From Patescibacteria group bacterium (GTDB lineage: Bacteria; Patescibacteriota; Patescibacteriia; 2-12-FULL-60-25): a DNA stretch of 64,000 nucleotides. The position numbers and the translations under genes are program-made. The DNA is taken from contig JBPOJM010000007.1 of NCBI GenBank assembly GCA_052033585.1, positions 9,187 through 73,186 on the forward strand, written 5' to 3'. Positions 1-64,000 of this stretch are shown piece by piece (the stretch's first letter is position 1; the number at the start of each line of letters is the position of its first letter). The notes below the pieces were generated by a model, which saw only the letters and a program-made list of their open reading frames with translations, ran no database searches and was not told where the DNA came from.

Positions 1-3000
1 TGTGAACGACGCATGCGATACGGCTCTGACCCACATTCCTCTGGCACAATCCCGACATCCCACAAAAACTTGTGCCAAAAACGCGAATACAATAAGTGAA
101 GGGTCGTATGCTCCATCCCCCCGTTATACAAATCCACGGGCATCCAATATTTCAATGCCTCCGATGAAGCCAACTCTTTGTCATTATGTGGATCACAGTA
201 TCGCAAGAAATACCAACTCGACCCGGCCCAATTCGGCATGGTATCCGTTTCACGCATCGCGGGGCCTCCGCACTCCGGACACGTTGTCTCAACCCAGTCG
301 CGAATCTTCGCAAGTGGTGACTCCCCCGTATCGGTCGGCTCATACGCCTCAACCTCCGGCAACTTCAAAGGAAGCTGATTCTCTGGTACAGGAATCCAGC
401 CCGTGTTTTTACTCGTAAGGACTTCACGAATAATCTCAGGATGATCACTCAAAAGAAAATGCCCCTTCGCTCCAAGAGATTTTATGTACCAACCATTCGG
501 AATAAAGGCGTGCGATTGTTTTGGAATACGTGAATCATCGTCAGAAACCAAAACCACTCCACTACCAACGAGCGAATCAATTCGTTTCCAATCAATCGGT
601 CGATCCCAGATTTCACGGAGACATCTATAATCACGATCCGGACGAACCGCCTGCTTCTCTGCCCAGTCTTCATCAGAAATAGGTCCAATCAAAGGGGCGA
701 CCAAATACACATGTCCAATCTTACGACCAAGGTCTTGCACCAGATTAACAGCCACTAGTCCGCCAAGACTATGCCCAACAATCACATCGTCTTCGCCAAA
801 TCCCTCGGCCAATGGTCGCAAAACACTCATCCACTCGTCATACTTTGGAGCTTTCGGATTCGGCAAGCTTGGAACAAACACCTCAAACCCTTGTTTTTCC
901 AAGGCGCACTTTAAAGCAGGAAGCCAATTCTTATTAGCATTCGCGCCTGTTCCATGAATAAGCAAAGCCTTCTGCTTTTTCTTGGCACACGCCCCGCAAT
1001 GCACCAGCGGAATCGGTTCTCCCCAATAGCGTTGACGAGAAAACACCCAATCACGCAAACGATACGTCGACATACCTTTCCCGCTCCCACGCTCTTCCAA
1101 CCAAGACACGACTTCCTCTTTCGCTTTCCAGGTCGGCGCTCCATCCAAAAATCCAGAGTTCATGGCATGCCCCTCTCCTGTCCAGCACGCATGCACAACA
1201 TCAACGCCAAGATGGCCATAGGCTCCCGCACTCGCACCGGCTGCTTCCATCGGACTCCGTTCGACAACAGGGGGACCCTGCACAACAGGTCGAATCGGTA
1301 ACCCAAACGTCTTCGCAAACGCATAATCACGTTCATCATGAGCGGGCACCGCCATCACTGCCCCCGTTCCATACCCCGCCAACACATAATCCGAAATCCA
1401 AACTGGCACGCGCTCCCCATTCACGGGATTCACTGCAAACACCCCCGGCAAGCGCACCCCCGTCTTCTCCCCTTCCCCCGTCCGTTCCTCCTCAGATTTC
1501 TTACTTACTTTTTCAATATACCCTTGTACATTTTCCCACCCCTCTTGAACTTTAAGCTTTTGTACAAGCTCATGTTCCGGCGCGAGTGTCACATACGTCA
1601 CCCCAAAAATCGTATCAGGACGCGTCGTAAACACCTTCAGCTCATAGGAACACAACTCGGTCAGAGTACGCGTAAGCGGTCCCAATTCAACATGAACGGA
1701 TTCTTCCTCCGTCTGATCAACAACGTATTTATTATTGGCCGCGACTCGATACAATCCACGTACCGGAAAATAGATATCCATCTCCCCCTTGCGCTCAGTC
1801 GTCAAAACGATCTGGCGTTTATTCTCTGCCATCTCTTCGGTTCCATCTGGCAAGCGCAACGCCGTCACATCCAACCAATGGCCTGTAACCTCCCCACCAT
1901 GCTTTTCAGCAATCCCACGATAAAACGCATCCATCGCTTTTGCCTTCTCTTCCTGCGTCATCGACGCCTCATCACGTCCCCCCAGAGCATTACGTTTTGG
2001 CGTCGCAACATTCAACTTCTCTCCTGCGATAAACAACCCCGTATCCATACCCAAAATGGGCAGATCTACCATCTGGGCATAGGCAGCCGCTTTAGCACGC
2101 GCATTTTCACGCATGTCATCTCCTTCTTTCACGTCTTGCTCCTCTAAACCAAGATCCGCAGGAGACAACACCTCAAGTCCAGGCAACGTTGCTCCCAGCA
2201 GCTTCTTCACACGTGCAAGTTTGCTTTTATTATTGGTCGCGACCAACACCCGCTCAAACTTTGGAATCCGAAACACAATCTCCGCGCCTTCACTTTTCCC
2301 AATCCAATTCACCTGCTGCGACTTAATCTTGTCGAGATAATCAACCTTATCTAAATCCGTTAACAACCGTTGCGCATAATCCGTGATCCGAATCATCCAT
2401 TGCTCTTTCTCACGCTTCTCAACCTCCGTTCCACAGCGTTCACATACACCTCCCTGTGCCTCTTCATTTGCAAGTCCAATCTTATCTTTCGGACACCAAT
2501 TAATCGTCGATGACGCCTTATACGCCATCCCGTATTTAAAAAATTGCAAGAACTGCCACTGCGTCCATTTAAAATAGGCCGGATCCGTTGTATTAATTTC
2601 CCTCGACCAATCAAACCCGAACCCCAACGATTTTATCTGCCGCGTAAAATTCCCTACATTCTTCGCCGTGGCATCCACCGGCTTCACCTTGTTCTTGATC
2701 GCATAATTCTCCGTTGGCAACCCAAACGCATCCCATCCAATTGGGTAAAGAACATTCTTCCCCTCCATACGCTGCTTGCGCGTCGCAATATCAATGGCCG
2801 TATACGATCGCGGATGCCCCACATGCAACCCATCCCCCGACGGATACGGAAATTCAATAAGTCCGTAAAACTTAGTATCGCGTATCGAGTATCCAGTATC
2901 ACGTATGGAAGCGGCTTCAGCTCCAGCCTCGTTCTGACGCTGGATACTCTCCGTCTCCGGCTGCTTTGCCGAATAGGTTCCTTCTTCTTGCCAAGCTTTC

Positions 3001-3041
3001 TGCCATTTAGCCTCCATGTCATGAATTGGGCGCGGTTGCAT
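1..3041 (-). CDS. leuS: leucyl-tRNA synthetase, 3'-truncated by window edge, with two extra inserted modules
   Basis: Absent from the ORF track because it has no in-window stop. My reverse-strand translation from ATG 3041-3039 gives MQPRPIHDMEAKWQKAWQEEGTY... It contains 'PYPSGDGLHVGHP' (HIGH region), 'VFTTRPDTIFGVTYVTLAPEH' (CP1 editing domain), 'AVPAHDERDYAFA', 'RQRYWGEPIP', 'CPECGG' and 'NGGMEHTTLHLLYSRFWHKF'. The frame stays open to position 1. Confidence 0.9.
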   Translation of the reverse strand, partial: MQPRPIHDMEAKWQKAWQEEGTYSAKQPETESIQRQNEAGAEAASIRDTGYSIRDTKFYGLIEFPYPSGDGLHVGHPRSYTAIDIATRKQRMEGKNVLYPIGWDAFGLPTENYAIKNKVKPVDATAKNVGNFTRQIKSLGFGFDWSREINTTDPAYFKWTQWQFLQFFKYGMAYKASSTINWCPKDKIGLANEEAQGGVCERCGTEVEKREKEQWMIRITDYAQRLLTDLDKVDYLDKIKSQQVNWIGKSEGAEIVFRIPKFERVLVATNNKSKLARVKKLLGATLPGLEVLSPADLGLEEQDVKEGDDMRENARAKAAAYAQMVDLPILGMDTGLFIAGEKLNVATPKRNALGGRDEASMTQEEKAKAMDAFYRGIAEKHGGEVTGHWLDVTALRLPDGTEEMAENKRQIVLTTERKGEMDIYFPVRGLYRVAANNKYVVDQTEEESVHVELGPLTRTLTELCSYELKVFTTRPDTIFGVTYVTLAPEHELVQKLKVQEGWENVQGYIEKVSKKSEEERTGEGEKTGVRLPGVFAVNPVNGERVPVWISDYVLAGYGTGAVMAVPAHDERDYAFAKTFGLPIRPVVQGPPVVERSPMEAAGASAGAYGHLGVDVVHACWTGEGHAMNSGFLDGAPTWKAKEEVVSWLEERGSGKGMSTYRLRDWVFSRQRYWGEPIPLVHCGACAKKKQKALLIHGTGANANKNWLPALKCALEKQGFEVFVPSLPNPKAPKYDEWMSVLRPLAEGFGEDDVIVGHSLGGLVAVNLVQDLGRKIGHVYLVAPLIGPISDEDWAEKQAVRPDRDYRCLREIWDRPIDWKRIDSLVGSGVVLVSDDDSRIPKQSHAFIPNGWYIKSLGAKGHFLLSDHPEIIREVLTSKNTGWIPVPENQLPLKLPEVEAYEPTDTGESPLAKIRDWVETTCPECGGPAMRETDTMPNWAGSSWYFLRYCDPHNDKELASSEALKYWMPVDLYNGGMEHTTLHLLYSRFWHKFLWDVGIVPEECGSEPYRMRRS

Positions 3042-3098
3042 AATGAAAAGAAGGTATCAATACCAGACAAAAATGGAAAGGCTTAGAAAAAGAAGAAG

Positions 3099-3119
3099 CG
3101 CCTGCTTTCGCAAGACGCT
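3099..3119 (-). terminator. intrinsic terminator hairpin (GAAA loop) upstream of leuS
   Basis: The minus strand reads agcgtcttgc-gaaa-gcaggcgct followed by tcttcttttt. Confidence 0.5.
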
Positions 3120-3145
3120 ATAAAAAGAAGGGTGGGGACTAAGCC

Positions 3146-3370
3146 TCACATCATGATGTCAGGGGTGCTGAGGTTGTACCACCTGCTGAGAGTATCCCCC
3201 AACTTCGCGAACGGATCCGAGCCCGCGAACGGGTCAGGACGAGCCGAAGAAACGGCGGGGGAAGTGGGACGCTGATCAGCCGGGGGATCATCCTTGCGCG
3301 TATCCATGACAGATCCTGTCCGTCGTAACCCATGCGGGGTGAAGTCCCCTAGGGCATCGGTCACGACCAC
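3146..3370 (-). CDS. hypothetical small low-complexity protein (doubtful)
   Basis: Track ORF of 74 aa with a GTG start, bracketed by hairpins at 3377-3408 and 3099-3119. The sequence is Pro/Asp-rich and I recognise no homology. Confidence 0.25.
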   Translation of the reverse strand: MVVTDALGDFTPHGLRRTGSVMDTRKDDPPADQRPTSPAVSSARPDPFAGSDPFAKLGDTLSRWYNLSTPDIMM

Positions 3371-3376
3371 AGAACC

Positions 3377-3408
3377 AAAAACCTCCCGGCGTACACCGGA
3401 AGGTTTTT
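3377..3408. terminator. bidirectional terminator-like hairpin
   Basis: aaaaacctcccgg / ccggaaggttttt form a 13-bp stem with one mismatch, and both strands have flanking A/T runs. Confidence 0.45.
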
Positions 3409-3621
3409 GTCAGGAGTCAGGTCAACTCTCAACAAACCACCGGTGAGGGAGGTCTAATAATGAGAGCAATGACGCGCACCTGCTGCATATAAATCGAGAA
3501 TAGAACGTTTTAAATAAGCCGTCAAATCCGAACACACCCATAAATAAAAGAAGCGCCCGTATAAGCACGAAACGCTAAGAAAATAAGAAGTACGGAAGGA
3601 TGAATAAACGTCACTTGGTGA

Positions 3622-4047
3622 TCAGTGAACCGGAGGTGTCGGAGCGGCCGCGAGGTCGTGGCCACCGCCCTGGTTGGAGCGCGGGAAGGTGCGCACCTCG
3701 ACACGTGCGAGTGCCTCGTGCTGAAAGCCCTGCTGCCCAGCCTTGGCCACGAGGCGTGCGTTCAGCTGCGCCCAGACACTGGTGGGAGCAGGCATCTCGC
3801 AGTCCATCGCCTTGACGATACACAGCGCGAGCCCCCACTGCTCGGGAGAACGTCCAGGGTCCTCCAGATCAGAAAACTGGTAGATCCAGCACATGGCGAA
3901 GAGCTGCGCCCCCAGCTCCCCGGGAGCCAGCAGAGCGTCCTCCACGTCTTTCGGAGGCACCTCGAGGAACGAGGCGTACCCCCAATCACGAAGGCCATTG
4001 CTGAAAAAAAGGTCCGCGAGATCAAGCGTCAACGTCAGACGGTACAT
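3622..4047 (-). CDS. hypothetical protein in G+C-rich islet
   Basis: Track ORF of 141 aa with protein-like composition (MYRLTLTLDLADLFFSNGLRDWGY...). The SD-like gagggtgagg lies just upstream of the ATG. Overlapping ORFs in other frames look like shadows. Confidence 0.55.
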   Translation of the reverse strand: MYRLTLTLDLADLFFSNGLRDWGYASFLEVPPKDVEDALLAPGELGAQLFAMCWIYQFSDLEDPGRSPEQWGLALCIVKAMDCEMPAPTSVWAQLNARLVAKAGQQGFQHEALARVEVRTFPRSNQGGGHDLAAAPTPPVH

Positions 4048-4152
4048 GATGCCTCACCCTCAAACCCAGGCCCGATTGCCGCTGGCTGAGGGTAATTCTT
4101 TGTATCAAATCTACAGCCCTCGTCAAGCACAAAGATTCCCTAAACACTTCTC

Positions 4153-4181
4153 TTGACGCCCGTCTCTACCAAGCTTATTCT
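4153..4181 (+). promoter_or_regulatory. sigma70-like promoter (TTGACG-17-TATTCT)
   Basis: TTGACG at 4153-4158, a 17-nt spacer, then TATTCT at 4176-4181. Confidence 0.35.
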
Positions 4182-4187
4182 TTATAT

Positions 4188-4292
4188 ATGAGATCAAATG
4201 TTTTTATGTTTAGCTTCTTTCCGTCACCCTAGGTGGACGAAGATGAGCGTACATACGTTTGATCTCAAGGCCACCTCCCGGGTGGCCTTTCG
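4188..4292 (+). ncRNA. candidate small structured RNA / attenuator leader
   Basis: gagatcaaa (4190-4198) pairs with tttgatctc (4258-4266) as a closing stem. It is immediately followed by the hairpin aaggccacc-tcccg-ggtggcctt (4267-4289) and lies downstream of the 4153 promoter. Confidence 0.3.
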
Positions 4293-4380
4293 TATATCCA
4301 ATGGTGTCCTGTCTCGAGGTGAGAGGTCAGCCCCTCTCCTCGTTCAGGACAGCATCCTGGACACAAGCTGAGTAAATACC

Positions 4381-4584
4381 ATGACAGCAGACGCCGTAGA
4401 TCCGTTCGAGCTTCCGGCCCTCCCTCCTGATGCAGCACCCTCTCCTCCTGACGAACCCGCAGCAAAGAAGGATGATGGGACGCTGACCTCTCTCGCCGAA
4501 CTTCCTCCCCCGGATCCGAACTCACCGCCTCGCGCACGCGGAAGCTGGTTGAACGGATCCACAAACGGAGGCTTCGGCTTCTAA
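4381..4584 (+). CDS. hypothetical Pro-rich small protein (doubtful)
   Basis: Track ORF of 67 aa, followed by the hairpin ccgcga-ttcc-tcgcgg and a T-rich tract at 4613-4640. An antisense 138-aa ORF overlaps it, so the strand choice is uncertain. Confidence 0.3.
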   Translation: MTADAVDPFELPALPPDAAPSPPDEPAAKKDDGTLTSLAELPPPDPNSPPRARGSWLNGSTNGGFGF

Positions 4585-4612
4585 CACGACCCGCCCATTT
4601 CGTCCTCTCTTT

Positions 4613-4640
4613 CCGCGATTCCTCGCGGCTCTCCTTTTCT
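4613..4640 (+). terminator. intrinsic terminator
   Basis: The stem ccgcga/tcgcgg is followed by ctctccttttcttc. Confidence 0.4.
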
Positions 4641-4687
4641 TCAGAACCCCGTTCCGAGAAAAAGCAGGGACTTTTCCACAATCACAT

Positions 4688-4718
4688 TTGACACCTTTTT
4701 TTACCTCATGCACATTAA
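4688..4718 (+). promoter_or_regulatory. sigma70-like promoter (TTGACA, weak -10 CATTAA)
   Basis: TTGACA at 4688-4693 with an A/T-rich -10 candidate 17-19 nt downstream. Confidence 0.3.
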
Positions 4719-4721
4719 AGC

Positions 4722-4921
4722 TAGGTATGAGTCACCGCGCGTATCGTAACCTCAATGCCATCCGCTTTATCAACAAGTGGATGGATCTTTGTGTTACGAC
4801 ACTTCTCGTCATTAAGACGACCTCCTCACGCGGTGGATTTTCCATGGCTACCTAGATACCTACACATCTACGTAACCTATCTAAGAAAACTCCTCCCGCA
4901 CCCCGGGAGGAGTTTTCTTAG
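4722..4921 (+). ncRNA. candidate ~200-nt structured leader ending in a long terminator hairpin
   Basis: Long-range pairs are aggtat...atacct and caccgcgcg...cgcggtgg. A perfect 18-bp hairpin, ctaagaaaactcctcccg / cgggaggagttttcttag, lies at 4881-4921, just upstream of the SD and ATG of the 5001 ORF. Confidence 0.35.
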
Positions 4922-5000
4922 ATCCAACACAACAATCTCATGACCTCGATCGACTCGCGGAGACTTCCCTCCAAGAGTCAGAGAGGTCAGGAGAAGGGTG

Positions 5001-5420
5001 ATGAACGAGAGGAACAATGTAGAAGTGCTCATTCTCGATCCGACCACAAGAGAAAAGGAGCGCAGAGCCGAGATCGGCAGAGGCTTCATCCCACTGAGCT
5101 GCATTACAGGTGCCCTTACCTCTCGCGAAAAGGTAGAGGTACTCAGGGCGCTAAAAAGAAATGGGGCAAATCAAAGCGTCATGGTTCACCCAAGACGTCG
5201 AGGAGCTTCGCCCCACCAGGTAAAGCTGGCAGACCTCGTCATCGACCCAGACGATGAGTTTACCTCCACCCCCTGCCCGATTCCCTACGAAGTCGTGGTA
5301 ACAGGATGCCAAGACATGAGAAAAAATGAATTTCGGGACAGCTATCCCGAACTCGATACCTGTCTTGTTGTTCTCACAGTTCCTGAACCGCCCGTAAGAA
5401 TCCGCTCACACAACTTCTAG
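5001..5420 (+). CDS. hypothetical protein in G+C-rich islet
   Basis: Track ORF 4998..5420. The ATG at 5001 is preceded by aggagaagggtg, and a terminator lies directly downstream. Confidence 0.55.
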   Translation: MNERNNVEVLILDPTTREKERRAEIGRGFIPLSCITGALTSREKVEVLRALKRNGANQSVMVHPRRRGASPHQVKLADLVIDPDDEFTSTPCPIPYEVVVTGCQDMRKNEFRDSYPELDTCLVVLTVPEPPVRIRSHNF

Positions 5421-5432
5421 CACTCCCTGCTT

Positions 5433-5461
5433 CAGAACCCACCCGGGTTCTGCTTCTTTTA
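5433..5461 (+). terminator. intrinsic terminator
   Basis: cagaaccc-accc-gggttctg followed by cttctttta. Confidence 0.55.
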
Positions 5462-5507
5462 TTGACGTTCACTCTCGCAGCGCGCACGATAGAAAAAGGA
5501 AGGAGGA

Positions 5508-5797
5508 ATATGAGCGTTCGACTCGCAAGAGACCCAGGCCGCAGACGTCGACCTCTCACCGCTCGACGCATCGGAAAGGAGAAAGCCCTCCAACTCCTCG
5601 AGGAGGGATTCGAAGTACACATTCAAGATGGAAGACTGGTAGGAGATAGCGGAGGGAAGGAAGACACCCACCCCACCGCCTACCCTCTGCGTGGAGCCAT
5701 TCTCCGCTGGAGAACCGTCACGGACCTTCCCAGAAGCGATGCCACGATCGTCCTCCTCAACGAGCGATCACACCGTTTCTACCTGATGGCCGCCTGA
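5508..5797 (+). CDS. hypothetical basic small protein in G+C-rich islet
   Basis: Inside track ORF 5462..5797. The internal ATG at 5508 has the strong SD aaggaaggagga, and TTGACG lies at about 5463 upstream. Confidence 0.5.
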
Positions 5798-5837
5798 ACG
5801 ATTTCACTCTTTTTCTTCCAACTGAACCCACCCTCCC

Positions 5838-5867
5838 GCGTCCGCCCTCCGGACGCTTGCTTTTTTC
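5838..5867 (+). terminator. intrinsic terminator
   Basis: The stem gcgtccg/cggacgc is followed by ttgctttttt. Confidence 0.6.
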
Positions 5868-6021
5868 TTAAGAATTTGCTAGGGTTATCCACGAAAACTT
5901 CGTGTTTTCCCTTATTCTTACGCCTCGTCGGACATCCTGACGAACGCGCTTACCCGACGATGCCGTCCTGACCAGGATTCCCAAGGATCCGATCCGCACG
6001 CTAACGTCGTTGAACGCTTCT

Positions 6022-6282
6022 ATGTTAGACCCACAAAAGAAGAAGAAAATCATCGAGAAATTCAAGACCCATGCCACCGATACCGGTTCCCCTCAAGTCC
6101 AAATCGCCATCTTGAGCGAAGAGGTCAAAGAGTTGACCGACCACTTGAAGACCCACAAGAAGGACTTCTCTTCCCGCCGTGGTCTCATCAAAAAGGTTGG
6201 CGAACGCCGCCGCTTGATGCGCTACTTGAAACGCACCGACAACAAGGCCTACGACGAATTGATGGCCAAGCTCAAGATCTAA
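6022..6282 (+). CDS. rpsO: 30S ribosomal protein S15
   Basis: Track ORF 6010..6282. 'DTGSPQVQIAILSEEVKELTDHLKTHKKDFSSRRGLIKKVGERRRLMRYLKR' is a classic S15 sequence. The ATG at 6022 gives the usual length. Confidence 0.95.
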   Translation: MLDPQKKKKIIEKFKTHATDTGSPQVQIAILSEEVKELTDHLKTHKKDFSSRRGLIKKVGERRRLMRYLKRTDNKAYDELMAKLKI

Positions 6283-6284
6283 AC

Positions 6285-6316
6285 AAAAAGACTCCTCGTA
6301 TGGAGTCTTTTTGTTT
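6285..6316 (+). terminator. rpsO intrinsic terminator
   Basis: aaaaagactcc-tcgtat-ggagtcttttt. Confidence 0.75.
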
Positions 6317-6511
6317 CCCACTCTCCCCATAAAGAGAAAACTGGACAAAAGTGAAAAAATCTAGTATTATTTTATTGATCTTGAGTCTTTTTGATAAAAC
6401 TCCTTATCTTTGCGAGAGGCTATCTTTTACCCTCTCCTTAATTTAACTCTTTCAGACATTTTTACAGAGCCCTTTCTCGCCTCTCAAGCCAAGAAGACCC
6501 TCTTGCGCTCG

Positions 6512-7294
6512 ATGCCCGATACTGGATACTCAATTACTTTTATCAATATGTTACAACGCCCTTCACAACGTGTCGCGGTCTTTATCGACACACAAAACAT
6601 GTACCACTCCGCAAAGCATCTCTATGGCTCTCGCGTAAACTTCCCGGCTCTCGTTCAAGCTGCTGTTGGCAACCGCGAACTCGTGCGCGCCATCGCCTAT
6701 GTCGCCAAATCCAAAACCGGCGAAGAAACAGCGTTCTTTGAAGCCCTCACCTCCAACGGCATCGAACTCAAAGTCAAAGATGTGCAAGAATTTGCCAGCG
6801 GCGAGAAAAAAGCCGACTGGGACGTTGGGATGGCCGTTGATGCCATGGCCATTTCACCACGCGTAGACGTCATCGTACTTGTTACCGGTGATGGCGACTT
6901 CATCCCCCTCGTAAACTACCTCAAAGCCATGGGCATTGTCTGCGAGGCTGTTGCCTTTGGCCCTTCCACCAACAACCATTTCCGCGAAGCGGTCAACAGC
7001 TTTATCGATCTCAACGAAAACCCCGAGCAATTTCTTCTCCATAACCGACACCACTCCAACGCCACCCTCAAAAGCAAAAAAACCACCCCGTCCCTGGAAT
7101 CGGTCTTCGAACCCCTCCAGCTCGATGGAATCCCCTCCCTTCCTCCGTCGGATCTAATGCCTGATCCCGCAAATCTGACACCTCTTAAGTCCGCCCGTGG
7201 ACGAAAACCCATTCGCTCGTCTACTCTATCGTCAGACGAAGAACCCCCAACCCCTTCTTCTCCTACAGGCCGCAACATTCGCGTGACGTTCTAA
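6512..7294 (+). CDS. NYN-domain (LabA/DUF88-like) protein with Pro/Ser-rich tail
   Basis: 'RVAVFIDTQNMYHSAK...ADWDVGMAVDAM...VLVTGDGDFIPLVNYLKAMG' matches the NYN/LabA-like core. The start is either 6512 or 6548. Confidence 0.75.
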   Translation: MPDTGYSITFINMLQRPSQRVAVFIDTQNMYHSAKHLYGSRVNFPALVQAAVGNRELVRAIAYVAKSKTGEETAFFEALTSNGIELKVKDVQEFASGEKKADWDVGMAVDAMAISPRVDVIVLVTGDGDFIPLVNYLKAMGIVCEAVAFGPSTNNHFREAVNSFIDLNENPEQFLLHNRHHSNATLKSKKTTPSLESVFEPLQLDGIPSLPPSDLMPDPANLTPLKSARGRKPIRSSTLSSDEEPPTPSSPTGRNIRVTF

Positions 7295-7306
7295 GCCATA
7301 CTTTCC

Positions 7307-7499
7307 CCGTCATTCCGAAAGAGGAGTCCGACGACGACGGAGGAATCTCGACCGGAAACAGGTAGCCAGCGAACCCAACCCCTCCAACTCCCCCCGCATA
7401 ATGGTGCTGGGCAGGCTCTTGTCAGGGGAGAGCATAAAAAGAGGATACCTGCTTCGCTGCGAGATCCCTCACTGCGTATGACTCCGTTCGGGATGACGG
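7307..7499. repeat. MITE/REP-like element bounded by inverted CCGTCATYCCGAA ends
   Basis: ccgtcattccgaa (7307-7319) is the inverted match of ttcgggatgacgg (7487-7499). The right part (7452-7499) belongs to the repeat family also seen at 42494-42577 and 45793-45902. Confidence 0.5.
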
Positions 7500-7616
7500 A
7501 AAAGAAAAAACAACGTACTGTTAAGTTTGTTCGCCCCGAGACGCTGAGCTGAGCCCTCTCACCTTTCGTCTCCGGGCGACCACCCTCATTCATACACGAT
7601 TCTCGATATTTTCTTT

Positions 7617-9899
7617 ATGATCACTGCTCCCAAAGAATTCTCCATCGATCTCGCTGGTCGCAAACTTTCCATTAGTGTCGGACAACTCGCCCAACAAGCC
7701 AATGGCTCATGTGTGGTTCGCTATGGTGATACTGTCGCGCTGTGTACCGCCACCCTCGGTGAAGCTCGCGAAGACGCCGGCTTTTTTCCGTTAAGCGTTG
7801 ACTTCGAAGAGCGTTTATACGCCGCTGGTCGCATTAAAGGCTCCCGCTTCATCAAACGCGAAGGTCGCCCCACCGACGAAGCAATTCTTTCAGGGCGCTT
7901 AATTGACCGCGCGATCCGTCCACTCTTTCCCAACAATCTTCGTAATGAAGTGGCAGTCGTGACAACCGTCTTATCTCATGACCAAGAAAACGATGCCGAT
8001 ATTCCAGGACTCATCGGCTCTGCCTGTGCCCTCGCTATCTCTGATATTCCATGGAACGGACCGATCGCCGCTGTCCGCATCGGTCGCAAAGAGGGAAACC
8101 TCATAGTCATGCCGACGTACACGGACATCGACACGGGTGATCTTGATCTTGTCGTGGCGGGAACATCGGAAAAAACCATCATGGTCGAAGCCGGTGCCAA
8201 TATCGTGCCCGAAACCGTCGCCCTCGAAGCTATCAAGCTCGCTCTCACACACCTAAATCCCATCATCGATCTCATCAATCAAGTACAAAAAGCGGTCGGA
8301 AAAAGCAAAATCGATCTCGACACCCCCAAGACCGAAGAAGAAGCCGCTAAGCGTGCCGAACTTCAAGCCTTGCATGATAAAGTCACGGCCTTTTTGTCGA
8401 CAAAAACCGGTATCGTCTTTACCGAGCCTTTAAAAACCAAAGCCGACCGCAAAGTCTGTGTTGGCCGGTTAAAAAAAGAAGTGGATACCTACCTCACCGC
8501 CGAAGGCATCGGCAAAGACATGCGCAAAAAAGCCGATGTCGCGATCAACGACTTTGTCGAAAGCGAAATCACCAAACAAATTTTAGACACCAAACGTCGC
8601 GCCGATGGTCGCAGCGTGACCGAAATCCGTAGCCTTGGAGCTCTCGTCGCCTTCGTTCCTCGCACTCACGGTTCCGGTTTATTCGAACGTGGCTCAACCC
8701 AAGTCCTCACAAGCGTTACGCTTGGCGCCCCTGGCATGGAACAGACACTCGACACCATGGAATACCAAGCCAAAAAGCGCTACTTCCACCACTACAACTT
8801 TCCAAGCTTCTCTGTCGGCGAAACAAAGCCCAACCGCGGCCCTGGTCGTCGAGAAATCGGTCACGGCGCCCTCGCAGAACGCGCCCTCATGCCCGTCCTC
8901 CCAAATAAAGAATCGTTCCCTTACACCATTCGCGTTGTCTCCGAAGTCTTAGGCTCGAACGGCTCAAGCTCCATGGGTGCCACCTGTGGCTCAACTCTCG
9001 CCCTCATGGACGCCGGTGTACCTATCTCCGCACCCGTTGCCGGGATCGCCATGGGTCTTGCAAGCGACGAAAAAAATAACCGGTACCAAGTCATCACTGA
9101 TCTGCAAGATCTTGAGGACGGTGAAGGCGGCATGGATTTCAAAATCGCCGGGACACGCGAAGGGATCACCGCCATCCAAATGGACACCAAAACATCTGGT
9201 CTCCCCTGGCACGTCGTCGAACAAACCTTTGCTCAAGCCAAAGACGCGCGCAACCAGATCCTCGACCTCATCGAACAAACCATTCCTGCCCCTCGCGCAG
9301 AATTATCCAAATATGCGCCTCGCATCATCTCCTTCATGATCAATCCAGATCGCATCCGCGATGTGATTGGTCCGGGCGGCAAAATGATCAACGAAATCAT
9401 CGCCACCCATAAAGTTGAGATCGATATCGAAGACAACGGCCTCGTGATGGTCACAAGCTCAAACCCAGAATCCCTCGAAGCCGCCGTCAACTGGATCAAG
9501 CAACTCACCCGCGAGGTTAAAGTCGGTGAAACCTTCCGCGGTGTCGTCACACGCCTCATGGACTTCGGTGCCTTCGTCGAAATTCTTCCTAAGGTTGAAG
9601 GTCTCGTACACATCTCTGAGATGGCGCCCTATCGTGTCGCGAAAGTGGGAGATATCGTAAAAGTCGGCGACATGGTCAACGTCATCGTCCACGAAATCGA
9701 CTCCCTCGGCCGCGTAAATCTCTCCATGAAACGCGCCGAAGGCAACACCTACCCACCCGCCCCCAAGACCGATGATCGTGCCCCCGGCAGCAAACCTCCA
9801 AGCCCGCGCCCCTCGCCTCCAAAACCAAGCTCATCGTCCCCCTTCGGCGGTGGCAAACCCTTCAAAGCTCCCACAAGCCCAGACGCATCACTTGTTTAA
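7617..9899 (+). CDS. pnp: polyribonucleotide nucleotidyltransferase (PNPase)
   Basis: 760 aa with two RNase PH-like halves, then KH ('IRDVIGPGGKMINEI') and S1 ('GETFRGVVTRLMDFGAFVEILP...GLVHISE') domains. It lies two genes downstream of rpsO, with an NYN gene between them. Confidence 0.97.
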   Translation: MITAPKEFSIDLAGRKLSISVGQLAQQANGSCVVRYGDTVALCTATLGEAREDAGFFPLSVDFEERLYAAGRIKGSRFIKREGRPTDEAILSGRLIDRAIRPLFPNNLRNEVAVVTTVLSHDQENDADIPGLIGSACALAISDIPWNGPIAAVRIGRKEGNLIVMPTYTDIDTGDLDLVVAGTSEKTIMVEAGANIVPETVALEAIKLALTHLNPIIDLINQVQKAVGKSKIDLDTPKTEEEAAKRAELQALHDKVTAFLSTKTGIVFTEPLKTKADRKVCVGRLKKEVDTYLTAEGIGKDMRKKADVAINDFVESEITKQILDTKRRADGRSVTEIRSLGALVAFVPRTHGSGLFERGSTQVLTSVTLGAPGMEQTLDTMEYQAKKRYFHHYNFPSFSVGETKPNRGPGRREIGHGALAERALMPVLPNKESFPYTIRVVSEVLGSNGSSSMGATCGSTLALMDAGVPISAPVAGIAMGLASDEKNNRYQVITDLQDLEDGEGGMDFKIAGTREGITAIQMDTKTSGLPWHVVEQTFAQAKDARNQILDLIEQTIPAPRAELSKYAPRIISFMINPDRIRDVIGPGGKMINEIIATHKVEIDIEDNGLVMVTSSNPESLEAAVNWIKQLTREVKVGETFRGVVTRLMDFGAFVEILPKVEGLVHISEMAPYRVAKVGDIVKVGDMVNVIVHEIDSLGRVNLSMKRAEGNTYPPAPKTDDRAPGSKPPSPRPSPPKPSSSSPFGGGKPFKAPTSPDASLV

Positions 9900-9901
9900 A
9901 C

Positions 9902-9944
9902 ACAAGATAAAAGACCCTGCATGAAGCGGGGTCTTTTATCTTGT
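9902..9944 (+). terminator. pnp intrinsic terminator
   Basis: acaagataaaagaccc / gggtcttttatcttgt form a 16-bp stem. Confidence 0.7.
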
Positions 9945-10104
9945 CCCAAAAAACTGTCCGGAAGAATAAAGAAGCATTCAAAAAGGACACCTTATGCCCA
10001 TGGCTACATGCTGAAAATTTGTATATTAAGACATCAAGCAATCGTGTAATGACTGTAGCTGAATAAAAGAGAATGTGCTATCCTTCCAAAGAAGATACCA
10101 CCAT

Positions 10105-10812
10105 ATGAATGACTCCTCAGCAAAGATCGTTTCTGCGTCCATAATATTTTCCGCCCTTCTTGTTGTAGCAGCTGTATGGCACACATCCAGTAAAAAAAAT
10201 CCAGACCTCGACGCAGCCCTAAAAAGCATTGCTGAATCTCAACTAAAAATCAATGATCGATTACTAAGAATCGAGCAGGAGCGCACAGACAAAATCCAGA
10301 TTCCAACTCCTGCGATGCCTGAAAAAAACCCCCAAGAAACACCTATTAAAAACAATGCCACGAGCAGTTCTCCCACCACCGGTACCCTGCCCAACCCACC
10401 TATAACGTTCACTTGGAATGAATTCGAAGCAGAGTACCCATCCACTTTCAAACTTGAACAGACGCAGACCGGGTGGCAGTTAAATGGTAGCTCTCTCGTA
10501 AATATTTCTATTGAATGCCCGACAAGCAAGCTGACATCTTATCCTAGCTGGAATTTCACAGAAAAAGCTCATCGAAGTTATAACCGAAGAAATGGAAGGG
10601 CATGGGATGCCGTACTTTACGAAGGGACAGAAAAAAGCCGCTACGAAGGAGAACCAGAATACAGATTATACATTATCCAAGGCGCATGGGATCAAGCTAG
10701 TGCAGGAAAAAACGGTTGTAGCATTGCACTTACCGCGAATAATAAAACTTCTAAACAAGCATTTACGGAAGCATACGCCCTTGCCCAGCAGATATACCAA
10801 TCTATAAAGTAG
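10105..10812 (+). CDS. hypothetical membrane-anchored protein (A+T-richer than its neighbours)
   Basis: Track ORF 10075..10812. The ATG at 10105 gives 'MNDSSAKIVSASIIFSALLVVAAVW', an N-terminal TM segment. Confidence 0.6.
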   Translation: MNDSSAKIVSASIIFSALLVVAAVWHTSSKKNPDLDAALKSIAESQLKINDRLLRIEQERTDKIQIPTPAMPEKNPQETPIKNNATSSSPTTGTLPNPPITFTWNEFEAEYPSTFKLEQTQTGWQLNGSSLVNISIECPTSKLTSYPSWNFTEKAHRSYNRRNGRAWDAVLYEGTEKSRYEGEPEYRLYIIQGAWDQASAGKNGCSIALTANNKTSKQAFTEAYALAQQIYQSIK

Positions 10813-10852
10813 CACAAAACCCCCTGCTCCCTGCAGGGTCTTTTGTTAGATA

Positions 10853-10880
10853 TTGACACAAAACGCGCCCTGAGACAGGA
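10853..10880 (+). promoter_or_regulatory. TTGACA-type promoter candidate for the 10989 ORF
   Basis: TTGACA at 10853-10858. The roughly 110-nt leader contains ggctacc...ggtagc pairing. Confidence 0.25.
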
Positions 10881-10988
10881 TAGGCTACCGTTTCCAACGC
10901 CCGGAGATCCTCGAAGGGATAGGAAAATAAAAGGGTAGCTCCCTCGACAGGTCGTCAAAATAGCTAAGCAAGGAAGAGGCATAGCCAC

Positions 10989-11297
10989 ATGGCAAAACCA
11001 TGGCTCACCTTCAGCGAGAATCCTCCAACCCCCACACGCAAGCGGATCACCCTCGAAGAAGTACGCCGACACCTCACCCAGACCGGCGTGCGTACGGCCG
11101 CGAAAGACTACTCGCTGACCTGCGCACTGCTCATCCGCCTCAAGCTGGCGTGGAACAAGGTCCGGCACGTCTACGCTCCCATCGGAGAGAACCCGGGGGA
11201 GAACGACGGCATCATCACCGTACACGGCGACCCCGCAACCGGAGATCTCTGGTTCAGCACGGCAAACATCGAAGCAGACATTGGCGTCGCGATCTGA
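10989..11297 (+). CDS. hypothetical small protein in G+C-rich islet
   Basis: Track ORF of 102 aa with SD-like aaggaagagg upstream. The 204-aa antisense ORF 10692..11306 looks like a shadow. Confidence 0.45.
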   Translation: MAKPWLTFSENPPTPTRKRITLEEVRRHLTQTGVRTAAKDYSLTCALLIRLKLAWNKVRHVYAPIGENPGENDGIITVHGDPATGDLWFSTANIEADIGVAI

Positions 11298-11388
11298 ACC
11301 ACGCACCTTCCGTCATCTACCCCCCCCCCTACGGGCACCCCCGCCCACTTCCCTTTAAGAGACGAACCCCCTGTTCATCTCCTGAAGC

Positions 11389-11426
11389 AAACATAAAAGA
11401 GACCCTCACCGGTCTCTTTTATGTTT
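11389..11426. terminator. bidirectional intrinsic terminator
   Basis: aaacataaaagagacc-ctcacc-ggtctcttttatgttt. Confidence 0.7.
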
Positions 11427-11504
11427 AAAAGCGCATCAAACACAACTTCAAATTCCCATCAAAACGCTTTTCTAAAACTTGAGGTCATAGCTTGTGACCT
11501 TCAA

Positions 11505-12020
11505 CTACTCCAACACTCCGTTCCTCACAAACCCCTCCCATATCTCCGGTGCCCACACCTTCCAACTCTCCATGCATTCCTCTCGCAACACACCTTCAAC
11601 CACTTCCGGCGGCGCTCCAAAATATCCCAGCACCTTATCCGAGATCCCCGTATCCTGTAGGACACCAAATCGGGTATAGCCACCCATCACGGGGGAACGC
11701 AACCCAGATACCACACGCGAAACATGTAACTCACGAATCGGAAACGAACACATCGGACATGGCTCAACCGTCGTGTACACGGTACATCCTTTCAAAACGC
11801 GGCTCTGCAACCGCTCTTGCGCCTGTAACAGGGCGATGCGTTCTGCATGTCGATCTATCTGCTTTGTTTGCTGCAAAAGATTACTCCCCTCTCCCAAAAT
11901 CTCCCCATCCAAAACCACAATCGACCCAAACGGCAAATCCCCCGCTTTACCCGCTTCATTCGCAAGCTCAATACAACGACGCATGAACCGTTCATCTTGT
12001 TGGATATCCATAGAAGACAT
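11505..12020 (-). CDS. CMP/dCMP-type zinc deaminase (TadA/guanine-deaminase-like)
   Basis: Has the zinc-binding motifs 'HAERIAL' and 'EPCPMCSFPI' (H-A-E ... P-C-x2-C). Confidence 0.85.
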   Translation of the reverse strand: MSSMDIQQDERFMRRCIELANEAGKAGDLPFGSIVVLDGEILGEGSNLLQQTKQIDRHAERIALLQAQERLQSRVLKGCTVYTTVEPCPMCSFPIRELHVSRVVSGLRSPVMGGYTRFGVLQDTGISDKVLGYFGAPPEVVEGVLREECMESWKVWAPEIWEGFVRNGVLE

Positions 12021-12031
12021 TAATTTGAAAA

Positions 12032-12850
12032 CTACATAACCCGATCTATGTCGCCCACGATAATACTCCGATGATCGCTTTCTCCTTGTTCCTTCATAAC
12101 CTCCAAACTCCTAACATGAAGAGCACGTAAAGCGTCTTCTGCAGACTTCCCAACCGTAAGCTTCATCACTTCTTCGTTAGATAAACACTTCCAAAGCCCA
12201 TCAGATGCAAGCACAAACCGCCAATTCATCCGCAACGGCAATTTCCAATGCGTCACCGTTCCTTTACCGTTTCTCGAAATAGAATTCGTAACCCCAGCCG
12301 AACTTCCCTCATCCTCGGTAGAAATGGGAATCTCATGTCCATTTTTCTTAAAAAACAACAGACGCACATCTCCCGCCATGCAGTATTCTAGTTCTTTATT
12401 CATCAGTCTCATAGCTAAATATACCGCACCTCCATAATTTTTGGAGAGGAATTCACAATAGGCCGACTCATGGACACCATAAAAAAGATCCTTCCAAGGC
12501 ACTTGCCGTCTTGGACCCAAAGAAGAACGAAATCTGTCTTGAAATGTTCCTTCAAATACTGCGCCGATTCTCTCCGCGAGCGCATCAGCCGCTTCAGCCG
12601 CTCGCCCCATTCCCCCCATCCCATCAATAACCGCAAAGGAATTTGCCGCCGGGGCAATGACAATCCTATCTTCAATCTTCTCCTGACGTAAACCAGCATC
12701 AATAGCTGCAGCAACACGCCCATAAGTAGTCTCAAAAATGCGAGGATGTTCAAAATCAATGAAAGATAAGATCTCAGCAGATACAAAGCCCTCTTTTCGC
12801 TCTGCATACTCTCTTGGCTTTGGCTCTTTAAACATAATAAATGGTAACAA
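12032..12850 (-). CDS. PP2C-family Ser/Thr protein phosphatase
   Basis: 'FAVIDGMGGMGRAAEAA' and 'VLASDGLWKCLSNEEV' are PPM/PP2C motifs. Confidence 0.75.
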   Translation of the reverse strand: MLPFIMFKEPKPREYAERKEGFVSAEILSFIDFEHPRIFETTYGRVAAAIDAGLRQEKIEDRIVIAPAANSFAVIDGMGGMGRAAEAADALAERIGAVFEGTFQDRFRSSLGPRRQVPWKDLFYGVHESAYCEFLSKNYGGAVYLAMRLMNKELEYCMAGDVRLLFFKKNGHEIPISTEDEGSSAGVTNSISRNGKGTVTHWKLPLRMNWRFVLASDGLWKCLSNEEVMKLTVGKSAEDALRALHVRSLEVMKEQGESDHRSIIVGDIDRVM

Positions 12851-13015
12851 ATGAGAGGTGTCCTACAGATAAGAATAGGCAGACAAATAGTAAACGCGTT
12901 GCACTTCTCTGTTTAAGACTATATCTTTTGATTCCTTTTATAACTGCTGGAAGATTAAATACAAATCCATTGTAACATAAGACAAAATCCCCGCCATTAA
13001 AGCGGAGATTTTGCG

Positions 13016-13091
13016 TGGTGGACCCTAGCGGGATCGAACCGCTGACCTCTTCCATGCCATGGAAGCGCTCTACCAGCTGAGCTAAGAGCCC
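13016..13091 (-). tRNA. tRNA-Ala (anticodon GGC), CCA encoded
   Basis: The reverse complement GGGCTCTTAGCTCAGCTGGTAGAGCGCTTCCATGGCATGGAAGAGGTCAGCGGTTCGATCCCGCTAGGGTCCACCA folds as a cloverleaf, has the G3:U70 pair and an ATGGCAT anticodon loop. Confidence 0.9.
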
Positions 13092-13201
13092 AATATGAAC
13101 GGTCAGAGTGTGCCAAATTCATGCTTGTCCGTCAACCCTTGACAGATCACTCTAAATATGGAACGGAGTATAGGAATAAACTATCCTTAGTCGACCTTTT
13201 T

Positions 13202-13567
13202 ATGACCCTCCCCGAACCTACCCTCCGCGATATCATGAACGCAATTAACGCTCATGACCAAAGATTTGAAAAGATGGATAAACGCTTCGACGATATTATT
13301 GAAGTCATGCAAGAATCCTTTGCTCATGTAGACGCAGATTTTAGAGACATTCGTTCTAAAATGGTAACAAAAGAAGATTTAGAGCAAAGCAAGCAAGAAT
13401 TACGTCAGGAAATACAAGAAACAAAAAAGGAATTGCACCAAGAACTCCAAGACGTAAAACTAGAGTTGAAAACCGACATCAAACAACTCGGTCACCGACA
13501 GAAAATGGCAGACCGAGACCTTGAAACCATCCGTCTCCGCCTCAAACATCTCCAAACCAACCCTTAA
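13202..13567 (+). CDS. hypothetical coiled-coil protein
   Basis: Inside track ORF 13121..13567. From the ATG at 13202 the sequence has a heptad-like, charged E/K/Q-rich pattern. Confidence 0.55.
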   Translation: MTLPEPTLRDIMNAINAHDQRFEKMDKRFDDIIEVMQESFAHVDADFRDIRSKMVTKEDLEQSKQELRQEIQETKKELHQELQDVKLELKTDIKQLGHRQKMADRDLETIRLRLKHLQTNP

Positions 13568-14226
13568 CCCATCCCTTCCTGCATTTTCTTCCATATTTTG
13601 GCATGCCCATGCGCCTCGCGCATGCGTTTCACCGCCCGCTGCATCATCTCATGCGTCTCTCCTCGTTCCCCCAATTCCTCCACACGCTTCTGCCAAAATA
13701 CTGCACTCTGCGGCAATCGTTCTCCTAAATACTGATCCCATTCCCCAAACGCATCCTCCATCTCCTGCTGCTTATTCAGAACATTTGTCTTTGCTTCTGT
13801 CGATCCTGCTCCATTTTCTACTCGCTCATCCATAATCACCCCACGCACCCACAACTCTGAACGCACCAATTCCGCGCGTTCTACATCGGTCACCACTTCC
13901 TGACGCACCGCCCGCAACCAATCCCGCCATTCGCGTAATAATTCCGTTGTCGGTGTTTGTACAATGGTGCACCGTTCCACCAATCGCCCCAAGATCATTT
14001 GCTCCATCTCAAGCTCACGTTCCACAACCGCACTTCCATCAAAACGACGAATCCGATCCACCATCGAAAGCAGTTGTTTCTCCGCCTGTCGCATCACCTC
14101 TTCCATGCGCTGAGCTAATGCACGCTGTGCGCTCGCAAGCGCTGCACGACGCGCTTCCACCTTATACGCTGGCACCCCGACGTTCGTCGAGGATGTTTTG
14201 CCTTTAATCCAAGAAAATAAACGCAT
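13564..14226 (-). CDS. hypothetical helical/coiled-coil protein
   Basis: Track ORF 13564..14400. Its first 58 codons overlap the upstream gene out of frame, so the ATG at 14226 ('MRLFSWIKGK'), 4 nt after the upstream stop, is more likely. Confidence 0.55.
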   Translation of the reverse strand: MRLFSWIKGKTSSTNVGVPAYKVEARRAALASAQRALAQRMEEVMRQAEKQLLSMVDRIRRFDGSAVVERELEMEQMILGRLVERCTIVQTPTTELLREWRDWLRAVRQEVVTDVERAELVRSELWVRGVIMDERVENGAGSTEAKTNVLNKQQEMEDAFGEWDQYLGERLPQSAVFWQKRVEELGERGETHEMMQRAVKRMREAHGHAKIWKKMQEGMG

Positions 14227-14230
14227 AAAA

Positions 14231-16606
14231 TTAGCGGACAGCTCCAATACGCTCTTCCAAAACTTGCAAACGCTTCTGAACCGCCGTATTCGTCGGCACA
14301 CTCGCTGCCACCAGACGTAGTTGCGCCAACGCATCCGATAAACGTCCGGATTCCTCATATAAAGATGCAAGCTGCCAACGTGCACGCACCTGGGTTGCAT
14401 CCAATGCTAACACCTTTTCAAACGCCGCGATCGCCCGCGCTGACTGATTGATCTGCATCGCTAAAATCCCCAGCTCAAAAATCCGGTCAGCCGTAGGCTC
14501 CTGCGCTGCAACAGACTCCAAGGCTCGAAAGGCCTCCTCCCCCTTCCCTTGCCGATGGAAGATGACCGCTTCTTGGTACCGAGCAGGCACATAATCAGGC
14601 TTTAACCTCAAGGATGCCTGTGTCCAACGTGCCGCATCTTCCAATGCTTGACGCTCTTGCTGCATCGCTTGCTCTCGCACGCTCGCTTCTTTTGCCTCAA
14701 ACAACACATGAAGTTGCTGCGCACGCAATAAGAACAGTCCTCCAATTTGATACGGATAATCGGGATGCTGTGGATCACGCTGCATCGCTTCTTGATACTG
14801 CTTGATCGAAAATCCATCTGCCCCCTGAGTAAATGAGGCGATTCCGCCATAAATCATCCCCGCGTTTGCCCAACTATCTGAGTTGGCCGGAGCTAAGCGA
14901 GTCGCCTCTAGAGCTACATCCACCATCGCCGTCACTTGTTCACCCACCATCTGCGACCGTTCACTCGTTGAAGCATCTTTCACGCGCTGTAAAACCTGCA
15001 CTAAGTACGCCTGCGCCAATGCACGAGCAGACATATCATCCCAAGGATGAATGGCTCGCACAGCCCGCAAAGCTTCTACGACCTCCTGGGAAGACATCTC
15101 TCCACGTTGATAGGCAGAGACAATCCGCTCCGTCTTTGCCTGCGCCCACCACGTCTGACCACCCAGTACCAGCACCACTAATACTGCAATTGTTATTCCA
15201 AGCGCCTTCATAGGCAAAAGCCATTTCCAAGGTCGACGCATCCCATCCACCATTAAACGCATCTGCGCGGAGAAGCCCATGAGACACCCCGTCAGCGTCC
15301 AAAATATAATTTGGTGTGATAAGTTCATGTTATAGAAAAACAGCCCGACGCTCATCGCAGTCCAACCGCTAAACACAATGATCTGCAAAGGCAACCCTTC
15401 TTCAAATACATCATGTGTATGATGGCCACGTCGTGCCTTGAGAAACCGATACACACCCACCCCAAACACCGCCGCCAAAAAGAGGATGAATAGTCCGCTC
15501 ACTACCATTCCCGTCGTCGCAAACAACGTGAGAAACTGTGAACTAGCACGGTCAAACCGATTCGCCCAAAAGGCGGTGGAATTAAATTGCGGCGCACGAT
15601 ACAAGGCATAATCATAGGCCCATGTCCCTGGTCCCGTTCCCAACCAAGGGTGTGCTGCCACGGTCTGCTGCGTAATCTGCCATGAAGCAGACGTGGACAA
15701 TCCCACCTCTCCTGCCACCGGCGTTTCCCAAGTCATCGGCTTAATCAAATTCACCATCGCCATGACCATAGTCAAAAGGAACCATATTCCCCGCTTTGTT
15801 TTCTTAAAAAGATCTTGTTTTCCAAGCACCATGAAGACCGTAAGACACACAATACCTACAAGCACCATCATCCAGGCCACCCAAAACTGCACGCGCCATA
15901 AAATAACCAGGGAAGCGAGCCATAGAACCCACGCACTGCCTCGCGCCACCATTCCAGGCCAGGCGGTTAAAGAAAACACGCCTTCAAGGCGACGGCCGAA
16001 CATCATCACTCCCAGCGACACAACACTTGCCACACTCGCACACAACGACAAGGCATAAATACTTCCAGCCACCGTCACCACCTCTCCCGAAAACACCGAC
16101 CACATACCCGCTCCAACCACCCCCAAAGATCCGAGTAACAACAAAAATAATAAGGCCGAATATGAAAGGAGCATTCGGACCCGCTGCGCGACCAACCATG
16201 CAAAAATGAGGAGCGCCGCAATACTCGAAAACGTCCAGGCACGTTGACTAAATTGTCCTACCAACGATAAATACGGGTGAGCAGAAAAGATCGTCGCCAA
16301 AAAAATCCCAATACCAAATAATGCGAGAGGAATACTTGTCCATCCCATGCGAACTTCGGAACGACGCTCAAACGCACTCCGTAGTGTTCTAGCCACAAGC
16401 GCAATCCCAACAAGACCAATCAAAACCCCATGCTTAAACAATTCTGCTCGCTCAAAACTCGTAGCCGCCAACCCAGGCACAATCACAATCAGTAACGCCA
16501 AACAAATATCGGTGATAAACGACATCCATCCTCCAATCCGGGTACGCTGGACATTATCCATAAAGAGCAGAAGACCTAGACATAGATACATGCCAGTATA
16601 ACACAA
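14231..16606 (-). CDS. O-antigen ligase/polymerase-like polytopic membrane protein with C-terminal TPR repeats
   Basis: 791 aa with many TM segments, the motif 'AAHPWLGTGPGTWAY' typical of Wzy_C/O-antigen-ligase family proteins, and a TPR-like C-terminal half. Confidence 0.65.
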   Translation of the reverse strand: MCYTGMYLCLGLLLFMDNVQRTRIGGWMSFITDICLALLIVIVPGLAATSFERAELFKHGVLIGLVGIALVARTLRSAFERRSEVRMGWTSIPLALFGIGIFLATIFSAHPYLSLVGQFSQRAWTFSSIAALLIFAWLVAQRVRMLLSYSALLFLLLLGSLGVVGAGMWSVFSGEVVTVAGSIYALSLCASVASVVSLGVMMFGRRLEGVFSLTAWPGMVARGSAWVLWLASLVILWRVQFWVAWMMVLVGIVCLTVFMVLGKQDLFKKTKRGIWFLLTMVMAMVNLIKPMTWETPVAGEVGLSTSASWQITQQTVAAHPWLGTGPGTWAYDYALYRAPQFNSTAFWANRFDRASSQFLTLFATTGMVVSGLFILFLAAVFGVGVYRFLKARRGHHTHDVFEEGLPLQIIVFSGWTAMSVGLFFYNMNLSHQIIFWTLTGCLMGFSAQMRLMVDGMRRPWKWLLPMKALGITIAVLVVLVLGGQTWWAQAKTERIVSAYQRGEMSSQEVVEALRAVRAIHPWDDMSARALAQAYLVQVLQRVKDASTSERSQMVGEQVTAMVDVALEATRLAPANSDSWANAGMIYGGIASFTQGADGFSIKQYQEAMQRDPQHPDYPYQIGGLFLLRAQQLHVLFEAKEASVREQAMQQERQALEDAARWTQASLRLKPDYVPARYQEAVIFHRQGKGEEAFRALESVAAQEPTADRIFELGILAMQINQSARAIAAFEKVLALDATQVRARWQLASLYEESGRLSDALAQLRLVAASVPTNTAVQKRLQVLEERIGAVR

Positions 16607-16632
16607 AGCAGCGTGCTTCTTAGGGCATCCTC

Positions 16633-19600
16633 TTATTCTCCCTCCGTCGCCCTCTGTGCCACCTCCGCATTCTCTATTATTACGTCCTGAGAAAGCTCAC
16701 GCTGCTCGGTAGCCAAAGGCGCGGGCTCCACAACCACAGGCACTGTCTCCTCGGGGGCGGGCGCAACAACCGGCTCCGTGCTCGAAACGACAGACTCAAT
16801 CGGCGCAACAACCGGTTGTGTACTCGTAGAAACCTCTTGCGCCACTGAAGGCGATGTCGGGTGTTGCTCCTCAGGCTCTGGTACCGTCGGCTGTGTACTT
16901 GTCGCCAACGTCTGAATCAAAGCTTCTCCCGTCGTCGTATTTACAAGCGCATAGGTTCCATCTGAACGATACACGCGTGCACCCGTCGGCGTCCCTTGCA
17001 CACTCCACGCGAACGTTACATCACGCATCTGTTTATCATGTAAGAAGATATCAAATCCAGTATCTGTATAGTTATCCGTCCACCAGCCTCCATTTACTTG
17101 TCCACGTGGTGTCACTTGAATATTCGGATAACTCAAGACCGAATCATACGCGACATGCACCCGTTTCGATCCAGCCTCCACATACGCAAACCCACGATAC
17201 GAAACCTCCTTCGCCATATCCTCCGTTTTCACCTCTTCGCTCGATACTCGATTCTCGATACTCGATACTGCTTCCTTGCCTCCCCACCACCCAGGATTCA
17301 CAAACACCTCAATCTTGCCCACACTCGATCCGTCATACGCCTCCAAAGCTAACCCTACAATTGGACCTGCTTTCGTCGCTTTTACAGCCGTTCCAGGAAT
17401 GGTAGAGGGGCCAAGCGGATCACCAATCTTAATCGCTCCATTCATAGCTGAAACTTTCGTAGGCACACGACCAGCCAGCGCAATCGGATAGGTATCCGGG
17501 TCAGGACGCCCCGCGATAAACGCAGGCTTCGTCGACACAATCCCCATAAGCAATCCCGTCTCACTCAAAGAACGTTGTACATGAAATCGTCCACGCTCAC
17601 TCGCCACCACCAAATCTCCATGCTCTAACTTATCGGGCGAATAATAGCGCTCGGCAAAGTCATACGAATCATTTGCCTGCCATCCATCTGCATTCGTCGC
17701 GATATATTGCGTCGAAGTGCTTGTATCATCGAGAAAAATATACTTCTCTTGCTGCACTCCCTGACGACCAGCAGGATACAACCGACCTCCGAGAACCATA
17801 TCCCCCGCGATAGTGGCCTTTCCCAATTGAGTAATCGCAAACACGTTAGAGGATGAGGTGTTGCGGATCACAAAGGAAGATGACGTCGGCGTTGTGACTT
17901 CCGTCAGGAGCCCAAAACTCGTTTTATTGGCCTGCATGCCATCCCAAGCACTGCCACGAAATGTAAGTCCCCAAGAATTCATCGTCGGAACTCCTGGCGT
18001 CGCGTCTGCACGCGCTTCGATAACCAAATCATCCGTTAAACGCGCCACTCGTCCATCCGTATTCAAAATAGCTCCCGCGGAGTACCCCGTCTTCACAAAC
18101 ACCTCGATCGTAGACGTGGTATTCGTTGCCTCCAAGGCATAGCCCAAAATCATCCCTGGCTTCGTTGCCTTCATAGCAACACCAGGATACTCAGATGTTG
18201 TAAGGGCATCACCAATAGCAATGGCTCCGTTCACAGGGGAAACCTTGGTCGGCACACGTCCAGTAAGAGCAACCGGCACCCCATCAGGAAGCATCCCGAG
18301 CAAGAACCCTGGCTTTGTGGAATACACGCCCGCAATCCGCGGGTCATAAGCAACCCCCGAGCTTTGCTGCATGCTCACCGGATCACTTCCAAACACCAAT
18401 ACATCCGTAGTCGTAGCATACCCTTGAAGACGATAGGATTCAGCCAAGTCAAAGGCATCACTAGAAGAAATGGTATCGTCCGCAATCAAACTATAGTGAG
18501 TTCCGGTATACCCGGGACAAGAGTTCCGATAATCCTGAGCCAAACACAATCCACTCAAACCATAGTTGAGCACCATCGAGTAAACTTTTGTCCCCGTCGC
18601 AGCAGCATTGGGACCAACCAACAACCGATCCACATACGCACCCCAAGCAGCATGTTGAACATTATAATCTGCACTGTTGGTAAAGCGCGCAACCGCAGCA
18701 GAACTAGACGTATTCACAAGTAACTGGACGGATGTTCCGGAAATTTTCGTGACACCTAATTGGGTTGTCCCAGACACGTAAAGATTACCCGTAAACGTTG
18801 AGGTCGAATAAGAGGCAACATTCAATATACCGTCCGAGTAAATCCCTCCTTGCCCAACCGTTAACCCCTGATCAACCATCAAACGACTAGAAGATACGTT
18901 CCCAAGAACGCTCAGTGACCCACTCAACGTCGACGTCCCGCTCCCACTAAAATAGAACAGCCCTGAACCCGTCACCGAACCCTGCCTATTTAAAGAAAAA
19001 ACTGTTTCGTCTTGATCGTTCACACCCCGAAGCAAGAAATCATATTGGTTCGACGTGCCACTTGATCGAACCAACAACGCGGTACGTGAACTCGTCGCCG
19101 CATTATTCTCTGTTTGATTAACCGTAAACAAATCCTGTCCTCCGCTTGCGGTGCTCGAAGCATACATCCCCTGGAGTTGTTCCGCATTAAATGCCTGCGG
19201 CACCGCACCCAATCGTTTCCGCGGACTCATTTCACTATCAGACCCAATCGTGACCCCCAAATAAATAGTATCTGTATTCCAATTCACACTATCCAACGTG
19301 TTTTGCCAAAATCCCGCCGCTGATGAGTCACCCAACAACAAACTAAACAATCCATTTTGAACCGCTACCGGTATCGCAGTCGGTAATGCCGTCGTTCCGG
19401 ACGCAGTCCATAAGGTCGTTCCCCCAGAAGCTGCAGAATATAAACTAAATTTCATTTGGTAGGTTCCATCCGTCACCGCCACTCCCGATGCATTCAAAAG
19501 CTTTCCTTGATAGCTAATCTGCCGATTAATTCCAGGTGCGGCCTGAACAAATGAGCCTTCAACAAAAATAAACAGAGCAGCAATAAAACAAAAAACCGCC

Positions 19601-19653
19601 AACCTGAATACTCGGGTAAGCCACAAAGAGCTGAAACGTCCATACACCAACAT
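16633..19653 (-). CDS. large secreted surface protein with an internally duplicated module
   Basis: 1006 aa with an N-terminal TM/signal segment. The N-terminal block 'ISYQGKLLNASGVAVTDGTYQMKFSLYSAASGGTTLW' looks tail-fibre-like. There are two copies of a 'D(L/F)AE.Y...STKP.F..G....P.AL.GRVPTKVS..NGAI.IGD.L..S..PG.A.KATK.G...G.ALEA...IEVFV' module. Confidence 0.7.
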   Translation of the reverse strand: MLVYGRFSSLWLTRVFRLAVFCFIAALFIFVEGSFVQAAPGINRQISYQGKLLNASGVAVTDGTYQMKFSLYSAASGGTTLWTASGTTALPTAIPVAVQNGLFSLLLGDSSAAGFWQNTLDSVNWNTDTIYLGVTIGSDSEMSPRKRLGAVPQAFNAEQLQGMYASSTASGGQDLFTVNQTENNAATSSRTALLVRSSGTSNQYDFLLRGVNDQDETVFSLNRQGSVTGSGLFYFSGSGTSTLSGSLSVLGNVSSSRLMVDQGLTVGQGGIYSDGILNVASYSTSTFTGNLYVSGTTQLGVTKISGTSVQLLVNTSSSAAVARFTNSADYNVQHAAWGAYVDRLLVGPNAAATGTKVYSMVLNYGLSGLCLAQDYRNSCPGYTGTHYSLIADDTISSSDAFDLAESYRLQGYATTTDVLVFGSDPVSMQQSSGVAYDPRIAGVYSTKPGFLLGMLPDGVPVALTGRVPTKVSPVNGAIAIGDALTTSEYPGVAMKATKPGMILGYALEATNTTSTIEVFVKTGYSAGAILNTDGRVARLTDDLVIEARADATPGVPTMNSWGLTFRGSAWDGMQANKTSFGLLTEVTTPTSSSFVIRNTSSSNVFAITQLGKATIAGDMVLGGRLYPAGRQGVQQEKYIFLDDTSTSTQYIATNADGWQANDSYDFAERYYSPDKLEHGDLVVASERGRFHVQRSLSETGLLMGIVSTKPAFIAGRPDPDTYPIALAGRVPTKVSAMNGAIKIGDPLGPSTIPGTAVKATKAGPIVGLALEAYDGSSVGKIEVFVNPGWWGGKEAVSSIENRVSSEEVKTEDMAKEVSYRGFAYVEAGSKRVHVAYDSVLSYPNIQVTPRGQVNGGWWTDNYTDTGFDIFLHDKQMRDVTFAWSVQGTPTGARVYRSDGTYALVNTTTGEALIQTLATSTQPTVPEPEEQHPTSPSVAQEVSTSTQPVVAPIESVVSSTEPVVAPAPEETVPVVVEPAPLATEQRELSQDVIIENAEVAQRATEGE

Positions 19654-19766
19654 ATCTTGTTTAAGTATAGACGTTTTTTCACTCTATTGTTTTTTGGCTT
19701 AGATTAAACGCTATCTATATGTACAAGAAAAACACCAGCTGTGTATATACTGTGGATAATATGTGA

Positions 19767-22700
19767 TTATCCCTTCTTTGGCTGCAAAATAATCTTTTCT
19801 GATATCACAGGATTTTTGGCTTGGGTAAGATCAAGATCAGGTGAATGATACGCCTCGTATCCGGCTTTATCCGCCATTAGCATATACACGTTAGGACCGG
19901 CAAAAAACGCATACTTGCCGTCCTTGTCTGTAATCTGGGTCTCCAGTAGTTTATGAAACCGTTTATCAAAAATACGCACCACTGTTTGACCCAGACCTCG
20001 CTTCGAGGAACCATCATAGACAATCCCCCAGTCCTTTGGTTTGGATGCCGCAGCTAAACGATAAAACAACGCAAAAGTAACGACTTGTAGAAGAAAAAAG
20101 CCCCCTGTTAACCATCCAGGCGATAAGATGAGCGACCCCAACGAAGCGACCAAGCCCACACTTGCTCCCACGCGTTGAAAGACACGAAAGCGTTTTTCCG
20201 CCGCCATCTTCTTGGGCGTTTTCTCTACAACTTCATCCGGATCCACCGGAATATTGGCGGCAACGAGCGCTCCACTCTCTTTCACCTCAATTAACTCTCC
20301 ATGATACAGGTCGATAAGCGCACCATCTTCACGGTCATTGGCTAAATACTGAGTCGGAAAACGAAATCCTTGCTTCACCACCTGCAGGCGACATGTCCCT
20401 GGCTTCACAAAAAACGAATACCGTCCCTGTGCATCCGTAATCCGTGTCTGAACCACCCGTCCCGTTCCCGCTTCTACCAAACGAACGATTGCCAAATCAA
20501 CGGGGCGTTTAGACAACGCATTGTAAACCGTTCCCCACTGCGTTCGCTTCCGTCGTCGTAATAAAAGTAATGGTTGCGTAAACAAGAAATACAAATAACG
20601 AAACACACTGGTCGCCGAGGCGGCCGTTGCCAAATTTGTGACGGCAACCGCCACAACGGCAGGCGCAACAACCTGCGTATTCGCCTCTTGCACCGCCGGC
20701 GACTCCAGAATCTCGCGCGCCGCTGCGAGCACCTGCTCAATAGGGGTAGCGACACGAAGCGAAAGTGGAACACCAAGAATATTCCCCTTCACAACAACCT
20801 CCTGATCAAAGGACAGAAATCCTTCTTTACGAACAAATAAACGATACTTCCCAGGCTCCACAAAAAACCCATATTCCCCATCTATGCCCGTAAAAAATGG
20901 ATTCGCCTGTAAAGATGTTTTTACATCCCAGGTAATAAGCCCCTCTGGTGTCTGCCGCATCACCCGAATTTCCGTCCCAGAGGCTGCCTGCTGGCCAGCT
21001 TCCTCCACTACACGAGCGCGCTGCACAAGAGAAAAAGCAGCCTTCGTTCGTGCTCGTGAACCATCCTCCAACCAAGCCTCCACTTGAACTTCTACCCTTC
21101 CCTGAGATGGCAACCGTACCGTCGTTGACCATGCTCCTGTCGCATCCTTCACGAATTGGTAGCGCGTTTCTGCCAATCGCATTTCTACTCGCTCTACACG
21201 CCGCGCTTCAATACGCTCCGGTACAACAACCTTAATAGCCTGCTGAGAAAACGCCTCAAATATTCCATTCACCGACTGAAAGACAAACGAACCACTTTCA
21301 TCCGACCAGATCGGACGCACCTCACGGATGACGCCAAAAAACGGTTCTTCAACGGGTAGTGGCAGTCCTGGCAAAGTAGTCGTCACTCCACTAGGAATCG
21401 ATGGAATGAGTGACTCCCAAGTCTGCGCAGACGCAATTGCTCCACTCGACACATTCCCATTTTGATCACGGGCAAATAGCGCGTAGTAATACGTCTGGCG
21501 CGCTAAAAGCCCGCTATCCACCACCGATTGTGCGGTTCCACGATACACTTCTCTTCCATCAGAGGGACTGGTCGCAAAACGATCATCGCGCGCGATCACA
21601 ATCACCTCAGCAAAGTCCTCTGAGACAGGATTCACCCATTCGAGAGTAACTTGCCCTTCCTGACCAATCGCACGTAAGTCAGATGGATTGGTCGGCGCCG
21701 TGACATCCGACAAGGTGCGTGCCATGATACGACGACTAACCACCTGACTCCCGGCACGAGCTGTAATGCGAAATTGATACAAGGTATCCGGCTGAAGTCC
21801 GTTTACACGCAACGTATGCGTCCGCAAAAGCGTTTCTTCCGACACACGCCAAGGATAATCATCTATCCCATACTCAAGCAGCCCAGAAGCAACACGATCC
21901 GTCTCCCAGGTTAAAACAACTGATCTCTCCTCTAAAGAGACAACGCGCGCTTCACGAAACATGAGCGTCGCGAGCCCCGATCCAGCCGTCGCCCCACCTG
22001 CTCCAGTTCCCCCACTCGTTCCGCCTACTCCACCCGCCACAGCTCCAGCTGATCCCTCTCCTGCCCCAGCCGATGGACCGACTGAAGGAACTGATGGTTC
22101 CGCAGGCGGGGTAACGGGTGGAGGAACAATGGGTGGAGGCGCAGGCTCAGACACCGGCGGAGCCGGTGGCGCAGGAGGTGGCGGCGGTCCAGCCGTCGCC
22201 CCACCTCCACCTGTATCCCCGCCTCCAGTGCTACCTCCACCTGAAGAGGTCGGTGGAACCGTGGCACTCACTGTAAGGACATCATCCGCGATGATGGGAA
22301 TAAGAACGTCTCCCGTATCACCAAATCCTCCGGCAACTGTGACAGCATACGTCGCCACCGTCGAAGGGTTGGTAATTTGCGAAACCCCTCCCGCCGACGT
22401 CCCAATCCGAACAACAACACGATGCCCCGCGACAATCTCACCCGTGGACACATCAGTTGGTGGCGTAAGCGTGATCGTTTGACCGGATATAGCAACTCCC
22501 CACACTCCCGCCGCAGCGCTTGTAGAAAGTATCTCTTGAGTCTCAAAACCTGTCGTGACCCCATGAGTTAGAGCAATATCCGCAACACTAATTGAAGACA
22601 GCGTAAACCCCGCTTCAAAAACAAGCGTCATCGTATCCGAAAGGGACTCTACTCCGGAAACAGTCACGAATTGGATCTCATGGTTAGACGGTAAACCGAT

Positions 22701-22850
22701 CTTTTGACGGGTCATGATATCTTTCACATGTGTCAAAGACGCAGCTTGCACGGATACACCCAAAAAATACAAACAACCGATGCCAAAAAAAATCACCGTC
22801 CGCAAAAAAAGAGACAACCGTAACGTCATCGAAAAGAGATGTGATATCAC
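19767..22850 (-). CDS. large surface protein: signal peptide, Ig/FN3-like regions, Pro/Gly-rich linker, TM segments and CarboxypepD_reg-like domains
   Basis: 1027 aa. It has a 'GGGSTGGGDTGGGGATAGPPPPPAPPAPP' linker, an FN3-like 'VVLTWETD...YQFRITA' and two 'ITDAQGRYSFFVKPG'/'ITDKDGKYAFFAGPN' beta-sandwich motifs separated by hydrophobic helices. Confidence 0.7.
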   Translation of the reverse strand: MISHLFSMTLRLSLFLRTVIFFGIGCLYFLGVSVQAASLTHVKDIMTRQKIGLPSNHEIQFVTVSGVESLSDTMTLVFEAGFTLSSISVADIALTHGVTTGFETQEILSTSAAAGVWGVAISGQTITLTPPTDVSTGEIVAGHRVVVRIGTSAGGVSQITNPSTVATYAVTVAGGFGDTGDVLIPIIADDVLTVSATVPPTSSGGGSTGGGDTGGGGATAGPPPPPAPPAPPVSEPAPPPIVPPPVTPPAEPSVPSVGPSAGAGEGSAGAVAGGVGGTSGGTGAGGATAGSGLATLMFREARVVSLEERSVVLTWETDRVASGLLEYGIDDYPWRVSEETLLRTHTLRVNGLQPDTLYQFRITARAGSQVVSRRIMARTLSDVTAPTNPSDLRAIGQEGQVTLEWVNPVSEDFAEVIVIARDDRFATSPSDGREVYRGTAQSVVDSGLLARQTYYYALFARDQNGNVSSGAIASAQTWESLIPSIPSGVTTTLPGLPLPVEEPFFGVIREVRPIWSDESGSFVFQSVNGIFEAFSQQAIKVVVPERIEARRVERVEMRLAETRYQFVKDATGAWSTTVRLPSQGRVEVQVEAWLEDGSRARTKAAFSLVQRARVVEEAGQQAASGTEIRVMRQTPEGLITWDVKTSLQANPFFTGIDGEYGFFVEPGKYRLFVRKEGFLSFDQEVVVKGNILGVPLSLRVATPIEQVLAAAREILESPAVQEANTQVVAPAVVAVAVTNLATAASATSVFRYLYFLFTQPLLLLRRRKRTQWGTVYNALSKRPVDLAIVRLVEAGTGRVVQTRITDAQGRYSFFVKPGTCRLQVVKQGFRFPTQYLANDREDGALIDLYHGELIEVKESGALVAANIPVDPDEVVEKTPKKMAAEKRFRVFQRVGASVGLVASLGSLILSPGWLTGGFFLLQVVTFALFYRLAAASKPKDWGIVYDGSSKRGLGQTVVRIFDKRFHKLLETQITDKDGKYAFFAGPNVYMLMADKAGYEAYHSPDLDLTQAKNPVISEKIILQPKKG

Positions 22851-22865
22851 CTCTTTTCCAAAACA

Positions 22866-23759
22866 CTACCTTCGCCGCTTTCGTATGAAGATACCCAGAA
22901 AAATAATCCCTCCTAAAACGCCTGCCGACTTCCATGGTAACACAAAAAACCAACCTGCGTCTGCTCTGGCAATAAATGGCTCATCCAGTAAAAGCTCCGC
23001 TCTATACCACCCCACCCCCCAACCATCAATCCAAGCATGTCGCCTAGTGGAAGCGAGAAAAAAACGCCGTTCTGATCGAGGCAAAATACGCGCTACCCGC
23101 TCTGCTGACTGCAGCGAAAAAGACTCTTTAATTTGTCCAAACACATTCTTAATCATTACGCGTCCGCTAGGCACCTCATGCGCCTCACCCCCATTACGCA
23201 ACACAGCCTCAAAACGCGGAGAAAAAGACGCACTCCATCTTGGGGACACACGCTGAAAAGAAGAGATTAGGAGGGATCGCCTTACATCTCCCTCGACAGT
23301 CGCAAACACCAGCACCCCAATCCGACGTCCCAACACCACCCCCTCCATCTGACGAGGATTCACGGGTTCAACAAAGATCACCGCCTGATAGCCTCCCGCC
23401 CCAACCCCTTGTGGCGGACGAAACAAAAACGGCACCGCAACCGTTGCACCAGGCGCTAATGTGACACGCGGAGTCCGTAAATATAACCAACTAGGTAAAC
23501 CCTGCGTGTCGGTCGGCGGTAAAAATACCTGCTGCCCCTGATCCCCTTGGGGCACAAACCCCTGAATACGAAAAACGTACGTCTTTTCCACTAATTCAGT
23601 ATTTTTTAAGAGAAAAACTCCACCCGTTGACTCACCGGCTCGCGCGCTCACTTCTAAAATGGGCGGACGCACTTCCATCGCCTGCGCACTTCTTCCAAGC
23701 AAGACAAAAACGGCGATACCCAGAACCAAAACAATTCTACGCCACCATACAAAGTACAT
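22866..23759 (-). CDS. cell-surface protein resembling DUF916/DUF3324 (CscA-like), C-terminal TM anchor plus KRRR
   Basis: 297 aa with a signal peptide, two beta-rich halves and the C-terminal anchor 'AGVLGGIIFLGIFIRKRRR'. The architecture matches the partner protein of Gram-positive WxL clusters. This is inference. Confidence 0.55.
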   Translation of the reverse strand: MYFVWWRRIVLVLGIAVFVLLGRSAQAMEVRPPILEVSARAGESTGGVFLLKNTELVEKTYVFRIQGFVPQGDQGQQVFLPPTDTQGLPSWLYLRTPRVTLAPGATVAVPFLFRPPQGVGAGGYQAVIFVEPVNPRQMEGVVLGRRIGVLVFATVEGDVRRSLLISSFQRVSPRWSASFSPRFEAVLRNGGEAHEVPSGRVMIKNVFGQIKESFSLQSAERVARILPRSERRFFLASTRRHAWIDGWGVGWYRAELLLDEPFIARADAGWFFVLPWKSAGVLGGIIFLGIFIRKRRR

Positions 23760-23761
23760 AC

Positions 23762-24712
23762 CTAATAGTTCGCCGTTAGGGTGTAATAAAGCGTTTGACT
23801 ATATGATCCGGCCACCGTTGAAGCGGTTGTAGATAGTTTGAACGTCATTCCCACTCTATCCCCCTCATCAGCAGACACCGCTGCACTCTGCCCCACCACA
23901 CGCTGACTAGAAGTCACCGCTATATCCACTCCTGGAGAGAACGCGTGGGTCCCTGTCACACTCATTCCATATTCTTCACTTCCCACCGAGACGGCGCCAT
24001 CAGACACGGAAGCAATCGATGCGCTACCGGAACGAAGAGATCCATCCCCTTGAAGATAGACTGTGTATCCATTTGTCGCACTAGAATCTACAGACACGGC
24101 TGCTAAAGACACATTTTGCGCCCCAGCTGTCACCGTGCCAAACGCAAGCGCAGAACTCTCTAATCGATACACAAAGTCATCCCCGCCCGACGGACTACTA
24201 CTCATACTTGCCTGATCCCCACTCCATCCATCAACAATGATGACATTACTCACGACACTTGTAACACGACCAATCGCAATCAGTTGAGAAAATCCAGCAT
24301 TTTCAACGACACCAATATAGTCACCCGTGGTCACATATCCCGCGGATGACACAGTTACCGTGCGTGCGACGGAGGAAAAACTAGAATAGGTCACCTGCGT
24401 CGCCGATTCTTGAGCACCCAATTGAAAACTCAATCGCTCCGTGGTTGATTCTGCGGCGCGATACCCTGCTCGTAACGCATACAATGCTCCTGTGCTTGTG
24501 CCATCTCCAATACCCCCCAGCGAATCATTAAGTTGATAATTCAAACTAGAGGCAAAATCATCACCGCCAATATTAATCGCATCCCAATTGATTTGGTACG
24601 TGACACTCGACATTCCGAAACCCGGCTGCACTAACAGCAAGAACAACAAAAGGACAAAAGAAACAAATCTCATCATCCTAATCATAACACATACGGACAC
24701 ATGCAACAGCAT
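23762..24712 (-). CDS. secreted protein with WxL-like C-terminus
   Basis: 316 aa with a signal peptide. The C-terminal 'AGSYSQTLYYTLTANY' resembles the terminal G.Y..TL.W.L motif of WxL domains. It lies 2 nt upstream of the DUF916-like gene. Confidence 0.5.
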   Translation of the reverse strand: MLLHVSVCVMIRMMRFVSFVLLLFLLLVQPGFGMSSVTYQINWDAINIGGDDFASSLNYQLNDSLGGIGDGTSTGALYALRAGYRAAESTTERLSFQLGAQESATQVTYSSFSSVARTVTVSSAGYVTTGDYIGVVENAGFSQLIAIGRVTSVVSNVIIVDGWSGDQASMSSSPSGGDDFVYRLESSALAFGTVTAGAQNVSLAAVSVDSSATNGYTVYLQGDGSLRSGSASIASVSDGAVSVGSEEYGMSVTGTHAFSPGVDIAVTSSQRVVGQSAAVSADEGDRVGMTFKLSTTASTVAGSYSQTLYYTLTANY

Positions 24713-24762
24713 CTAACCAAATAGAAGAAAACTATTTGCACAACCATATTCGAGAACACAAG

Positions 24763-24782
24763 ATGTGTCGTAAAATATATAA
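24763..24782 (-). promoter_or_regulatory. conserved promoter-like motif TATATATTTTACGACACAT (copy 1)
   Basis: The minus strand has TTGCAG-17-TATATT followed by a conserved TTACGACACAT, about 50-70 nt upstream of the start of the surface-protein operon (24712). Confidence 0.45.
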
Positions 24783-25788
24783 TGCTGACTAGCATTCTGC
24801 AAACAGTAAACAAAATCAACCCATAATGGGTCGCACAATAATGTTTCACGTGAAACATTCCATCAAAATTCATCCAGAAAAAAGTAAAAAGATCGAACAC
24901 GGCACGAATCCGTTGACAGCAAACACAAACATAAAAAGTACGGCTAAACGTGGTAATGAACTAGAAGAAAATGTTTCACGTGAAACAATACTCAAACTAT
25001 TCTTGAAACAAAGCCACCACTCTCAGGAAGAAGTACGGCAAGCGTCGTATAATAATGTTTCACGTGAAACATTAAGCAGAATCACACGCCTCAGAAATTC
25101 AACCAAGAAGTCGGTAGATACTTCATGTGAAACATCTATCGACAGCCCAAACCGCCAAAATCACTGATATAAACAGATCAAATTAAAGTACGAAAGTAGG
25201 CTGTGTAATGTTTCACGTGAAACATTACACGTCGCAGCACTCAAACAATAGAACAGACGCACTGCCTTAACTGACAAGCGTCGCATAATAATGTTTCACG
25301 TGAAACATTGCGCAAAATGTCGTGCCACAGAAAGTGGGCAAGGAAATCAATGAATGTTTCACGTGAAACATACATTGATAATCTGAGGCATATGAAGCAC
25401 AGAGAAAGACGGATCGATCATATATAAAAAAGAAATAACGTAATGTTTCACGTGAAACATTACGTTACCTAAAATAAGTGATAAATTCAGATCAAAAAAT
25501 TAAATAAACTTTGAGATGAGAAAAATTCATTGTATGGAATGTCAAAAATGTTTCACGTGAAACATTGCTCCATTCTATAAACCTTGTAACTGTAATGTTT
25601 CACGTGAAACATTACAGTTACAAGAAATTACAAGCTACTTAGTATAATCAATCCATTGATTGATATCGCTCAGCTATGCCTCATGCTAGAAAATTCATCA
25701 TATGAGACTCCTTAAGTACTAAAATAATAGAAATGCGGTCAATTGTTTTAGCCATAAACGGATTGCTCTACCATGCAAACATTACATA

Positions 25789-25821
25789 CAAAAAAACAAC
25801 GGCTATTGCGTTGTTTTTTTG
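25789..25821. terminator. terminator hairpin downstream of tRNA-Ala(CGC)
   Basis: caaaaaaacaac-ggctattgc-gttgtttttttg. Confidence 0.6.
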
Positions 25822-25823
25822 TA

Positions 25824-25899
25824 TGGTGGACCGAAGGAGAGTCGAACTCCTGACCTCTGCAATGCGAATGCAGCGCTCTACCAACTGAGCTATCGGCCC
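25824..25899 (-). tRNA. tRNA-Ala (anticodon CGC), CCA encoded
   Basis: The reverse complement GGGCCGATAGCTCAGTTGGTAGAGCGCTGCATTCGCATTGCAGAGGTCAGGAGTTCGACTCTCCTTCGGTCCACCA has the G3:U70 pair and a TTCGCAT anticodon loop. Confidence 0.9.
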
Positions 25900-26120
25900 A
25901 AAATTTTTCAAAATGTTTCACGTGAAACATTGCTCAACTTATAGCACTCGACAGGGGATCTAAGCTAATGTTTCACGTGAAACATTAGCTTATGTACTGT
26001 ATAACACTTTATTCTGAGAATTTGCTGCATTTGCTCAAAAAATCTGACTACCACCATCGACGCATGAGCAATGTTTCACGTGAAACATTAACAAGAATAT
26101 CCCATGAATACCACCAAAAT

Positions 26121-26140
26121 ATGCGTCGTAAAATATATAT
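26121..26140 (-). promoter_or_regulatory. conserved promoter-like motif (copy 2)
   Basis: The minus strand reads TATATATTTTACGACGCAT. It points through three parS sites toward tRNA-Ala(CGC). Confidence 0.4.
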
Positions 26141-26166
26141 CCTTGCCTGAAATGACTGAGGTAGCA

Positions 26167-26241
26167 TGGCGTTCCCAAGTGGAATCGAACCACTATTTAG
26201 GGCTTAGGAGTCCCTCGTTCTATCCATTGAACTATGGGAAC
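26167..26241 (-). tRNA. tRNA-Arg (anticodon CCU), CCA encoded
   Basis: The reverse complement GTTCCCATAGTTCAATGGATAGAACGAGGGACTCCTAAGCCCTAAATAGTGGTTCGATTCCACTTGGGAACGCCA has a CTCCTAA anticodon loop. There is one A.G mismatch at the 31-39 pair. Confidence 0.8.
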
Positions 26242-26260
26242 ATGTGTCGCAAAATATATA
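26242..26260 (-). promoter_or_regulatory. conserved promoter-like motif (copy 3)
   Basis: The minus strand reads TATATATTTTGCGACACAT and ends 1 nt before the mature 5' end of tRNA-Arg. Confidence 0.45.
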
Positions 26261-26569
26261 CGTATGTCTGATGTCAAATCGAGTATAGAGGAGAGAAATC
26301 GCTACGTCAACGAATATGATATATAGAAAACCATTTTCAGCTCAAGATAACCCATCCATTTCGCCAGACATCTTCATAGGAGAAAGCGTGACAACCATCT
26401 ATCATGATTGCGGGCGTTAGGCGCAAGTTTCGATGCATAACCACGATTGAGAACGAAACCTGTACTGCATAGCAAGAGAAATAATCGATTCTTCTCAAAT
26501 AACAGAAGAAACCATCCAACCGCTGTATTGACATTCTTTTCAAAAAACCGTACTCTTGAGGCCAATCCT

Positions 26570-26839
26570 ATGCCAAACAAGCATGCCGCCATTAAAGATT
26601 TGCGTAAGAACAAGCGCCGCGCTGAACGCAACAGCCTTTTGAAGACCCACGTCAAAGCTCTTACCAAGCAAATGAACGAATTGGTCAAAGAAGGTAAGAA
26701 AACAGAAGCCGTTGCTTTAAGCAGCAAATTGCAGCAAATCATTGCGAAAGCCTCAAAGAACAACATCCTCCACGCGAACAAAGCAGGCCGCAAGACATCT
26801 TCCCTTCATCGCAAGCTTAACAAAATGGAAGCAAAATAA
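26570..26839 (+). CDS. rpsT: 30S ribosomal protein S20
   Basis: Inside track ORF 26447..26839. 'MPNKHAAIKDLRKNKRRAERNSLLKTHVKAL...ILHANKAGRKTSSL' is typical of S20. TTGACA-17-TACTCT lies at 26528-26556. Confidence 0.92.
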   Translation: MPNKHAAIKDLRKNKRRAERNSLLKTHVKALTKQMNELVKEGKKTEAVALSSKLQQIIAKASKNNILHANKAGRKTSSLHRKLNKMEAK

Positions 26840-26858
26840 GCTCACCTCTATTTTGCAT

Positions 26859-26888
26859 AAAAAGATCTCCCGCACAGGAGATCTTTTT
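26859..26888. terminator. bidirectional terminator between rpsT and holA
   Basis: aaaaagatctcc-cgcaca-ggagatcttttt. Confidence 0.75.
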
Positions 26889-26906
26889 ATGATACATTTC
26901 TGTAAA

Positions 26907-27749
26907 TCACAAAATCCCCAGCGCATCTTTCTCATCCCCATATCCCGCTCTCTGCACAAAAAACCCTTCGATCAGTTTTGCCAGCGCATCATCCGCGTTT
27001 TCCAAGGGCTGACCCTTCAATTTTCGCACGACAAACGGGTGCAACCCATCGGCCGCTCCGTCTCGCACACGCACTGCCGCACGCGCTTGTGGTAAAAACG
27101 TTGTCAGCACTTGTTTCGTAAGTTCCGACTCTTCCATAATCGCTGCCCAACGGGCATCACCTTTTACATATAACTCCGCAAACGAAAAAATACTTTGTTC
27201 TAATTCAGCATGTATAATGAACTCTCCCTCTGGATACACCGCATATTTCATCAAAGCATAAAAGCAACGCCAGCTATCACCTTCGGTCGCCTCTGAAATC
27301 CGTTTTACGCGGTTAGAATCTTGTATATTTAGCGTCTGTGCCAGTTCTAACGCCCATTCATAAAACGCTTTGCCCTGTAACAACGGGAAATCATAGCGAA
27401 CAATCTTCATCTCCTTTCCTAACTCGTTTAAAACCGTCGCCGTTGGAGGCTCATCCTCAAGCGTTAATAAAATAAACCCCTCTTGATCGCCACTCAACGC
27501 CCGTTTCAAGGTCATTCGCTGTGCTTTAGAAGATTCACCCAACACCTGTGACGTACGCACAAATCTCCGTGGCGCAAACAAACTAACCGCCCCCGCCCGC
27601 GCCGCTACCTCTGTCACCGCCTCTTTCCCGGTCGAAATACGCTCAACCGATATCCCGCTCACATCATACTTCTGCTTAAACGCCACTTCCAACTCGCGCG
27701 CCTTATCAAGCGCCCGAAACGTGTCCGGCCCACTACAAATAATCAACAT
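26907..27749 (-). CDS. holA: DNA polymerase III delta subunit-like protein
   Basis: 280 aa. 'SLFAPRRFV' and 'LHPFVVRKL' resemble conserved HolA motifs. The holA/rpsT neighbourhood matches that in Firmicutes. Confidence 0.6.
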   Translation of the reverse strand: MLIICSGPDTFRALDKARELEVAFKQKYDVSGISVERISTGKEAVTEVAARAGAVSLFAPRRFVRTSQVLGESSKAQRMTLKRALSGDQEGFILLTLEDEPPTATVLNELGKEMKIVRYDFPLLQGKAFYEWALELAQTLNIQDSNRVKRISEATEGDSWRCFYALMKYAVYPEGEFIIHAELEQSIFSFAELYVKGDARWAAIMEESELTKQVLTTFLPQARAAVRVRDGAADGLHPFVVRKLKGQPLENADDALAKLIEGFFVQRAGYGDEKDALGIL

Positions 27750-27820
27750 CGCCCATTACCATAATCTAGAAACGCAAAACGCAAAAGCCCCTGACTCGTA
27801 ACATAAAATCATCTGCCCAG

Positions 27821-28008
27821 CTCCCCTCATCTAAGGCTCGCATGCCTGTGGCTTTTTTATTCCGACAGCTGTCTGAGCAAGGAGATGATGCTGTTGGGGT
27901 CGAGTTGCGGTTGCAGGCTTCGGCTCCGGTCCACCATAAGTACTACAGGTGGAATGCGAGTTCTGTAGGAATAAAAAAGCCACAGGCATGCGAGCCCATC
28001 GCCTAAAT
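27821..28008. repeat. foldback element A1: conserved flanks, 34-bp locus-specific inverted repeats, conserved core
   Basis: IR-left at 27835-27868 (ggctcgcatgcctgtggcttttttattccgacag) pairs with IR-right at 27963-27996 with one mismatch. The core at 27869-27962 is shared with the 33.0 and 42.3 kb copies. The right flank is CATCGCCTA. Confidence 0.8.
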
Positions 28009-28012
28009 AACA

Positions 28013-30709
28013 TTATTCCATCTCCTCCCAATTCAACCCTTTCTTTGTCTCCACCACAATTGGCACCCCCACCTTCTCTACATTCTCCATGGTCTCTTTC
28101 ACAAACTGCGCCACGCGCTCCGCATCTTTCTCAGGGACCTCAAGTACAACTTCATCATGCACCTGCAACAACATCTTCGCCTCTTTACACACCATCGGTA
28201 ATTTTTTATCAATCTCAATCATCGCAAGCTTCATCAAGTCCGCCGCTGTTCCTTGCAGAGGCATATTCACGGCCATACGTTCTGCTTGTGCCCGCAACAT
28301 CGGAATCGAAGACAAAATCTCCGGCATCGGACGCTTTCGTCCAAACAACGTTTCCACGTATCCAAGCTTACGTGCCAACGCTTTCGTCTCTTCAATATAG
28401 GTCCGAAACTGCGCATACACCTGAAAATATTTCTCAATAAAAATCTTCGCTTCCGCGTACGAAATCCCTGCGACACTCGCAAGCCCATGCGCTCCTTGTC
28501 CATACAGAATTCCAAAGTTGATCGTCTTCGCCGTGCGTCGCTGATCACTCGTCACATCTTTCAATGCCACACCCGCAATCTTTGCCGCCGTCGCCCGATG
28601 AATATCCTCACCATGCAAAAACGCATCCGTCATGGCTGGATCTTTAGACAAAGCTGCCGCCAATCGCAATTCAATCTGTGAGTAGTCGCACGAGACCAAG
28701 ACATTTCCCGTGTCCGCAATAAACGCCCGACGAATTCTGCGCCCAGCCCCTGTCTTAATCGGAATATTCTGCAAATTCGGATCCGTAGACGACAACCGTC
28801 CTGTGGCTGCTACCGCTTGGTTATAGGTTGTATGTACGCGCCCCTTTGCATCCGCCAATAATGGCAGCACCTCCACATAAGTCGACAGCAGCTTCGAGAC
28901 TTCGCGGTAGTCCTCAATTTTCTCAATAATCGCATGCTGTCCACGCAGCTTCTCAAGCTCAGAAGCCGCCGTCGAATAGCCGGTTTTCCCTTTCTTTATA
29001 CCCTTCGTCGGCAATGCCAAATCCGTAAAGAGCATTTCCGCAAGTTGCGAAGGAGAAGCGGGATTAAACACACGTCCCACCATCTCCACCATCTCTTTCT
29101 CTAAACGAGATTTATCGGCACTAAATTCCTTCTGCAGAACACCAAGATATTTTCCATCCATCTTAATTCCCACCTCTTCCATCCGCGCCAAGACGGGCAC
29201 AAGCGGCAACTCAAACCGCGCCAAGACGTCCATCAATTGTTGCTTTTCCAGTTCGGCGCGCAGGGGCAGAATCAAGCCCATAACCACCTCTGCCTGCTTG
29301 ATCGGAGCCGCATCCGCCAGTAATGCCGTACCTAAATACCGCTCAGCTAAACTGGCTAAATCATGATTGCGTTCACCCGCTCCTAACAAATACGCCGCCA
29401 ACATCACATCAAACGACCAACGACCCAAATCAAGTTTCAACATCTGCAAACTTTTCACCTGAAGCTTAGCATCATGCGCCAAAAATCCCACCTTCACATC
29501 ATCAAATAGCTGCTGACAGGCATCGTGTATGTTTTTCTCCGCCCGAATCAACGTCGAAGGAATCTCAATCAAACACCCTTCACCTGTCATGAGACCAAAA
29601 ATGACGCTCTCAATGGCCTCTCCAAACAAAGATCCCTGAACCCCACGCGCCACATGCACCATCACCTCTTTTTGCTGATGAAGGCTTTGTAAAAATTCTA
29701 ACGCCTCTTTAGCACGCTCCAAACGTTTCACAGGAACATGCAAAAGAACACCCGTTCGACTACGAGCCGCCTGATGTACATCAGGCTCCATTGGGGATGT
29801 CGGAGACGCATTTTCATCCACGCGCTTGTCTTTTCCTGACATCTGAACCTTACCCACGAGCGACTTAAAGCCCATGCTTCGCAAAAACGTCCGCAACCCT
29901 TCCTGGTCTCGCTCCAATAAGTGCGGTTGCCATACAATCGGCGCATCCGTCACAATCGAAACCAAAGACACAATCGCCGGAATCTCTGATTCCGCTGCTA
30001 ACAACTTCTCGCGTGTAGACTTCGTCAAATCAGACGCTGCATCATGCGCCGCTCGCAAAATACCTTCCATATTCCCAAAGCGCTGCAACAAATCCGTCGC
30101 TCCCTTTTCTCCAATGCCCTTTACTCCTGGAATATTATCCGACGGATCACCACGCATCGCTTTATATTCCAAAAACTGCGCTGGCGTTAACCCAAAGCGC
30201 GCCTTCAACTCAGCTTCGTCATAGGTAAGCGTATCCGACACCCCTTTCTTAAACGTCATCACCGAAATCCCGGGTCGGATAAGCTGAAACGCATCCTTAT
30301 CACCCGTGACAATCACAACCTCCCACCCTTCTGCCTGCGCCCGCACCGCAATCGTCCCCAACAAATCATCCGCTTCATATCCGTCCAGCTCTAACGAATC
30401 CACCCCCAACGTCGCCAATCCCTGCTGAATCAAAGGGATCTGCGCATATAACTCGTCCGGCTGCTCCTCTCGATGTGCCTTATATTCCTTATACGCCTCA
30501 TGCCGAAACGTGGCCGCCTCCGTATCCCAACACGCCACCATCGCTTCAGGCATCTCGTTCTCGAGTAGCTTCATAACGATCATCATCACGCCATACACCG
30601 CATTCACGACCTGCCCCTCCGGATTCGTAAGCGGCGGAAGCGCATGCCAAGCACGATGCAAAAGCGCATTCGCATCCAAAATAAACAAGCGACGAGAAGC
30701 AGAAGACAT
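28013..30709 (-). CDS. polA: DNA polymerase I
   Basis: 898 aa with a 5'-nuclease N-terminus ('LILDANALLHRAWHA') and the family-A polymerase motifs 'DYSQIELRLAA', 'RRTAKTINFGILYG' and 'LLQVHDEVVLE'. Confidence 0.97.
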   Translation of the reverse strand: MSSASRRLFILDANALLHRAWHALPPLTNPEGQVVNAVYGVMMIVMKLLENEMPEAMVACWDTEAATFRHEAYKEYKAHREEQPDELYAQIPLIQQGLATLGVDSLELDGYEADDLLGTIAVRAQAEGWEVVIVTGDKDAFQLIRPGISVMTFKKGVSDTLTYDEAELKARFGLTPAQFLEYKAMRGDPSDNIPGVKGIGEKGATDLLQRFGNMEGILRAAHDAASDLTKSTREKLLAAESEIPAIVSLVSIVTDAPIVWQPHLLERDQEGLRTFLRSMGFKSLVGKVQMSGKDKRVDENASPTSPMEPDVHQAARSRTGVLLHVPVKRLERAKEALEFLQSLHQQKEVMVHVARGVQGSLFGEAIESVIFGLMTGEGCLIEIPSTLIRAEKNIHDACQQLFDDVKVGFLAHDAKLQVKSLQMLKLDLGRWSFDVMLAAYLLGAGERNHDLASLAERYLGTALLADAAPIKQAEVVMGLILPLRAELEKQQLMDVLARFELPLVPVLARMEEVGIKMDGKYLGVLQKEFSADKSRLEKEMVEMVGRVFNPASPSQLAEMLFTDLALPTKGIKKGKTGYSTAASELEKLRGQHAIIEKIEDYREVSKLLSTYVEVLPLLADAKGRVHTTYNQAVAATGRLSSTDPNLQNIPIKTGAGRRIRRAFIADTGNVLVSCDYSQIELRLAAALSKDPAMTDAFLHGEDIHRATAAKIAGVALKDVTSDQRRTAKTINFGILYGQGAHGLASVAGISYAEAKIFIEKYFQVYAQFRTYIEETKALARKLGYVETLFGRKRPMPEILSSIPMLRAQAERMAVNMPLQGTAADLMKLAMIEIDKKLPMVCKEAKMLLQVHDEVVLEVPEKDAERVAQFVKETMENVEKVGVPIVVETKKGLNWEEME

Positions 30710-30770
30710 ATCCCGACAGTATGGAATATCAGCAGAAAAACAACAAACGTATGGGATGAGATGGTCTATG

Positions 30771-30797
30771 GTACATAGTATAGTGTGTACTATGTAC
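30771..30797. other. 10-bp-stem palindrome upstream of polA
   Basis: gtacatagta-tagtgtg-tactatgtac, 62-88 nt upstream of the polA ATG. Confidence 0.4.
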
Positions 30798-30886
30798 GAT
30801 AGAGTCAGAAAAATATCTCAAACACACGAGAAAATAGACCCCCCTCTTTTTGGCTAAAATAAGATACGTTTCAATCCTCTCTTTTA

Positions 30887-30915
30887 TTGACAAAATCGCT
30901 ATATTATGATATAAA
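30887..30915 (+). promoter_or_regulatory. sigma70-like promoter TTGACA-17-TATAAA
   Basis: TTGACA at 30887-30892 and TATAAA at 30910-30915. It is followed by a long imperfect leader hairpin, gtcttttcccctt...aagggcaaaagac, at about 30946-30996. Confidence 0.5.
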
Positions 30916-31029
30916 TACCCGTTCGTACTTTGCAAAAGCATGTCCGTCTTTTCCCCTTCGAGGAGAGAAATCTTGTCTCTTCAAAGGGCAAAAGACGCAC
31001 CACAAACCCCGCGTCGCCCAGGAGAAGCC

Positions 31030-31620
31030 ATGCACTGGCAGGTAGCAATCGCGGTCATCTTCTTTTCCGTATTCACATTCAGCGAGGTCGTCGGGATCGC
31101 ATTCTGCATCTCGATCTTCGGCATGATCATCGGCGGTACCGTCATCACGATCGAAAGCCCGGATCCCATGACCAACCTCACGGTTACCGTAGGAGTTCTG
31201 CACGCGCTCGCGTGCGGCTCGCTCGCCCGGCGCGAGAAGGGCGACCCCCACTACTCCGTCCTGCTGGGATTCGTGGGCGGGAGCCTCTGCCTGGGGATCG
31301 GTTCGTCACTGTGGCCTGCATGCTTGCTCTGGGTACCATGCCTCATCGTGGGGGCATGCCTCACACCCCCCATAGTCGAACACAACAACTATCTGGAGTC
31401 ACAGCACTGCGTCACGCCACAGCGCGCGAGCTGGCTTCGCAAAATTTTCGCCGGCACGCTGGTGTGCTACGGACTCTCTACCGCCGCCTGCTCCCTCGAA
31501 CTCTTCCCGGAAGACTGGTGGAGTACGCAGGGCGGATTCATGATCTGGCTCCCACTCCTCTCCAGCATGATCCTCGCAATTTGCTGGACCAGATGGACAG
31601 AGGCGTACAAGCACACCTAA
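31030..31620 (+). CDS. hypothetical polytopic membrane protein in G+C-rich islet
   Basis: Inside track ORF 30940..31620. The ATG at 31030 is preceded by caggagaagcc, and there are several hydrophobic helices. Confidence 0.5.
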   Translation: MHWQVAIAVIFFSVFTFSEVVGIAFCISIFGMIIGGTVITIESPDPMTNLTVTVGVLHALACGSLARREKGDPHYSVLLGFVGGSLCLGIGSSLWPACLLWVPCLIVGACLTPPIVEHNNYLESQHCVTPQRASWLRKIFAGTLVCYGLSTAACSLELFPEDWWSTQGGFMIWLPLLSSMILAICWTRWTEAYKHT

Positions 31621-31753
31621 CACCCCCACCACAACCCCCGCCCCTTCTTCCCTCCTCAGCGCCCCACGTGCTCCCTTCCTCCCACGCACCCGCGACACCC
31701 GCCTCCTCGAAGGCGCGTCCATCCGGGTGCGCTTTCAATTCCAAAATATTTTT

Positions 31754-32545
31754 TTATTTCCTCTCAACCAACAGCACATTCGGCACCCCACCCAACGTCT
31801 CTTTCAACACATCCCCCTCTTCCCCTTTTACAAATATCCCCGTCGACGGCCCCCCATCCAAATTCACCACCATATCCCACGCAATTCCCATCTCCATCAA
31901 CCGTTTCATGAGCGCATATAAACTCACTTCTCCATCAGATAACACACCTAACCACACCCGCCCGTCCCGATCCGTCCCCACCCAAGAGCGCCGCGCCTCC
32001 TTCCCCGTATCCCGCGTCAGCATATCCGTCCCATCCTTGATCAAAATCGGATACGTCTGCGCACCTCCTTTTATTTGCGCCACGCGCACCCCTGAACTCG
32101 CCGTATCTAAAATGTCCATTTTTTCGTGCACAGAAATCAATCCTGATTTATCCGCATCAAATAATCGAGCTGTCTGTTTCACCCCTTCACCCACAAACAA
32201 TCCTGAGGGCGTCAGATCTTCCATAAAATACACCCCATTAATCCCCGCCACAGTTTGCGGATACAGATCCCTCCACTCACGCATCCGCATCCGTGTCCCC
32301 GTACTCGCAAAGAAAAAACGATACTGATCTTGATCAAACCCAAACAACCACAGCTGCCCCGCCGTACTCGTCGCCATGTTCGCACGCACCAACTCAATCC
32401 CAGACCCAAACGCTTGCCGTGTGACTTCTAAGCTCGGCCCCATCGTCTGCCTCGACTTCACCATCGCCGGCGGCAACGTCAAACACCCAGCTCCCAAAAG
32501 CGAGATCCCCGCCATCAATACCAATCTGATCAATACACGCCTCAT
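31754..32545 (-). CDS. phosphodiester glycosidase family (DUF2233/NAGPA-like) secreted protein
   Basis: 'GINGVYFMEDLTPSGLFV', 'RSWVGTDRDGRVWLGV' and 'VVNLDGGPSTGIFV' match this family. A signal peptide is present. Confidence 0.7.
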   Translation of the reverse strand: MRRVLIRLVLMAGISLLGAGCLTLPPAMVKSRQTMGPSLEVTRQAFGSGIELVRANMATSTAGQLWLFGFDQDQYRFFFASTGTRMRMREWRDLYPQTVAGINGVYFMEDLTPSGLFVGEGVKQTARLFDADKSGLISVHEKMDILDTASSGVRVAQIKGGAQTYPILIKDGTDMLTRDTGKEARRSWVGTDRDGRVWLGVLSDGEVSLYALMKRLMEMGIAWDMVVNLDGGPSTGIFVKGEEGDVLKETLGGVPNVLLVERK

Positions 32546-32686
32546 CCTCCCAGTTTACGCGAACACCCTCGTAACGCAAAACGAACATCCTTCGATGTTC
32601 GTTTTCCTGGAGGCGTGGGTGAGAAGGATTCCCACTTACATAGATAAAATCATCCTCCCATCTATGGTTAAATGAGAGGATATTTT

Positions 32687-32761
<75 letters not shown>

Positions 32762-32828
32762 GACGAGTGAGCGTACAAAAGCCTAAAGCTTTCGGTTCCG
32801 AACGAGGAGGCGCGGCACGAAGTACCAC

Positions 32829-32854
32829 GCCCTGTCGCTCGCGAGCGACAGGGC
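32829..32854. repeat. 26-bp perfect palindrome of the GTCGCTCGCGAGCGAC type
   Basis: gccctgtcgctcgcgagcgacagggc has the same central motif as the hairpins inside the 45793-45902 repeat. Confidence 0.6.
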
Positions 32855-32968
32855 ACGCCACATCGTCCATATACATACGACAGGCAACCCAATCATTCGC
32901 ACATCGAATTGTAAACGTCATGATCCTAACAAACTCCCCCCAATCCGTGAAGCCCCGGCCCATTCCCG

Positions 32969-33163
32969 CCCCCTCCTCCTCACCTAGAGCTCCGTTTGTG
33001 TGTTCTTTTTCCCCGTACTGCTGTCTGAGCAAGGAGACGACACCGCTGCTCTCGATTTGCGGTTGCAGGTGTTGGCTCCGGTCCGCCACAAATAAAGCTC
33101 CTCGGCGGAATGCGAGTTCAGTACGGGGAAAAAGAACAAACAAACGGAGCCCATCGCCTATAT
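32969..33163. repeat. foldback element A2
   Basis: IR-left at 32989-33020 (gctccgtttgtgtgttctttttccccgtactg) pairs with IR-right at 33119-33150 with one mismatch. The core at 33021-33118 is in the same orientation as A1. The flanks are ccccctcctcctcacctaga on the left and ccatcgcctatat on the right. Confidence 0.8.
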
Positions 33164-33196
33164 ATTTTTCCGCCCGAAGGCCATCCGCATCAAACA

Positions 33197-33226
33197 AAAA
33201 CCCCTCCATTTACTAGGAGGGGTTTT
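33197..33226 (-). terminator. intrinsic terminator of the 3D-domain gene
   Basis: aaaacccctcc/ggaggggtttt, with a T-run on the minus strand. Confidence 0.7.
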
Positions 33227-33235
33227 ATGTATTTC

Positions 33236-33883
33236 TTATTTCTGCCCACACTTCGTATCCGTCTTACGGGCAATCTTCATCTCCGGATCATTCCATTTAT
33301 GGGCATTCGTTCCCATTTCAATGATCTCAATTTTTACATTTTTCTTATACCCCCATTGATACATATCTTTGGTGTTATCCATCCAAATATCAATACGGGT
33401 CGTATAACGAGCATTCATACGGTCACGCACTTCGAAAACTTTGTCCCCAAAATAGTCAGGGATACGAAATTTGGTTCCAAATGGAAGGCCGTTTGAGGCC
33501 ACCATTCCATCAAACACAACAGATCCATCTGCAGATACGCAAGGAGAATCATCTGTCTCCTGCGGGCGAGACGTATAGGCCGTCATTTCACGATACAAAA
33601 CCTTGATCGTCTGTGCAGGAGCATCAGAAGGCTCCACAATCGGTTCCTCCATCACCTCAGGCTCATCCGCACTCGCGATATGATCCACCCAGGTACGGCT
33701 AACGACCGCACTTGTAGAGGTATAGGCATTGTCTGCCAAAGCAATCGAAACCGTTTTAGCCGAGGCAACGCTGGACGCAAAGGCGGAAAGCAGCGAGAAT
33801 AGGGCTAAGGCAATCTTGAACGTTTGGAATCCAATGGAAGATAAATTCATGGGGGAAATAAAGAACCTCTGGAGGGCCTGCAA
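33236..33883 (-). CDS. 3D-domain (MltA-like barrel) cell-wall protein
   Basis: 'MTAYTSRPQETDDSPCVSADGS...NGLPFGTKFRIPDYFGDKVFEVRDRMNARYTTRIDIWM' is typical of a 3D domain. An N-terminal signal/TM segment is present. Confidence 0.78.
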   Translation of the reverse strand: MQALQRFFISPMNLSSIGFQTFKIALALFSLLSAFASSVASAKTVSIALADNAYTSTSAVVSRTWVDHIASADEPEVMEEPIVEPSDAPAQTIKVLYREMTAYTSRPQETDDSPCVSADGSVVFDGMVASNGLPFGTKFRIPDYFGDKVFEVRDRMNARYTTRIDIWMDNTKDMYQWGYKKNVKIEIIEMGTNAHKWNDPEMKIARKTDTKCGQK

Positions 33884-33953
33884 AACACAACGTATTAGGC
33901 AGATCTCTCAAAGGTTCGAAGGGATAGAATACTCCATTTTTGCCATTTTGTCA

Positions 33954-36863
33954 ATGGGTAAAGCAAGAAAAAAGCCTTATTTTAGCCAAAAAATTATGCC
34001 ATTTCTCACCAAACGCATAAGCACTTCTAGCTCGGCAAGCTCTCCCAAGCGTCCATCCAGGCTCAAACGCTTCTTTTCCGCTCCCGGACGAGTACGCACC
34101 ATAATCGCCGTCATTTTAAGTCTCGCCGCCGCCGGTGCTCTGAGCTTAACCATCTTCGCCGCCTGGATCAGCCGTGACCTCCCCGACCCAAACACTCTCG
34201 GGAGCCGCCAAATCGCCCAATCCACCAAAATCTACGACCGAACCGGCACCCACCTCCTCTTCGAAGTCCACGGCGATGAAAAGCGCACCCTCGTCACCAT
34301 CGATAAAATTCCAAAGATCATGCAACACGCCACTGTCTCAATAGAAGACAAAGGCTTTTATGAACATCATGGCATTTACTGGAAAGGCTTAATTCGTGCC
34401 GTCGGCATGAGTGTTATCAAACTCCAGCGTCTACAGGGCACCTCAACTCTCACTCAGCAATTTATTAAAAACGCCGTTCTCGATAACAAACGCTCTCCTG
34501 TCCGCAAACTCAAAGAATTCATCCTCTCCCTTCAACTCGAGCGCGCATATACCAAAGATCAAATCCTCCAACTCTACCTCAACGAAATTCCTTACGGCTC
34601 CACCATCTACGGCGTCGAATCTGCTGCTCGCACCTTCTTCGGTAAGAGCGTCCAAGATATTACCCTCGACGAGGCCGCCCTTCTCGCCGCCATCCCACAA
34701 CGCCCAGACTTCTTCTCCCCCTATGGCACGGGCCTAAGTGGCGATAATCGCCCTCGTCTTGTCATACGCCAGCACTACATCCTCGATCTGATGGCCGAAC
34801 AAGGGTACATCACCAAAGAAGAGGCAGAAGCCGCAAAAAAAATAGAAACCTTAAAAAAAATCATCCCAAAAAAAATCAGTAACATCGAAGCGCCTCACTT
34901 CTCCATGTACGTTCGTGGCATCCTAGAAGACAAATACGGCATTAAACAAACAGCAGAAGGTGGCTACAAAGTCATCACCACTCTTGACTACGACAAACAA
35001 AAAGCCGCGGAAGAAGAAATTAAAAAAGGCGTAGAGGCGCGCGGCAAACAATACCAATTCACCAACGCCGCTCTCATCTCTCTTGATCCAAAAACTGGAC
35101 AAATTTTAAGCATGGTCGGCTCCAAGGATTTTTTCAGCGATGAAATCGATGGCGAGTTCAACGTCACCCTAAATCCTCGTCAACCGGGTTCGAGCTTCAA
35201 ACCGATCGTCTATGCGGCCGCCTTCATCAAAGGCTTCCTCCCTCAAACCATATTATGGGATGTAAACACCACCTTCAAAACAGATACCACCCCGTACGAG
35301 CCAAAAAACTATAACCTGAAAGAAAATGGCCCGATATCCATGCGCCAAGCCCTACAGGGGTCACTCAATATTCCCGCGGTAAAAACTCTCTATCTTGTAG
35401 GCATCTCCAGAACACTCGATTTTGCCGAAACACTTGGCTACACCACCTTTAAAAATCGTTCTCGCTTCGGCCTCGCCCTTGTCTTGGGCGGAGGAGAAGT
35501 AAAACCGATAGAGCATGCGTCGGCGTTTGCCGCGTTTGCGAACGAGGGCACACTCTATCCAACCAGTGCGATCTTGAAAGTGGAAGATTCGAATGGAAAC
35601 ATTCTCGAAGAATGGCAAAAACCCCTTGGCACACAAGTCATGGAACCACAGATCACACGCCTCATTTCGAATGTCCTGTCTGACAATGAGGCACGTGCCT
35701 ACATCTTTGGTACCCGCAATAGCCTCACACTCCCGGACAGACCCGTTGCTGCCAAAACTGGCACCACCAATAACTACCATGACGCCTGGACGGTTGGATA
35801 CACCCCGAGCCTTGTCACCGTCGTTTGGGTTGGTAATAACGACAACAAAGAAATGAAGCGCGGCGCTGACAGCTCTGCCGTCGCTGCCCCTATCTGGCAA
35901 GCCTACATGCGTCGCGCGACCCAAAACACACCGGTTGAACGCTTCACACCACCCGATCCAGCCACAACCAACAAAGCTGCACTTCTCGGTTATACAACCT
36001 CAACCACCATCAACATTGATAAAATAAGCGGCAAGCGCGCGACAGATCTCACGCCGCCAGAATTCATCGAAGCCCGCACCTACCGCGAAGCCCACAACAT
36101 CCTCTACTACATCGATAAAGATGATCCACTCGGCCCCACCCCTACCAATCCTGCGAGTGATCCTCAATTCGCAAACTGGGAAGCTGGGGTTCAATCCTGG
36201 GTGACGCGCAACAATTGGAACACCACTTCAACCCCTCCCACCGAATACGATGACATCCACACCCCCTCCAATCGTCCCCAGGTGAGCATCTTACAACCCG
36301 CGAGCGGACAAACGATTTCCTCACGCAGCTTCAGCGTGACACCCGTCGTCAGCAGCATCCGACCCATCATGCGTGTCGAAGCACGTATTGGTGGAACCCT
36401 CCTCGGCGCCTCCGGTGCCGCACCATGGACCATCCAAGCCCGCGTCCCTAATACCATCGACACCGGCACCCATGAACTCACCATCATCGCCTTCGATGAT
36501 GTCGGAAATAGCGGTCAGGCAAATACCCCCATCCAACTTACCGCGGAGCGTGATCCAAGCCTCAACCTCCTCATCACCTCACCAAGCGCCAGCGAAACTT
36601 GGTCACGCACCTCCTTTCCCAAAACCGCTGTCCTCAGCATCACAGAACCAACTCGCTACCGACGACTCGATATAAAATTTGTGGGCACAGACGGAGTCGA
36701 TCGCTTGGCGGGCAGTGAAATTCTTCCAACCGCCACCGAAGTCTCTATCCGCATCCCTCTGGGTCCGCCAGCAGGTGGCTATCAACTCCAAGTCATTGGC
36801 TTCCCCCAAGACGAAAGCGCTTCAACGGACAGCGCATCCATTCCACTTATCATCACAAATTAA
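33954..36863 (+). CDS. class A penicillin-binding protein (transglycosylase/transpeptidase) with C-terminal Ig-like extension
   Basis: Track ORF 33729..36863. GT51 motifs 'SIEDKGFYEHHGI' and 'GTSTLTQQF', and transpeptidase motifs 'PGSSFKP' and 'AAKTGTTN'. A start at 33954 or 33996 avoids overlap with the upstream gene. Confidence 0.9.
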   Translation: MGKARKKPYFSQKIMPFLTKRISTSSSASSPKRPSRLKRFFSAPGRVRTIIAVILSLAAAGALSLTIFAAWISRDLPDPNTLGSRQIAQSTKIYDRTGTHLLFEVHGDEKRTLVTIDKIPKIMQHATVSIEDKGFYEHHGIYWKGLIRAVGMSVIKLQRLQGTSTLTQQFIKNAVLDNKRSPVRKLKEFILSLQLERAYTKDQILQLYLNEIPYGSTIYGVESAARTFFGKSVQDITLDEAALLAAIPQRPDFFSPYGTGLSGDNRPRLVIRQHYILDLMAEQGYITKEEAEAAKKIETLKKIIPKKISNIEAPHFSMYVRGILEDKYGIKQTAEGGYKVITTLDYDKQKAAEEEIKKGVEARGKQYQFTNAALISLDPKTGQILSMVGSKDFFSDEIDGEFNVTLNPRQPGSSFKPIVYAAAFIKGFLPQTILWDVNTTFKTDTTPYEPKNYNLKENGPISMRQALQGSLNIPAVKTLYLVGISRTLDFAETLGYTTFKNRSRFGLALVLGGGEVKPIEHASAFAAFANEGTLYPTSAILKVEDSNGNILEEWQKPLGTQVMEPQITRLISNVLSDNEARAYIFGTRNSLTLPDRPVAAKTGTTNNYHDAWTVGYTPSLVTVVWVGNNDNKEMKRGADSSAVAAPIWQAYMRRATQNTPVERFTPPDPATTNKAALLGYTTSTTINIDKISGKRATDLTPPEFIEARTYREAHNILYYIDKDDPLGPTPTNPASDPQFANWEAGVQSWVTRNNWNTTSTPPTEYDDIHTPSNRPQVSILQPASGQTISSRSFSVTPVVSSIRPIMRVEARIGGTLLGASGAAPWTIQARVPNTIDTGTHELTIIAFDDVGNSGQANTPIQLTAERDPSLNLLITSPSASETWSRTSFPKTAVLSITEPTRYRRLDIKFVGTDGVDRLAGSEILPTATEVSIRIPLGPPAGGYQLQVIGFPQDESASTDSASIPLIITN

Positions 36864-36871
36864 TTCACTCA

Positions 36872-36905
36872 AACAATCCCCAGGTTATACAGCCTGGGGA
36901 TTGTT
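36872..36905. terminator. bidirectional terminator
   Basis: aacaatccccagg-ttatacag-cctggggattgtt. Confidence 0.7.
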
Positions 36906-36908
36906 CTA

Positions 36909-38546
36909 TTATTGCTTTTTCAATACATATAACTTCCCTCGCGTTCTGGAAGTATGCTCGTAAGAATAGGTAGAGATGAGGCGATATCCTTCCAACGCCG
37001 GTGAATACGACAACACATACTTACGAGTCACTTCCGGCACCAGTGTCGTGATATACCACGGCATCTTCGGATCATAATACGGCAAAATCTCTGGATTCCC
37101 TTTCTTGTACCAACGCCACCCGAGCCACTCATACCCCCCATCAATATCAGTAATTGCCACTCCCTGGCGCGCCAACCCATCCGCTGCCAACCACTTCGCT
37201 CTTGTAAGCGAGATATATTCTCGCGTGCCCGTAACTGAAAACAAAGCCAGACAGGCAATCCAACACCCCGCACAGACCATCATCGTTCTGGATGGCGGTG
37301 TCCGTATCCAACAAAAAATCGCGAGAACTAAAGCCGGCACAAAAACACTCAAATAATAACGATCAAAACTTCGAAACAATAAAAGAGCTGCCATCTGAGA
37401 CAAAAGAATGAGCAGCAAAAACCGCTCATACCCACGCACACCCCCCTCAACACGGTCAGACCTGCGTCGCAACGATCGCGCCACACTCTCAACAAGAAAA
37501 AAGACCACTATTCCACTCGCAGCACCTACCAATCCCGTCACACAAAATGACATCCAAGTCGGCCAGACTACCTCTGCCACACCCGATAAAACATCCGTTC
37601 TCACGCCCAATCCATACTTCGTCCAAACATTTCCAAAGAACGGAAAGGCTATTTCATAAACAGAAAAAAGAACAATATTCAACCCAGCCCCCAGCCCAGC
37701 TGCTAAAGACACATACCATCTACACGCTCTCGTTAAAGAAGAAGTTGCGAGGAATAGAACGGGAATCAACAAAAAGGACACGTACTGCCAAATATAGAAG
37801 AACTGAGTTCTCATATGCTCCCAAAGCCCTCCCAAATCATGGAACACATGGAACGAAACAATATTCATGGGCCACCATCCTCGTACCTGCAGAAAAAAAT
37901 ATAAACCGATCGATAAGATCAAACCAGGAAAAACCCCAGCCAACAACCCCAACTTCTTCGCTCGCCGGTCAGGCTGCATCAACAAAAGAAAAAACGAGGC
38001 CACAAACACCGCGGCATAATTCTGCCGAATAGTCGCCGCATAGATAGCAAAAAACTGCGCTAACCATAACCAACTTAAGCGCGGAGAATTCCACCACCGT
38101 CCATAGAATAACAGACTAACCATCACCAAAGATAAGGCCGGCACATCCGTCATAAACGAAAGGCTCAAATTATAAAAAAGGGGCTGAAAAAACAGCGCCA
38201 AACTCCCGATCACCGCCACCCCAACCCCTACACGCCATAAAAATAAACGATACAAAGCCATCACACCCATCACCGCAAAAACAAACGTTGAAACATGTAA
38301 GAGCGTCAGACTAAAACCAAATAAAGATACAAGCCCCTTCGCATACAATAACTGCCCCATAAACACCGGGACAATAAACGAGTCCAACCTGAACGTTTCA
38401 AGAGAAAAATCCTGCACAGCTCGCGCAAAAATCCAGTCATCATTCAAGGCAAACTCCCCGAATGGGCGCGTGAGTGCCGCCGCAAGCCCAACAACCAGCA
38501 AAAGAGCGCAAACACCAAACCAAAAATGTCGTTGAAAAGACGCCAT
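36909..38546 (-). CDS. GT-C fold (ArnT/PMT-like, GT39/83-type) membrane glycosyltransferase
   Basis: Track ORF 36909..38594, with a dozen or more TM helices and a soluble C-terminal domain. The ATG at 38546 is preferred because the 38594 GTG lies inside the dnaN terminator hairpin. The function is inferred from architecture only. Confidence 0.5.
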   Translation of the reverse strand: MASFQRHFWFGVCALLLVVGLAAALTRPFGEFALNDDWIFARAVQDFSLETFRLDSFIVPVFMGQLLYAKGLVSLFGFSLTLLHVSTFVFAVMGVMALYRLFLWRVGVGVAVIGSLALFFQPLFYNLSLSFMTDVPALSLVMVSLLFYGRWWNSPRLSWLWLAQFFAIYAATIRQNYAAVFVASFFLLLMQPDRRAKKLGLLAGVFPGLILSIGLYFFLQVRGWWPMNIVSFHVFHDLGGLWEHMRTQFFYIWQYVSFLLIPVLFLATSSLTRACRWYVSLAAGLGAGLNIVLFSVYEIAFPFFGNVWTKYGLGVRTDVLSGVAEVVWPTWMSFCVTGLVGAASGIVVFFLVESVARSLRRRSDRVEGGVRGYERFLLLILLSQMAALLLFRSFDRYYLSVFVPALVLAIFCWIRTPPSRTMMVCAGCWIACLALFSVTGTREYISLTRAKWLAADGLARQGVAITDIDGGYEWLGWRWYKKGNPEILPYYDPKMPWYITTLVPEVTRKYVLSYSPALEGYRLISTYSYEHTSRTRGKLYVLKKQ

Positions 38547-38586
38547 AAAACATCGCAAGCGTAACAGAAATTCCGCACCTGGAACA

Positions 38587-38615
38587 GAAAACACGTGCTA
38601 TCCGCACGTGTTTTC
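38587..38615 (-). terminator. hairpin downstream of dnaN
   Basis: gaaaacacgtgc-tatcc-gcacgtgttttc. Confidence 0.55.
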
Positions 38616-38654
38616 AACACACTATCCCCACACCCGAGAACGATGTGGAAAATC

Positions 38655-39794
38655 CTACTGACGAATCGGCATCACAATATACTTAAACCCTTCCGCTTTC
38701 TCCGAACTGAGAACCACCGGACTAAATGCGTCAATCATACGAATCGTGACTTGATCCGTCCCAAGCGCCGCTAACCCATCAGACACGTATTTAAAGTTAA
38801 GCGTCACTTTATTCGCTTCTCCTTCCAACTGCCCCTTAAGCACGGTTGTATGCGCCCCCGTCCCAGAATCAGACGAGGAAATACTCAATCCATTCGGGGT
38901 CTTCATTTCAAACAAGACATCATAGATCCCCTGGCGAGCAAACAAGCTTGCGGCTCGAATCGCCTTAGCCAACTCAACACGCTGAACCGTAAACGTCGAC
39001 TTAAACTGTTGTGGAATCAAAGGACGATAATCAGGGAACGACCCCTCGATCAATCGCGACACCAGCTCCACATTCCCATATGAGAATACTAACTGACTCT
39101 CGGTTATCGACCATTCAACAACTTCTGGAACCCCCACATCATCCTTATACGCCGACAGGATGCGCCCAATCTCACCCAGAGCTCTCGCAGGCACAATACA
39201 CCGCGCCGAACGCGTGTTGCCCCCCTGAGACATCGTCACAACGCGCTCAGACAAGCGATATGAATCCGTTGCTGCCATTAAAAGCGTATCCGGACGCTCT
39301 TCGCCATGAAATACGCACGATACACCCGATAATTCCGGTCGCGATTCAGAACTCGACACAGCAAACGCCACCTGCCCAATCGCTTGTTTCAAAAGCTCCG
39401 CCTGAAACCGATACGCACCATCCCGTGCCAATTTTGGGATTAAAGGAAACTCTGTCGCTGGCATCCCTTTAATCGTGGTAACTTTATCATCCGCGCTAAT
39501 TTTAAGCCCCTCTTCTGTAACACTCATCTCAACCTTTCCAGCGGGTAACAAGGATACATAATCCTGTAGCAGCTTGGCTGGCACCGTATACTCCCCGGGC
39601 TGGTCGACACGTCCTCGCACAATCACAGAGACCGCCATTTCCAAATTCGTTGTGCTTAACTTTAAGGTTCCCTCTTCCACCTTCATAAGCACATTTGCCA
39701 AGATTGGAAGGTTGGCGCTCTTCCCCGCAATGTGACCAACTAAAGAAAGGCCTTGCAGAAGATTCTCTTGTGTACAGGCAAAAATCATAATCAT
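38655..39794 (-). CDS. dnaN: DNA polymerase III beta sliding clamp
   Basis: 379 aa. 'LPILANVLMKVEEGTLKLSTTNLEMAV' and the C-terminal '...KYIVMPIRQ' are typical, and it lies directly downstream of dnaA. Confidence 0.95.
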   Translation of the reverse strand: MIMIFACTQENLLQGLSLVGHIAGKSANLPILANVLMKVEEGTLKLSTTNLEMAVSVIVRGRVDQPGEYTVPAKLLQDYVSLLPAGKVEMSVTEEGLKISADDKVTTIKGMPATEFPLIPKLARDGAYRFQAELLKQAIGQVAFAVSSSESRPELSGVSCVFHGEERPDTLLMAATDSYRLSERVVTMSQGGNTRSARCIVPARALGEIGRILSAYKDDVGVPEVVEWSITESQLVFSYGNVELVSRLIEGSFPDYRPLIPQQFKSTFTVQRVELAKAIRAASLFARQGIYDVLFEMKTPNGLSISSSDSGTGAHTTVLKGQLEGEANKVTLNFKYVSDGLAALGTDQVTIRMIDAFSPVVLSSEKAEGFKYIVMPIRQ

Positions 39795-40112
39795 TCAATA
39801 AGATAGATTCGTCTTCATCCTGACCTATAGGCAAGATCCCTTCAAGTCCTGGGCTTTCCACAAGAAGAGGGTGGCTTAGAGATAGGTGAGATAGATGTAT
39901 AAAACGGAAGTAGTAATAGTAAGCCCTGTGGAGATGTGGAGAAGCGGCAAAACCCTACTATTTTAGAGAAGAAAATCCCCGCACGCCTCCACAGTCATCT
40001 GTGCGACACAACGGGATAACAGCGGATATCCTGAGGACAAGATGCCCGCTGCCTCACAGGGTGCTTGTCCCCGCACACCTAGTCCCCAGCTTTCCCGACG
40101 GAACCCACAGAC
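39795..40112. promoter_or_regulatory. dnaA-dnaN intergenic region with imperfect DnaA-box-like 9-mers
   Basis: CTTTCCACA (39854-62), TGTGGAGAT (39927-35) and TGTGGAGAA (39935-43), each 1-2 mismatches from TTATCCACA/TGTGGATAA. Confidence 0.4.
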
Positions 40113-41516
40113 CTAAGCGGTAGTGTTATATAACCGCTCTAAAATGAGCGTGATATCCCGCTTCACCTGTGTATCATCCTGGATAAGCTGTGCAATTTTT
40201 TCACACGCATGCATAGCGGTTGTGTGATCGCGTCCACCTAAATGATCCCCAATGGTGGGGAAAGAACATTTTGTTTCCTCACGCAAAAGATACATCGCGA
40301 TTTGGCGCGGTAAAGCAAACCGTTGTTCGCGACTTTTGCCTACGATCTGCTCATGACTAATGTCGTAGTGTCCACGCACCGCCTCAATGAGTAAGCGTGG
40401 GCTTACCGTTCGTTTAGTGATCGTAGGGGTAAAGCTCTGGAGTAGAGGCTGAATCGAGCTCGCGCTTGGCTGAATATTTTTAAACTGGTGGTAGGCGATA
40501 ATCTTGTTGAGTGCGCCTTCAAGCTCGCGGATATTGGATTGAATGGCTCCCGCCATCATGTGCAGGATCTCGGTCGATAGTGGGTAGTTCTTTTCTCGAG
40601 CCTTTGCCTCTAAAATCGCCACACGTGTCTCAAAATCCGGTTTTGTAATATCAATCATCATGCCCCATTCAAAGCGCGACTGAAGGCGGCTTTCTAGGGT
40701 CTGGATATCTTTAGGTGGGCGGTCAGATGCAATCACGATCTGCTTATTGTTCTGGTGGAGGGTATTAAAGGTGTGAAAAAATTCTTCCTGTGTTCCTTCT
40801 TTTCCAGTTAAAAACTGGATATCATCAATCAAAAGCACGTCAACTGTTCGATAACGATCCTTAAAATCCCCTGCGGCTCCGCTGCGCACCGCTTGGATAA
40901 ACTCATTTGTAAACCGTTCACAGGTTACATACTGTACCTTGGCATTTGTATTATCCCGACACACATGGTGCCCAATCGCCTGGAGTAAGTGCGTCTTTCC
41001 CATCCCCACCCCTCCGTAAATAAACAAGGGGTTATATGCTTGTCCCGGCTTCGCTGACACGGCCATACAGGCCGCATGAGCTAATTCATTATTTTTTCCC
41101 ACAATAAACTGTGGAAAGGTGTAGCGAGGGTTAAGTCCAAGATCTGCCGCCCGCGTCGTCGGCTCAAAAGAAGATCCATCCACGCCAGGCGCTTGAAGAG
41201 GGTCGTGTTCCGAATCGGTGGAGGGAGTTGGTTCAGCTAAATGCTCAATCGGGAGCACGGTGGTGTTCCGTACCTCAACACGATAATGGATTTCTCTGAT
41301 CGGCTGTGAACAGGCGGAGCGCAATGCTTTGGCAATCGCGTCATGGTATTTGCGCTCTAGCCAAGATTTTGTAAACGTATTTGGTACAGCCACCACCACC
41401 CGTCCATTTTCGTAGGAACTGATAAAGGTGTTGCGAAACCAGGTGGTAAAATTGGCCTTGGATAAGGTGAGCTCGATCTCACCGAGGGCGGATTGCCAAA
41501 GTGCTTGCAAGTCCAT
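40113..41516 (-). CDS. dnaA: chromosomal replication initiator DnaA
   Basis: 467 aa with Walker A 'GGVGMGKTHLL', 'LLIDDIQFL', sensor motifs and the C-terminal DNA-binding 'LPRQIAMYLLRE...GGRDHTTAMHA'. Confidence 0.97.
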   Translation of the reverse strand: MDLQALWQSALGEIELTLSKANFTTWFRNTFISSYENGRVVVAVPNTFTKSWLERKYHDAIAKALRSACSQPIREIHYRVEVRNTTVLPIEHLAEPTPSTDSEHDPLQAPGVDGSSFEPTTRAADLGLNPRYTFPQFIVGKNNELAHAACMAVSAKPGQAYNPLFIYGGVGMGKTHLLQAIGHHVCRDNTNAKVQYVTCERFTNEFIQAVRSGAAGDFKDRYRTVDVLLIDDIQFLTGKEGTQEEFFHTFNTLHQNNKQIVIASDRPPKDIQTLESRLQSRFEWGMMIDITKPDFETRVAILEAKAREKNYPLSTEILHMMAGAIQSNIRELEGALNKIIAYHQFKNIQPSASSIQPLLQSFTPTITKRTVSPRLLIEAVRGHYDISHEQIVGKSREQRFALPRQIAMYLLREETKCSFPTIGDHLGGRDHTTAMHACEKIAQLIQDDTQVKRDITLILERLYNTTA

Positions 41517-41563
41517 AGGAGTATATGCTGGATACTTTCAATCCTGCATCACATTGTCAAACA

Positions 41564-41601
41564 TGTGGATAACCCGTGGAAAAACCAACAGTTTATCCAC
41601 A
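41564..41601. promoter_or_regulatory. two perfect DnaA boxes (oriC / dnaA promoter region)
   Basis: TGTGGATAA at 41564-41572 and TTATCCACA at 41593-41601, in the dnaA-rpmH divergent intergenic region. Confidence 0.75.
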
Positions 41602-41680
41602 GCTTATCAAAAACCATGGGGATTTTGCGGGGAGAGACCTTGCCAAAACCAAATAAATATCCTAGAGTACTCCCATTCTT

Positions 41681-41845
41681 ATGGCTACCAAACGAACCTA
41701 CCAGCCCAAAAAGCGTCGACGCGCTCGCGTTCACGGGTTTCGTGCACGCATGCAAACCGCTGACGGTCGCGAAGTTCTCTCTCGCCGTCGCGCCAAAGGC
41801 CGCAAACGCATCGCCATTAAAACGGCCAAGGTCAACAAGCGTTAA
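41681..41845 (+). CDS. rpmH: 50S ribosomal protein L34
   Basis: Too short for the track. My translation is [54 protein letters not shown]. Confidence 0.93.
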
Positions 41846-41849
41846 TCCC

Positions 41850-42260
41850 GTGCTCCCACGCACCGATCGCCTGCGCCGCATGCGCGACTTCGCCCTCCTC
41901 TCCCAGAGGGGGCGCGTTGTTTTTGGCCCATTTTTCACCCTCCGCTTCCGCCCAAGCCAAGAACCTACCAAAATCGGTTTCGTTGCCAGCGCCAAAATCT
42001 TCAAAACCGCCGTCGCTCGCAACCGCGTCAAACGCCGCCTCCGCGAAGCTCTCGGAGTCGTCCGCCCCTTCTGGCCATTAAAGATGGATATCCTCTTTAT
42101 CGCTAAGCCCGAAGCCACGACCACGGAATACCAGGCTCTCGTCGCCTCCGTAAAACGCGCCTTCGAAAAAATCCCCGAAGCCCTCAAAGCACCTCCAACC
42201 CCCCGCAAAAACCCCAAAGCCCGCCGCAAAACGTCGGTTGTATATAAGGGCGGGTCGTGA
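41850..42260 (+). CDS. rnpA: RNase P protein component
   Basis: In frame within track ORF 41493..42260. The GTG at 41850 gives 'LPRTDRLRRMRDFALLSQRGR...AVARNRVKRRLREA', which contains the RNR motif. It follows rpmH. Confidence 0.85.
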   Translation: MLPRTDRLRRMRDFALLSQRGRVVFGPFFTLRFRPSQEPTKIGFVASAKIFKTAVARNRVKRRLREALGVVRPFWPLKMDILFIAKPEATTTEYQALVASVKRAFEKIPEALKAPPTPRKNPKARRKTSVVYKGGS

Positions 42261-42274
42261 TCCCTAATCGTTAC

Positions 42275-42472
42275 CCCCTCCTCGACTCCTCTAGGGCTCC
42301 GACACAAGTGCTATTTTTGATCAACTGAACTCGCATTCCGCCTTTATTGTGCTCTTTGTGACGGACCGGAGCTAAGTCCTGCAACCGCAAATCGAGTGCA
42401 ACGGCCTTAGCTCCTTGCTCGGACAGCAGTTGATCAAAAATAGCACTTGTGTCGGAGCCCATCGCCTATTCC
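42275..42472. repeat. foldback element A3, with core inverted relative to A1/A2
   Basis: IR-left at 42294-42327 (gggctccgacacaagtgctatttttgatcaactg) pairs perfectly with IR-right at 42427-42460. The core at 42328-42426 is the reverse complement of the A1/A2 cores, while the outer flanks (ccccctcctc..ctctag on the left, catcgcctatt on the right) keep the A2 orientation. Confidence 0.8.
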
Positions 42473-42493
42473 TCTTTATTTCCCGAAGGGGCT

Positions 42494-42577
42494 ACCCGTT
42501 CCGCTGCGAGATCTCTCGACTGCGCCACGTCGTTCGCGAATGACGTGGCTGCGTATAACTTCGCTCGAGATGACAGG
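42494..42577. repeat. REP-like repeat family B, copy 2
   Basis: acccgttccgctgcgagatctctcgact-[gccacgtcgttcgcgaatgacgtggc]-tgcgtataacttcgctcgagatgacagg. Confidence 0.7.
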
Positions 42578-42586
42578 CAAAATAGT

Positions 42587-42844
42587 ATGCGCCTCTTTTT
42601 TCAATACCTAATACGTTTGTATCAAAACACCCTGTCTTTAGACCACGGGCCTCTTCGTCGTTTCACGACCCAACCAAGATGCAAATTCCACCCCACCTGC
42701 TCCCAGTACGCCTACGACGCCATTGGTCGTTTTGGAGTATTCAATGGCGTACATCTCGCCATAAAACGTATCTTCCGCTGCCATCCCTGGACGTTAGGAG
42801 GAATTGACCCGATTCCAGAAAAACTTGTAAAAAAATATAAATAA
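42587..42844 (+). CDS. yidD: membrane protein insertion efficiency factor YidD
   Basis: Inside track ORF 42449..42844. 'CKFHPTCSQYAYDAIGRFGVFNGVHLAIKRIFRCHPW..GGIDPIP' is the YidD signature. Confidence 0.9.
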   Translation: MRLFFQYLIRLYQNTLSLDHGPLRRFTTQPRCKFHPTCSQYAYDAIGRFGVFNGVHLAIKRIFRCHPWTLGGIDPIPEKLVKKYK

Positions 42845-43056
42845 TGCACAATGCAGGCAGGAGGAAGTTCCCGATGGAAGAACTGAAAGCCTTCGCGCTC
42901 GCCATAGTGCATACGCTGGACCCTACCCTCAGCGGTGCGAGACTCCAGGAGGCAGCTGATCGCATGGTGCGCCTCTACGGAGCTGATCCGAACAGGTTCA
43001 CGCAGGATGGCAGCTGGCTCGCCACCACCTACACCGCCCCCGCGAACTCCAACTAG
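42844..43056 (+). CDS. hypothetical small protein (G+C-rich), start overlaps the yidD stop (TAATG)
   Basis: Track ORF of 70 aa. The 1-nt stop/start overlap suggests translational coupling. Confidence 0.4.
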   Translation: MHNAGRRKFPMEELKAFALAIVHTLDPTLSGARLQEAADRMVRLYGADPNRFTQDGSWLATTYTAPANSN

Positions 43057-43115
43057 CACAACCTCTCCCTACACCCCTCGTCCCTCCTCACTCTGAGGCA
43101 GCGGACGCTTCTTTT

Positions 43116-43373
43116 TTATATACCCAACCCATTTTTCACGTCCTCCTCAGACATCGGTAAGCAAATCCTTTTTCTCTTGCCACTCATCCCTTTTTCAATC
43201 TCGATCAACGACGGAGCGATGCCTAATGTCTTCGCCAAAAAACGACACAATTCCTCATTCGCTTTTCCATCCACGGGCGGAGCCGCCAATCGAATCTTTA
43301 AAGCCCCCTCGTGCCATCCCACCATCTCCGTCTTACTCGCATTCGGAATAACAATAACGGGCAAACGGTACAT
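43116..43373 (-). CDS. DUF167/YggU family protein
   Basis: 'VIPNASKTEMVGWHEGALKIRLAAPPVDGKANEELCRFLAKTLGI' matches the YggU pattern. Confidence 0.85.
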   Translation of the reverse strand: MYRLPVIVIPNASKTEMVGWHEGALKIRLAAPPVDGKANEELCRFLAKTLGIAPSLIEIEKGMSGKRKRICLPMSEEDVKNGLGI

Positions 43374-43395
43374 AAGGTAGAAAATATTCGTTCTC

Positions 43396-44223
43396 CTACC
43401 CCCTCAACTTTTTCAAAATCTTCAAATCCTCCTGCACCGCATCATGCTCCGTCTCTAGATAGAAGTTCATGTGCTGTAATTTGGGATGCGTAATCATCGC
43501 CTCAAATCCGTCCACGCCAATAAAGCCTTTGCCAAGATGTTCGTGACGATCTTTACGCGCCCCGAGTTCCACTTTTGAATCATTACAATGACTCATCTTC
43601 AATCGTTTCAAGCCAATGACCTCATCAAACAATCGAAACGTCTTATCGACTTCTTGCTTTGTGCGTAAATCATACCCACTCGCAAACGCATGCGCCGTAT
43701 CAAAACACACCCCCATCTGCGGCTGGTCAACACCATCCAAAATCAACGCCACTTCTTCAAACGACGCACCAATCACCGCACCAGCTCCTGCCGAAATCTC
43801 CAAGAGAAGCGTTGCCGCACCCTCATACCCATCATAGATCTTCTTCACCCCTTCAACCGTCCACTTCAGTGCTTGGTCACGATCACCCTTTCCCGCACTC
43901 CCAGGATGAAACATGACATATTTTGCCCCTAGCATCGTCGCCCGTTCCAATTCCTCACGCACAATCCGAATCGAATTCCCACGTGTCTTCTCAAGCTCAC
44001 TCGCAAAATTAATATAGTACGGTGTGTGGATCACCCATTCTTTAAAGCCCCCATCTTTGCAATTCTGCGCAAACGCATCCGTCATCTCCGGCGTAATCTT
44101 AGGCGCCGGTCCACCCTGCGGTGAACGCGAAAAAAACTGAAACACCTCGCATCCTAATGCAGCAGCGTTAATTGGGGCATTCTGCAATCCACCGGCAACA
44201 GACACATGACAGCCAAAATACAT
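43396..44223 (-). CDS. nfo: endonuclease IV (AP endonuclease)
   Basis: Track ORF 43396..44259. 'GCHVSVAGG', 'HTPYYINFAS', 'VMFHPGS', 'CFDTAHAFASGYD' and 'HCNDSK...DRHEHLGKG'. The ATG at 44223 is preferred. Confidence 0.92.
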   Translation of the reverse strand: MYFGCHVSVAGGLQNAPINAAALGCEVFQFFSRSPQGGPAPKITPEMTDAFAQNCKDGGFKEWVIHTPYYINFASELEKTRGNSIRIVREELERATMLGAKYVMFHPGSAGKGDRDQALKWTVEGVKKIYDGYEGAATLLLEISAGAGAVIGASFEEVALILDGVDQPQMGVCFDTAHAFASGYDLRTKQEVDKTFRLFDEVIGLKRLKMSHCNDSKVELGARKDRHEHLGKGFIGVDGFEAMITHPKLQHMNFYLETEHDAVQEDLKILKKLRG

Positions 44224-44307
44224 ACACAAAGACGATAGCAGATCTAAAGAAAATAACAAAAAACACGCAAAGGAAGTCCAAATGCGTGAAGGAAGAGGGA
44301 AAAAGTA

Positions 44308-44673
44308 CTATGCAGAGGGTTCTAGACGATAGCTATCTGCGAGCTGGATAAGGAGGCGATGGATTCCCGCTTTTTCAGGGAAGGTGAGATCCAGGCGTAT
44401 ATCCGGTTCCATAAGAGCCGTTGCGAGGAGGCGGATATAGCGCGCGAAGAGCAGGTTAGGTTTAAAGAAGGTTGGAAATCCATGGATGAGTTGGTCGGGG
44501 GTGCGAGCCTCACAGTTCTCTTTCCAACTAAGAAGGATAGCGTTAAGCGCTTTCTGAGCATTTGCGATGAGTTGAGCCTCATCGTCTTTCATCAGGTCAT
44601 CATCACCCGTGCTAAGAGCGATGACGCGCCACCACAAGGCGAGAGCTTCGTCTTCTGTAAGGTACAGTTTCAT
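44308..44673 (-). CDS. hypothetical helical protein in G+C-rich islet
   Basis: Inside track ORF 44308..44928. The ATG at 44673 is preceded by the strong SD aaaggagggag ('MKLYLTEDEALALWW...'). Confidence 0.55.
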   Translation of the reverse strand: MKLYLTEDEALALWWRVIALSTGDDDLMKDDEAQLIANAQKALNAILLSWKENCEARTPDQLIHGFPTFFKPNLLFARYIRLLATALMEPDIRLDLTFPEKAGIHRLLIQLADSYRLEPSA

Positions 44674-44770
44674 CACTCCCTCCTTTCTTCGACAACGATA
44701 CGAATCGTTAGCAAAGATAGAAGGGAAGAGAGTCCCGAAAGGGAGAGAAGAAAAGATGAATGAGCGACGC

Positions 44771-45673
44771 TCAGGGCGTGTACAGCCCGAGCCCGTGGTA
44801 TAGCTCCCGCATCGAGGCCGCGACGTCAGGGGCGATGATGAGGTTGGAGGAGACGTCAGGGAAACCGCTGCTACGGAAAGCCTGAACCAGATCGCGGTTG
44901 TCATAGCGGAGGTCCTTGAGCACCGCACTCCGGCGAACCCAGGCCATCCGCTTGCCCTTCACTTCCCAGTTGCCCTTGAGCTTGGGCAGTCTGGCAACCT
45001 TGGCGGTTGCGCGCACCGCGAACGTGGTGTTGGGTTCGTCGGCGAACAGCTTCACGCCACACACCTCATCCATGACGAAGGAGATCCCACGAAGTCCCGT
45101 AGTCTCTTCGGTGGATTCACGCCAGGCCGTGTGGAAGGGATCCTCGGCGAGGTTGCAGTATCCGCCGGGAGGCATGCAGTATTTGCTGTCAGAGAAACCA
45201 CCTGCCGTTGCGGTGCAACGGATTCCCATCGGGATGTACACCTCGCCTTCCGCCTCGACCTCGAGCACGGCGCACGCACCGAAGGTGCAGTGGAAGATCT
45301 GGGGGATGAGCCCGAGAAAATCTTGATAGGACAGGCCCTCTTTTTCCAGGGCTTTCATGACGTCCTTGTACACCGAGAACTGAGCCCAGGCCCGCAGGTA
45401 GGGAATCTTACTCAGCTGGAGCAGAAGGGTCGCACGCCTGCCGCCCTGGTACACCGGAACACGCATGATGTGTGGACAGACCTGATTCCTGTCGTCGCCG
45501 TCGACCAGCGTGAAGCTGGTGAACGTAGGACGAAGATGGTTCGAGAGGTGTCTGCCCTTATCCCGTACCTGCTGAATCTGTCCGATGCGAACCCCTGCCG
45601 CTCGTGCCAGCATCTTCTCGACTCTGTCCTGTAGCCCGGGAGGCATGGCAGTCCATTCAATCCCTTGCATCAT
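44771..45673 (-). CDS. hypothetical protein with Nudix-box-like motif
   Basis: 300 aa. 'GGYCNLAEDPFHTAWRESTEETTGL' approximates GX5EX7REUXEEXGU with one extra residue. The SD is taggaggatcag, and there is a promoter upstream. Confidence 0.5.
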   Translation of the reverse strand: MMQGIEWTAMPPGLQDRVEKMLARAAGVRIGQIQQVRDKGRHLSNHLRPTFTSFTLVDGDDRNQVCPHIMRVPVYQGGRRATLLLQLSKIPYLRAWAQFSVYKDVMKALEKEGLSYQDFLGLIPQIFHCTFGACAVLEVEAEGEVYIPMGIRCTATAGGFSDSKYCMPPGGYCNLAEDPFHTAWRESTEETTGLRGISFVMDEVCGVKLFADEPNTTFAVRATAKVARLPKLKGNWEVKGKRMAWVRRSAVLKDLRYDNRDLVQAFRSSGFPDVSSNLIIAPDVAASMRELYHGLGLYTP

Positions 45674-45721
45674 CTGATCCTCCTAACGCGAATATCGCCT
45701 AACCTGTTCAGGCGACGAAAA

Positions 45722-45750
45722 ATCTTAAGCATTCTGACACAAAAAGTCAA
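45722..45750 (-). promoter_or_regulatory. sigma70-like promoter TTGACT-17-TAAGAT
   Basis: On the minus strand, TTGACT is at 45750-45745, followed by a 17-nt spacer and TAAGAT at 45727-45722. Confidence 0.5.
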
Positions 45751-45792
45751 ACACCACCCCTTCCGAGGCGGCGTTTGTTTCTCTCTGATAAT

Positions 45793-45902
45793 ACCCGTTC
45801 CGCTGCGAGATCCCTCACTCCGACACGTCATTCGCGAACGACGTGTCTTCGTATGACTTCGTTCGGGACACGTCGCTCGCGAGCGACGTGTCGGGATGAC
45901 GG
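45793..45902. repeat. REP-like repeat family B, copy 3 (two internal 26-bp palindromes)
   Basis: acccgttccgctgcgagatccctcact... contains gacacgtcattcgcgaacgacgtgtc (45822-47) and gacacgtcgctcgcgagcgacgtgtc (45867-92), and ends in gggatgacgg. Confidence 0.7.
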
Positions 45903-45911
45903 AAAGAGAGT

Positions 45912-47210
45912 TTATTTCTTCTCCTTCACGCATTCCTGCTTCAACCATTCCAACGTCTTCCGATTCCGTAACTGAATCGCAATATATTGGCGATATTCTG
46001 GTGAAGCAATCCGTTCGCGCGTTTCTTTGTCATTCTCACGAATGCGCATCAAGATGTCATCCGTTTCTTTATCAAGTTCATCTTCGCTAATTGCTACTTG
46101 TTGCTGTTTCGCGAACGCTTTCACAAGCACCGCCGTCTTAATGCGACGGATCGCTTGCGTGGTCATGTCCAGGCGCAACTCATCACGCGTTTTCTTGATA
46201 GAAGATAAATAGTCTTCCCACTTCATCCCTTGTTCTTCCACGCCATGTTGCAATTCATCCATCATGCGACGCGTCTCATCCGTCACGAGAACCTCTGGAA
46301 CCTCGGTAAACTTAGTCATGTCTACCAATTTCTCTAACAACTCAATTTCACTCGCCTCATCACGACGGCGCTTCTCTTCAAGTTGCAAATTTTCTTTAAG
46401 CTTACCGCGCAATTCTTCCACGTCTTTCAGTCCAACGCCTTGGGCAAACGCATCGTCCACGGGCGGCAACTGCATTTCGAATACCCCTGTTGCTTTGGCG
46501 GTAAAATCAATCTCTTTCCCTGCCAAATGTTTTTGGTAATGTTCAGTAGGGAAGGGGAGGGTAAAGCTTCGTTCTTCGCCTGCTTTAATCCCAACGAGTT
46601 TTTCCGTAAAGCCAGGAATATAGTGCGGCTCATTCATGTAGATGCGGTAATCGCGTCCTGTGCCACCGTCAACGACCACACCATCCTTCAACATTGAGAC
46701 ATCAATCACGACCAAATCTTCCAAGGTAGCAGGTCGTTCCGCGCGCACCTCTTGACGACGCATCTTACGCATCTCTTCGATGGCTTCATCTACCTCCTTT
46801 TCACCAACTTCTTTTGTCGTTTGCTCGACGGAGCACTTCTTCAGATCAGGTAATTCAATCGCCTTCGGCTCAATGGGAGCCGTGACCGTAAATTTGATCG
46901 GTTGCCCAGGCGTCAATTGGTCGACTTGGATATCAGGCGATCCCACCACATCCAAAGATTCATTTAAAATCGCTTTGGCGTAAAAGGCTCGCACAATGCG
47001 CTCGAGCGATGCTTGCAGAAGCGACATCTCCCCATATGCACGCTTCACTTCATCAAATCCGGCTTTTCCAGGACGAAAGCCCGGCAGCGGTCGCGCAGTA
47101 CTCATTTCGCGAGCCGCCTCTTCCAAATAAGCGCGTACTTCTTCGTACCCAACTTCAAATTCGAGTTTCACTTGGGATTTAGGCAAATCCGTCTTTTGAA
47201 TCGTAGGCAT
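45912..47210 (-). CDS. tig: trigger factor
   Basis: Track ORF 45912..47279. From the ATG at 47210, 'MPTIQKTDLPKSQVKLEFEV...PGFRPGKA' is a trigger-factor N-terminus with an FKBP-like middle domain. Confidence 0.92.
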   Translation of the reverse strand: MPTIQKTDLPKSQVKLEFEVGYEEVRAYLEEAAREMSTARPLPGFRPGKAGFDEVKRAYGEMSLLQASLERIVRAFYAKAILNESLDVVGSPDIQVDQLTPGQPIKFTVTAPIEPKAIELPDLKKCSVEQTTKEVGEKEVDEAIEEMRKMRRQEVRAERPATLEDLVVIDVSMLKDGVVVDGGTGRDYRIYMNEPHYIPGFTEKLVGIKAGEERSFTLPFPTEHYQKHLAGKEIDFTAKATGVFEMQLPPVDDAFAQGVGLKDVEELRGKLKENLQLEEKRRRDEASEIELLEKLVDMTKFTEVPEVLVTDETRRMMDELQHGVEEQGMKWEDYLSSIKKTRDELRLDMTTQAIRRIKTAVLVKAFAKQQQVAISEDELDKETDDILMRIRENDKETRERIASPEYRQYIAIQLRNRKTLEWLKQECVKEKK

Positions 47211-47306
47211 AATAGTAGACGGAGGGTACGAAAAAATAGCTCTCCCGTCAATGATCCGACCCCTTGCCCACATCCTCAAAACCCCTTACCATGCGCCCAC
47301 ATCAAT

Positions 47307-48389
47307 ATGTCTCTCCAAATCGGTATCGTCGGCCTCCCAAACGTAGGTAAATCTACGCTTTTTTCTGCTATCACCAAAAAACAGGTCGACTGCGCCAACT
47401 ATCCGTTTTGTACCATTGACCCGAATGTCGGCGTGGTTGAAGTGCCTGATGAGCGATTGGCTCTCTTAGGCGCGGTCGATAAGACCGAGCGGATCGTCCC
47501 GACCGTTATCGAATTTGTTGATATCGCCGGTCTCGTCAAAGGTGCGTCCGAAGGCCAGGGCTTAGGCAACAAATTTTTAACCAACATCCGCGAAACCGAC
47601 GCCATCGCGCAAGTCGTACGTGCCTTTGATGATACGAATATCTTGCACGTTGATGGTTCCGTGAACCCTGTCCGCGATGCCGATACCATCAATACCGAAC
47701 TCGCCCTCACCGACGTCGAAAGTGTCGGTAAGCGCCTGCAAAACGCCGAAAAACAATCACGCAGTGGCATGACCAAGCCGCTCGAACTTGAAATCGCCGT
47801 GCTCAAAAAAGCTGTCGAGAGCTTAAATAAAGGAGTGATGCTGCGCGACCTTGATTGGACGGACGATGAATTAATCGTTCTACGCCAACTCAATCCGCTT
47901 ACGCTCAAGCCCATGCTCTATGTCGTGAACGTGAACGAAGCTCAGCTCGCCGACGGATCTTGGAAGGAGCGCGTCGAAGGCCTGAAAGGGATGCTCGTCC
48001 CAGTTTGTATCAAAATGGAAGCCGATCTCTCATCCATGGGCCCAGAAGAAAAGAAAGAATACTTGGAACTCGCCGGCCAAACCCAATCCGGTCTCGATCG
48101 CCTCATCCAAGAAGCCTATCGCTTACTTGGTCTTATCACCTTTCTCACAAGCGGTGTGCAAGAAACCCGCGCCTGGACCGTCAAAGAGGGGAGTAAGGCT
48201 CCCGTCGCCGCCGGAAAAATCCACTCGGACTTCGAAAAGAATTTCATCCGTGTCGAAATCACCCCCTGGAAAGATTATGTCGACAATGGGGGAGAGGCCG
48301 CCTGTCGCGCCAAAGGACTCACCCGTGTTGAAGGCAAGGACTATATCGTCAAAGATGGTGACGTTTGTTATTTCCGGATCGGTGCCTAA
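47307..48389 (+). CDS. ychF: ribosome-binding ATPase YchF
   Basis: Inside track ORF 47013..48389. 'MSLQIGIVGLPNVGKSTLFSAIT...ANYPFCTIDPNVGVV', and the C-terminal 'RAWTVKEGSKAPVAAGKIHSDFEKNFIRVE'. Confidence 0.95.
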   Translation: MSLQIGIVGLPNVGKSTLFSAITKKQVDCANYPFCTIDPNVGVVEVPDERLALLGAVDKTERIVPTVIEFVDIAGLVKGASEGQGLGNKFLTNIRETDAIAQVVRAFDDTNILHVDGSVNPVRDADTINTELALTDVESVGKRLQNAEKQSRSGMTKPLELEIAVLKKAVESLNKGVMLRDLDWTDDELIVLRQLNPLTLKPMLYVVNVNEAQLADGSWKERVEGLKGMLVPVCIKMEADLSSMGPEEKKEYLELAGQTQSGLDRLIQEAYRLLGLITFLTSGVQETRAWTVKEGSKAPVAAGKIHSDFEKNFIRVEITPWKDYVDNGGEAACRAKGLTRVEGKDYIVKDGDVCYFRIGA

Positions 48390-48410
48390 AGATTGATCCC
48401 TAAACCGTTG

Positions 48411-48446
48411 ACAACACACCCCGTTCCATGGAACGGGGTGTGTTGT
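48411..48446 (+). terminator. 16-bp-stem hairpin between ychF and comEC
   Basis: acaacacaccccgttc-catg-gaacggggtgtgttgt ends 1 nt before the comEC ATG and has no U-tract. Confidence 0.4.
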
Positions 48447-49715
48447 ATGTCCTTCGCGCGCCACGCGGGCCACTTTGCTGCCGCCTTCCTTGGTGGGGTT
48501 GCTCTGCACAGTATCCGACCATATGTTCCCATCTCACAACTTTGGCTCCTCATCACTATCAGCATAAGTGGAGGAGTTGGCTTTGTTTTATATAAAGAAG
48601 GAGGCTCAGACATACTCCTCACGTTCATATCAAAAATCTGTCTGATTGTCTGTTTTGCCCTACTAGGCGTCTACCGCTTTTCTCTTGCTCAACCTTCGCT
48701 CCCACGCGGTCTCATCTTTGCCGATCCCAAGGGTCTAGCGAGCAGTAGCGCAACGGGACGTATCTCTAACCGTTTGGATCCACGCTACTGGTTAACGCGC
48801 TTACATACTTCCCTCACCAAGCGCGCTCAAGAGCGTTTCGTGCCCGACGAGGCTGCGCTCATCACAGGCATTCTCTACGGCGATCGCAATTTATCCAAAG
48901 CTGCCAAGACCGCTTTCCGTCACGCCGGTCTCACCCACATCATCGCCGTCTCCGGTTCCAATATGACCATCATTGTTGTGGTCGTCGCGCGCTGTCTCGC
49001 GCTCTTCCATCTCTCACGTCGTCAAAGTTTCATCGGTATGGTCATCGGAGTTATCCTCTTCACCGTCTTCGTGGGAGCCTCTGCCGCTGTCGTGCGTGCG
49101 GCCATCATGGGCATCCTCGTACAGTTCGCCCCACTTACCGGTCGTCTCATTCGCCCCAGTCGTCTCCTACTCATTTCCGCTCTCGGCTTCACACTCTGGC
49201 ACCCATGGGCACTCTTATTCGATGCATCGTTCGCTCTCTCCTTTCTCGCCATGACCGGCCTGCTCACCTACGGACGTCTGATAGATACCGCTCTCACAAA
49301 ATACATATCTTCAGACACCCTTCGTGAAATAGTAACGTCCACTCTTGCGGCTACGATATTGACGACGCCCTATGGTGCCTGGGCCTTCGGCTCGTTTACC
49401 TTGTGGGGATTACCGACCGGTCTCATGGTCCTTCCGCTCATTCCGTGGACGATGGCTCTCGGCGCACTTGCGCTCGTTATACCGGCCGTTTCATCCTGGG
49501 GGCAGTTCGTCATTCTGCCCGCGTCTGGATGTTTGTGGGCCATTTTAGCTATTGCGCGTTGGCCAGAAAAAATAAAACTTGGCTATTTAGATAAGACATA
49601 TCTCCCGCTCGCCTGGCTCCTTGTCGCCTATCTCACGATCTGGATGCTGCATAAAATTATCCACAGCATACAAAGTTCAGACAAGGCTGTTATCTGTCGT
49701 GCACAAATAAAATAA
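48447..49715 (+). CDS. comEC: ComEC/Rec2-family DNA uptake channel (short form, no metallo-beta-lactamase domain)
   Basis: Inside track ORF 48393..49715. 'FRHAGLTHIIAVSGSNMTIIVV' is the competence-domain signature. The protein is polytopic. Confidence 0.85.
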   Translation: MSFARHAGHFAAAFLGGVALHSIRPYVPISQLWLLITISISGGVGFVLYKEGGSDILLTFISKICLIVCFALLGVYRFSLAQPSLPRGLIFADPKGLASSSATGRISNRLDPRYWLTRLHTSLTKRAQERFVPDEAALITGILYGDRNLSKAAKTAFRHAGLTHIIAVSGSNMTIIVVVVARCLALFHLSRRQSFIGMVIGVILFTVFVGASAAVVRAAIMGILVQFAPLTGRLIRPSRLLLISALGFTLWHPWALLFDASFALSFLAMTGLLTYGRLIDTALTKYISSDTLREIVTSTLAATILTTPYGAWAFGSFTLWGLPTGLMVLPLIPWTMALGALALVIPAVSSWGQFVILPASGCLWAILAIARWPEKIKLGYLDKTYLPLAWLLVAYLTIWMLHKIIHSIQSSDKAVICRAQIK

Positions 49716-50111
49716 TAAAACACTCACTAATATAGGCGAGAAGATCATATAGCAGCATAACATGTCAGCATGGACTAACGCTTTTTTTGTCACCGTGTCC
49801 TTTCACATTTAGTCTACGGGTGAGGTTCGCATCGGCAAGGAACTCTACAGGAAAGAATACGTTTACGGCCTGTACGTGTTCCACGCTCTGGCTTCGGCTC
49901 GAGCGTTCTTGCGCGCACCTCTTCTCGTCACGGATGAATGCCTACATTCACCTTGGACAGGCTATCACTGTGTTACCGCCCGCAGGGGAATAGCTTCACA
50001 AGCTTTGTCAAAGCGAGAGCTTTGCCTCTCTTACGTCATGCATAGCGTAAGAGAGGAGGAAGCCCTCGCGTGATAGGCACGTGAATATTCCTCGGAAACA
50101 AAGGCGCTATC

Positions 50112-50972
50112 ATGCGTACGGTTATTCAGTTCATCCGTCTCGGTTCACCGGCGCGTCCTCTCCTCCTGCTCGTCCTCTTCTGCGTCTTCTTCCTCTCCTC
50201 CTGCGCCGCCGGTGACGACCTGGATGCCATCTCGGATGCTGGCTCTCGTCCCGATCGTCCGCTCGATAGCAAGGTCGACGCCGACAACACCGTCCCGATG
50301 TTCGACCAACTGCCGCGCGCGGATGCCTCCACGAGCCAGGTGGATGTCATCCGGAGCAACGACATCTCGGCCAACATGCCCAGGCGTGATGCCAGTATGA
50401 CATCCACCTCGGACGCTGAGCTGTCCCAATTCCCGCTCGACGCAGCGGCAGACTCAGAGCTGTCATTCCCGCCGCCTCGTGATGTCACACATACCTCCGA
50501 TGCGGTTCCCTTCGAGGATGTGTTCACTCCTCCGTCTTCCGATGTGAGTCCATCTCCTCCGGATATCATGGAGCCTCCTGACGTCATGTCGATGCCGATC
50601 GAATGTCACACGCTCATCGTGCGCCTCGATCCGGCCACGATGCCGCGCTGCACGACGGGCTGGTCGACGATCCTCTACGATTTCGACGGTCACCCGCACG
50701 AAAGCACGCCCGGCGGCACCTTGAGTTACTCCATCTGTGGACGCCTGCAAGGACAACTCGTCCTCTCCGCCCACTGCGGGGGTGTGTACCTGCTCGACTG
50801 GCCAGGGAGTAGGGGAGCACCCGCCAATCGTGGTGGAGTCGCCTCCATCATGCTCGACAGCAACGAGCTGGCCGACGCCGAAGCGCTCTTCTGCCTCGAT
50901 CGCTGGAGTCGAACGCCCGGTGTGCGCCCGTTCATCCCGCTTGAACCGTACTTTTACGGACGTTGCCCGTAA
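50112..50972 (+). CDS. hypothetical lipoprotein, Asp/Ser/Pro-rich (G+C-rich islet)
   Basis: 286 aa with the lipobox-like 'FFLSSCAAGDD'. Antisense track ORFs overlap it. Confidence 0.55.
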   Translation: MRTVIQFIRLGSPARPLLLLVLFCVFFLSSCAAGDDLDAISDAGSRPDRPLDSKVDADNTVPMFDQLPRADASTSQVDVIRSNDISANMPRRDASMTSTSDAELSQFPLDAAADSELSFPPPRDVTHTSDAVPFEDVFTPPSSDVSPSPPDIMEPPDVMSMPIECHTLIVRLDPATMPRCTTGWSTILYDFDGHPHESTPGGTLSYSICGRLQGQLVLSAHCGGVYLLDWPGSRGAPANRGGVASIMLDSNELADAEALFCLDRWSRTPGVRPFIPLEPYFYGRCP

Positions 50973-51131
50973 CGAAATGATCTTTCCGAATAAATAATAA
51001 ATTATTTCCTCTTCTTGCCTCGTTTCTACGAGGCTTGATCCCTTGACACTGTCTTCACACGCGGGCGGTCGAGTGATATGGTGCGTATAGAACGGAAATA
51101 GAACACTTATTCACCCCGAACCTTTCTACCT

Positions 51132-52208
51132 ATGGCAAAAAAATCAGAACAAGACGGCCGCTCTTTGGCCGTCAAAACCGCAATCGATCAAATCAAGGAA
51201 AAATTTGGTGATGGCTCCATCATGCGTCTTGGTGAAGCTCGTAAGATGCAGGTCGAAGCCATACCAACTGGTTGCTTCTCTCTGGATATGGCACTCGGCG
51301 TCCTCGGATTCCCTCGTGGCCGTATTATCGAAGTCTACGGTCCGGAAGCCTCCGGAAAAACCACCCTTGCCCAACACGTTATTGCTGAAGCGCAAAAAGC
51401 CGGTGGCGTCGCCGCCTTCGTCGATGCCGAACACGCTCTCGACCCAGACTACGCCCGCAAAATCGGGGTAAATATAGACGAGCTTCTCATTTCTCAGCCA
51501 GACACCGGTGAACAGGCTCTCGATATCGTCGAAACCTTAGTTCGTTCCAATGCCGTTGACGTCGTCGTGGTCGACTCTGTCGCGGCGCTGACGCCTAAGG
51601 CAGAAATCGAAGGCGATATGGGAGATCAGCATATGGGACTTCAAGCCCGTCTCATGTCCCAAGCTCTGCGCAAGCTCACGGCCATTATTTCCCGTTCCAA
51701 AACCACTGTTATCTTCATCAACCAAATTCGCCAAAAGATCGGTATTGTCTTCGGTAATCCAGAGACCACGCCTGGTGGCAATGCGCTCAAGTTCTACTGT
51801 TCCGTGCGTGTCGAAGTCCGTCGCTCTGCTCAAATAAAAATGGGGGAAAAGATCATCGGGAACCGAGTCAAGGTAAAGATCGTAAAAAACAAAGTAGCTG
51901 CCCCCTTTCGCACCTGTGAATTTGACATCATGTATAACGAAGGGATCTCCGTATCTGGTGACTTGTTGGATGCCGGAGTCGAGCTAGGTGTGATCGCAAA
52001 GAGCGGAAATACGTACAGTTTTGAATCAGAAAAACTGGGTGTCGGTCGCGAAGCGGCAAAGAGCACGCTGCGCGAACGTCCAGATCTTCTTAAGCAAATC
52101 CGTGAAAAATGTATTGCAACCTATCAAGCCCGTGAAGCCTCAGAAGGTGGATTATCCGTCGCTCCACGTCCTCCCGCAGAGGACGATGAAGCCCCTCCAG
52201 AAGAGTAG
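51132..52208 (+). CDS. recA: recombinase RecA
   Basis: '[16 protein letters not shown]', '[10 protein letters not shown]' and 'VVVDSVAAL' are canonical RecA motifs. Confidence 0.97.
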
Positions 52209-52222
52209 AAGACAAAAAAGTA

Positions 52223-52276
52223 GAAAACGTCCTCGCCTTGTACCTGATAGAGGGCGGCGAGGACGTTTTCTTTTTG
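52223..52276 (+). terminator. recA intrinsic terminator
   Basis: The stem gaaaacgtcctcgcc ... ggcgaggacgttttc is followed by tttttgg. Confidence 0.75.
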
Positions 52277-52332
52277 GAAACAACCATCTTCTTCTCGCCA
52301 TCTTGCGTGTAACACGCTAAACTACCTGCATC

Positions 52333-54594
52333 ATGGGACGCCGACGAAAACAACCTGTTATTGATCTCACTCTGGATCCCGAAACACGTCGTGGTCTTGC
52401 GGTGGTTGGATTATTTGCCTTCGCAATTATTCTCTTGCTGGGCTATTTCGATTTAGCCGGTTCTTTGGGGCAAGCTTTGGACGAAGGGATCTCTCATGTC
52501 TTTGGGTGGGATAAGATTGTTCTCCCGTTTATTTTTATGGCCTGGGGCTACTCCGTTCTCGCTCCTGACCGTTTTTCGCTCCGTCTCACGAATGCCATTG
52601 GTATTTTTCTCTTTTTTCTCACACTCAATCCGCTTGTTCATGCCGTTAGCTTTGAATCTACGGCCCCAGTCGCAGACACCGCCCTGGCCGTCGCTGGGGG
52701 AAAACTAGGGGAAATGATCGCAAATCCTCTCATCCAGCTCCTTGGCTCCGCCGGAGCCATAACGCTCACCACCGCCGGTCTTATTGTGGCCTTCATTTTA
52801 ATGTTCAATGCCACATTGTCAGAGGTGCTCTTCCTCTTTCGGTGGGTGATAAAGGGATTAGGGATGGTCTATGTCGGTCTTCAGGCCGCTTGGCAGAAAT
52901 GGAGTGATGCACGTGCTCGTCGCGCTCTTGCGATGGCTGAATCCTCGAATCTACCATCAAGTACGATGTCGGTTCCCGCAGAGATGTCTGACACGGTAGC
53001 GGGATCAGAAGACGAAGAGATTGAAGGAGAGGCGGAAGAAGAAGGGGAGGAAGCACAGGATGATTCAGGCGAAGAAGGGGAGGAGGAAGGGGAGTCAGAC
53101 GAGGAGATTTCGATCCCAACAAAACCAAAGAAGCGCTATCCTCGCGTCGAAATACCACTAGAATTATTAGAGCGTCGCGATCAGCGCCCTACTTCTGGCG
53201 ATATTGGTCATAATCGCGAAGTCATTCGCCGTACCCTTGAGACCTTCGGAATTCCTGTCGAGATGGGCGAGGTTTCCGTTGGGCCAACCGTCACCCAGTT
53301 CACGTTCAAGCCCTCTGAGGGTGTGAAATTAGCGCGCATTATTGGTCTGCATAATGATCTTGCCCTGTCACTCGCGGCACACCCTATCCGCATCGAAGCT
53401 CCCATTCCTGGCAAGTCCCTCGTCGGCGTCGAAGTTCCGAATCAATCAGTTGCAACCGTCGGGATTCGAGAAATTATTGATTCCAAGGAATTCCGCGAAC
53501 GCAAAAGTCCCATCACCTTCGTCCTCGGCAAAGATGTATCCGGCAAACCCTGGGTGGCAGATCTTGCACGCATGCCACATTTACTGGTTGCTGGTGCCAC
53601 GGGTTCCGGAAAGTCTGTGTGTTTGAATGCGATCATCATGTCGATTTTGTATACGACGGGCCCTGATGACGTAAAATTTATCATGGTTGATCCAAAACGT
53701 GTTGAGCTCCAAATCTATAACGGCATTCCCCATCTCATCACCCCTGTCATTACCCGAGTTCCAGAAACGGTGAATGCCCTTAAATGGGCATTGCGTGAGA
53801 TGGATCGTCGTTACGACATGCTTGCCAAGTTCGGCGCACGTAACATTATTGATTACAATACACGCGTACAAGAGAAATTACCTTATCTCGTTGTCATTAT
53901 CGATGAGTTAGCTGATCTGATGGTGACCTCAGCTTCCGATATCGAGGGTCCCATTGTCCGTCTCGCACAAATGTCTCGCGCCGTTGGAATTCATCTCATT
54001 CTCGCTACCCAGCGTCCCTCTGTAAATGTCATTACGGGTCTCATCAAGGCGAATGTACCAGGTCGCATCGCCTTCGCAGTCGCCTCGGCGATTGATTCTC
54101 GCACAATTTTAGACCAACAAGGTGCGGAAAAGCTTTTAGGTCGTGGGGATATGCTATTCTCGACCGCGGAAATAGCTACTCCTAAGCGTGTACAAGGCGC
54201 GTTCTTATCTGATTTAGAAATTGGCCGAGTTGTTGAATTTATCAAATCAAAATACGATCCAGCGGATTACGATCTATCCGTCACTGAACGCTCCGGCGCA
54301 GGGGGAACCGTGTTGAATGGAGGGAGTGATGATGATGGAGATAGTGATGAGCTGATACCCGCCGCCAAAGATGAAATCTTACGTGCGGGCAAAGCCTCCG
54401 CTTCTCTTTTGCAACGTCGCCTCAAAGTCGGTTATGCTCGTGCTGCCCGTCTTCTGGATCTCCTTGAGCAAGAAGGGTTTATTGGCCCAGCCGATGGAGC
54501 CAAGCCTCGGGAGATTCTGAAAGCAGATCTCGGCTCCGATGAACCACCGCCAACAGAAGATGAGAATACTTCCCCAGAAACACAGGAGGAGTAA
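52333..54594 (+). CDS. ftsK: DNA translocase FtsK/SpoIIIE
   Basis: 753 aa with N-terminal TM helices, an acidic linker, 'LLVAGATGSGKSVCLN', 'VVIIDELADLM' and a C-terminal gamma winged helix 'ASLLQRRLKVGYARAARLLDLLE'. Confidence 0.95.
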   Translation: MGRRRKQPVIDLTLDPETRRGLAVVGLFAFAIILLLGYFDLAGSLGQALDEGISHVFGWDKIVLPFIFMAWGYSVLAPDRFSLRLTNAIGIFLFFLTLNPLVHAVSFESTAPVADTALAVAGGKLGEMIANPLIQLLGSAGAITLTTAGLIVAFILMFNATLSEVLFLFRWVIKGLGMVYVGLQAAWQKWSDARARRALAMAESSNLPSSTMSVPAEMSDTVAGSEDEEIEGEAEEEGEEAQDDSGEEGEEEGESDEEISIPTKPKKRYPRVEIPLELLERRDQRPTSGDIGHNREVIRRTLETFGIPVEMGEVSVGPTVTQFTFKPSEGVKLARIIGLHNDLALSLAAHPIRIEAPIPGKSLVGVEVPNQSVATVGIREIIDSKEFRERKSPITFVLGKDVSGKPWVADLARMPHLLVAGATGSGKSVCLNAIIMSILYTTGPDDVKFIMVDPKRVELQIYNGIPHLITPVITRVPETVNALKWALREMDRRYDMLAKFGARNIIDYNTRVQEKLPYLVVIIDELADLMVTSASDIEGPIVRLAQMSRAVGIHLILATQRPSVNVITGLIKANVPGRIAFAVASAIDSRTILDQQGAEKLLGRGDMLFSTAEIATPKRVQGAFLSDLEIGRVVEFIKSKYDPADYDLSVTERSGAGGTVLNGGSDDDGDSDELIPAAKDEILRAGKASASLLQRRLKVGYARAARLLDLLEQEGFIGPADGAKPREILKADLGSDEPPPTEDENTSPETQEE

Positions 54595-54617
54595 CAGTGT
54601 GACCATACCCTCTTCCC

Positions 54618-55376
54618 ATGGCCTTCATTCAAAAATCGATCAATACATCCGGACGAATTGGACAAGATTTAGTGGAATGGCGTGAACGCGCGGGGCTCAC
54701 GCGGCTTCAGGCTGCCGCTCAGACTAAAATCAACGAATCACTGATCCGACTCTGGGAAGAAGAGCGCTGGCTAGAGATAGATGATGTCGTCTACGGCGAG
54801 CGCATGCTACGCGCATATGTCACCTTTTTAGGGGGGAGCGTACCCTACACCCTCCAAAAATATCATGAAGGAATAGACGCCAATCGTTTTAAGCGCCGTA
54901 CCGAAGATTTATTGCCACGCACCCGCAAAATCCATCTCACGGACTTTCTTGTCGGTTATAAACTCGTAGCTGCTGCCGGCTTTATCCTCTTCGCCATTGG
55001 TCTTGGAGGCTACGTCTTTCTACAAGGCCATCGTATTTCGAAGCCTCCGACCCTCTCCATTTCCGAACCAAAAGATGGTACGCGTCTAGACGCGCCAAGT
55101 GTCGTCATCCGTGGAAATACCGAGCCAGACGCGAGTGTAAACATAAACGGACGCCAAGCCTATGTTGAGCCAGATGGTGCTTTCCAATTCTCTTTAGATA
55201 TTCCACGTGGCACTACCCTCGTTGTTGTCCACGCGCGCAAACGCTACGGCCGTGAAACCACCGATGTCCGCCGCGTAGTCTACGATAGTCCTTTACCGGT
55301 TTGGAATGAGCGTTCACAAGGAGCGAGTTCTACCCCCGACGTTCCAATAGCGCCTACAAGCAGCATGCCCAAGTAA
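54618..55376 (+). CDS. HTH-domain membrane protein (RodZ-like architecture)
   Basis: N-terminal XRE-type HTH 'LVEWRERAGLTRLQAAAQTKI', a single TM segment and an extracytoplasmic beta-rich C-terminus. Confidence 0.5.
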   Translation: MAFIQKSINTSGRIGQDLVEWRERAGLTRLQAAAQTKINESLIRLWEEERWLEIDDVVYGERMLRAYVTFLGGSVPYTLQKYHEGIDANRFKRRTEDLLPRTRKIHLTDFLVGYKLVAAAGFILFAIGLGGYVFLQGHRISKPPTLSISEPKDGTRLDAPSVVIRGNTEPDASVNINGRQAYVEPDGAFQFSLDIPRGTTLVVVHARKRYGRETTDVRRVVYDSPLPVWNERSQGASSTPDVPIAPTSSMPK

Positions 55377-55650
55377 CCTGCAACAACTACCCGTCTCTCA
55401 CCTCTTCGTCAGCCGGCGACCTCCACTCGGGTGATTCCTAAAAAACCATCTGCCCCTTCCCCAACCTCCACACAGCTTTTGCCATAAAACAAAAAAACCT
55501 CCCCCAACGCCCGCAAAACATCGCCAGTGAATAAGAGTCTCCAAACGTTGGGAGGAGAGAGTTTGCGGAGTGCCACAAACGCACCAATGTTAGGAAATAG
55601 TCACTGCGAGCTTTGCGGAAGTTGAGGGAGGTACTTCCTATAATAACCAA

Positions 55651-56103
55651 TTAGACAAGTTCGTCAACCTTTTTATTGCGGTAGGTAAAGAGAAGACCGA
55701 GCCCAGCTGCAATCGTAACATCGGCTACATTAAAAGCAGAGCGTCCAAACGCTAAGATCCAATCCCGCACATATCCGAACACGACCCGATCGTAACCATT
55801 CCCCAGAGCGCCACCAATGAGAAGTCCAAGCCCGACTGCGAGCGGCCATGACCAAAGCTTTTGAGCAAATAAAACGACCACCGTGACGAGTACAATTCCG
55901 GATACAGCCACAATCAACCATGTTGGCGCGGGGAGGTTAAAGATGAGTCCGAAATTACGATGATGGACTGTTTGCAGGAGCGGGGCGAAGCTCGTCCACA
56001 TGATCTCACGACCAAACCAAAATCCTTTGCTCCATAGATCCAAAATCACGACCCCAAAGGCCGTGATGGTGCAAAGACAAATGTTCTGGATCAAACGACG
56101 CAT
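55651..56103 (-). CDS. lspA: lipoprotein signal peptidase II
   Basis: 'NFGLIFNL', 'GGALGNGYDRVVFGYVRDW' and 'FNVADVTIAAG'. Confidence 0.9.
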   Translation of the reverse strand: MRRLIQNICLCTITAFGVVILDLWSKGFWFGREIMWTSFAPLLQTVHHRNFGLIFNLPAPTWLIVAVSGIVLVTVVVLFAQKLWSWPLAVGLGLLIGGALGNGYDRVVFGYVRDWILAFGRSAFNVADVTIAAGLGLLFTYRNKKVDELV

Positions 56104-56135
56104 AAAAACGCCTCTTTATACGCTCTTTAGGGGGC

Positions 56136-56498
56136 TTATATCTCTTGCGTCAAGCTCTTTTTGCAATCAATACAGCTTGAAGAGGTTGGGCGGGCTTCCA
56201 ATCGTTTGAGATCGATATCTTTTTTGCAATAACGACAAATACCATAGGTGCCCTTTGTCACGGCTTCCAACGCTTTAAGAGTGTCTTTAAGCTCACTACG
56301 CAAACGATCGGCAAGCGAAACCTCGTCCGCATACTCGGTAATTTCTGCGGCGTTGTCGTCTTCTGAATTTCCTCCTGTTTCCGGGTACGCCACTTCATCA
56401 GTTTTTGATGCACCAAACGCTTCCAGCTCTTTTTCCAAGCGGATTTTTTCTTGCTCGAGCAAGCCTTTCATTTCATTCAAGGCAGTAGAGGACAACAT
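56136..56498 (-). CDS. DksA/TraR-family C4 zinc-finger protein
   Basis: The C-terminal 120 aa of track ORF 56136..56963 form a coiled-coil N-terminus followed by 'CRYCKKDI...SSCIDCK'. The upstream 155 codons of the track ORF are not protein-like. Confidence 0.78.
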   Translation of the reverse strand: MLSSTALNEMKGLLEQEKIRLEKELEAFGASKTDEVAYPETGGNSEDDNAAEITEYADEVSLADRLRSELKDTLKALEAVTKGTYGICRYCKKDIDLKRLEARPTSSSCIDCKKSLTQEI

Positions 56499-57340
56499 AT
56501 ATTTATCAAAGGATATCGGAAAAATATGAAAAAAGCAATAGAGGAGTTTGGATCCAAAATAGAAAAAAGTGTAAAAAGAATAGAGCCGCTCGCAGGCTCT
56601 CAATTTCTTGAGGGGCGCGAACGGCTCCGCAGGGTCATTTGGATTTGATCCGATCTCGTTCTGCGCAGAAGGGCGCAAACGATAGGGATACATCCTGAGA
56701 CCACGATAGGGCTGCTCCGTCCACTGTCCCGCCGCGGTCGCCGAGGTGCATAGTACGTCAGAGACGTCTAACGCGGTTACGGCCCGCTTGCTGTTAGTTT
56801 TTGTATTGATTTTCCGCACTCGCAGAGGTGATGCGACGAGAAGGTTCATCACATCGCTTCTGCGAATGCTAAATACAACGGGAAAGTTAACGGATTGATC
56901 GGTTTCCGTCGAAGACAGAAACCAGTCTTTCTTGGCAGTAAAAAGAGCGTGGGAGATAATCACTCGTGGTTCACGAGTTCCAACGGATAGATCCTTCCAT
57001 CAAGCACGGCTGTGTTTGATCGACGAATATATCAGTTCTGAGAGAGGTTGGACATACCTTCCTCTTAACAAGGTGCGAAAAAGAACAACGAACATAACTC
57101 CTAACACATGTGACTGAACTCACGAACACTTTCTAACAAAGAACGAAACCCACATGGAAAGAACGAAAGCCATCGCCTACGATGACTGTGAGGTCTGCTG
57201 CTCAGAACCTTACACACACATAATACAATATTTTTTCCTTCTGATCAAACCTCGCTTGTGGATAGCTCAATATTTTATTACAACCCAGCCCCAGAATATC
57301 TTTCTCCACACCCTGTGGAAAAGAAATATTTTTTTATCAC

Positions 57341-58504
57341 TTACCATTCTTTGCATAAAATCATGTTGCCGTCCTCGTCTTCCCCTAACTGCCAACCGGT
57401 AATCGACGAGACGTCAAACACAAGCCCGATTCCCTGCACGAGTTTTTGTAAGGCGCGTGCCGAAACTCTGCCGACAACGGGCTGTTTACCGCAGGCGGGC
57501 GTCATCACAGAAAATGGCTCCGTGCTACTTCCATAGCGAATGTCACGGTCTTCGATAAAAAGAAGTTCTCCGGTACGTAAGCGAACAGGAGAGGCCATGT
57601 CTCCATCTCCACTAGTAAGCTCCGTTGCAAGCGTTCCATCCGCAAGTTGAATCACGCGCTTGGTTGTCACTCCAAAACCGGCTAACACCGCCTTCACTCG
57701 TTCTTTAGATACCGGTTCACTCTGCACGAGTTGGATGGAGTGCGGCGCTCCTGCCGCTCCAAACATGAAATGAGCTTCTTGTACATCCGGCAGAACCGCA
57801 AACTGAGGGATGGGCAGCTCCCGCAAAAGTTCATCACGCGTAATCCCACTAAGCTCAGACAAGTTGACGCTTATGTCAGCCATGCGCGGCATGAATCCGT
57901 GCACACGATGTTCAAACGGCAAAGAGGTTCGCACAGTATTCTTGTCATAAGTAAACGTGGCAACCGTAGAGGAAGTGCTGACATCGCCAAGGGCGAAAGA
58001 TCCGCTTGCCTGCTGGAGAGGGTGACGAAGCCACGTTTTTATCCCATCGAGATAACGGATCGTTCCAGCTTCTCCCGTCGGCATCTGGTCATACAAAATG
58101 CGACCTAGTCCCGCTTGTGCTTGGGGAAGTCCGGCTGATCCTCCCACCCATCTTGGCATAATAGCGAACCAGGTCCATCCATTCGGTCCCAAGCCTCCTC
58201 CCAAAACAACCGGCCAATGCGACCCGCTCTTGAGGGCGATGCGCCATGGTCCGGGCAACTGATCCTGAATCCTCGCAGGAACTTCTTCTTGTGCTGCGAA
58301 TGGACGGGTAACGATGGTGAGTGTCTGTGCACTCATCACGAACGATCGCGACAAACCCCACCAAAAAACACCCCCAAGAATTATGATACTGACCGCAACC
58401 AACGCCCAAACGAGGACACGTCGATACGCAAAACCAGGCGCCGTCCCATAGGCGAGGATCGTCGAATCTTTTGGAGTCTCAACCGTGATAAAAGATTGTT
58501 CCAC
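57341..58504 (-). CDS. hypothetical membrane-anchored protein
   Basis: 387 aa with a single N-terminal TM segment ('VLVWALVAVSIIILGGVFWW'). I recognise no motif. Confidence 0.55.
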   Translation of the reverse strand: MEQSFITVETPKDSTILAYGTAPGFAYRRVLVWALVAVSIIILGGVFWWGLSRSFVMSAQTLTIVTRPFAAQEEVPARIQDQLPGPWRIALKSGSHWPVVLGGGLGPNGWTWFAIMPRWVGGSAGLPQAQAGLGRILYDQMPTGEAGTIRYLDGIKTWLRHPLQQASGSFALGDVSTSSTVATFTYDKNTVRTSLPFEHRVHGFMPRMADISVNLSELSGITRDELLRELPIPQFAVLPDVQEAHFMFGAAGAPHSIQLVQSEPVSKERVKAVLAGFGVTTKRVIQLADGTLATELTSGDGDMASPVRLRTGELLFIEDRDIRYGSSTEPFSVMTPACGKQPVVGRVSARALQKLVQGIGLVFDVSSITGWQLGEDEDGNMILCKEW

Positions 58505-58610
58505 AACGCAAACACAATAACGGATTTTTATTCTTCTAACCAGCGATGGGTAAGCTATCTTTCCTATCCGAAGTCGTCAAATCTGGTAGCGCTGACGATC
58601 TTTGGCTGTT

Positions 58611-60089
58611 TTATTTAATATACTTCAAAGGATTTTGGCGCTTACCATTCAAATAGACTTCGTAGTGGAGGTGTGTACCCGTTGAGCGTCCGGTCGTACC
58701 CACCATCGCAATCACCTGCCCTTTCTTTACCCGATCACCAGCTTTGACAAACATCTTTGAAGCATGAGCATAGCGCGTCTTCATCCCGTTTTGATGATCA
58801 ATAAAAATCATAAGGCCGTACCCTCCACTATTCCAGCCAGCGGTTTCCACGACGCCATCGGCAGACGCATAGATGGCATCGACATAATCTCCATCAAGAT
58901 CAACACCTGTGTGGTTCCAGCCGTAATATTGTGTAATGGAGTGCTGAGTGGTTGGCCAAAGAAGTTTGGTAAGAGGAGCGGTGTTCACATTAATGTCTGC
59001 GGGCTTCGTCCGGGTATCTCCGCGCACATCAATTAATTCCTGATATTTATCAAGAGATTTATTTTTTATATTCGTTGTAGGAATGTTGGGACGCACGGCC
59101 GTATTCAACGGTCGTGTCACCACAACGACGGGAGACACGCCATCTGGAATAACGATTTCTTCCCCGGGGGTAAGAGCACGGTCGGCAAGATTGTTTATGG
59201 TAATAATTTTATCCGCCTCGGCTCTATAAGTCTGCGCCAACTTTGTAACCGTATCGCCCTTTTTTACGACATGGAGTACTCCCGAGGTAGCAGGGATCTT
59301 AAGGGTGTCTCCGGGTCTGATGGAGGCTTGTTTTGTTAGACGGTTTGCACTAATGATGGTTTCAATCGTAATCCCAAACCGGCGCGCAATCGTTCCCACC
59401 ACATCGCCTTCACGCACTGTATACAGTTCCGTTTGTGTGCGCTGGACAATGACGTCTGGCTGGGTCGATGCGCCGTCGGGAGAAGAGGGGAGACCTGGTT
59501 GCTGAGCAATGCTCCCCGGTACGGTCAAATCAGCCGCAATACCGGGTTCATAATCGAAATCAATATCAGGCACCGCCTCAATGGTGTCATCTCCGAAATA
59601 GCTCACGCGCGGAGCGGGAGCATCTAGATAAATCTCTTCTTGGATAACCTCATCTTGTCCTTCGCTCACGAGCGCATACAAAATACTCCCTTGCCCAGGA
59701 TCGTGTGCTGTCGCATCGCGTCCTTGGAATTGGGAGAAGACGGTAAAAAGAACGATTCCTAGCAAGACCGCATGCAAAACGTATTTATTGGTAAATAGGA
59801 GGAAGAAAAAACCACGCGCCGAGGTCATGACGCTCGCCATCCGCAACCGCCCAAGCAGAACGGTTTTATAGAAAGGCAGAACAATCCAACGCAGCATGAT
59901 TCCAGACAGTGGCTGCAAGACGGGTAACAAAAACAACCAAATTTTTCCCAAAATTCGTCCAAGAAGCTGGAGGAGACGTAGCCCTGCCAGCAAAACTCTC
60001 GCGACCATTGTTTTAAGGGGAGTAGGAATAGAGATGATAAGGATAAAAAGGCCAACCTCCCACAACCACCAGATCCCCAAGTAGTCCAT
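58611..60089 (-). CDS. LysM-domain M23 family metallopeptidase
   Basis: Two LysM repeats ('YTVREGDVVGTIARRFG', 'HVVKKGDTVTKLAQTY') and the M23 motifs 'HTGVDL' and 'GRSTGTHLHYEV'. Confidence 0.92.
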   Translation of the reverse strand: MDYLGIWWLWEVGLFILIISIPTPLKTMVARVLLAGLRLLQLLGRILGKIWLFLLPVLQPLSGIMLRWIVLPFYKTVLLGRLRMASVMTSARGFFFLLFTNKYVLHAVLLGIVLFTVFSQFQGRDATAHDPGQGSILYALVSEGQDEVIQEEIYLDAPAPRVSYFGDDTIEAVPDIDFDYEPGIAADLTVPGSIAQQPGLPSSPDGASTQPDVIVQRTQTELYTVREGDVVGTIARRFGITIETIISANRLTKQASIRPGDTLKIPATSGVLHVVKKGDTVTKLAQTYRAEADKIITINNLADRALTPGEEIVIPDGVSPVVVVTRPLNTAVRPNIPTTNIKNKSLDKYQELIDVRGDTRTKPADINVNTAPLTKLLWPTTQHSITQYYGWNHTGVDLDGDYVDAIYASADGVVETAGWNSGGYGLMIFIDHQNGMKTRYAHASKMFVKAGDRVKKGQVIAMVGTTGRSTGTHLHYEVYLNGKRQNPLKYIK

Positions 60090-60164
60090 CCACCATAACG
60101 TTCCTCTCCGCCTCCGTCAACCAGAAAATCAATAAAAGAGGCTAAGATAAAAGAAAAACATTCC

Positions 60165-61682
60165 CTACACATGTTCCTGCTGGCGGTACTGAAGCGCCTC
60201 CGCCATATGAGCCGTCTCTATCTGCGCCGCCCCAGCCAAATCTGCAATGGTCTGTGCAACCTTTATCGTACGAAAATACGCACGCGCTGATAACTTAAAC
60301 CGATCCGTCGCATGACGGAGCAATGTCTTGGCTTCCGGGAGGATGGTAAGAAGGGAGCGGACCTGATGGCTCCCAAGTTCACTATTCGCCGTTAACCCAG
60401 CTGCACCATAGCGCTCCAACTGTCGTTGCCGCGCCGCTTCCACGCGGGCGCGGATCGCGCCACTCGATTCCGCGAGTGCAACATCCGAAAGCTCTTGCGT
60501 TTTTACCTTTGGCACCTCCAAAAACAAATCAATCCGATCCAAAAGCGGTCCACTCAAGCGCTTGCGATACTTATTAATCTGAATCGGTGTACATTCGCAG
60601 CGTCGATCCGTATCTGTCATAAACCCACACGGGCAAGGATTAAGCGCCCCCACAAACATCATTCGCGCCGGAAAATGCAAACTCCCTTGCGCGCGACTGA
60701 CGGTCACCGTTCCATCTTCCAAGGGCTGTCGTAAACTCTCAAGTACGGTCCGTGGAAACTCCAACATTTCATCTAAAAACAGGACGCCACGATGCGCGAG
60801 CGAAATCTCTCCCGGTCGTGGCATCGCACCACCTCCAATCAACGACACCATGCTCGCACTATGGTGCGGCGCACGAAACGGCCGCTCAATCATAAGTCCA
60901 CGCTTTGGCAAAATTCCGGCAATCGAATGAATGCGTGTCACGTCGAGCGCTTCCTCCAAGGTCATGTTCGGCAAGATCGAAGGAAAGCTCCTCGCGAGCA
61001 ACGTCTTCCCCGATCCAGGCGGTCCCTGCATCACCAGGTTGTGCGCGCCCGCCGCCGCAATCTCAAGTGCCCGTCGCGCCTGGGCTTGTCCACGAATCGC
61101 GGCAAAGTCATACGCATACGTTGTATGACGATCTAGGCACGGTGCTTGCCACGGTTCTTCTGGGAGCGGCTCGCGCCCGAGTAAATGCTCCATGATCTGT
61201 CGCAATGTCGCGGCCCGCCGCACCTTCACCGGTTCCCCAATCAAGGCCGCCTCCGCCGCGTTCTCGGCGGGGACAATTAGCTCCTCAATCCCTTCTCGCT
61301 TCGCGAGCGCGGCCACCGCCAATACACCATGAATTGGCCGCACCGATCCATCCAATCCCAACTCTCCCACCACCATCACTTTCGGTAGATGTGCCGGTAA
61401 ATCTCCCTGCGCCACCATAATCGCGAGCGCCATCGCCACATCAAACGGCGTCCCACTCTTCTTCACATCCGCCGGCGCCAAATTCACCGCTACCCGCGTG
61501 CGCGGAAACAACACCTCACTTTGTTTGAGTGCGCTGCGCACCCGCTCCCGCGCCTCCTGCACCGCCGCATCCGGCAACCCCACCACAATAAAGGCAGACA
61601 ACCCAGATGTAATATCCGCCTCCACCCGCACCGGATACGCATCTAGCCCCACAATCGAAGCCGTCAAAATCGAATCAGACAT
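60165..61682 (-). CDS. YifB/ComM family Mg-chelatase-like AAA+ ATPase
   Basis: 505 aa with a Lon-like N-terminus, 'LVMQGPPGSGKTLLAR', 'GVLFLDEMLEF' and 'MFVGALNPCPCG'. Confidence 0.93.
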   Translation of the reverse strand: MSDSILTASIVGLDAYPVRVEADITSGLSAFIVVGLPDAAVQEARERVRSALKQSEVLFPRTRVAVNLAPADVKKSGTPFDVAMALAIMVAQGDLPAHLPKVMVVGELGLDGSVRPIHGVLAVAALAKREGIEELIVPAENAAEAALIGEPVKVRRAATLRQIMEHLLGREPLPEEPWQAPCLDRHTTYAYDFAAIRGQAQARRALEIAAAGAHNLVMQGPPGSGKTLLARSFPSILPNMTLEEALDVTRIHSIAGILPKRGLMIERPFRAPHHSASMVSLIGGGAMPRPGEISLAHRGVLFLDEMLEFPRTVLESLRQPLEDGTVTVSRAQGSLHFPARMMFVGALNPCPCGFMTDTDRRCECTPIQINKYRKRLSGPLLDRIDLFLEVPKVKTQELSDVALAESSGAIRARVEAARQRQLERYGAAGLTANSELGSHQVRSLLTILPEAKTLLRHATDRFKLSARAYFRTIKVAQTIADLAGAAQIETAHMAEALQYRQQEHV

Positions 61683-61763
61683 ATCTCACCCCGTTCCATA
61701 GATAGGAGGAGTTGTCAAGACGTTGATAGGGAGAGAAGATATGTGTTAGGGTAAAAACAACCT

Positions 61764-61934
61764 ATGTCCATTGCTCGCGAAAAAACACGACCAAAAACAG
61801 TCGTCAAAAAAAGCACTTCTTCTGCCACGAGCTATTGGGAAAAGATTCGCGGACTCTGGAAAACGAATCCGGTAAATGGTCTCGTCTACCAAAAAAAGAT
61901 CCGTTCCCAATCGGACCAACGGCTAAAAATATGA
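61764..61934 (+). CDS. VapB-like antitoxin (small, basic)
   Basis: My translation is MSIAREKTRPKTVVKKSTSSATSYWEKIRGLWKTNPVNGLVYQKKIRSQSDQRLKI. Its stop overlaps the PIN gene start (ATGA). Confidence 0.6.
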   Translation: MSIAREKTRPKTVVKKSTSSATSYWEKIRGLWKTNPVNGLVYQKKIRSQSDQRLKI

Positions 61935-62299
61935 TCGTACTCGATACGAATATTTTAATCGCCTACCTTAAAGGAGAAAAAACTGTAACGGACTTTATCG
62001 ACTTGGCTCGTCTGCAAGAAGAGCGTTTTTGTGTTTCCGCGGTGAGTGCTGTTGAACTTCTCGCATTTCCAAAATTACCACCAAGCCAAGGCCTCCTCAT
62101 AAGAAAATGGCTACAAGAAAATATGTTGATAGTTGACCTAAATACGTCACTCGCCCTTGAGGCGGCAGAGGTATGTCGCGCCTATCGTTTAAAAACAGCC
62201 GACGGAATCATCGCTGCCACAGCTCTTAGCCTACGCGCTTCACTCATGACACGCGACAAAGATTTTCGACGGGTAAAAGGATTGAAAATAATTCAGTAG
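61931..62299 (+). CDS. vapC: PIN-domain toxin (VapC-like)
   Basis: Inside track ORF 61835..62299. 'MIVLDTNILIAYL', '...SAVSAVELL...', 'ADGIIAATAL' and 'LMTRDKDF' carry the PIN acidic residues. Confidence 0.85.
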   Translation: MIVLDTNILIAYLKGEKTVTDFIDLARLQEERFCVSAVSAVELLAFPKLPPSQGLLIRKWLQENMLIVDLNTSLALEAAEVCRAYRLKTADGIIAATALSLRASLMTRDKDFRRVKGLKIIQ

Positions 62300-62427
62300 C
62301 AAGGAGCGTTTAGCTAAAACGTCAAAACCCCGCGCCAGGTCGTACACGTTTCAGTGTGTACACCCAGCGCGAGGCCAGTCAGTTCCGAGTGAGAAGATGC
62401 AGCTCAGGATTAGCTCTGTGCAGCGTT

Positions 62428-62509
62428 CTCCCCTTCACATTCCTCTTTCGAGAAACACGCAGGGGGGAGAAGGACAGTCAAACGGACACGTCCTTGTCAG
62501 AGGTGGGGG
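62428..62509 (-). promoter_or_regulatory. cassette leader copy L1 (no intact ORF follows)
   Basis: The minus strand reads ...ctgacaaggacgtgtccgtttgactgtccttctcccccctgcgtgtttctcgaaagaggaatgtgaaggggagaa. It is homologous to L2 and L3 and starts right after the stop of the 62510 gene. Confidence 0.6.
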
Positions 62510-63037
62510 TCAGTTGGGGAAGGGGGTGTCGGCGTTCGGCTGGGGCCAGTCGAGCTCACCCAGGATGATCTCGTCGCCGAGCAGGCTCGAACGCAGCTTG
62601 AAGATCACGCCCATGGCCTGCATGTCCAGGCCGAAGGTCAGGACTTCGCAGTACGCCGGCGACGGCGTGTCTCTGAGATCCTGCGTGTGGTCCGAGGTCT
62701 CCTTCTGGAACGCGCCTGCGACGAAGTTCGCGAAGGCGAGGAGTTCGACCGCGTCGTCGCTGTAGATGAGTAGATCGCACGCGGTCTCCCGCGTCACGAT
62801 TTCCTCCATCCTGGCGAGACGGGAGGCATCATCACCCCCCATCCCCTCCAGGCCGTAGGGCTGCAGGGGAGACACTCGCTCGAGGTCGCCTCCGGCCGCC
62901 ACCATGGCCTTCGCCCCATCTTCAGCGAGAACGAAGTGGATGTCCTTCAGGTGGAGGGTGAGAAAATCGACAATTTTCGGAATCAAGGCGGTCTCCTTTG
63001 TGATGGCCACATTGGCCGTTGAAGCACGTGAGCTCAT
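62510..63037 (-). CDS. cassette protein P2 (paralog of P1 and probably P3), function unknown
   Basis: Track ORF 62510..63043. The ATG at 63037 corresponds to the conserved leader ATG. 'ACDLLIYSDDAVELLAFANFVAGAF' aligns with P1 'ACVVIYDTHLVKLAEFAQYVAAS'. Confidence 0.65.
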   Translation of the reverse strand: MSSRASTANVAITKETALIPKIVDFLTLHLKDIHFVLAEDGAKAMVAAGGDLERVSPLQPYGLEGMGGDDASRLARMEEIVTRETACDLLIYSDDAVELLAFANFVAGAFQKETSDHTQDLRDTPSPAYCEVLTFGLDMQAMGVIFKLRSSLLGDEIILGELDWPQPNADTPFPN

Positions 63038-63133
63038 GCTCACCCCTTCACATTCCTCTTTCGAGAAACACGCAGGGGAGAGAAGGACAGCGTAACAGCA
63101 TGTCCTTGAGAGAGGTGAGGCAGGTCGTATGCA
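63038..63133 (-). promoter_or_regulatory. cassette leader copy L2
   Basis: The minus strand reads ...caaggacatgctgttacgctgtccttctctcccctgcgtgtttctcgaaagaggaatgtgaaggggtgagcATG. It fills the whole gap between the P1 stop and the P2 start. Confidence 0.65.
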
Positions 63134-63520
63134 TCATTCTGATAAGATAGCGGTCTCGATTTGGAGCTTCGCCTGGCCATCGCAGAGCATCAGCGCGAGC
63201 ACGCTGAACGGCCCCAGCTCCAGCGGCTGCCCCGTACTGTCCGACGCGCAGCAGCTCGCGGCCACGTACTGCGCGAATTCTGCGAGCTTCACGAGGTGCG
63301 TATCGTAGATCACGACACAGGCCCCGTCAGAAGCGGGGAGCAGCCGCTCCAACTCCATCAGGGCGGCGGCGTGATCAGCCCCCATGCGGGTCAGCGGATA
63401 AGGCCGCACCTCCCAGAGATTTTGCTCGTGCCACCAGAGTACTTCCATGACCTGATCGGCGGTATCGACCGCCAAGAACCAGAGCCCGGGGCCTTTGGCA
63501 AGATAGTCGCGGATGTTCAT
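63134..63520 (-). CDS. cassette protein P1, function unknown
   Basis: Track ORF of 128 aa with SD ggaggaagggg. It aligns with P2 over about 90 aa (NIRDYL/KIVDFL ... LWEVRPYPL/LERVSPLQP ...). Confidence 0.65.
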   Translation of the reverse strand: MNIRDYLAKGPGLWFLAVDTADQVMEVLWWHEQNLWEVRPYPLTRMGADHAAALMELERLLPASDGACVVIYDTHLVKLAEFAQYVAASCCASDSTGQPLELGPFSVLALMLCDGQAKLQIETAILSE

Positions 63521-63665
63521 GATCCCCTTCCTCCATTGTTGTGGCCACGTAGGCCGTTGATGTTGGTAAGCTCATGCTCACCCCTTCATATTCCTCTTTC
63601 GAGAAACACGCAGGGGAGAGAAGGACAGCGTAACAGCATGTCCTTGTCAGAGGGGAGGAAGTCGG
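63521..63665 (-). promoter_or_regulatory. cassette leader copy L3 plus out-of-frame remnant of the conserved N-terminal codons
   Basis: Same leader as L2. The conserved ATG (63578-63576) opens 'MSLPTSTAYVATTMEEGD', homologous to the P2 N-terminus 'MSSRASTANVAITKE' but in a different frame from P1. Confidence 0.6.
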
Positions 63666-64000
63666 TCACCGGGAGCTGAGCTCGAGGGCGCCGTCCTTGA
63701 GGCGCAGGTACCACGCCTGACCCCGGCGCATCGGCTCCTCGCGCGTGGGGCTGTTCGCGGTCATGTCGTAGCCGAACGTCTTGGCCATGTCAGCGATGGC
63801 CCAGATCAGCTCGTGGAGCTGCTTGGGATCGCTGTGGTACACGAGGGTGCGTTCGTGCAGCGAGCTTGCTGCCGGTGCACGTGCAGTGAGCGTTCCGGCC
63901 AGCCCCTCCGTTCCGAGGAACGCGACTGTGCAGCTCTGCGGCGTGCCCGTTACCGCGATGAAGGTGCTGAGGGCGCGGCCAAGCGGGTCGGTCACGAGGA
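63666..64000 (-). CDS. cassette protein P3 (5' end possibly beyond the window)
   Basis: Track ORF 63666..63995 with a GTG start. 'RTLVYHSDPKQLHELIWAIADMA' resembles the P1/P2 'C..IY....V.L.EF..YVA' block. The frame is open to the window edge. Confidence 0.5.
   Translation of the reverse strand, partial: LVTDPLGRALSTFIAVTGTPQSCTVAFLGTEGLAGTLTARAPAASSLHERTLVYHSDPKQLHELIWAIADMAKTFGYDMTANSPTREEPMRRGQAWYLRLKDGALELSSR

Follow-up and report, generated by a model that had tools for sequence, protein, structure and literature searches.

Three copies of a hairpin-shaped element of about 165 nt (A1, A2 and A3) were found by a repeat search of the 64,000-nt stretch of Patescibacteria DNA analyzed here, hereafter the window. 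In each copy two near-perfect inverted-repeat arms of 34 nt enclose a conserved core of 94-99 nt, and short asymmetric flanks lie outside the arms. A3 is located between rnpA, the gene for the RNase P protein (41565-42260, plus strand), and yidD (42587-42844, plus strand; PF01809). Its left flank (42266-42293, plus) is a C-rich tract ending in CTAG, the type and orientation of which are kept in every copy. The left arm (42294-42327) consists of GGGCTC, 14 variable nt, a T5 run, a further variable part and CTG, and the right arm (42427-42460) is its perfect reverse complement. Between them lies the 99-nt core (42328-42426), whose canonical strand is the minus strand of the window and which contains two covarying inner helices, P2 and P3. 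The right flank (42461-42489, plus), ATCGCCTAT...TTCCCGAAGG, has the orientation seen in A1, A2 and all relatives. A second small palindromic repeat, unrelated to A3, follows directly on the right (42486-42586, plus), so that rnpA and yidD are separated by A3 and this repeat together.

A1 (27835-27996, plus; arms 27835-27868 and 27963-27996, core 27869-27962) and A2 (32987-33152, plus; arms 32989-33020 and 33119-33150, core 33021-33118) are both in what is here called the canonical orientation. A1 has polA on one side and a gene of 280 aa on the other, both on the minus strand, while A2 lies between a terminator-like hairpin that follows a minus-strand gene and a minus-strand tRNA gene. The arms of A1 and of A2 are 97% complementary in each case; those of A3 are 100% complementary over 34 nt, with a gap of 99 nt. 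The arm sequences are different in the three copies. RecA (recA, 51132-52208, plus) is the sole recombination protein found in the window.

The same layout is seen in the 16 complete copies of the family: a C-rich left flank ending in CTAG, an arm, the core, the complementary arm and the right flank. Arms are 33-35 nt long and consist of GGGCTC, about 13 variable nt, a run of five or six T, about 7 variable nt and CWG. Only the outer GGGCTC, the T5-6 run and the inner CWG are common to the loci, and about 20 of 34 arm positions vary freely; almost every copy has GGGCTC and GAGCCC at its arm ends. The core is 94-100 nt long and runs from CTGTCYGAGCAAGGAG to GGAATGCGAGTT. The right flank is ATCGCCTATATATCACAATCCAAYC, also given as ATCGCCTA(TATATCACAATCCAA). 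Variable arms together with a conserved loop and conserved outer flanks are the distinctive trait of the element.

Other repeats and motifs occur in the window. The small palindromic repeat next to A3 belongs to a second family (GGGnTACCYGTTCCGCTGCGAGATCYCTC ... CTTCGYTCGRGATGACRG, with variable inserted hairpins) found at 7439-7476, 42486-42586 and 45785-45822. It often directly adjoins the hairpin element and also lies to the right of the elements in L001, L005, L008 and L013. Short repeats of the form GTAACA, GCAACA or CGTAACA are present 35-60 nt to the left of the elements in L002, L004, L007 and L009, and at 27770-27810 in the window. The non-coding stretch at 32762-32985, between A2 and the minus-strand tRNA gene at 32690-32761, is partly conserved in nucleotide sequence in L011 and L013 (BLAST pieces 82-94% identical), and no Rfam match was found for it. 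The palindrome ATGTTTCACGTGAAACAT is present eleven times in a 1.3-kb stretch (24838-26100), interspersed with two minus-strand tRNA genes (25827-25899 and 26170-26241); we take this palindrome to match the parS consensus TGTTNCACGTGAAACA. A ParB-like Pfam match was absent from the scanned ORFs adjacent to that cluster. Close to the end of the window (62427-63661) a repeat of 51-131 nt occurs three times, with spacings of 613 and 538 nt; the 51 nt common to all three are 94-96% identical. A leucyl-tRNA synthetase ORF (3-3041, minus) also matches Ham1-like and alpha/beta-hydrolase families and could be a fusion or an artefact of a long ORF call.

DnaA-box-like motifs, TTATCCACA / TGTGGATAA, are found at about 41520-41700, between dnaA (40113-41516, minus) and rpmH-rnpA, and are seen in reverse complement in L028. 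They suggest that oriC is located in this interval. GC skew weakens near the same region, its sign being unchanged across the window.

The core of A3 and its orthologs

The orientation of the core can be followed with the motif TTGCGGTTGCAGGN5GCTCCGGTCC, for which the chance expectation in the window is 0.00. It occurs at 27905 (plus) in A1, at 33057 (plus) in A2 and at 42363-42390 on the minus strand in A3. The right-flank motif GAGCCCATCGCCTA occurs three times in the window, always on the plus strand, and the left flanks of A1, A2 and A3 each have a C-rich tract plus CTAG. Since the flanks are co-oriented and the core motif of A3 is on the opposite strand, the A3 core is inverted relative to its own flanks, as the original prediction held. 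The same prediction described the A3 core as the exact reverse complement of the A1 and A2 cores. This is correct for orientation but not for sequence identity: the three cores align only after that of A3 has been reverse-complemented, and then at 86% mean column identity.

A locus orthologous to A3 (L001) has rnpA, the element, the same second repeat and yidD. The arms share 91% identity with those in the window, and the flanks share 73-95% in direct orientation. The cores (99 nt in the window, 94 nt in L001) show 88.9% identity as reverse complements versus 55.6% when compared directly. The prediction named as a refuting result that orthologous loci in relatives never differ in orientation. 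They do differ, so this check does not refute it: the loop is reverse-complemented while the stem and flanks are unchanged, as in loop inversion. The anatomy of the element and the contrast between the orthologs are solid, and inversion of the A3 core between its arms looks real; its mechanism is one that we infer.

A perfect 34-nt inverted repeat leaves the orientation of the sequence that it encloses undecidable in a de Bruijn graph with k ≤ 35, and the A3 core could in principle have been wrongly oriented when the contig was built. Where a perfect inverted repeat is at least k-1 bases long, the k-mer sets should be identical for both orientations, so that Logan contigs (k=31) are uninformative on coexisting orientations. 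These contigs in fact break a few bases inside the perfect arm; for example, L018 starts at window position 42431. Run SRR34217543 matches the window at 100% identity over 3.4 kb. When the window RnpA and the 63-aa ORF that crosses A3 were looked up by exact sequence, no independent assembly of flipped A3 emerged; the ORF, which is specific to the flipped state, matched no other assembly. Despite these points we consider an assembly artefact quite improbable. The final k of common metagenome assemblers is 55 or more, enough to span the 34-nt arm. Other copies and alleles in independent assemblies are consistently oriented with respect to their flanks, so assemblers evidently resolve these elements. 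In practical terms, a de Bruijn assembly whose k does not exceed the arm length is unable to orient a loop of this kind. The junction that marks the state is left flank, arm and the core end AACTCGCATTCC for the inverted orientation, and left flank, arm and CTGTCCGAGC for the canonical one.

The rnpA-yidD site has been found occupied in three relatives, L001, L026 and L033, all with canonical cores. L026 was recovered from a JGI metagenome (flanks about 95-98.5% identical to the window) and L033 from JAGONX01, where RnpA is 92% identical to that of the window. Both have arm sequences unrelated to those of A3. In L026 (3064-3227, corresponding to window 42303-42451) an allele with unrelated arms takes the place of the inner arms and core, and homology stops about 9 nt inside each arm. 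The distance between rnpA and yidD is about 290-330 nt in the window (42260-42587) and the three relatives. In two other relatives (L031/L032 and L041/L042) the genes overlap or abut with no element between them; they overlap in L031 (1899-1902) and are 8 nt apart in L041 (1114-1123). The wider spacing is due to the insertion of two different repeats. With the site filled in the window, L001, L026 and L033 and empty in L031/L032 and L041/L042, the element must have been gained or lost at this site within the clade. Presence or absence at orthologous sites, a trait of mobile repeats, is thus seen at rnpA-yidD.

Fold of the element and complementarity of its arms

When the 16 complete copies are folded together with RNAalifold, a 35-bp outer helix is predicted to close a three-way junction with the two inner helices. 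P2 pairs GGAG-N-NNNNNNCC with GGNNNNNN-G-CTCC, and P3 pairs CCRCC with GGYGG. Of the 63 pairs in the consensus fold, 32 are changed on both sides, and 98.4% of cells are paired. None of 500 column shuffles reaches the observed values, and no slid register comes close. For A3 the folding energies are -90.8 and -94.6 kcal/mol for the two strands (z about -11 to -12). Six pairs covary in P2 and P3 together, where a few G·U pairs are also present if the canonical strand is read.

The arm helix is very strict in its pairing. Across the 16 copies, 26 of its 35 pairs covary with zero one-sided (G·U) changes, and there are 8 mismatches among about 544 pairs. The left and right arms are equal in length in 16 of 16 copies though the length ranges over 33-35 nt, which means that indels are mirrored between the arms. 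Both signs of copy-correction, a strictly Watson-Crick stem and mirrored multi-base and indel changes, are found in the arm helix. We infer that such covariation would be better explained if one arm is copied from the other at the DNA level than by compensatory selection on RNA through wobble intermediates. The original prediction had proposed that exchange between the arms keeps them identical, and the strict covariation, the lack of one-sided changes and the mirrored indels all agree with it.

A DNA-level correction of this kind would keep the stem (33-35 bp) perfectly complementary. Template switching during replication of the quasipalindrome is one candidate route, and RecA-dependent gene conversion of one arm by the other is a second; the RecA encoded in the window could catalyze such arm-to-arm exchange. 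The same process may occasionally yield a crossover or a double switch, which would leave the loop flipped. At A3 the flip would postdate the split from the L001 lineage and would have left arms and flanks untouched. In other systems template switching perfects stems and causes multi-base 'compensation', and rRNA histories show an enrichment of 'loop inversion only' patterns (PMC8794818). In chloroplast DNA, small inversions at hairpins are widespread (PMC7393888). Because a single inversion event has been observed, no rate can be estimated for the element described here.

Cores and arms also differ in their nearest relatives. The core of L001 is 97% identical to that of L010, and its arms have A3 as their nearest relative (91%); such mosaicism indicates exchange among copies.

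As a working guess, the element may be a hairpin that is co-transcribed in operon mRNAs and acts as a processing, stability or termination signal. Under this guess a flip would be tolerable, since the long stem is identical in either orientation. A terminator would be one possibility: in some arms, and on either strand, a T-run comes after a small hairpin, though this mini-hairpin is not conserved between copies.

Several other assignments were considered for the element and rejected. A known RNA family was not recognized: only tRNAs reach the Rfam gathering score in the window, and the best permissive match is a generic long-hairpin miRNA model (32.8 bits versus a gathering score of 105). Gene callers give ORFs of 58-63 aa on one strand of the core, but third codon positions show no excess of changes. 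Substitutions in the variable hexamers alter amino acids yet keep base pairing, early stops occur in A1 and A2, and shifts of 1-2 nt in arm length break the frame; a small protein gene was rejected on these grounds. The arms are not spacer-like copies of foreign DNA, as the A3 arm has no IMG/VR match and arms are clearly homologous between orthologs. The transcribed strand was sought from counts of G·U versus A·C, which are about 8:2 for the canonical strand in the inner helices and 5:0 for the opposite strand in the arms. As arms and inner helices contradict each other, this was dropped.

Orientation across the family

Fifteen further copies or alleles have been detected in related Patescibacteria assemblies, and all are in the canonical orientation. 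With those of the window this makes 18 distinct copies or alleles (the 16 complete copies, L026 and L033), of which 17 are canonical and one, A3, is flipped. At the A1 locus the canonical state recurs in the L013 ortholog and in seven additional contigs of other samples, five of which span the whole element. The A2 orthologs in L011 and L013 are canonical as well.

The family has been found in few genomes. A scan of species-representative genomes with a 20-base core motif yielded 12 true loci and one chance match. The 12 loci are in three MAGs: JAGOUY01, labeled Patescibacteria, and CAZTQP01 and CAZIQG01, labeled 'uncultured Gammaproteobacteria'. Despite the latter label, parts of CAZTQP01 and CAZIQG01 match the window at about 78-93% nucleotide identity. 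Homologues of the window RnpA are named Patescibacteria or Candidatus Uhrbacteria by their sources, and the family is best read as one of Uhrbacteria-like Patescibacteria. A metagenome scan for family members gave four chance matches only, and a scan of IMG/VR with the core motif gave five, again chance matches only. An nhmmer search of 235 kb contributed L026 alone as a new copy, and L033 came from a later one. On the present data the family is narrow and chromosomal. Each MAG has about 6-8 copies with the exact motif, a low number, and their positions are conserved between genomes that are 80-86% identical. Elements often begin 6-20 nt from the stop codon of the right-hand gene.

The original prediction saw in A3 an invertible switch. 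For a programmed inverton, a recombinase encoded elsewhere in the genome would recognize GGGCTC, the T-run and CWG and flip the core reversibly, and the flip would turn a promoter, a terminator or a strand-specific RNA on or off. The dimensions agree: the A3 core is a short segment bounded by 34-nt inverted repeats that are 100% complementary, and inverton segments are typically under 300 nt (PMC11602134). The difference in core orientation between A3 and L001 also agrees, as do the conserved arm ends and central T-run in all copies. A JGI contig (L027) stops at the A3 left flank, for which within-sample heterogeneity is one possible cause. However, 17 of the 18 copies or alleles share one orientation. 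Apart from GGGCTC, the T-run and CWG, most of each arm differs between loci, which would not be expected of sites for a shared invertase. Pfam matches to Resolvase, Phage_integrase or transposase families were sought in 40 window ORFs (nearly all sizeable frames), and RecA alone was found; the statement that the window has no invertase gene holds for these ORFs and for the annotated neighboring genes. The weak promoter that had been read in the core was not recovered. A scan with the sigma-70 consensus, which represents the E. coli-type only, detected no site in the core or flanks of A1, A3 or L004, and a promoter in the TATATAT of the right flank was rejected as no consensus site was found there. 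The genes next to the elements are housekeeping genes (rnpA, yidD, polA, tRNA) and not typical phase-variable genes. The core usually faces the 3' end of a convergent gene, where an outward promoter would have nothing to drive. The 17:1 ratio, the lack of a recombinase and promoter, the antiparallel placement and the housekeeping neighbors argue against regulated phase variation, and they are compatible with a low-frequency flip. A programmed inverton is thus unlikely. For example of what may be learned from A3, inverted repeats around a flipped segment are insufficient for an inverton call.

In most copies, roughly 10 of the 13 contexts that could be scored, the canonical element is antiparallel to the flanking genes. 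An exception is the rnpA-yidD locus, where the element flanks are co-directional with the genes, and the A3 flip restores the core-to-gene orientation usual in A1 and most other copies. This would be expected if orientation were selected, with a core that works on one strand only, either as RNA in a transcript or as a hairpin on the replication template. The flip of A3 would then be adaptive, giving its core the orientation to transcription or replication that is seen in A1, A2 and most copies while its flanks point the other way. The DnaA boxes next to dnaA, which put A1/A2 and A3 on opposite sides of the likely origin, are in line with this reading. On the other hand, L001, L026 and L033 keep the 'wrong' orientation at the same locus, GC skew does not change sign across the window, and the contradictory G·U versus A·C counts favor no consistent strand. 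Selection for orientation is, in our estimate, unlikely.

A related possibility is a recombination-prone hairpin element in ultra-small (CPR) bacteria whose loop orientation is heritable and reversible. Either the replication machinery itself or a recombinase that has escaped recognition, with the GGGCTC/T-run arms as its target, would set this state. We hold this to be rather unlikely as well. If it were true, a flip would change which strand displays the conserved three-way-junction core. This would affect how neighboring essential genes (rnpA-yidD) are processed or expressed, or else DNA transactions that are strand-specific. The unrelated arms at one locus in strains about 98% identical would then represent active arm diversification.

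The explanation that we favor, and consider somewhat probable, is that A1-A3 are low-copy, lineage-restricted, structured intergenic repeats with copy-corrected arms, and that A3 represents a rare and probably non-programmed flip, with no regulated switch. Some observations run against passive flipping. A recombinase could have its site in the conserved arm features (the outer GGGCTC, the central T5-6 run, the inner CWG), and the fact that the flipped A3 core is oriented to local transcription like A1 and most copies could hint at selection. Drift plus correction is also challenged by the unrelated-arm alleles at rnpA-yidD, where strains about 98% identical in the flanks show a turnover faster than predicted.

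If passive inversion is the right reading, A3 offers a clean bacterial case of a conserved, structured loop of about 99 nt flipped in a long perfect hairpin, with an ortholog that preserves the ancestral state. The stems, 34 bp long, fast-evolving and yet strictly Watson-Crick, with mirrored indels, would be a natural test case for DNA-level hairpin maintenance versus RNA-level compensatory selection.

Comparison with known systems

The family adds an undescribed structured repeat to the Patescibacteria, whose non-coding repertoire is little described. A search of the literature for Patescibacteria repeats or invertons found nothing.

Invertons, such as fimS, hin, the Mpi-controlled promoters of Bacteroides and those of the PhaseFinder type, share with A3 a segment of <300 bp within inverted repeats and the occurrence of both orientations, which are found here between orthologs. 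In contrast to invertons, no cognate invertase was found nearby (in the window), no promoter was detected and the repeat differs between loci over most of its length. One orientation is overwhelmingly dominant here, and the neighbors are housekeeping genes.

Integron attC sites are also imperfect palindromes in which structure and not sequence is conserved, and the folded single strand has a strand-specific function, as may be the case for the element. The R'' (RYYYAAC) and R' (GTTRRRY) motifs of attC are absent from the element, where the arm ends are GGGCTC and GAGCCC. There is neither an integrase nor a cassette array here, and the central region is conserved, not variable as in attC.

Dispersed, multi-copy, structured intergenic repeats of 100-250 nt, often just past the 3' ends of genes, include bcr1, ERIC/IRU, REP/BIME, Correia/NEMIS, RUP and MITEs. 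The element resembles them in these respects, and its patchy presence at a locus among relatives is a trait of dispersed repeats of the bcr1, ERIC and REP type. In the Bacillus cereus group, bcr1 also forms long hairpins with compensatory changes (PMC3184786). MITEs and REPs differ in that their terminal repeats are conserved, whereas here the arms are variable and the loop and outer flanks are conserved. The element also has a low copy number, with no target-site duplication and no partner transposase seen. Locus-specific direct repeats were not seen among the copies, and the sequence outside the arms is itself conserved.

Small inversions associated with hairpins, or loop inversions by template switching, are found in chloroplast, rRNA and miRNA sequences and in bacterial quasipalindromes. 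As in A3, the loop is flipped and the stem is unchanged (PMC7393888, PMC8794818). The stems are perfectly Watson-Crick, 'compensation' for multi-base and indel changes takes place in one step, and no dedicated enzyme is required (PMC7393888, PMC8794818). The element differs from these cases in its loop of about 99 nt, which is highly conserved and structured, in its unusually long stem of 34 bp, and in being a dispersed multi-copy family in a bacterial chromosome. The element appears to behave most like the hairpin-loop or template-switch inversions, and as a genomic object it resembles bcr1, ERIC and REP.

What the first reader, a model, noticed from the sequence alone, without database searches (positions are those of the whole stretch)
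62428..64000. Tandem array of diverged paralogous small genes, each preceded by the same ~85-nt leader
On the minus strand the order is P3, L3, P1, L2, P2, L1 and then a degenerate end. The leaders start directly after each stop codon and run to the next ATG. They are nearly identical (63577-63665, 63038-63133, 62428-62509), while the proteins are strongly diverged paralogs. P1 and P2 align over about 90 aa, for example 'LWEVRPYPLTRMGADHAAALMELERLLPASDGACVVIYDTHLVKLAEFAQYVAA' against 'LERVSPLQPYGLEGMGGDDASRLARMEEIVTRETACDLLIYSDDAVELLAFANFVAG'. P3 shares the 'LVYHSD..QLHELIWAIADMA' block. Conserved non-coding units combined with rapidly diverging coding units is the pattern of immunity-gene or antigenic-variation type arrays. 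The array continues beyond the window edge. I recognise no known family.
Basis: seen in the sequence. Interest (0 to 1): 0.7.

Follow-up and report, generated by a model that had tools for sequence, protein, structure and literature searches.

The report
Variable ORFan operon with repeated RNA hairpins
A narrow lineage of Patescibacteria carries a strain-variable operon of fast-evolving genes of unknown function in which each small gene is followed (not preceded) by the same ~85-nt two-hairpin RNA element. This is a real, undescribed RNA motif, but what it and the proteins do remains inferred.

Summary
Three 94-96 % identical ~85-nt units lie on the minus strand between P3, P1 and P2 and after P2. 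P1 and P2 are significant paralogs; P3's relationship to them is only suggestive.

The interpretation needs correcting. Sister contigs from five related Patescibacteria lineages show one sigma-70 promoter and a separate conserved 5' UTR before P3. The first gene has no unit upstream, and the last unit has no gene downstream. So the unit is a 3' trailer, not a leader.

The unit folds into a 7-bp hairpin abutting a 20-bp hairpin, with compensatory changes and G-U pairs on the sense strand. In terminal copies of other strains the 20-bp hairpin is followed by a U-tract and reads as the operon terminator.

Gene content differs between strains: P1 only here, P4/P5/P6 elsewhere, P3 mosaic. Array genes evolve at dN/dS 0.3-0.9, against 0.01-0.03 for neighbouring yifB.

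No integrase, toxin, Pfam, PADLOC, PHROG, PDB or Rfam match was found. A correct pattern scan found the unit only in this array, in 2 of 185,579 species genomes.

Best reading: a terminator-derived 3' RNA module co-duplicated with its gene, now an intercistronic processing/stability element and a substrate for unequal recombination.

The parts
63669..64000 (-). P3, 3' 110 codons of the first cistron (about 131-132 aa in sister strains). The start lies about 70 nt beyond the window. Stop codon at 63666-63668.
   Evidence: ORF. Orthologs in L001, L013, L016 and L019 are aligned. The gene is mosaic: 64000-63851 is about 63 % identical to L001, while 63790-63551 is 99.6 % identical.
63577..63660 (-). 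3' RNA module, copy 3 (after P3). It has a conserved CCUCUGAC flank, hairpin H1 at 63645-63621 (7 bp) and hairpin H2 at 63620-63577 (20 bp, GAAA loop).
   Evidence: Repeat family. Fold gives -38.8 kcal/mol, z = -4.4. Covariance model hit of 106.6 bits. Pair counts.
63521..63576 (-). 5' UTR of P1, holding the motif AUCAACGGCC-N5-GGCCA (63561-63542) and the RBS GGAGGAAGGGG.
   Evidence: Read. The same motif lies before the start of P3 in sister strains and of P2 and P5.
63134..63520 (-). P1, 128 aa, ORFan. Among the strains seen it occurs only in this strain's assembly.
   Evidence: ORF. Cluster P0004 has 1 member on 1 contig. Absent from L001, L013 and L019; L016 has an unresolved run of N inside its array. 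Paralog of P2 at E = 1e-7. AF2 model is an alpha/beta fold with pLDDT 65.6.
63039..63122 (-). 3' RNA module, copy 2 (after P1). H1 at 63107-63083, H2 at 63082-63039.
   Evidence: Covariance model hit of 100.2 bits.
62987..63038 (-). 5' UTR of P2, holding UUCAACGGCC-N5-GGCCA (63022-63003) and the RBS AAGGAGA.
   Evidence: Read. In L001 this junction equals the copy-3 side up to GUGGCCA and the copy-2 side after it. That is the footprint of a P1 gain or loss.
62510..62986 (-). P2, about 158 aa from the TTG start at 62986 (a gene caller used an upstream ATG, giving 175 aa).
   Evidence: 99 % identical to P0001. dS to the L001 copy is 0.018, against 0.139 for yifB.
62426..62510 (-). 3' RNA module, copy 1 (after P2), with no gene downstream. 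H1 variant at 62495-62470 (closing pair G-U), H2 at 62469-62426.
   Evidence: Covariance model hit of 95 bits.
62390..62425 (-). Remnant of the 5' UTR that precedes the membrane-protein gene P4 in other strains. P4 is deleted here.
   Evidence: Compared by eye with L001 10612-10680 and L019 3181-3258. blastn colinearity with L019 resumes at 62390.
62322..62376 (-). Intrinsic terminator of the operon: a long GC-rich hairpin followed by UUUUGACGUUUU. The same terminator follows P4 in L016 and L019.
   Evidence: Fold gives -51.5 kcal/mol, z = -5.05. Orthologous sequence seen.
61764..62299 (+). Convergent vapBC-like toxin-antitoxin pair (56-aa ORF plus PIN-domain protein) in the variable slot between the array and yifB. 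It is not part of the operon.
   Evidence: Pfam PIN, E = 1.3e-21. Other strains carry a HicA-like pair or other small genes in this slot.

Best explanation
The locus is the 3' part of an accessory operon confined to a narrow lineage of Patescibacteria.

Shown:
- One sigma-70 promoter and a conserved structured 5' UTR drive P3.
- P3 is followed by a strain-specific set of further small cytoplasmic alpha/beta ORFan genes (P1, P2, P5, P6).
- In most strains a two-TM membrane-anchored protein, P4, also follows.
- Each P3-type cistron carries the same ~85-nt RNA module 13-26 nt after its stop codon (seven cases read).
- The module is a 7-bp hairpin H1 directly abutting a 20-bp hairpin H2.

Inferred:
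- The module is the gene's own terminator-type 3' end and was duplicated together with the gene and its short 5' UTR motif.
- In the last position H2 keeps a U-tract and terminates the operon.
- In internal positions the U-tract is absent, so RNA polymerase reads through.
- There the conserved hairpins act at the RNA level as an intercistronic processing or stability signal. A 20-bp helix is a plausible RNase III-type substrate or 3'-exonuclease block.
- The repeated modules and UTR motifs also supply the homology for unequal crossing-over and for exchange with diverged alleles. This generates the observed gain, loss and mosaicism of cistrons.
- The fast evolution, strain variability and neighbouring toxin-antitoxin slot suggest that the proteins serve a conflict-type function (defence, immunity or host interaction). 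Nothing identifies which.
For: Position:
- In L001, L013, L016 and L019 the first gene P3 has no module upstream. It has a promoter (TTGACT-17-TATTAT) and a different conserved UTR.
- The last module has no gene downstream in the window, L001 and L013; in L026 and L029 the contig starts inside such a module, with only the variable slot and yifB after it.
- No promoter-like site lies inside the array.

Structure:
- Across 11 distinct copies, 94.3 % of pair cells are paired, against 50-63 % when partners are slid.
- Five pairs show changes on both sides (3 of 500 shuffles reach this).
- The covariation score is 0.145 against 0.087 +/- 0.011.
- Several G-U pairs make the fold strand-specific. The covariance model scores 93-107 bits on the sense strand and 15-29 bits on the antisense strand, though it was built from sense copies.

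Terminator link:
- The terminal copies in L001, L013, L026 and L029 have UUUUGUUUU or U7 directly after H2. The L001 copy is flagged as a terminator with 20 pairs.
- Eight internal copies have no U-tract.

Constraint:
- Modules are 91-95 % identical between the window and L013, where yifB DNA is 87 % identical with pS of about 0.43.

Recombination:
- The L001 P3-P2 junction is a chimera of window copies 3 and 2.
- P3 switches from about 63 % to 99.6 % identity.
- P2 dS is 0.018, against 0.139 for yifB.
- P4 and P5 remnants are visible.
- Assemblies of at least five other strains break inside the module.

Fast evolution: P3 dN/dS is 0.31-0.78 and P4 0.58-0.89, against 0.01-0.03 for yifB.
Against: - There are no expression, end-mapping or cleavage data. 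Read-through, processing and stabilisation are all inferred.
- Terminator hairpins normally do not keep their sequence and loops this well, so a sequence-specific partner (protein or RNA) may be involved that this model does not name.
- Covariation rests on 11 related copies from about five lineages. Most pairs never vary.
- The single mapped P1 junction falls in a 7-nt identity block (GUGGCCA), not in the long identical core where RecA-type crossovers would be expected. This fits site-specific exchange at least as well.
- Homology of P3, P5 and P6 with P1/P2 is statistically weak. 'Co-duplication of gene plus module' is therefore firmly supported only for P1/P2.
- The window strain's own upstream sequence, beyond 64000, could not be read.
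Confidence: 0.5

Rival explanations
1. An integron-like or rAID-like cassette system. In this reading the conserved unit, or the GGCC-N5-GGCCA motif next to it, is a site-specific recombination site at which gene cassettes are captured, excised and shuffled by a recombinase encoded elsewhere.
For: - Gene content differs between close strains, with boundaries in the inter-gene units.
- The only precisely mapped junction lies in a 7-nt block, GUGGCCA, inside a small inverted repeat and not in the long identical core.
- There is a single promoter at the head of the array.
- The array is GC-richer (0.56-0.62) than the window average of about 0.50.
- rAID-1 arrays have comparable repetitive intergenic sequences (bioRxiv 10.1101/471110).
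Against: - No tyrosine or serine recombinase flanks the array in any of five lineages. The flanks are rpoB plus an ncRNA on one side and a toxin-antitoxin slot plus yifB on the other.
- No GTTRRRY/RYYYAAC boxes occur on either strand of the unit (read).
- The fold is two separate hairpins with G-U pairs on the sense strand, not one long imperfect bottom-strand hairpin.
- The genes are at least partly paralogs rather than unrelated cassettes.
- The unit occurs only at this locus.
- Terminal copies are terminators.
Confidence: 0.12
2. A cis-regulatory 5' leader. Each copy would be a riboswitch, protein-binding operator or attenuator controlling the gene that follows it.
For: - The RNA structure is conserved with covariation.
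- Copies 2 and 3 stay similar over 131 nt, up to the RBS.
- SD-like purine runs are sequestered in the 3' arm of H2 (read).
Against: - The first gene lacks the unit, and the last unit has no gene after it.
- The distance to the next start varies from 52 to 125 nt and runs through unrelated spacers before P4 and P5.
- The distance from the preceding stop is short: 13-26 nt in seven of eight cases read.
- No Rfam family matches, even at E <= 10.
Confidence: 0.12
3. Functionless tandem-duplication spacers kept alike by gene conversion, with recent horizontal spread of the whole array. In this reading the hairpins are incidental.
For: - The L013 terminal copy has an H2 nearly identical to the internal copies, whereas its L001 ortholog is diverged. 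This suggests intra-array conversion.
- P2 and half of P3 were clearly exchanged recently between lineages.
Against: - Compensatory double changes keep both helices.
- Variant H2 copies (L019, L013_b, L026) differ at many positions yet stay fully paired, and all copies keep the 0-nt H1/H2 junction.
- Conservation exceeds that of adjacent coding DNA across lineages with yifB dS of about 0.6.
Confidence: 0.1
4. The units are RNA partners of the array's own proteins. Examples would be processed RNA antitoxin-like repeats or autoregulatory operators bound by P3-family proteins. The array would then be a self-contained RNA-protein conflict system.
For: - The loops and flanks are conserved at the sequence level beyond what a plain hairpin needs.
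- The unit is strictly associated with P3-family genes and absent directly after P4 in the minimal arrays.
Against: - The proteins show no nuclease or RNA-binding signature.
- AF2 models are of low confidence and have no fold match.
- The idea is purely speculative.
Confidence: 0.06

Closest known systems
Intercistronic hairpin processing and stability elements. Examples are the phage T7 early-mRNA RNase III sites between genes, the Rhodobacter puf operon intercistronic hairpins and REP/BIME elements inside operons (my own knowledge of the literature, not tested here).
   Same: Structured hairpins lie just after cistrons inside one polycistronic unit. The 20-bp helix H2 is long enough for RNase III-type recognition. 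The last copy coincides with the transcript's 3' end.
   Different: The sequence is unrelated to any described element (no Rfam hit). The element occurs only in this one operon rather than genome-wide like REP. It is tied to one fast-evolving gene family. Processing has not been shown.
Intrinsic (Rho-independent) terminators
   Same: Terminal copies in L001, L013, L026 and L029 are a GC-rich 20-bp hairpin followed directly by a U-tract. The L001 copy is called a terminator by the consensus scan.
   Different: All three window copies and all internal copies lack the U-tract. The sequence is conserved far more than terminators usually are. An extra abutting hairpin H1 and a conserved 5' flank are present.
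Chromosomal integron cassette arrays (attC sites, for example Vibrio VCRs)
   Same: There is an array of co-directional short genes under a head promoter. Each gene is followed by a conserved, structured ~85-nt unit. Gene content varies between strains.
   Different: There is no intI. The unit has no R'/R'' boxes and does not form a single bottom-strand hairpin. The genes are related paralogs. The array holds only 2-4 genes.
Recombinase-associated acquired interbacterial defence arrays (rAID-1) of Bacteroidales (Ross et al., bioRxiv 10.1101/471110)
   Same: Co-directional small genes with repetitive intergenic sequences, atypical GC, rapid divergence and strain variability.
   Different: The defining 5' XerD-like recombinase is absent. 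No gene matches an immunity family. The phylum is different. No toxin context is present.

Membership tests
Integron gene-cassette array | An adjacent intI tyrosine-recombinase gene with attI at the head of the array | tested here: not met
   The head of the array in L001, L013, L016, L019 and L032 is a promoter, a 5' UTR, an unknown ncRNA and rpoB. No recombinase Pfam hit appears among the called neighbours. The window's own upstream is unread.
Integron gene-cassette array | attC with inverse core RYYYAAC and core GTTRRRY at its ends | tested here: not met
   Reading both strands of all 11 unit variants gives only GTTACGC and GTTTCTC. Neither fits GTTRRRY.
Integron gene-cassette array | A single long imperfect hairpin formed by the bottom DNA strand, with extrahelical bases | tested here: not met
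   The unit forms two independent hairpins (7 bp and 20 bp) on the sense strand, with several G-U pairs that would be C-A mismatches on the other strand.
rAID-1 (recombinase-associated acquired interbacterial defence) | [quoted passage not shown] | tested here: not met
   No recombinase lies 5' of the array in any lineage.
rAID-1 (recombinase-associated acquired interbacterial defence) | At least 2 co-directional downstream genes with repetitive intergenic sequence and skewed GC | tested here: met
   There are three co-directional genes and three repeats. GC is 0.56-0.62, against about 0.50 for the window. The skew is upward, not downward as in Bacteroidales.
rAID-1 (recombinase-associated acquired interbacterial defence) | Genes homologous to known immunity families | tested here: not met
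   Pfam, PADLOC, PHROG and PDB-profile searches returned nothing at or above a curated threshold or significance level.
Intrinsic terminator | A GC-rich hairpin immediately followed by a U-tract | tested here: not met
   For the three window copies, H2 is followed by CAUGAGC (copies 2 and 3) or CGCUGCA (copy 1), with no U-tract. The feature is met only for the terminal copies of other strains and for the separate hairpin at 62322-62376.
Riboswitch or other described cis-regulatory RNA (Rfam 15) | A match to a curated covariance model | tested here: not met
   There are no gathering-score hits apart from tRNAs. At E <= 10 only noise appears, at 14-19 bits.
Riboswitch or other described cis-regulatory RNA (Rfam 15) | Lies upstream of every regulated gene | tested here: not met
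   The first cistron has no copy, and the last copy has no gene after it.
REP/BIME-type dispersed intergenic palindromes | Many copies dispersed over the genome | tested here: not met
   The covariance model finds copies only in the array, in 203 kb plus 56 kb of related DNA. In the species-representative genome JAGOUY01 the exact H1 pattern occurs only on this contig, 3 times.
RNase III processing site | About two turns (20 bp or more) of double-stranded RNA | tested here: met
   H2 is 20 bp, perfect in the L019 variant.
RNase III processing site | Endonucleolytic cleavage of the transcript at the helix | not testable with these tools
   This needs RNA end mapping or an in vitro cleavage assay.

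The most novel reading that the evidence does not exclude
The two-hairpin unit, together with the GGCC-N5-GGCCA motif, is the recognition site of an integrase-less cassette-exchange mechanism. That mechanism might use a distant recombinase or the unknown, near-invariant ~400-nt ncRNA encoded just upstream of the operon. Candidate-phyla bacteria would use it to shuffle and diversify a private family of conflict proteins. This would be a new kind of gene-cassette system.
Probability: 0.07. Interest if true: 0.85.

Novelty: new variant of a known kind. Interest (0 to 1): 0.5.

Why it matters
If the reading is right, this is an undescribed structured RNA motif with a clear genomic grammar: it follows every copy of one fast-evolving gene family and doubles as the operon terminator. 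The host group, Patescibacteria/CPR, has almost no characterised gene regulation or accessory functions.

The locus gives a compact natural example of how a gene, its 5' UTR motif and its 3' RNA module duplicate as a unit and then drive strain-level gene gain, loss and mosaicism. It also explains why assemblies of this lineage break here.

The protein families (P1/P2/P3/P5/P6 and P4) have no homologs outside the lineage among 1.84 billion cluster representatives. They show the evolutionary signature of conflict genes, so they are candidates for new defence or host-interaction functions in episymbiotic bacteria.

The narrow distribution and the lack of functional data limit the immediate impact.

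Tried and rejected
1. My first collection scans used a mistyped pattern: GTCCTTCTCNCCCCTNNNNNGTTTCTC has one N too many. It could not match the element itself. The zero result and the single hit (L007, a coding region of an unrelated contig) are uninformative, and the one metagenome scan was wasted.
2. The correct pattern on genome contigs gave the two related MAG contigs plus L025. L025 is a chance match inside a gene of an Anaerolineae contig, at 13 bits.
3. Viral contigs gave 0 hits with two patterns. blastn against phage and plasmid collections gave no match.
4. Rfam gave nothing for the units or for the upstream region.
5. Protein annotation failed throughout:
   - Pfam, PADLOC and PHROGs gave no match reaching a curated threshold.
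   - A profile search against PDB sequences gave 0 hits.
   - A profile search against 1.84 billion representatives returned the family's own four clusters and two borderline hits at E = 3-5e-4 that I did not examine and take to be chance. The word-indexed search returned only those four clusters.
   - The P4 profile likewise returned only relatives of P4 from the same set of assemblies.
6. AlphaFold2 with 5-row alignments gave pLDDT 63-66. Foldseek against PDB gave best E-values of 0.16-0.34, generic alpha/beta matches that I treat as meaningless.
7. Exact look-ups of P1 and P2 as translated from the window found nothing. The source contig (76,655 bp, NCBI) is not indexed, so the sequence beyond base 64000 could not be read.
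8. A coding reading of the unit was rejected. The 17-aa sORF MLLRCPSLPCVFLERGM in canonical copies, and the apparent 'MSMS..' N-terminal extension, do not hold up. The ATG is lost in variant copies, the frame relative to the downstream gene differs between copies 2 and 3, and L013 has an in-frame stop.
9. An attC reading was rejected (see the membership test).
Full report
OBSERVATION

On the minus strand the window ends with this order:
- P3 (partial, 63669-64000)
- unit 3
- P1 (63134-63520)
- unit 2
- P2 (62510-62986)
- unit 1
- a terminator

These features were read. The three units are 94-96 % identical over 51 nt, and units 2 and 3 are 89 % identical over 131 nt. A 38-nt core matches three times with at most 1 mismatch, against 0 expected. 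No other copy exists in the 64-kb window.

P1 and P2 are significant paralogs: 30 % identity over 57 aa, E = 1e-7. P3 is not significantly similar to either by BLASTP. A five-ortholog P3 profile against a P1/P2/P5 profile reaches only hhalign E = 0.03 on the 'LVYHSD..L.EL.W' block. P5 against P3 gives E = 0.003-0.026, and P6 against the family gives 0.035.

So the repeat is real and far beyond chance. 'Paralogous' is proven only for P1/P2.

ORGANISM AND RELATIVES

The neighbouring YifB protein belongs to a 90 % cluster that includes a protein named 'Patescibacteria group bacterium'. The source is a 76,655-bp NCBI contig that the look-up tool does not index.

Exact-protein look-ups through P2, P5, YifB variants and P4 retrieved the same locus from several other lineages. 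Their yifB dS to the window is 0.14 for L001 and 0.64-0.68 for L013, L016 and L019.

ANATOMY ACROSS STRAINS

All strains share this order:
- rpoC-rpoB, divergently transcribed
- about 1 kb of highly conserved non-coding DNA
- the promoter TTGACT-17-TATTAT
- a conserved 5' UTR
- P3

After P3 the strains differ:
- Window: P3 - unit - P1 - unit - P2 - unit - [remnant of the P4 5' UTR] - terminator.
- L001: P3 - unit - P2 - unit - P4 (258 aa, two TM helices) - unit - P5 (149 aa) - unit plus U-tract.
- L013 and L032: P3 - unit - P6 (128 aa) - unit - P4 (225 aa) - [P5 3' remnant] - unit plus U-tract.
- L019: P3 - unit - P4 - terminator.
- L016: P3 - unit - [assembly gap] - P4 - terminator.

A consensus scan finds a single promoter for the array and none inside it. 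It flags H2 plus UUUUGUUUU of the last L001 unit as a terminator with 20 pairs.

Between the array and yifB lies a variable slot. It holds a vapBC-like pair (window, L019), a HicA-like pair (L029; the same 108-aa gene is in L013) or other small genes.

No integrase, transposase or toxin gene flanks the array in any lineage.

LEADER OR TRAILER

Four facts bear on this:
- The first cistron never has a unit upstream.
- The last unit never has a gene downstream.
- The unit begins 13-26 nt after the preceding stop codon in seven cases; after P4 of L001 the distance is 41 nt. That 41-nt stretch may be the remnant of another deleted family gene.
- The distance from the unit to the next start is 52-125 nt and runs through unrelated spacers before P4 and P5.

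In the minimal arrays (L019; L016 as far as its assembly gap allows) the single unit seen follows P3, and P4 has none directly after it. The unit therefore belongs to the 3' end of P3-type genes.

Separately, a short 5' UTR motif, AUCAAC(G/U)GGCC-N5-GGCCA, lies about 20-25 nt before the start of P3, P1, P2 and P5. The likely duplication unit is therefore [UTR motif - gene - 3' module].

STRUCTURE OF THE UNIT

Each copy folds into H1 (AAGGACA/UGUCCUU, 7 bp) directly abutting H2 (20 bp, GAAA loop in the canonical form). Fold energies are -34.5 to -39.1 kcal/mol, with z-scores of -2.2 to -4.4.

On 11 distinct copies:
- 94.3 % of pair cells are standard pairs, against 50-63 % when partners are slid by 1-3 columns.
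- Five pairs have changes on both sides (3 of 500 shuffles reach this).
- The covariation score is 0.145, against 0.087 +/- 0.011.

Examples of compensatory change are the H1 closing pair A-U, G-U and G-C, and C-G to U-A at two H2 positions. The L019 variant is a perfect 20-bp helix with a different loop. Several G-U pairs make the fold specific to the sense strand, which points to RNA rather than a DNA cruciform.

Rfam 15 has no match.

Terminal copies in L001, L013, L026 and L029 carry a U-tract directly after H2. No internal copy does.

CONSTRAINT AND DISTRIBUTION

Units are 91-95 % identical between the window and L013, where yifB DNA is 87 % identical and pS is about 0.43.

The covariance model R1 finds the unit only in the array, in about 260 kb of related DNA. 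It also shows that contigs of at least five further strains begin inside a unit, which means assemblies break there.

A correct pattern scan of 185,579 species-representative genomes found the unit in only two genomes, both at this locus, plus one chance hit. One of the two contigs is binned as 'Gammaproteobacteria'. It shares this locus's gene order and a yifB 88 % identical in DNA, so it is probably mis-binned.

My earlier scans used a mistyped pattern and are void. As a result, the distribution in metagenomes remains untested.

EVOLUTION OF THE GENES

| Gene | dN/dS | dN |
|---|---|---|
| yifB | 0.01-0.03 | 0.002-0.02 |
| P3 | 0.31-0.78 | 0.16-0.9 |
| P4 | 0.58-0.89 | 0.57-0.97 |

These are relaxed or diversifying rates. 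Pairwise dN/dS below 1 does not prove positive selection.

Recombination is evident in four ways:
- The window P3 is about 63 % identical to L001 over 64000-63851 but 99.6 % identical over 63790-63551.
- P2 has dS 0.018 between the window and L001, against 0.139 for yifB.
- The L001 P3-P2 junction equals window unit 3 up to GUGGCCA and window unit 2 afterwards. This is the footprint of a P1 gain or loss.
- Remnants mark the deletion of P4 in the window and of P5 in L013.

WHAT THE PROTEINS ARE

The proteins could not be assigned to any known family.
- Pfam, PADLOC, PHROG and PDB-profile searches gave nothing reaching a curated threshold or significance level.
- A profile search of 1.84 billion representatives returned the family's own four clusters, plus two borderline hits at E = 3-5e-4 that were not examined. 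The word-indexed search returned only the four clusters.
- P4 is equally restricted.
- AF2 models are alpha/beta with a C-terminal beta-hairpin, at pLDDT 63-66.
- Foldseek finds nothing significant.
- From the positive-inside rule applied to the sequence, P4 has two TM helices with both ends predicted cytoplasmic. This is an inference.

MECHANISM (shown versus inferred)

Shown:
- a single-promoter operon
- a conserved sense-strand two-hairpin module after each P3-type cistron
- terminator configuration in terminal copies
- strain-level gain, loss and mosaicism
- fast protein evolution
- confinement to one lineage and one locus

Inferred:
- The module is a terminator-derived 3' end co-duplicated with its gene.
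- Internal copies are read through and act as intercistronic processing or stability signals.
- The repeats mediate unequal recombination.

The conflict-type role of the proteins is a guess, based on evolutionary signature and context.

COMPARISON WITH KNOWN SYSTEMS

The locus works most like intercistronic hairpin elements and terminators. It looks superficially like integron or rAID-1 arrays, but it fails their defining tests: no recombinase, no attC boxes and no immunity homology. I file it as a new variant of a known kind, namely a repeated operon-internal RNA hairpin module in a variable gene array.

A site-specific cassette mechanism is not excluded. The one mapped junction lies in a 7-nt block, not in the long identical core.

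VERDICT

The feature is real and undescribed. It is moderately interesting because of the new RNA motif, the ORFan families and the CPR context. Interest 0.5.

Noticed in passing
L001 8888-9275; L013 6890-7295; L016 8043-8445; L019 1996-2460. In the source contig this would lie just beyond window base 64000.: A ~390-460-nt non-coding gene lies between rpoB and the array. It has its own promoter (TTGACA-17-TATGCT/TATAGT) and terminator. It is almost invariant across lineages whose yifB synonymous sites differ by about 43 %. The predicted structure has 132 pairs, 6 of them with compensatory changes, and one variable loop carries an insertion in L019. There is no Rfam match at E <= 10, so it is an unidentified conserved structured RNA.
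   Followed up: partly
L001 9396-9511 and orthologous stretches in L013, L016 and L019: The true 5' UTR of the operon is about 120 nt. It contains a near-invariant hairpin (GUCCGAAAUGG...CCGUUUCGGAC; one of four lineages has a single broken pair) and a GGCC-N5-GGCC mini-hairpin next to the RBS. There is no covariation in the UTR hairpins and no Rfam hit. It is a possible regulatory leader.
   Followed up: partly
window 61764-62299 (+): A vapB-like 56-aa ORF overlaps a PIN-domain (VapC) gene (Pfam E = 1.3e-21), convergent with the array. The slot between the array and yifB holds different small modules in different strains (a HicA-like pair in L029, others elsewhere), so it is a small variable islet.
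   Followed up: partly
L024 (CAZIQG010000006.1): This contig is deposited under an 'uncultured Gammaproteobacteria' MAG, yet it shares this locus's gene order and a yifB 88 % identical in DNA with the window. It is probably mis-binned.
   Followed up: no
L012, L014, L015, L018, L026-L029 (contig starts); L016 9123-9222 (run of N): Short-read assemblies of many strains end or are gapped exactly inside the repeated unit. The array is therefore systematically under-assembled in public MAGs, and its true diversity is probably larger than seen here.
   Followed up: partly
window 1-64000: GC skew on the + strand is persistently negative (cumulative -11 over 64 kb), and the genes examined at the 3' end (57.3-64 kb) lie mostly on the minus strand. 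There are four tRNA genes, at 13019-13091, 25827-25899, 26170-26241 and 32690-32761 (all on the minus strand). The array region is GC-richer (0.56-0.62) than the rest (about 0.50).
   Followed up: no
window 57341-58504 (-): A 387-aa ORF with no Pfam match is conserved in position next to the LysM/M23 peptidase gene in all related contigs. It is another lineage-specific protein of unknown function.
   Followed up: no
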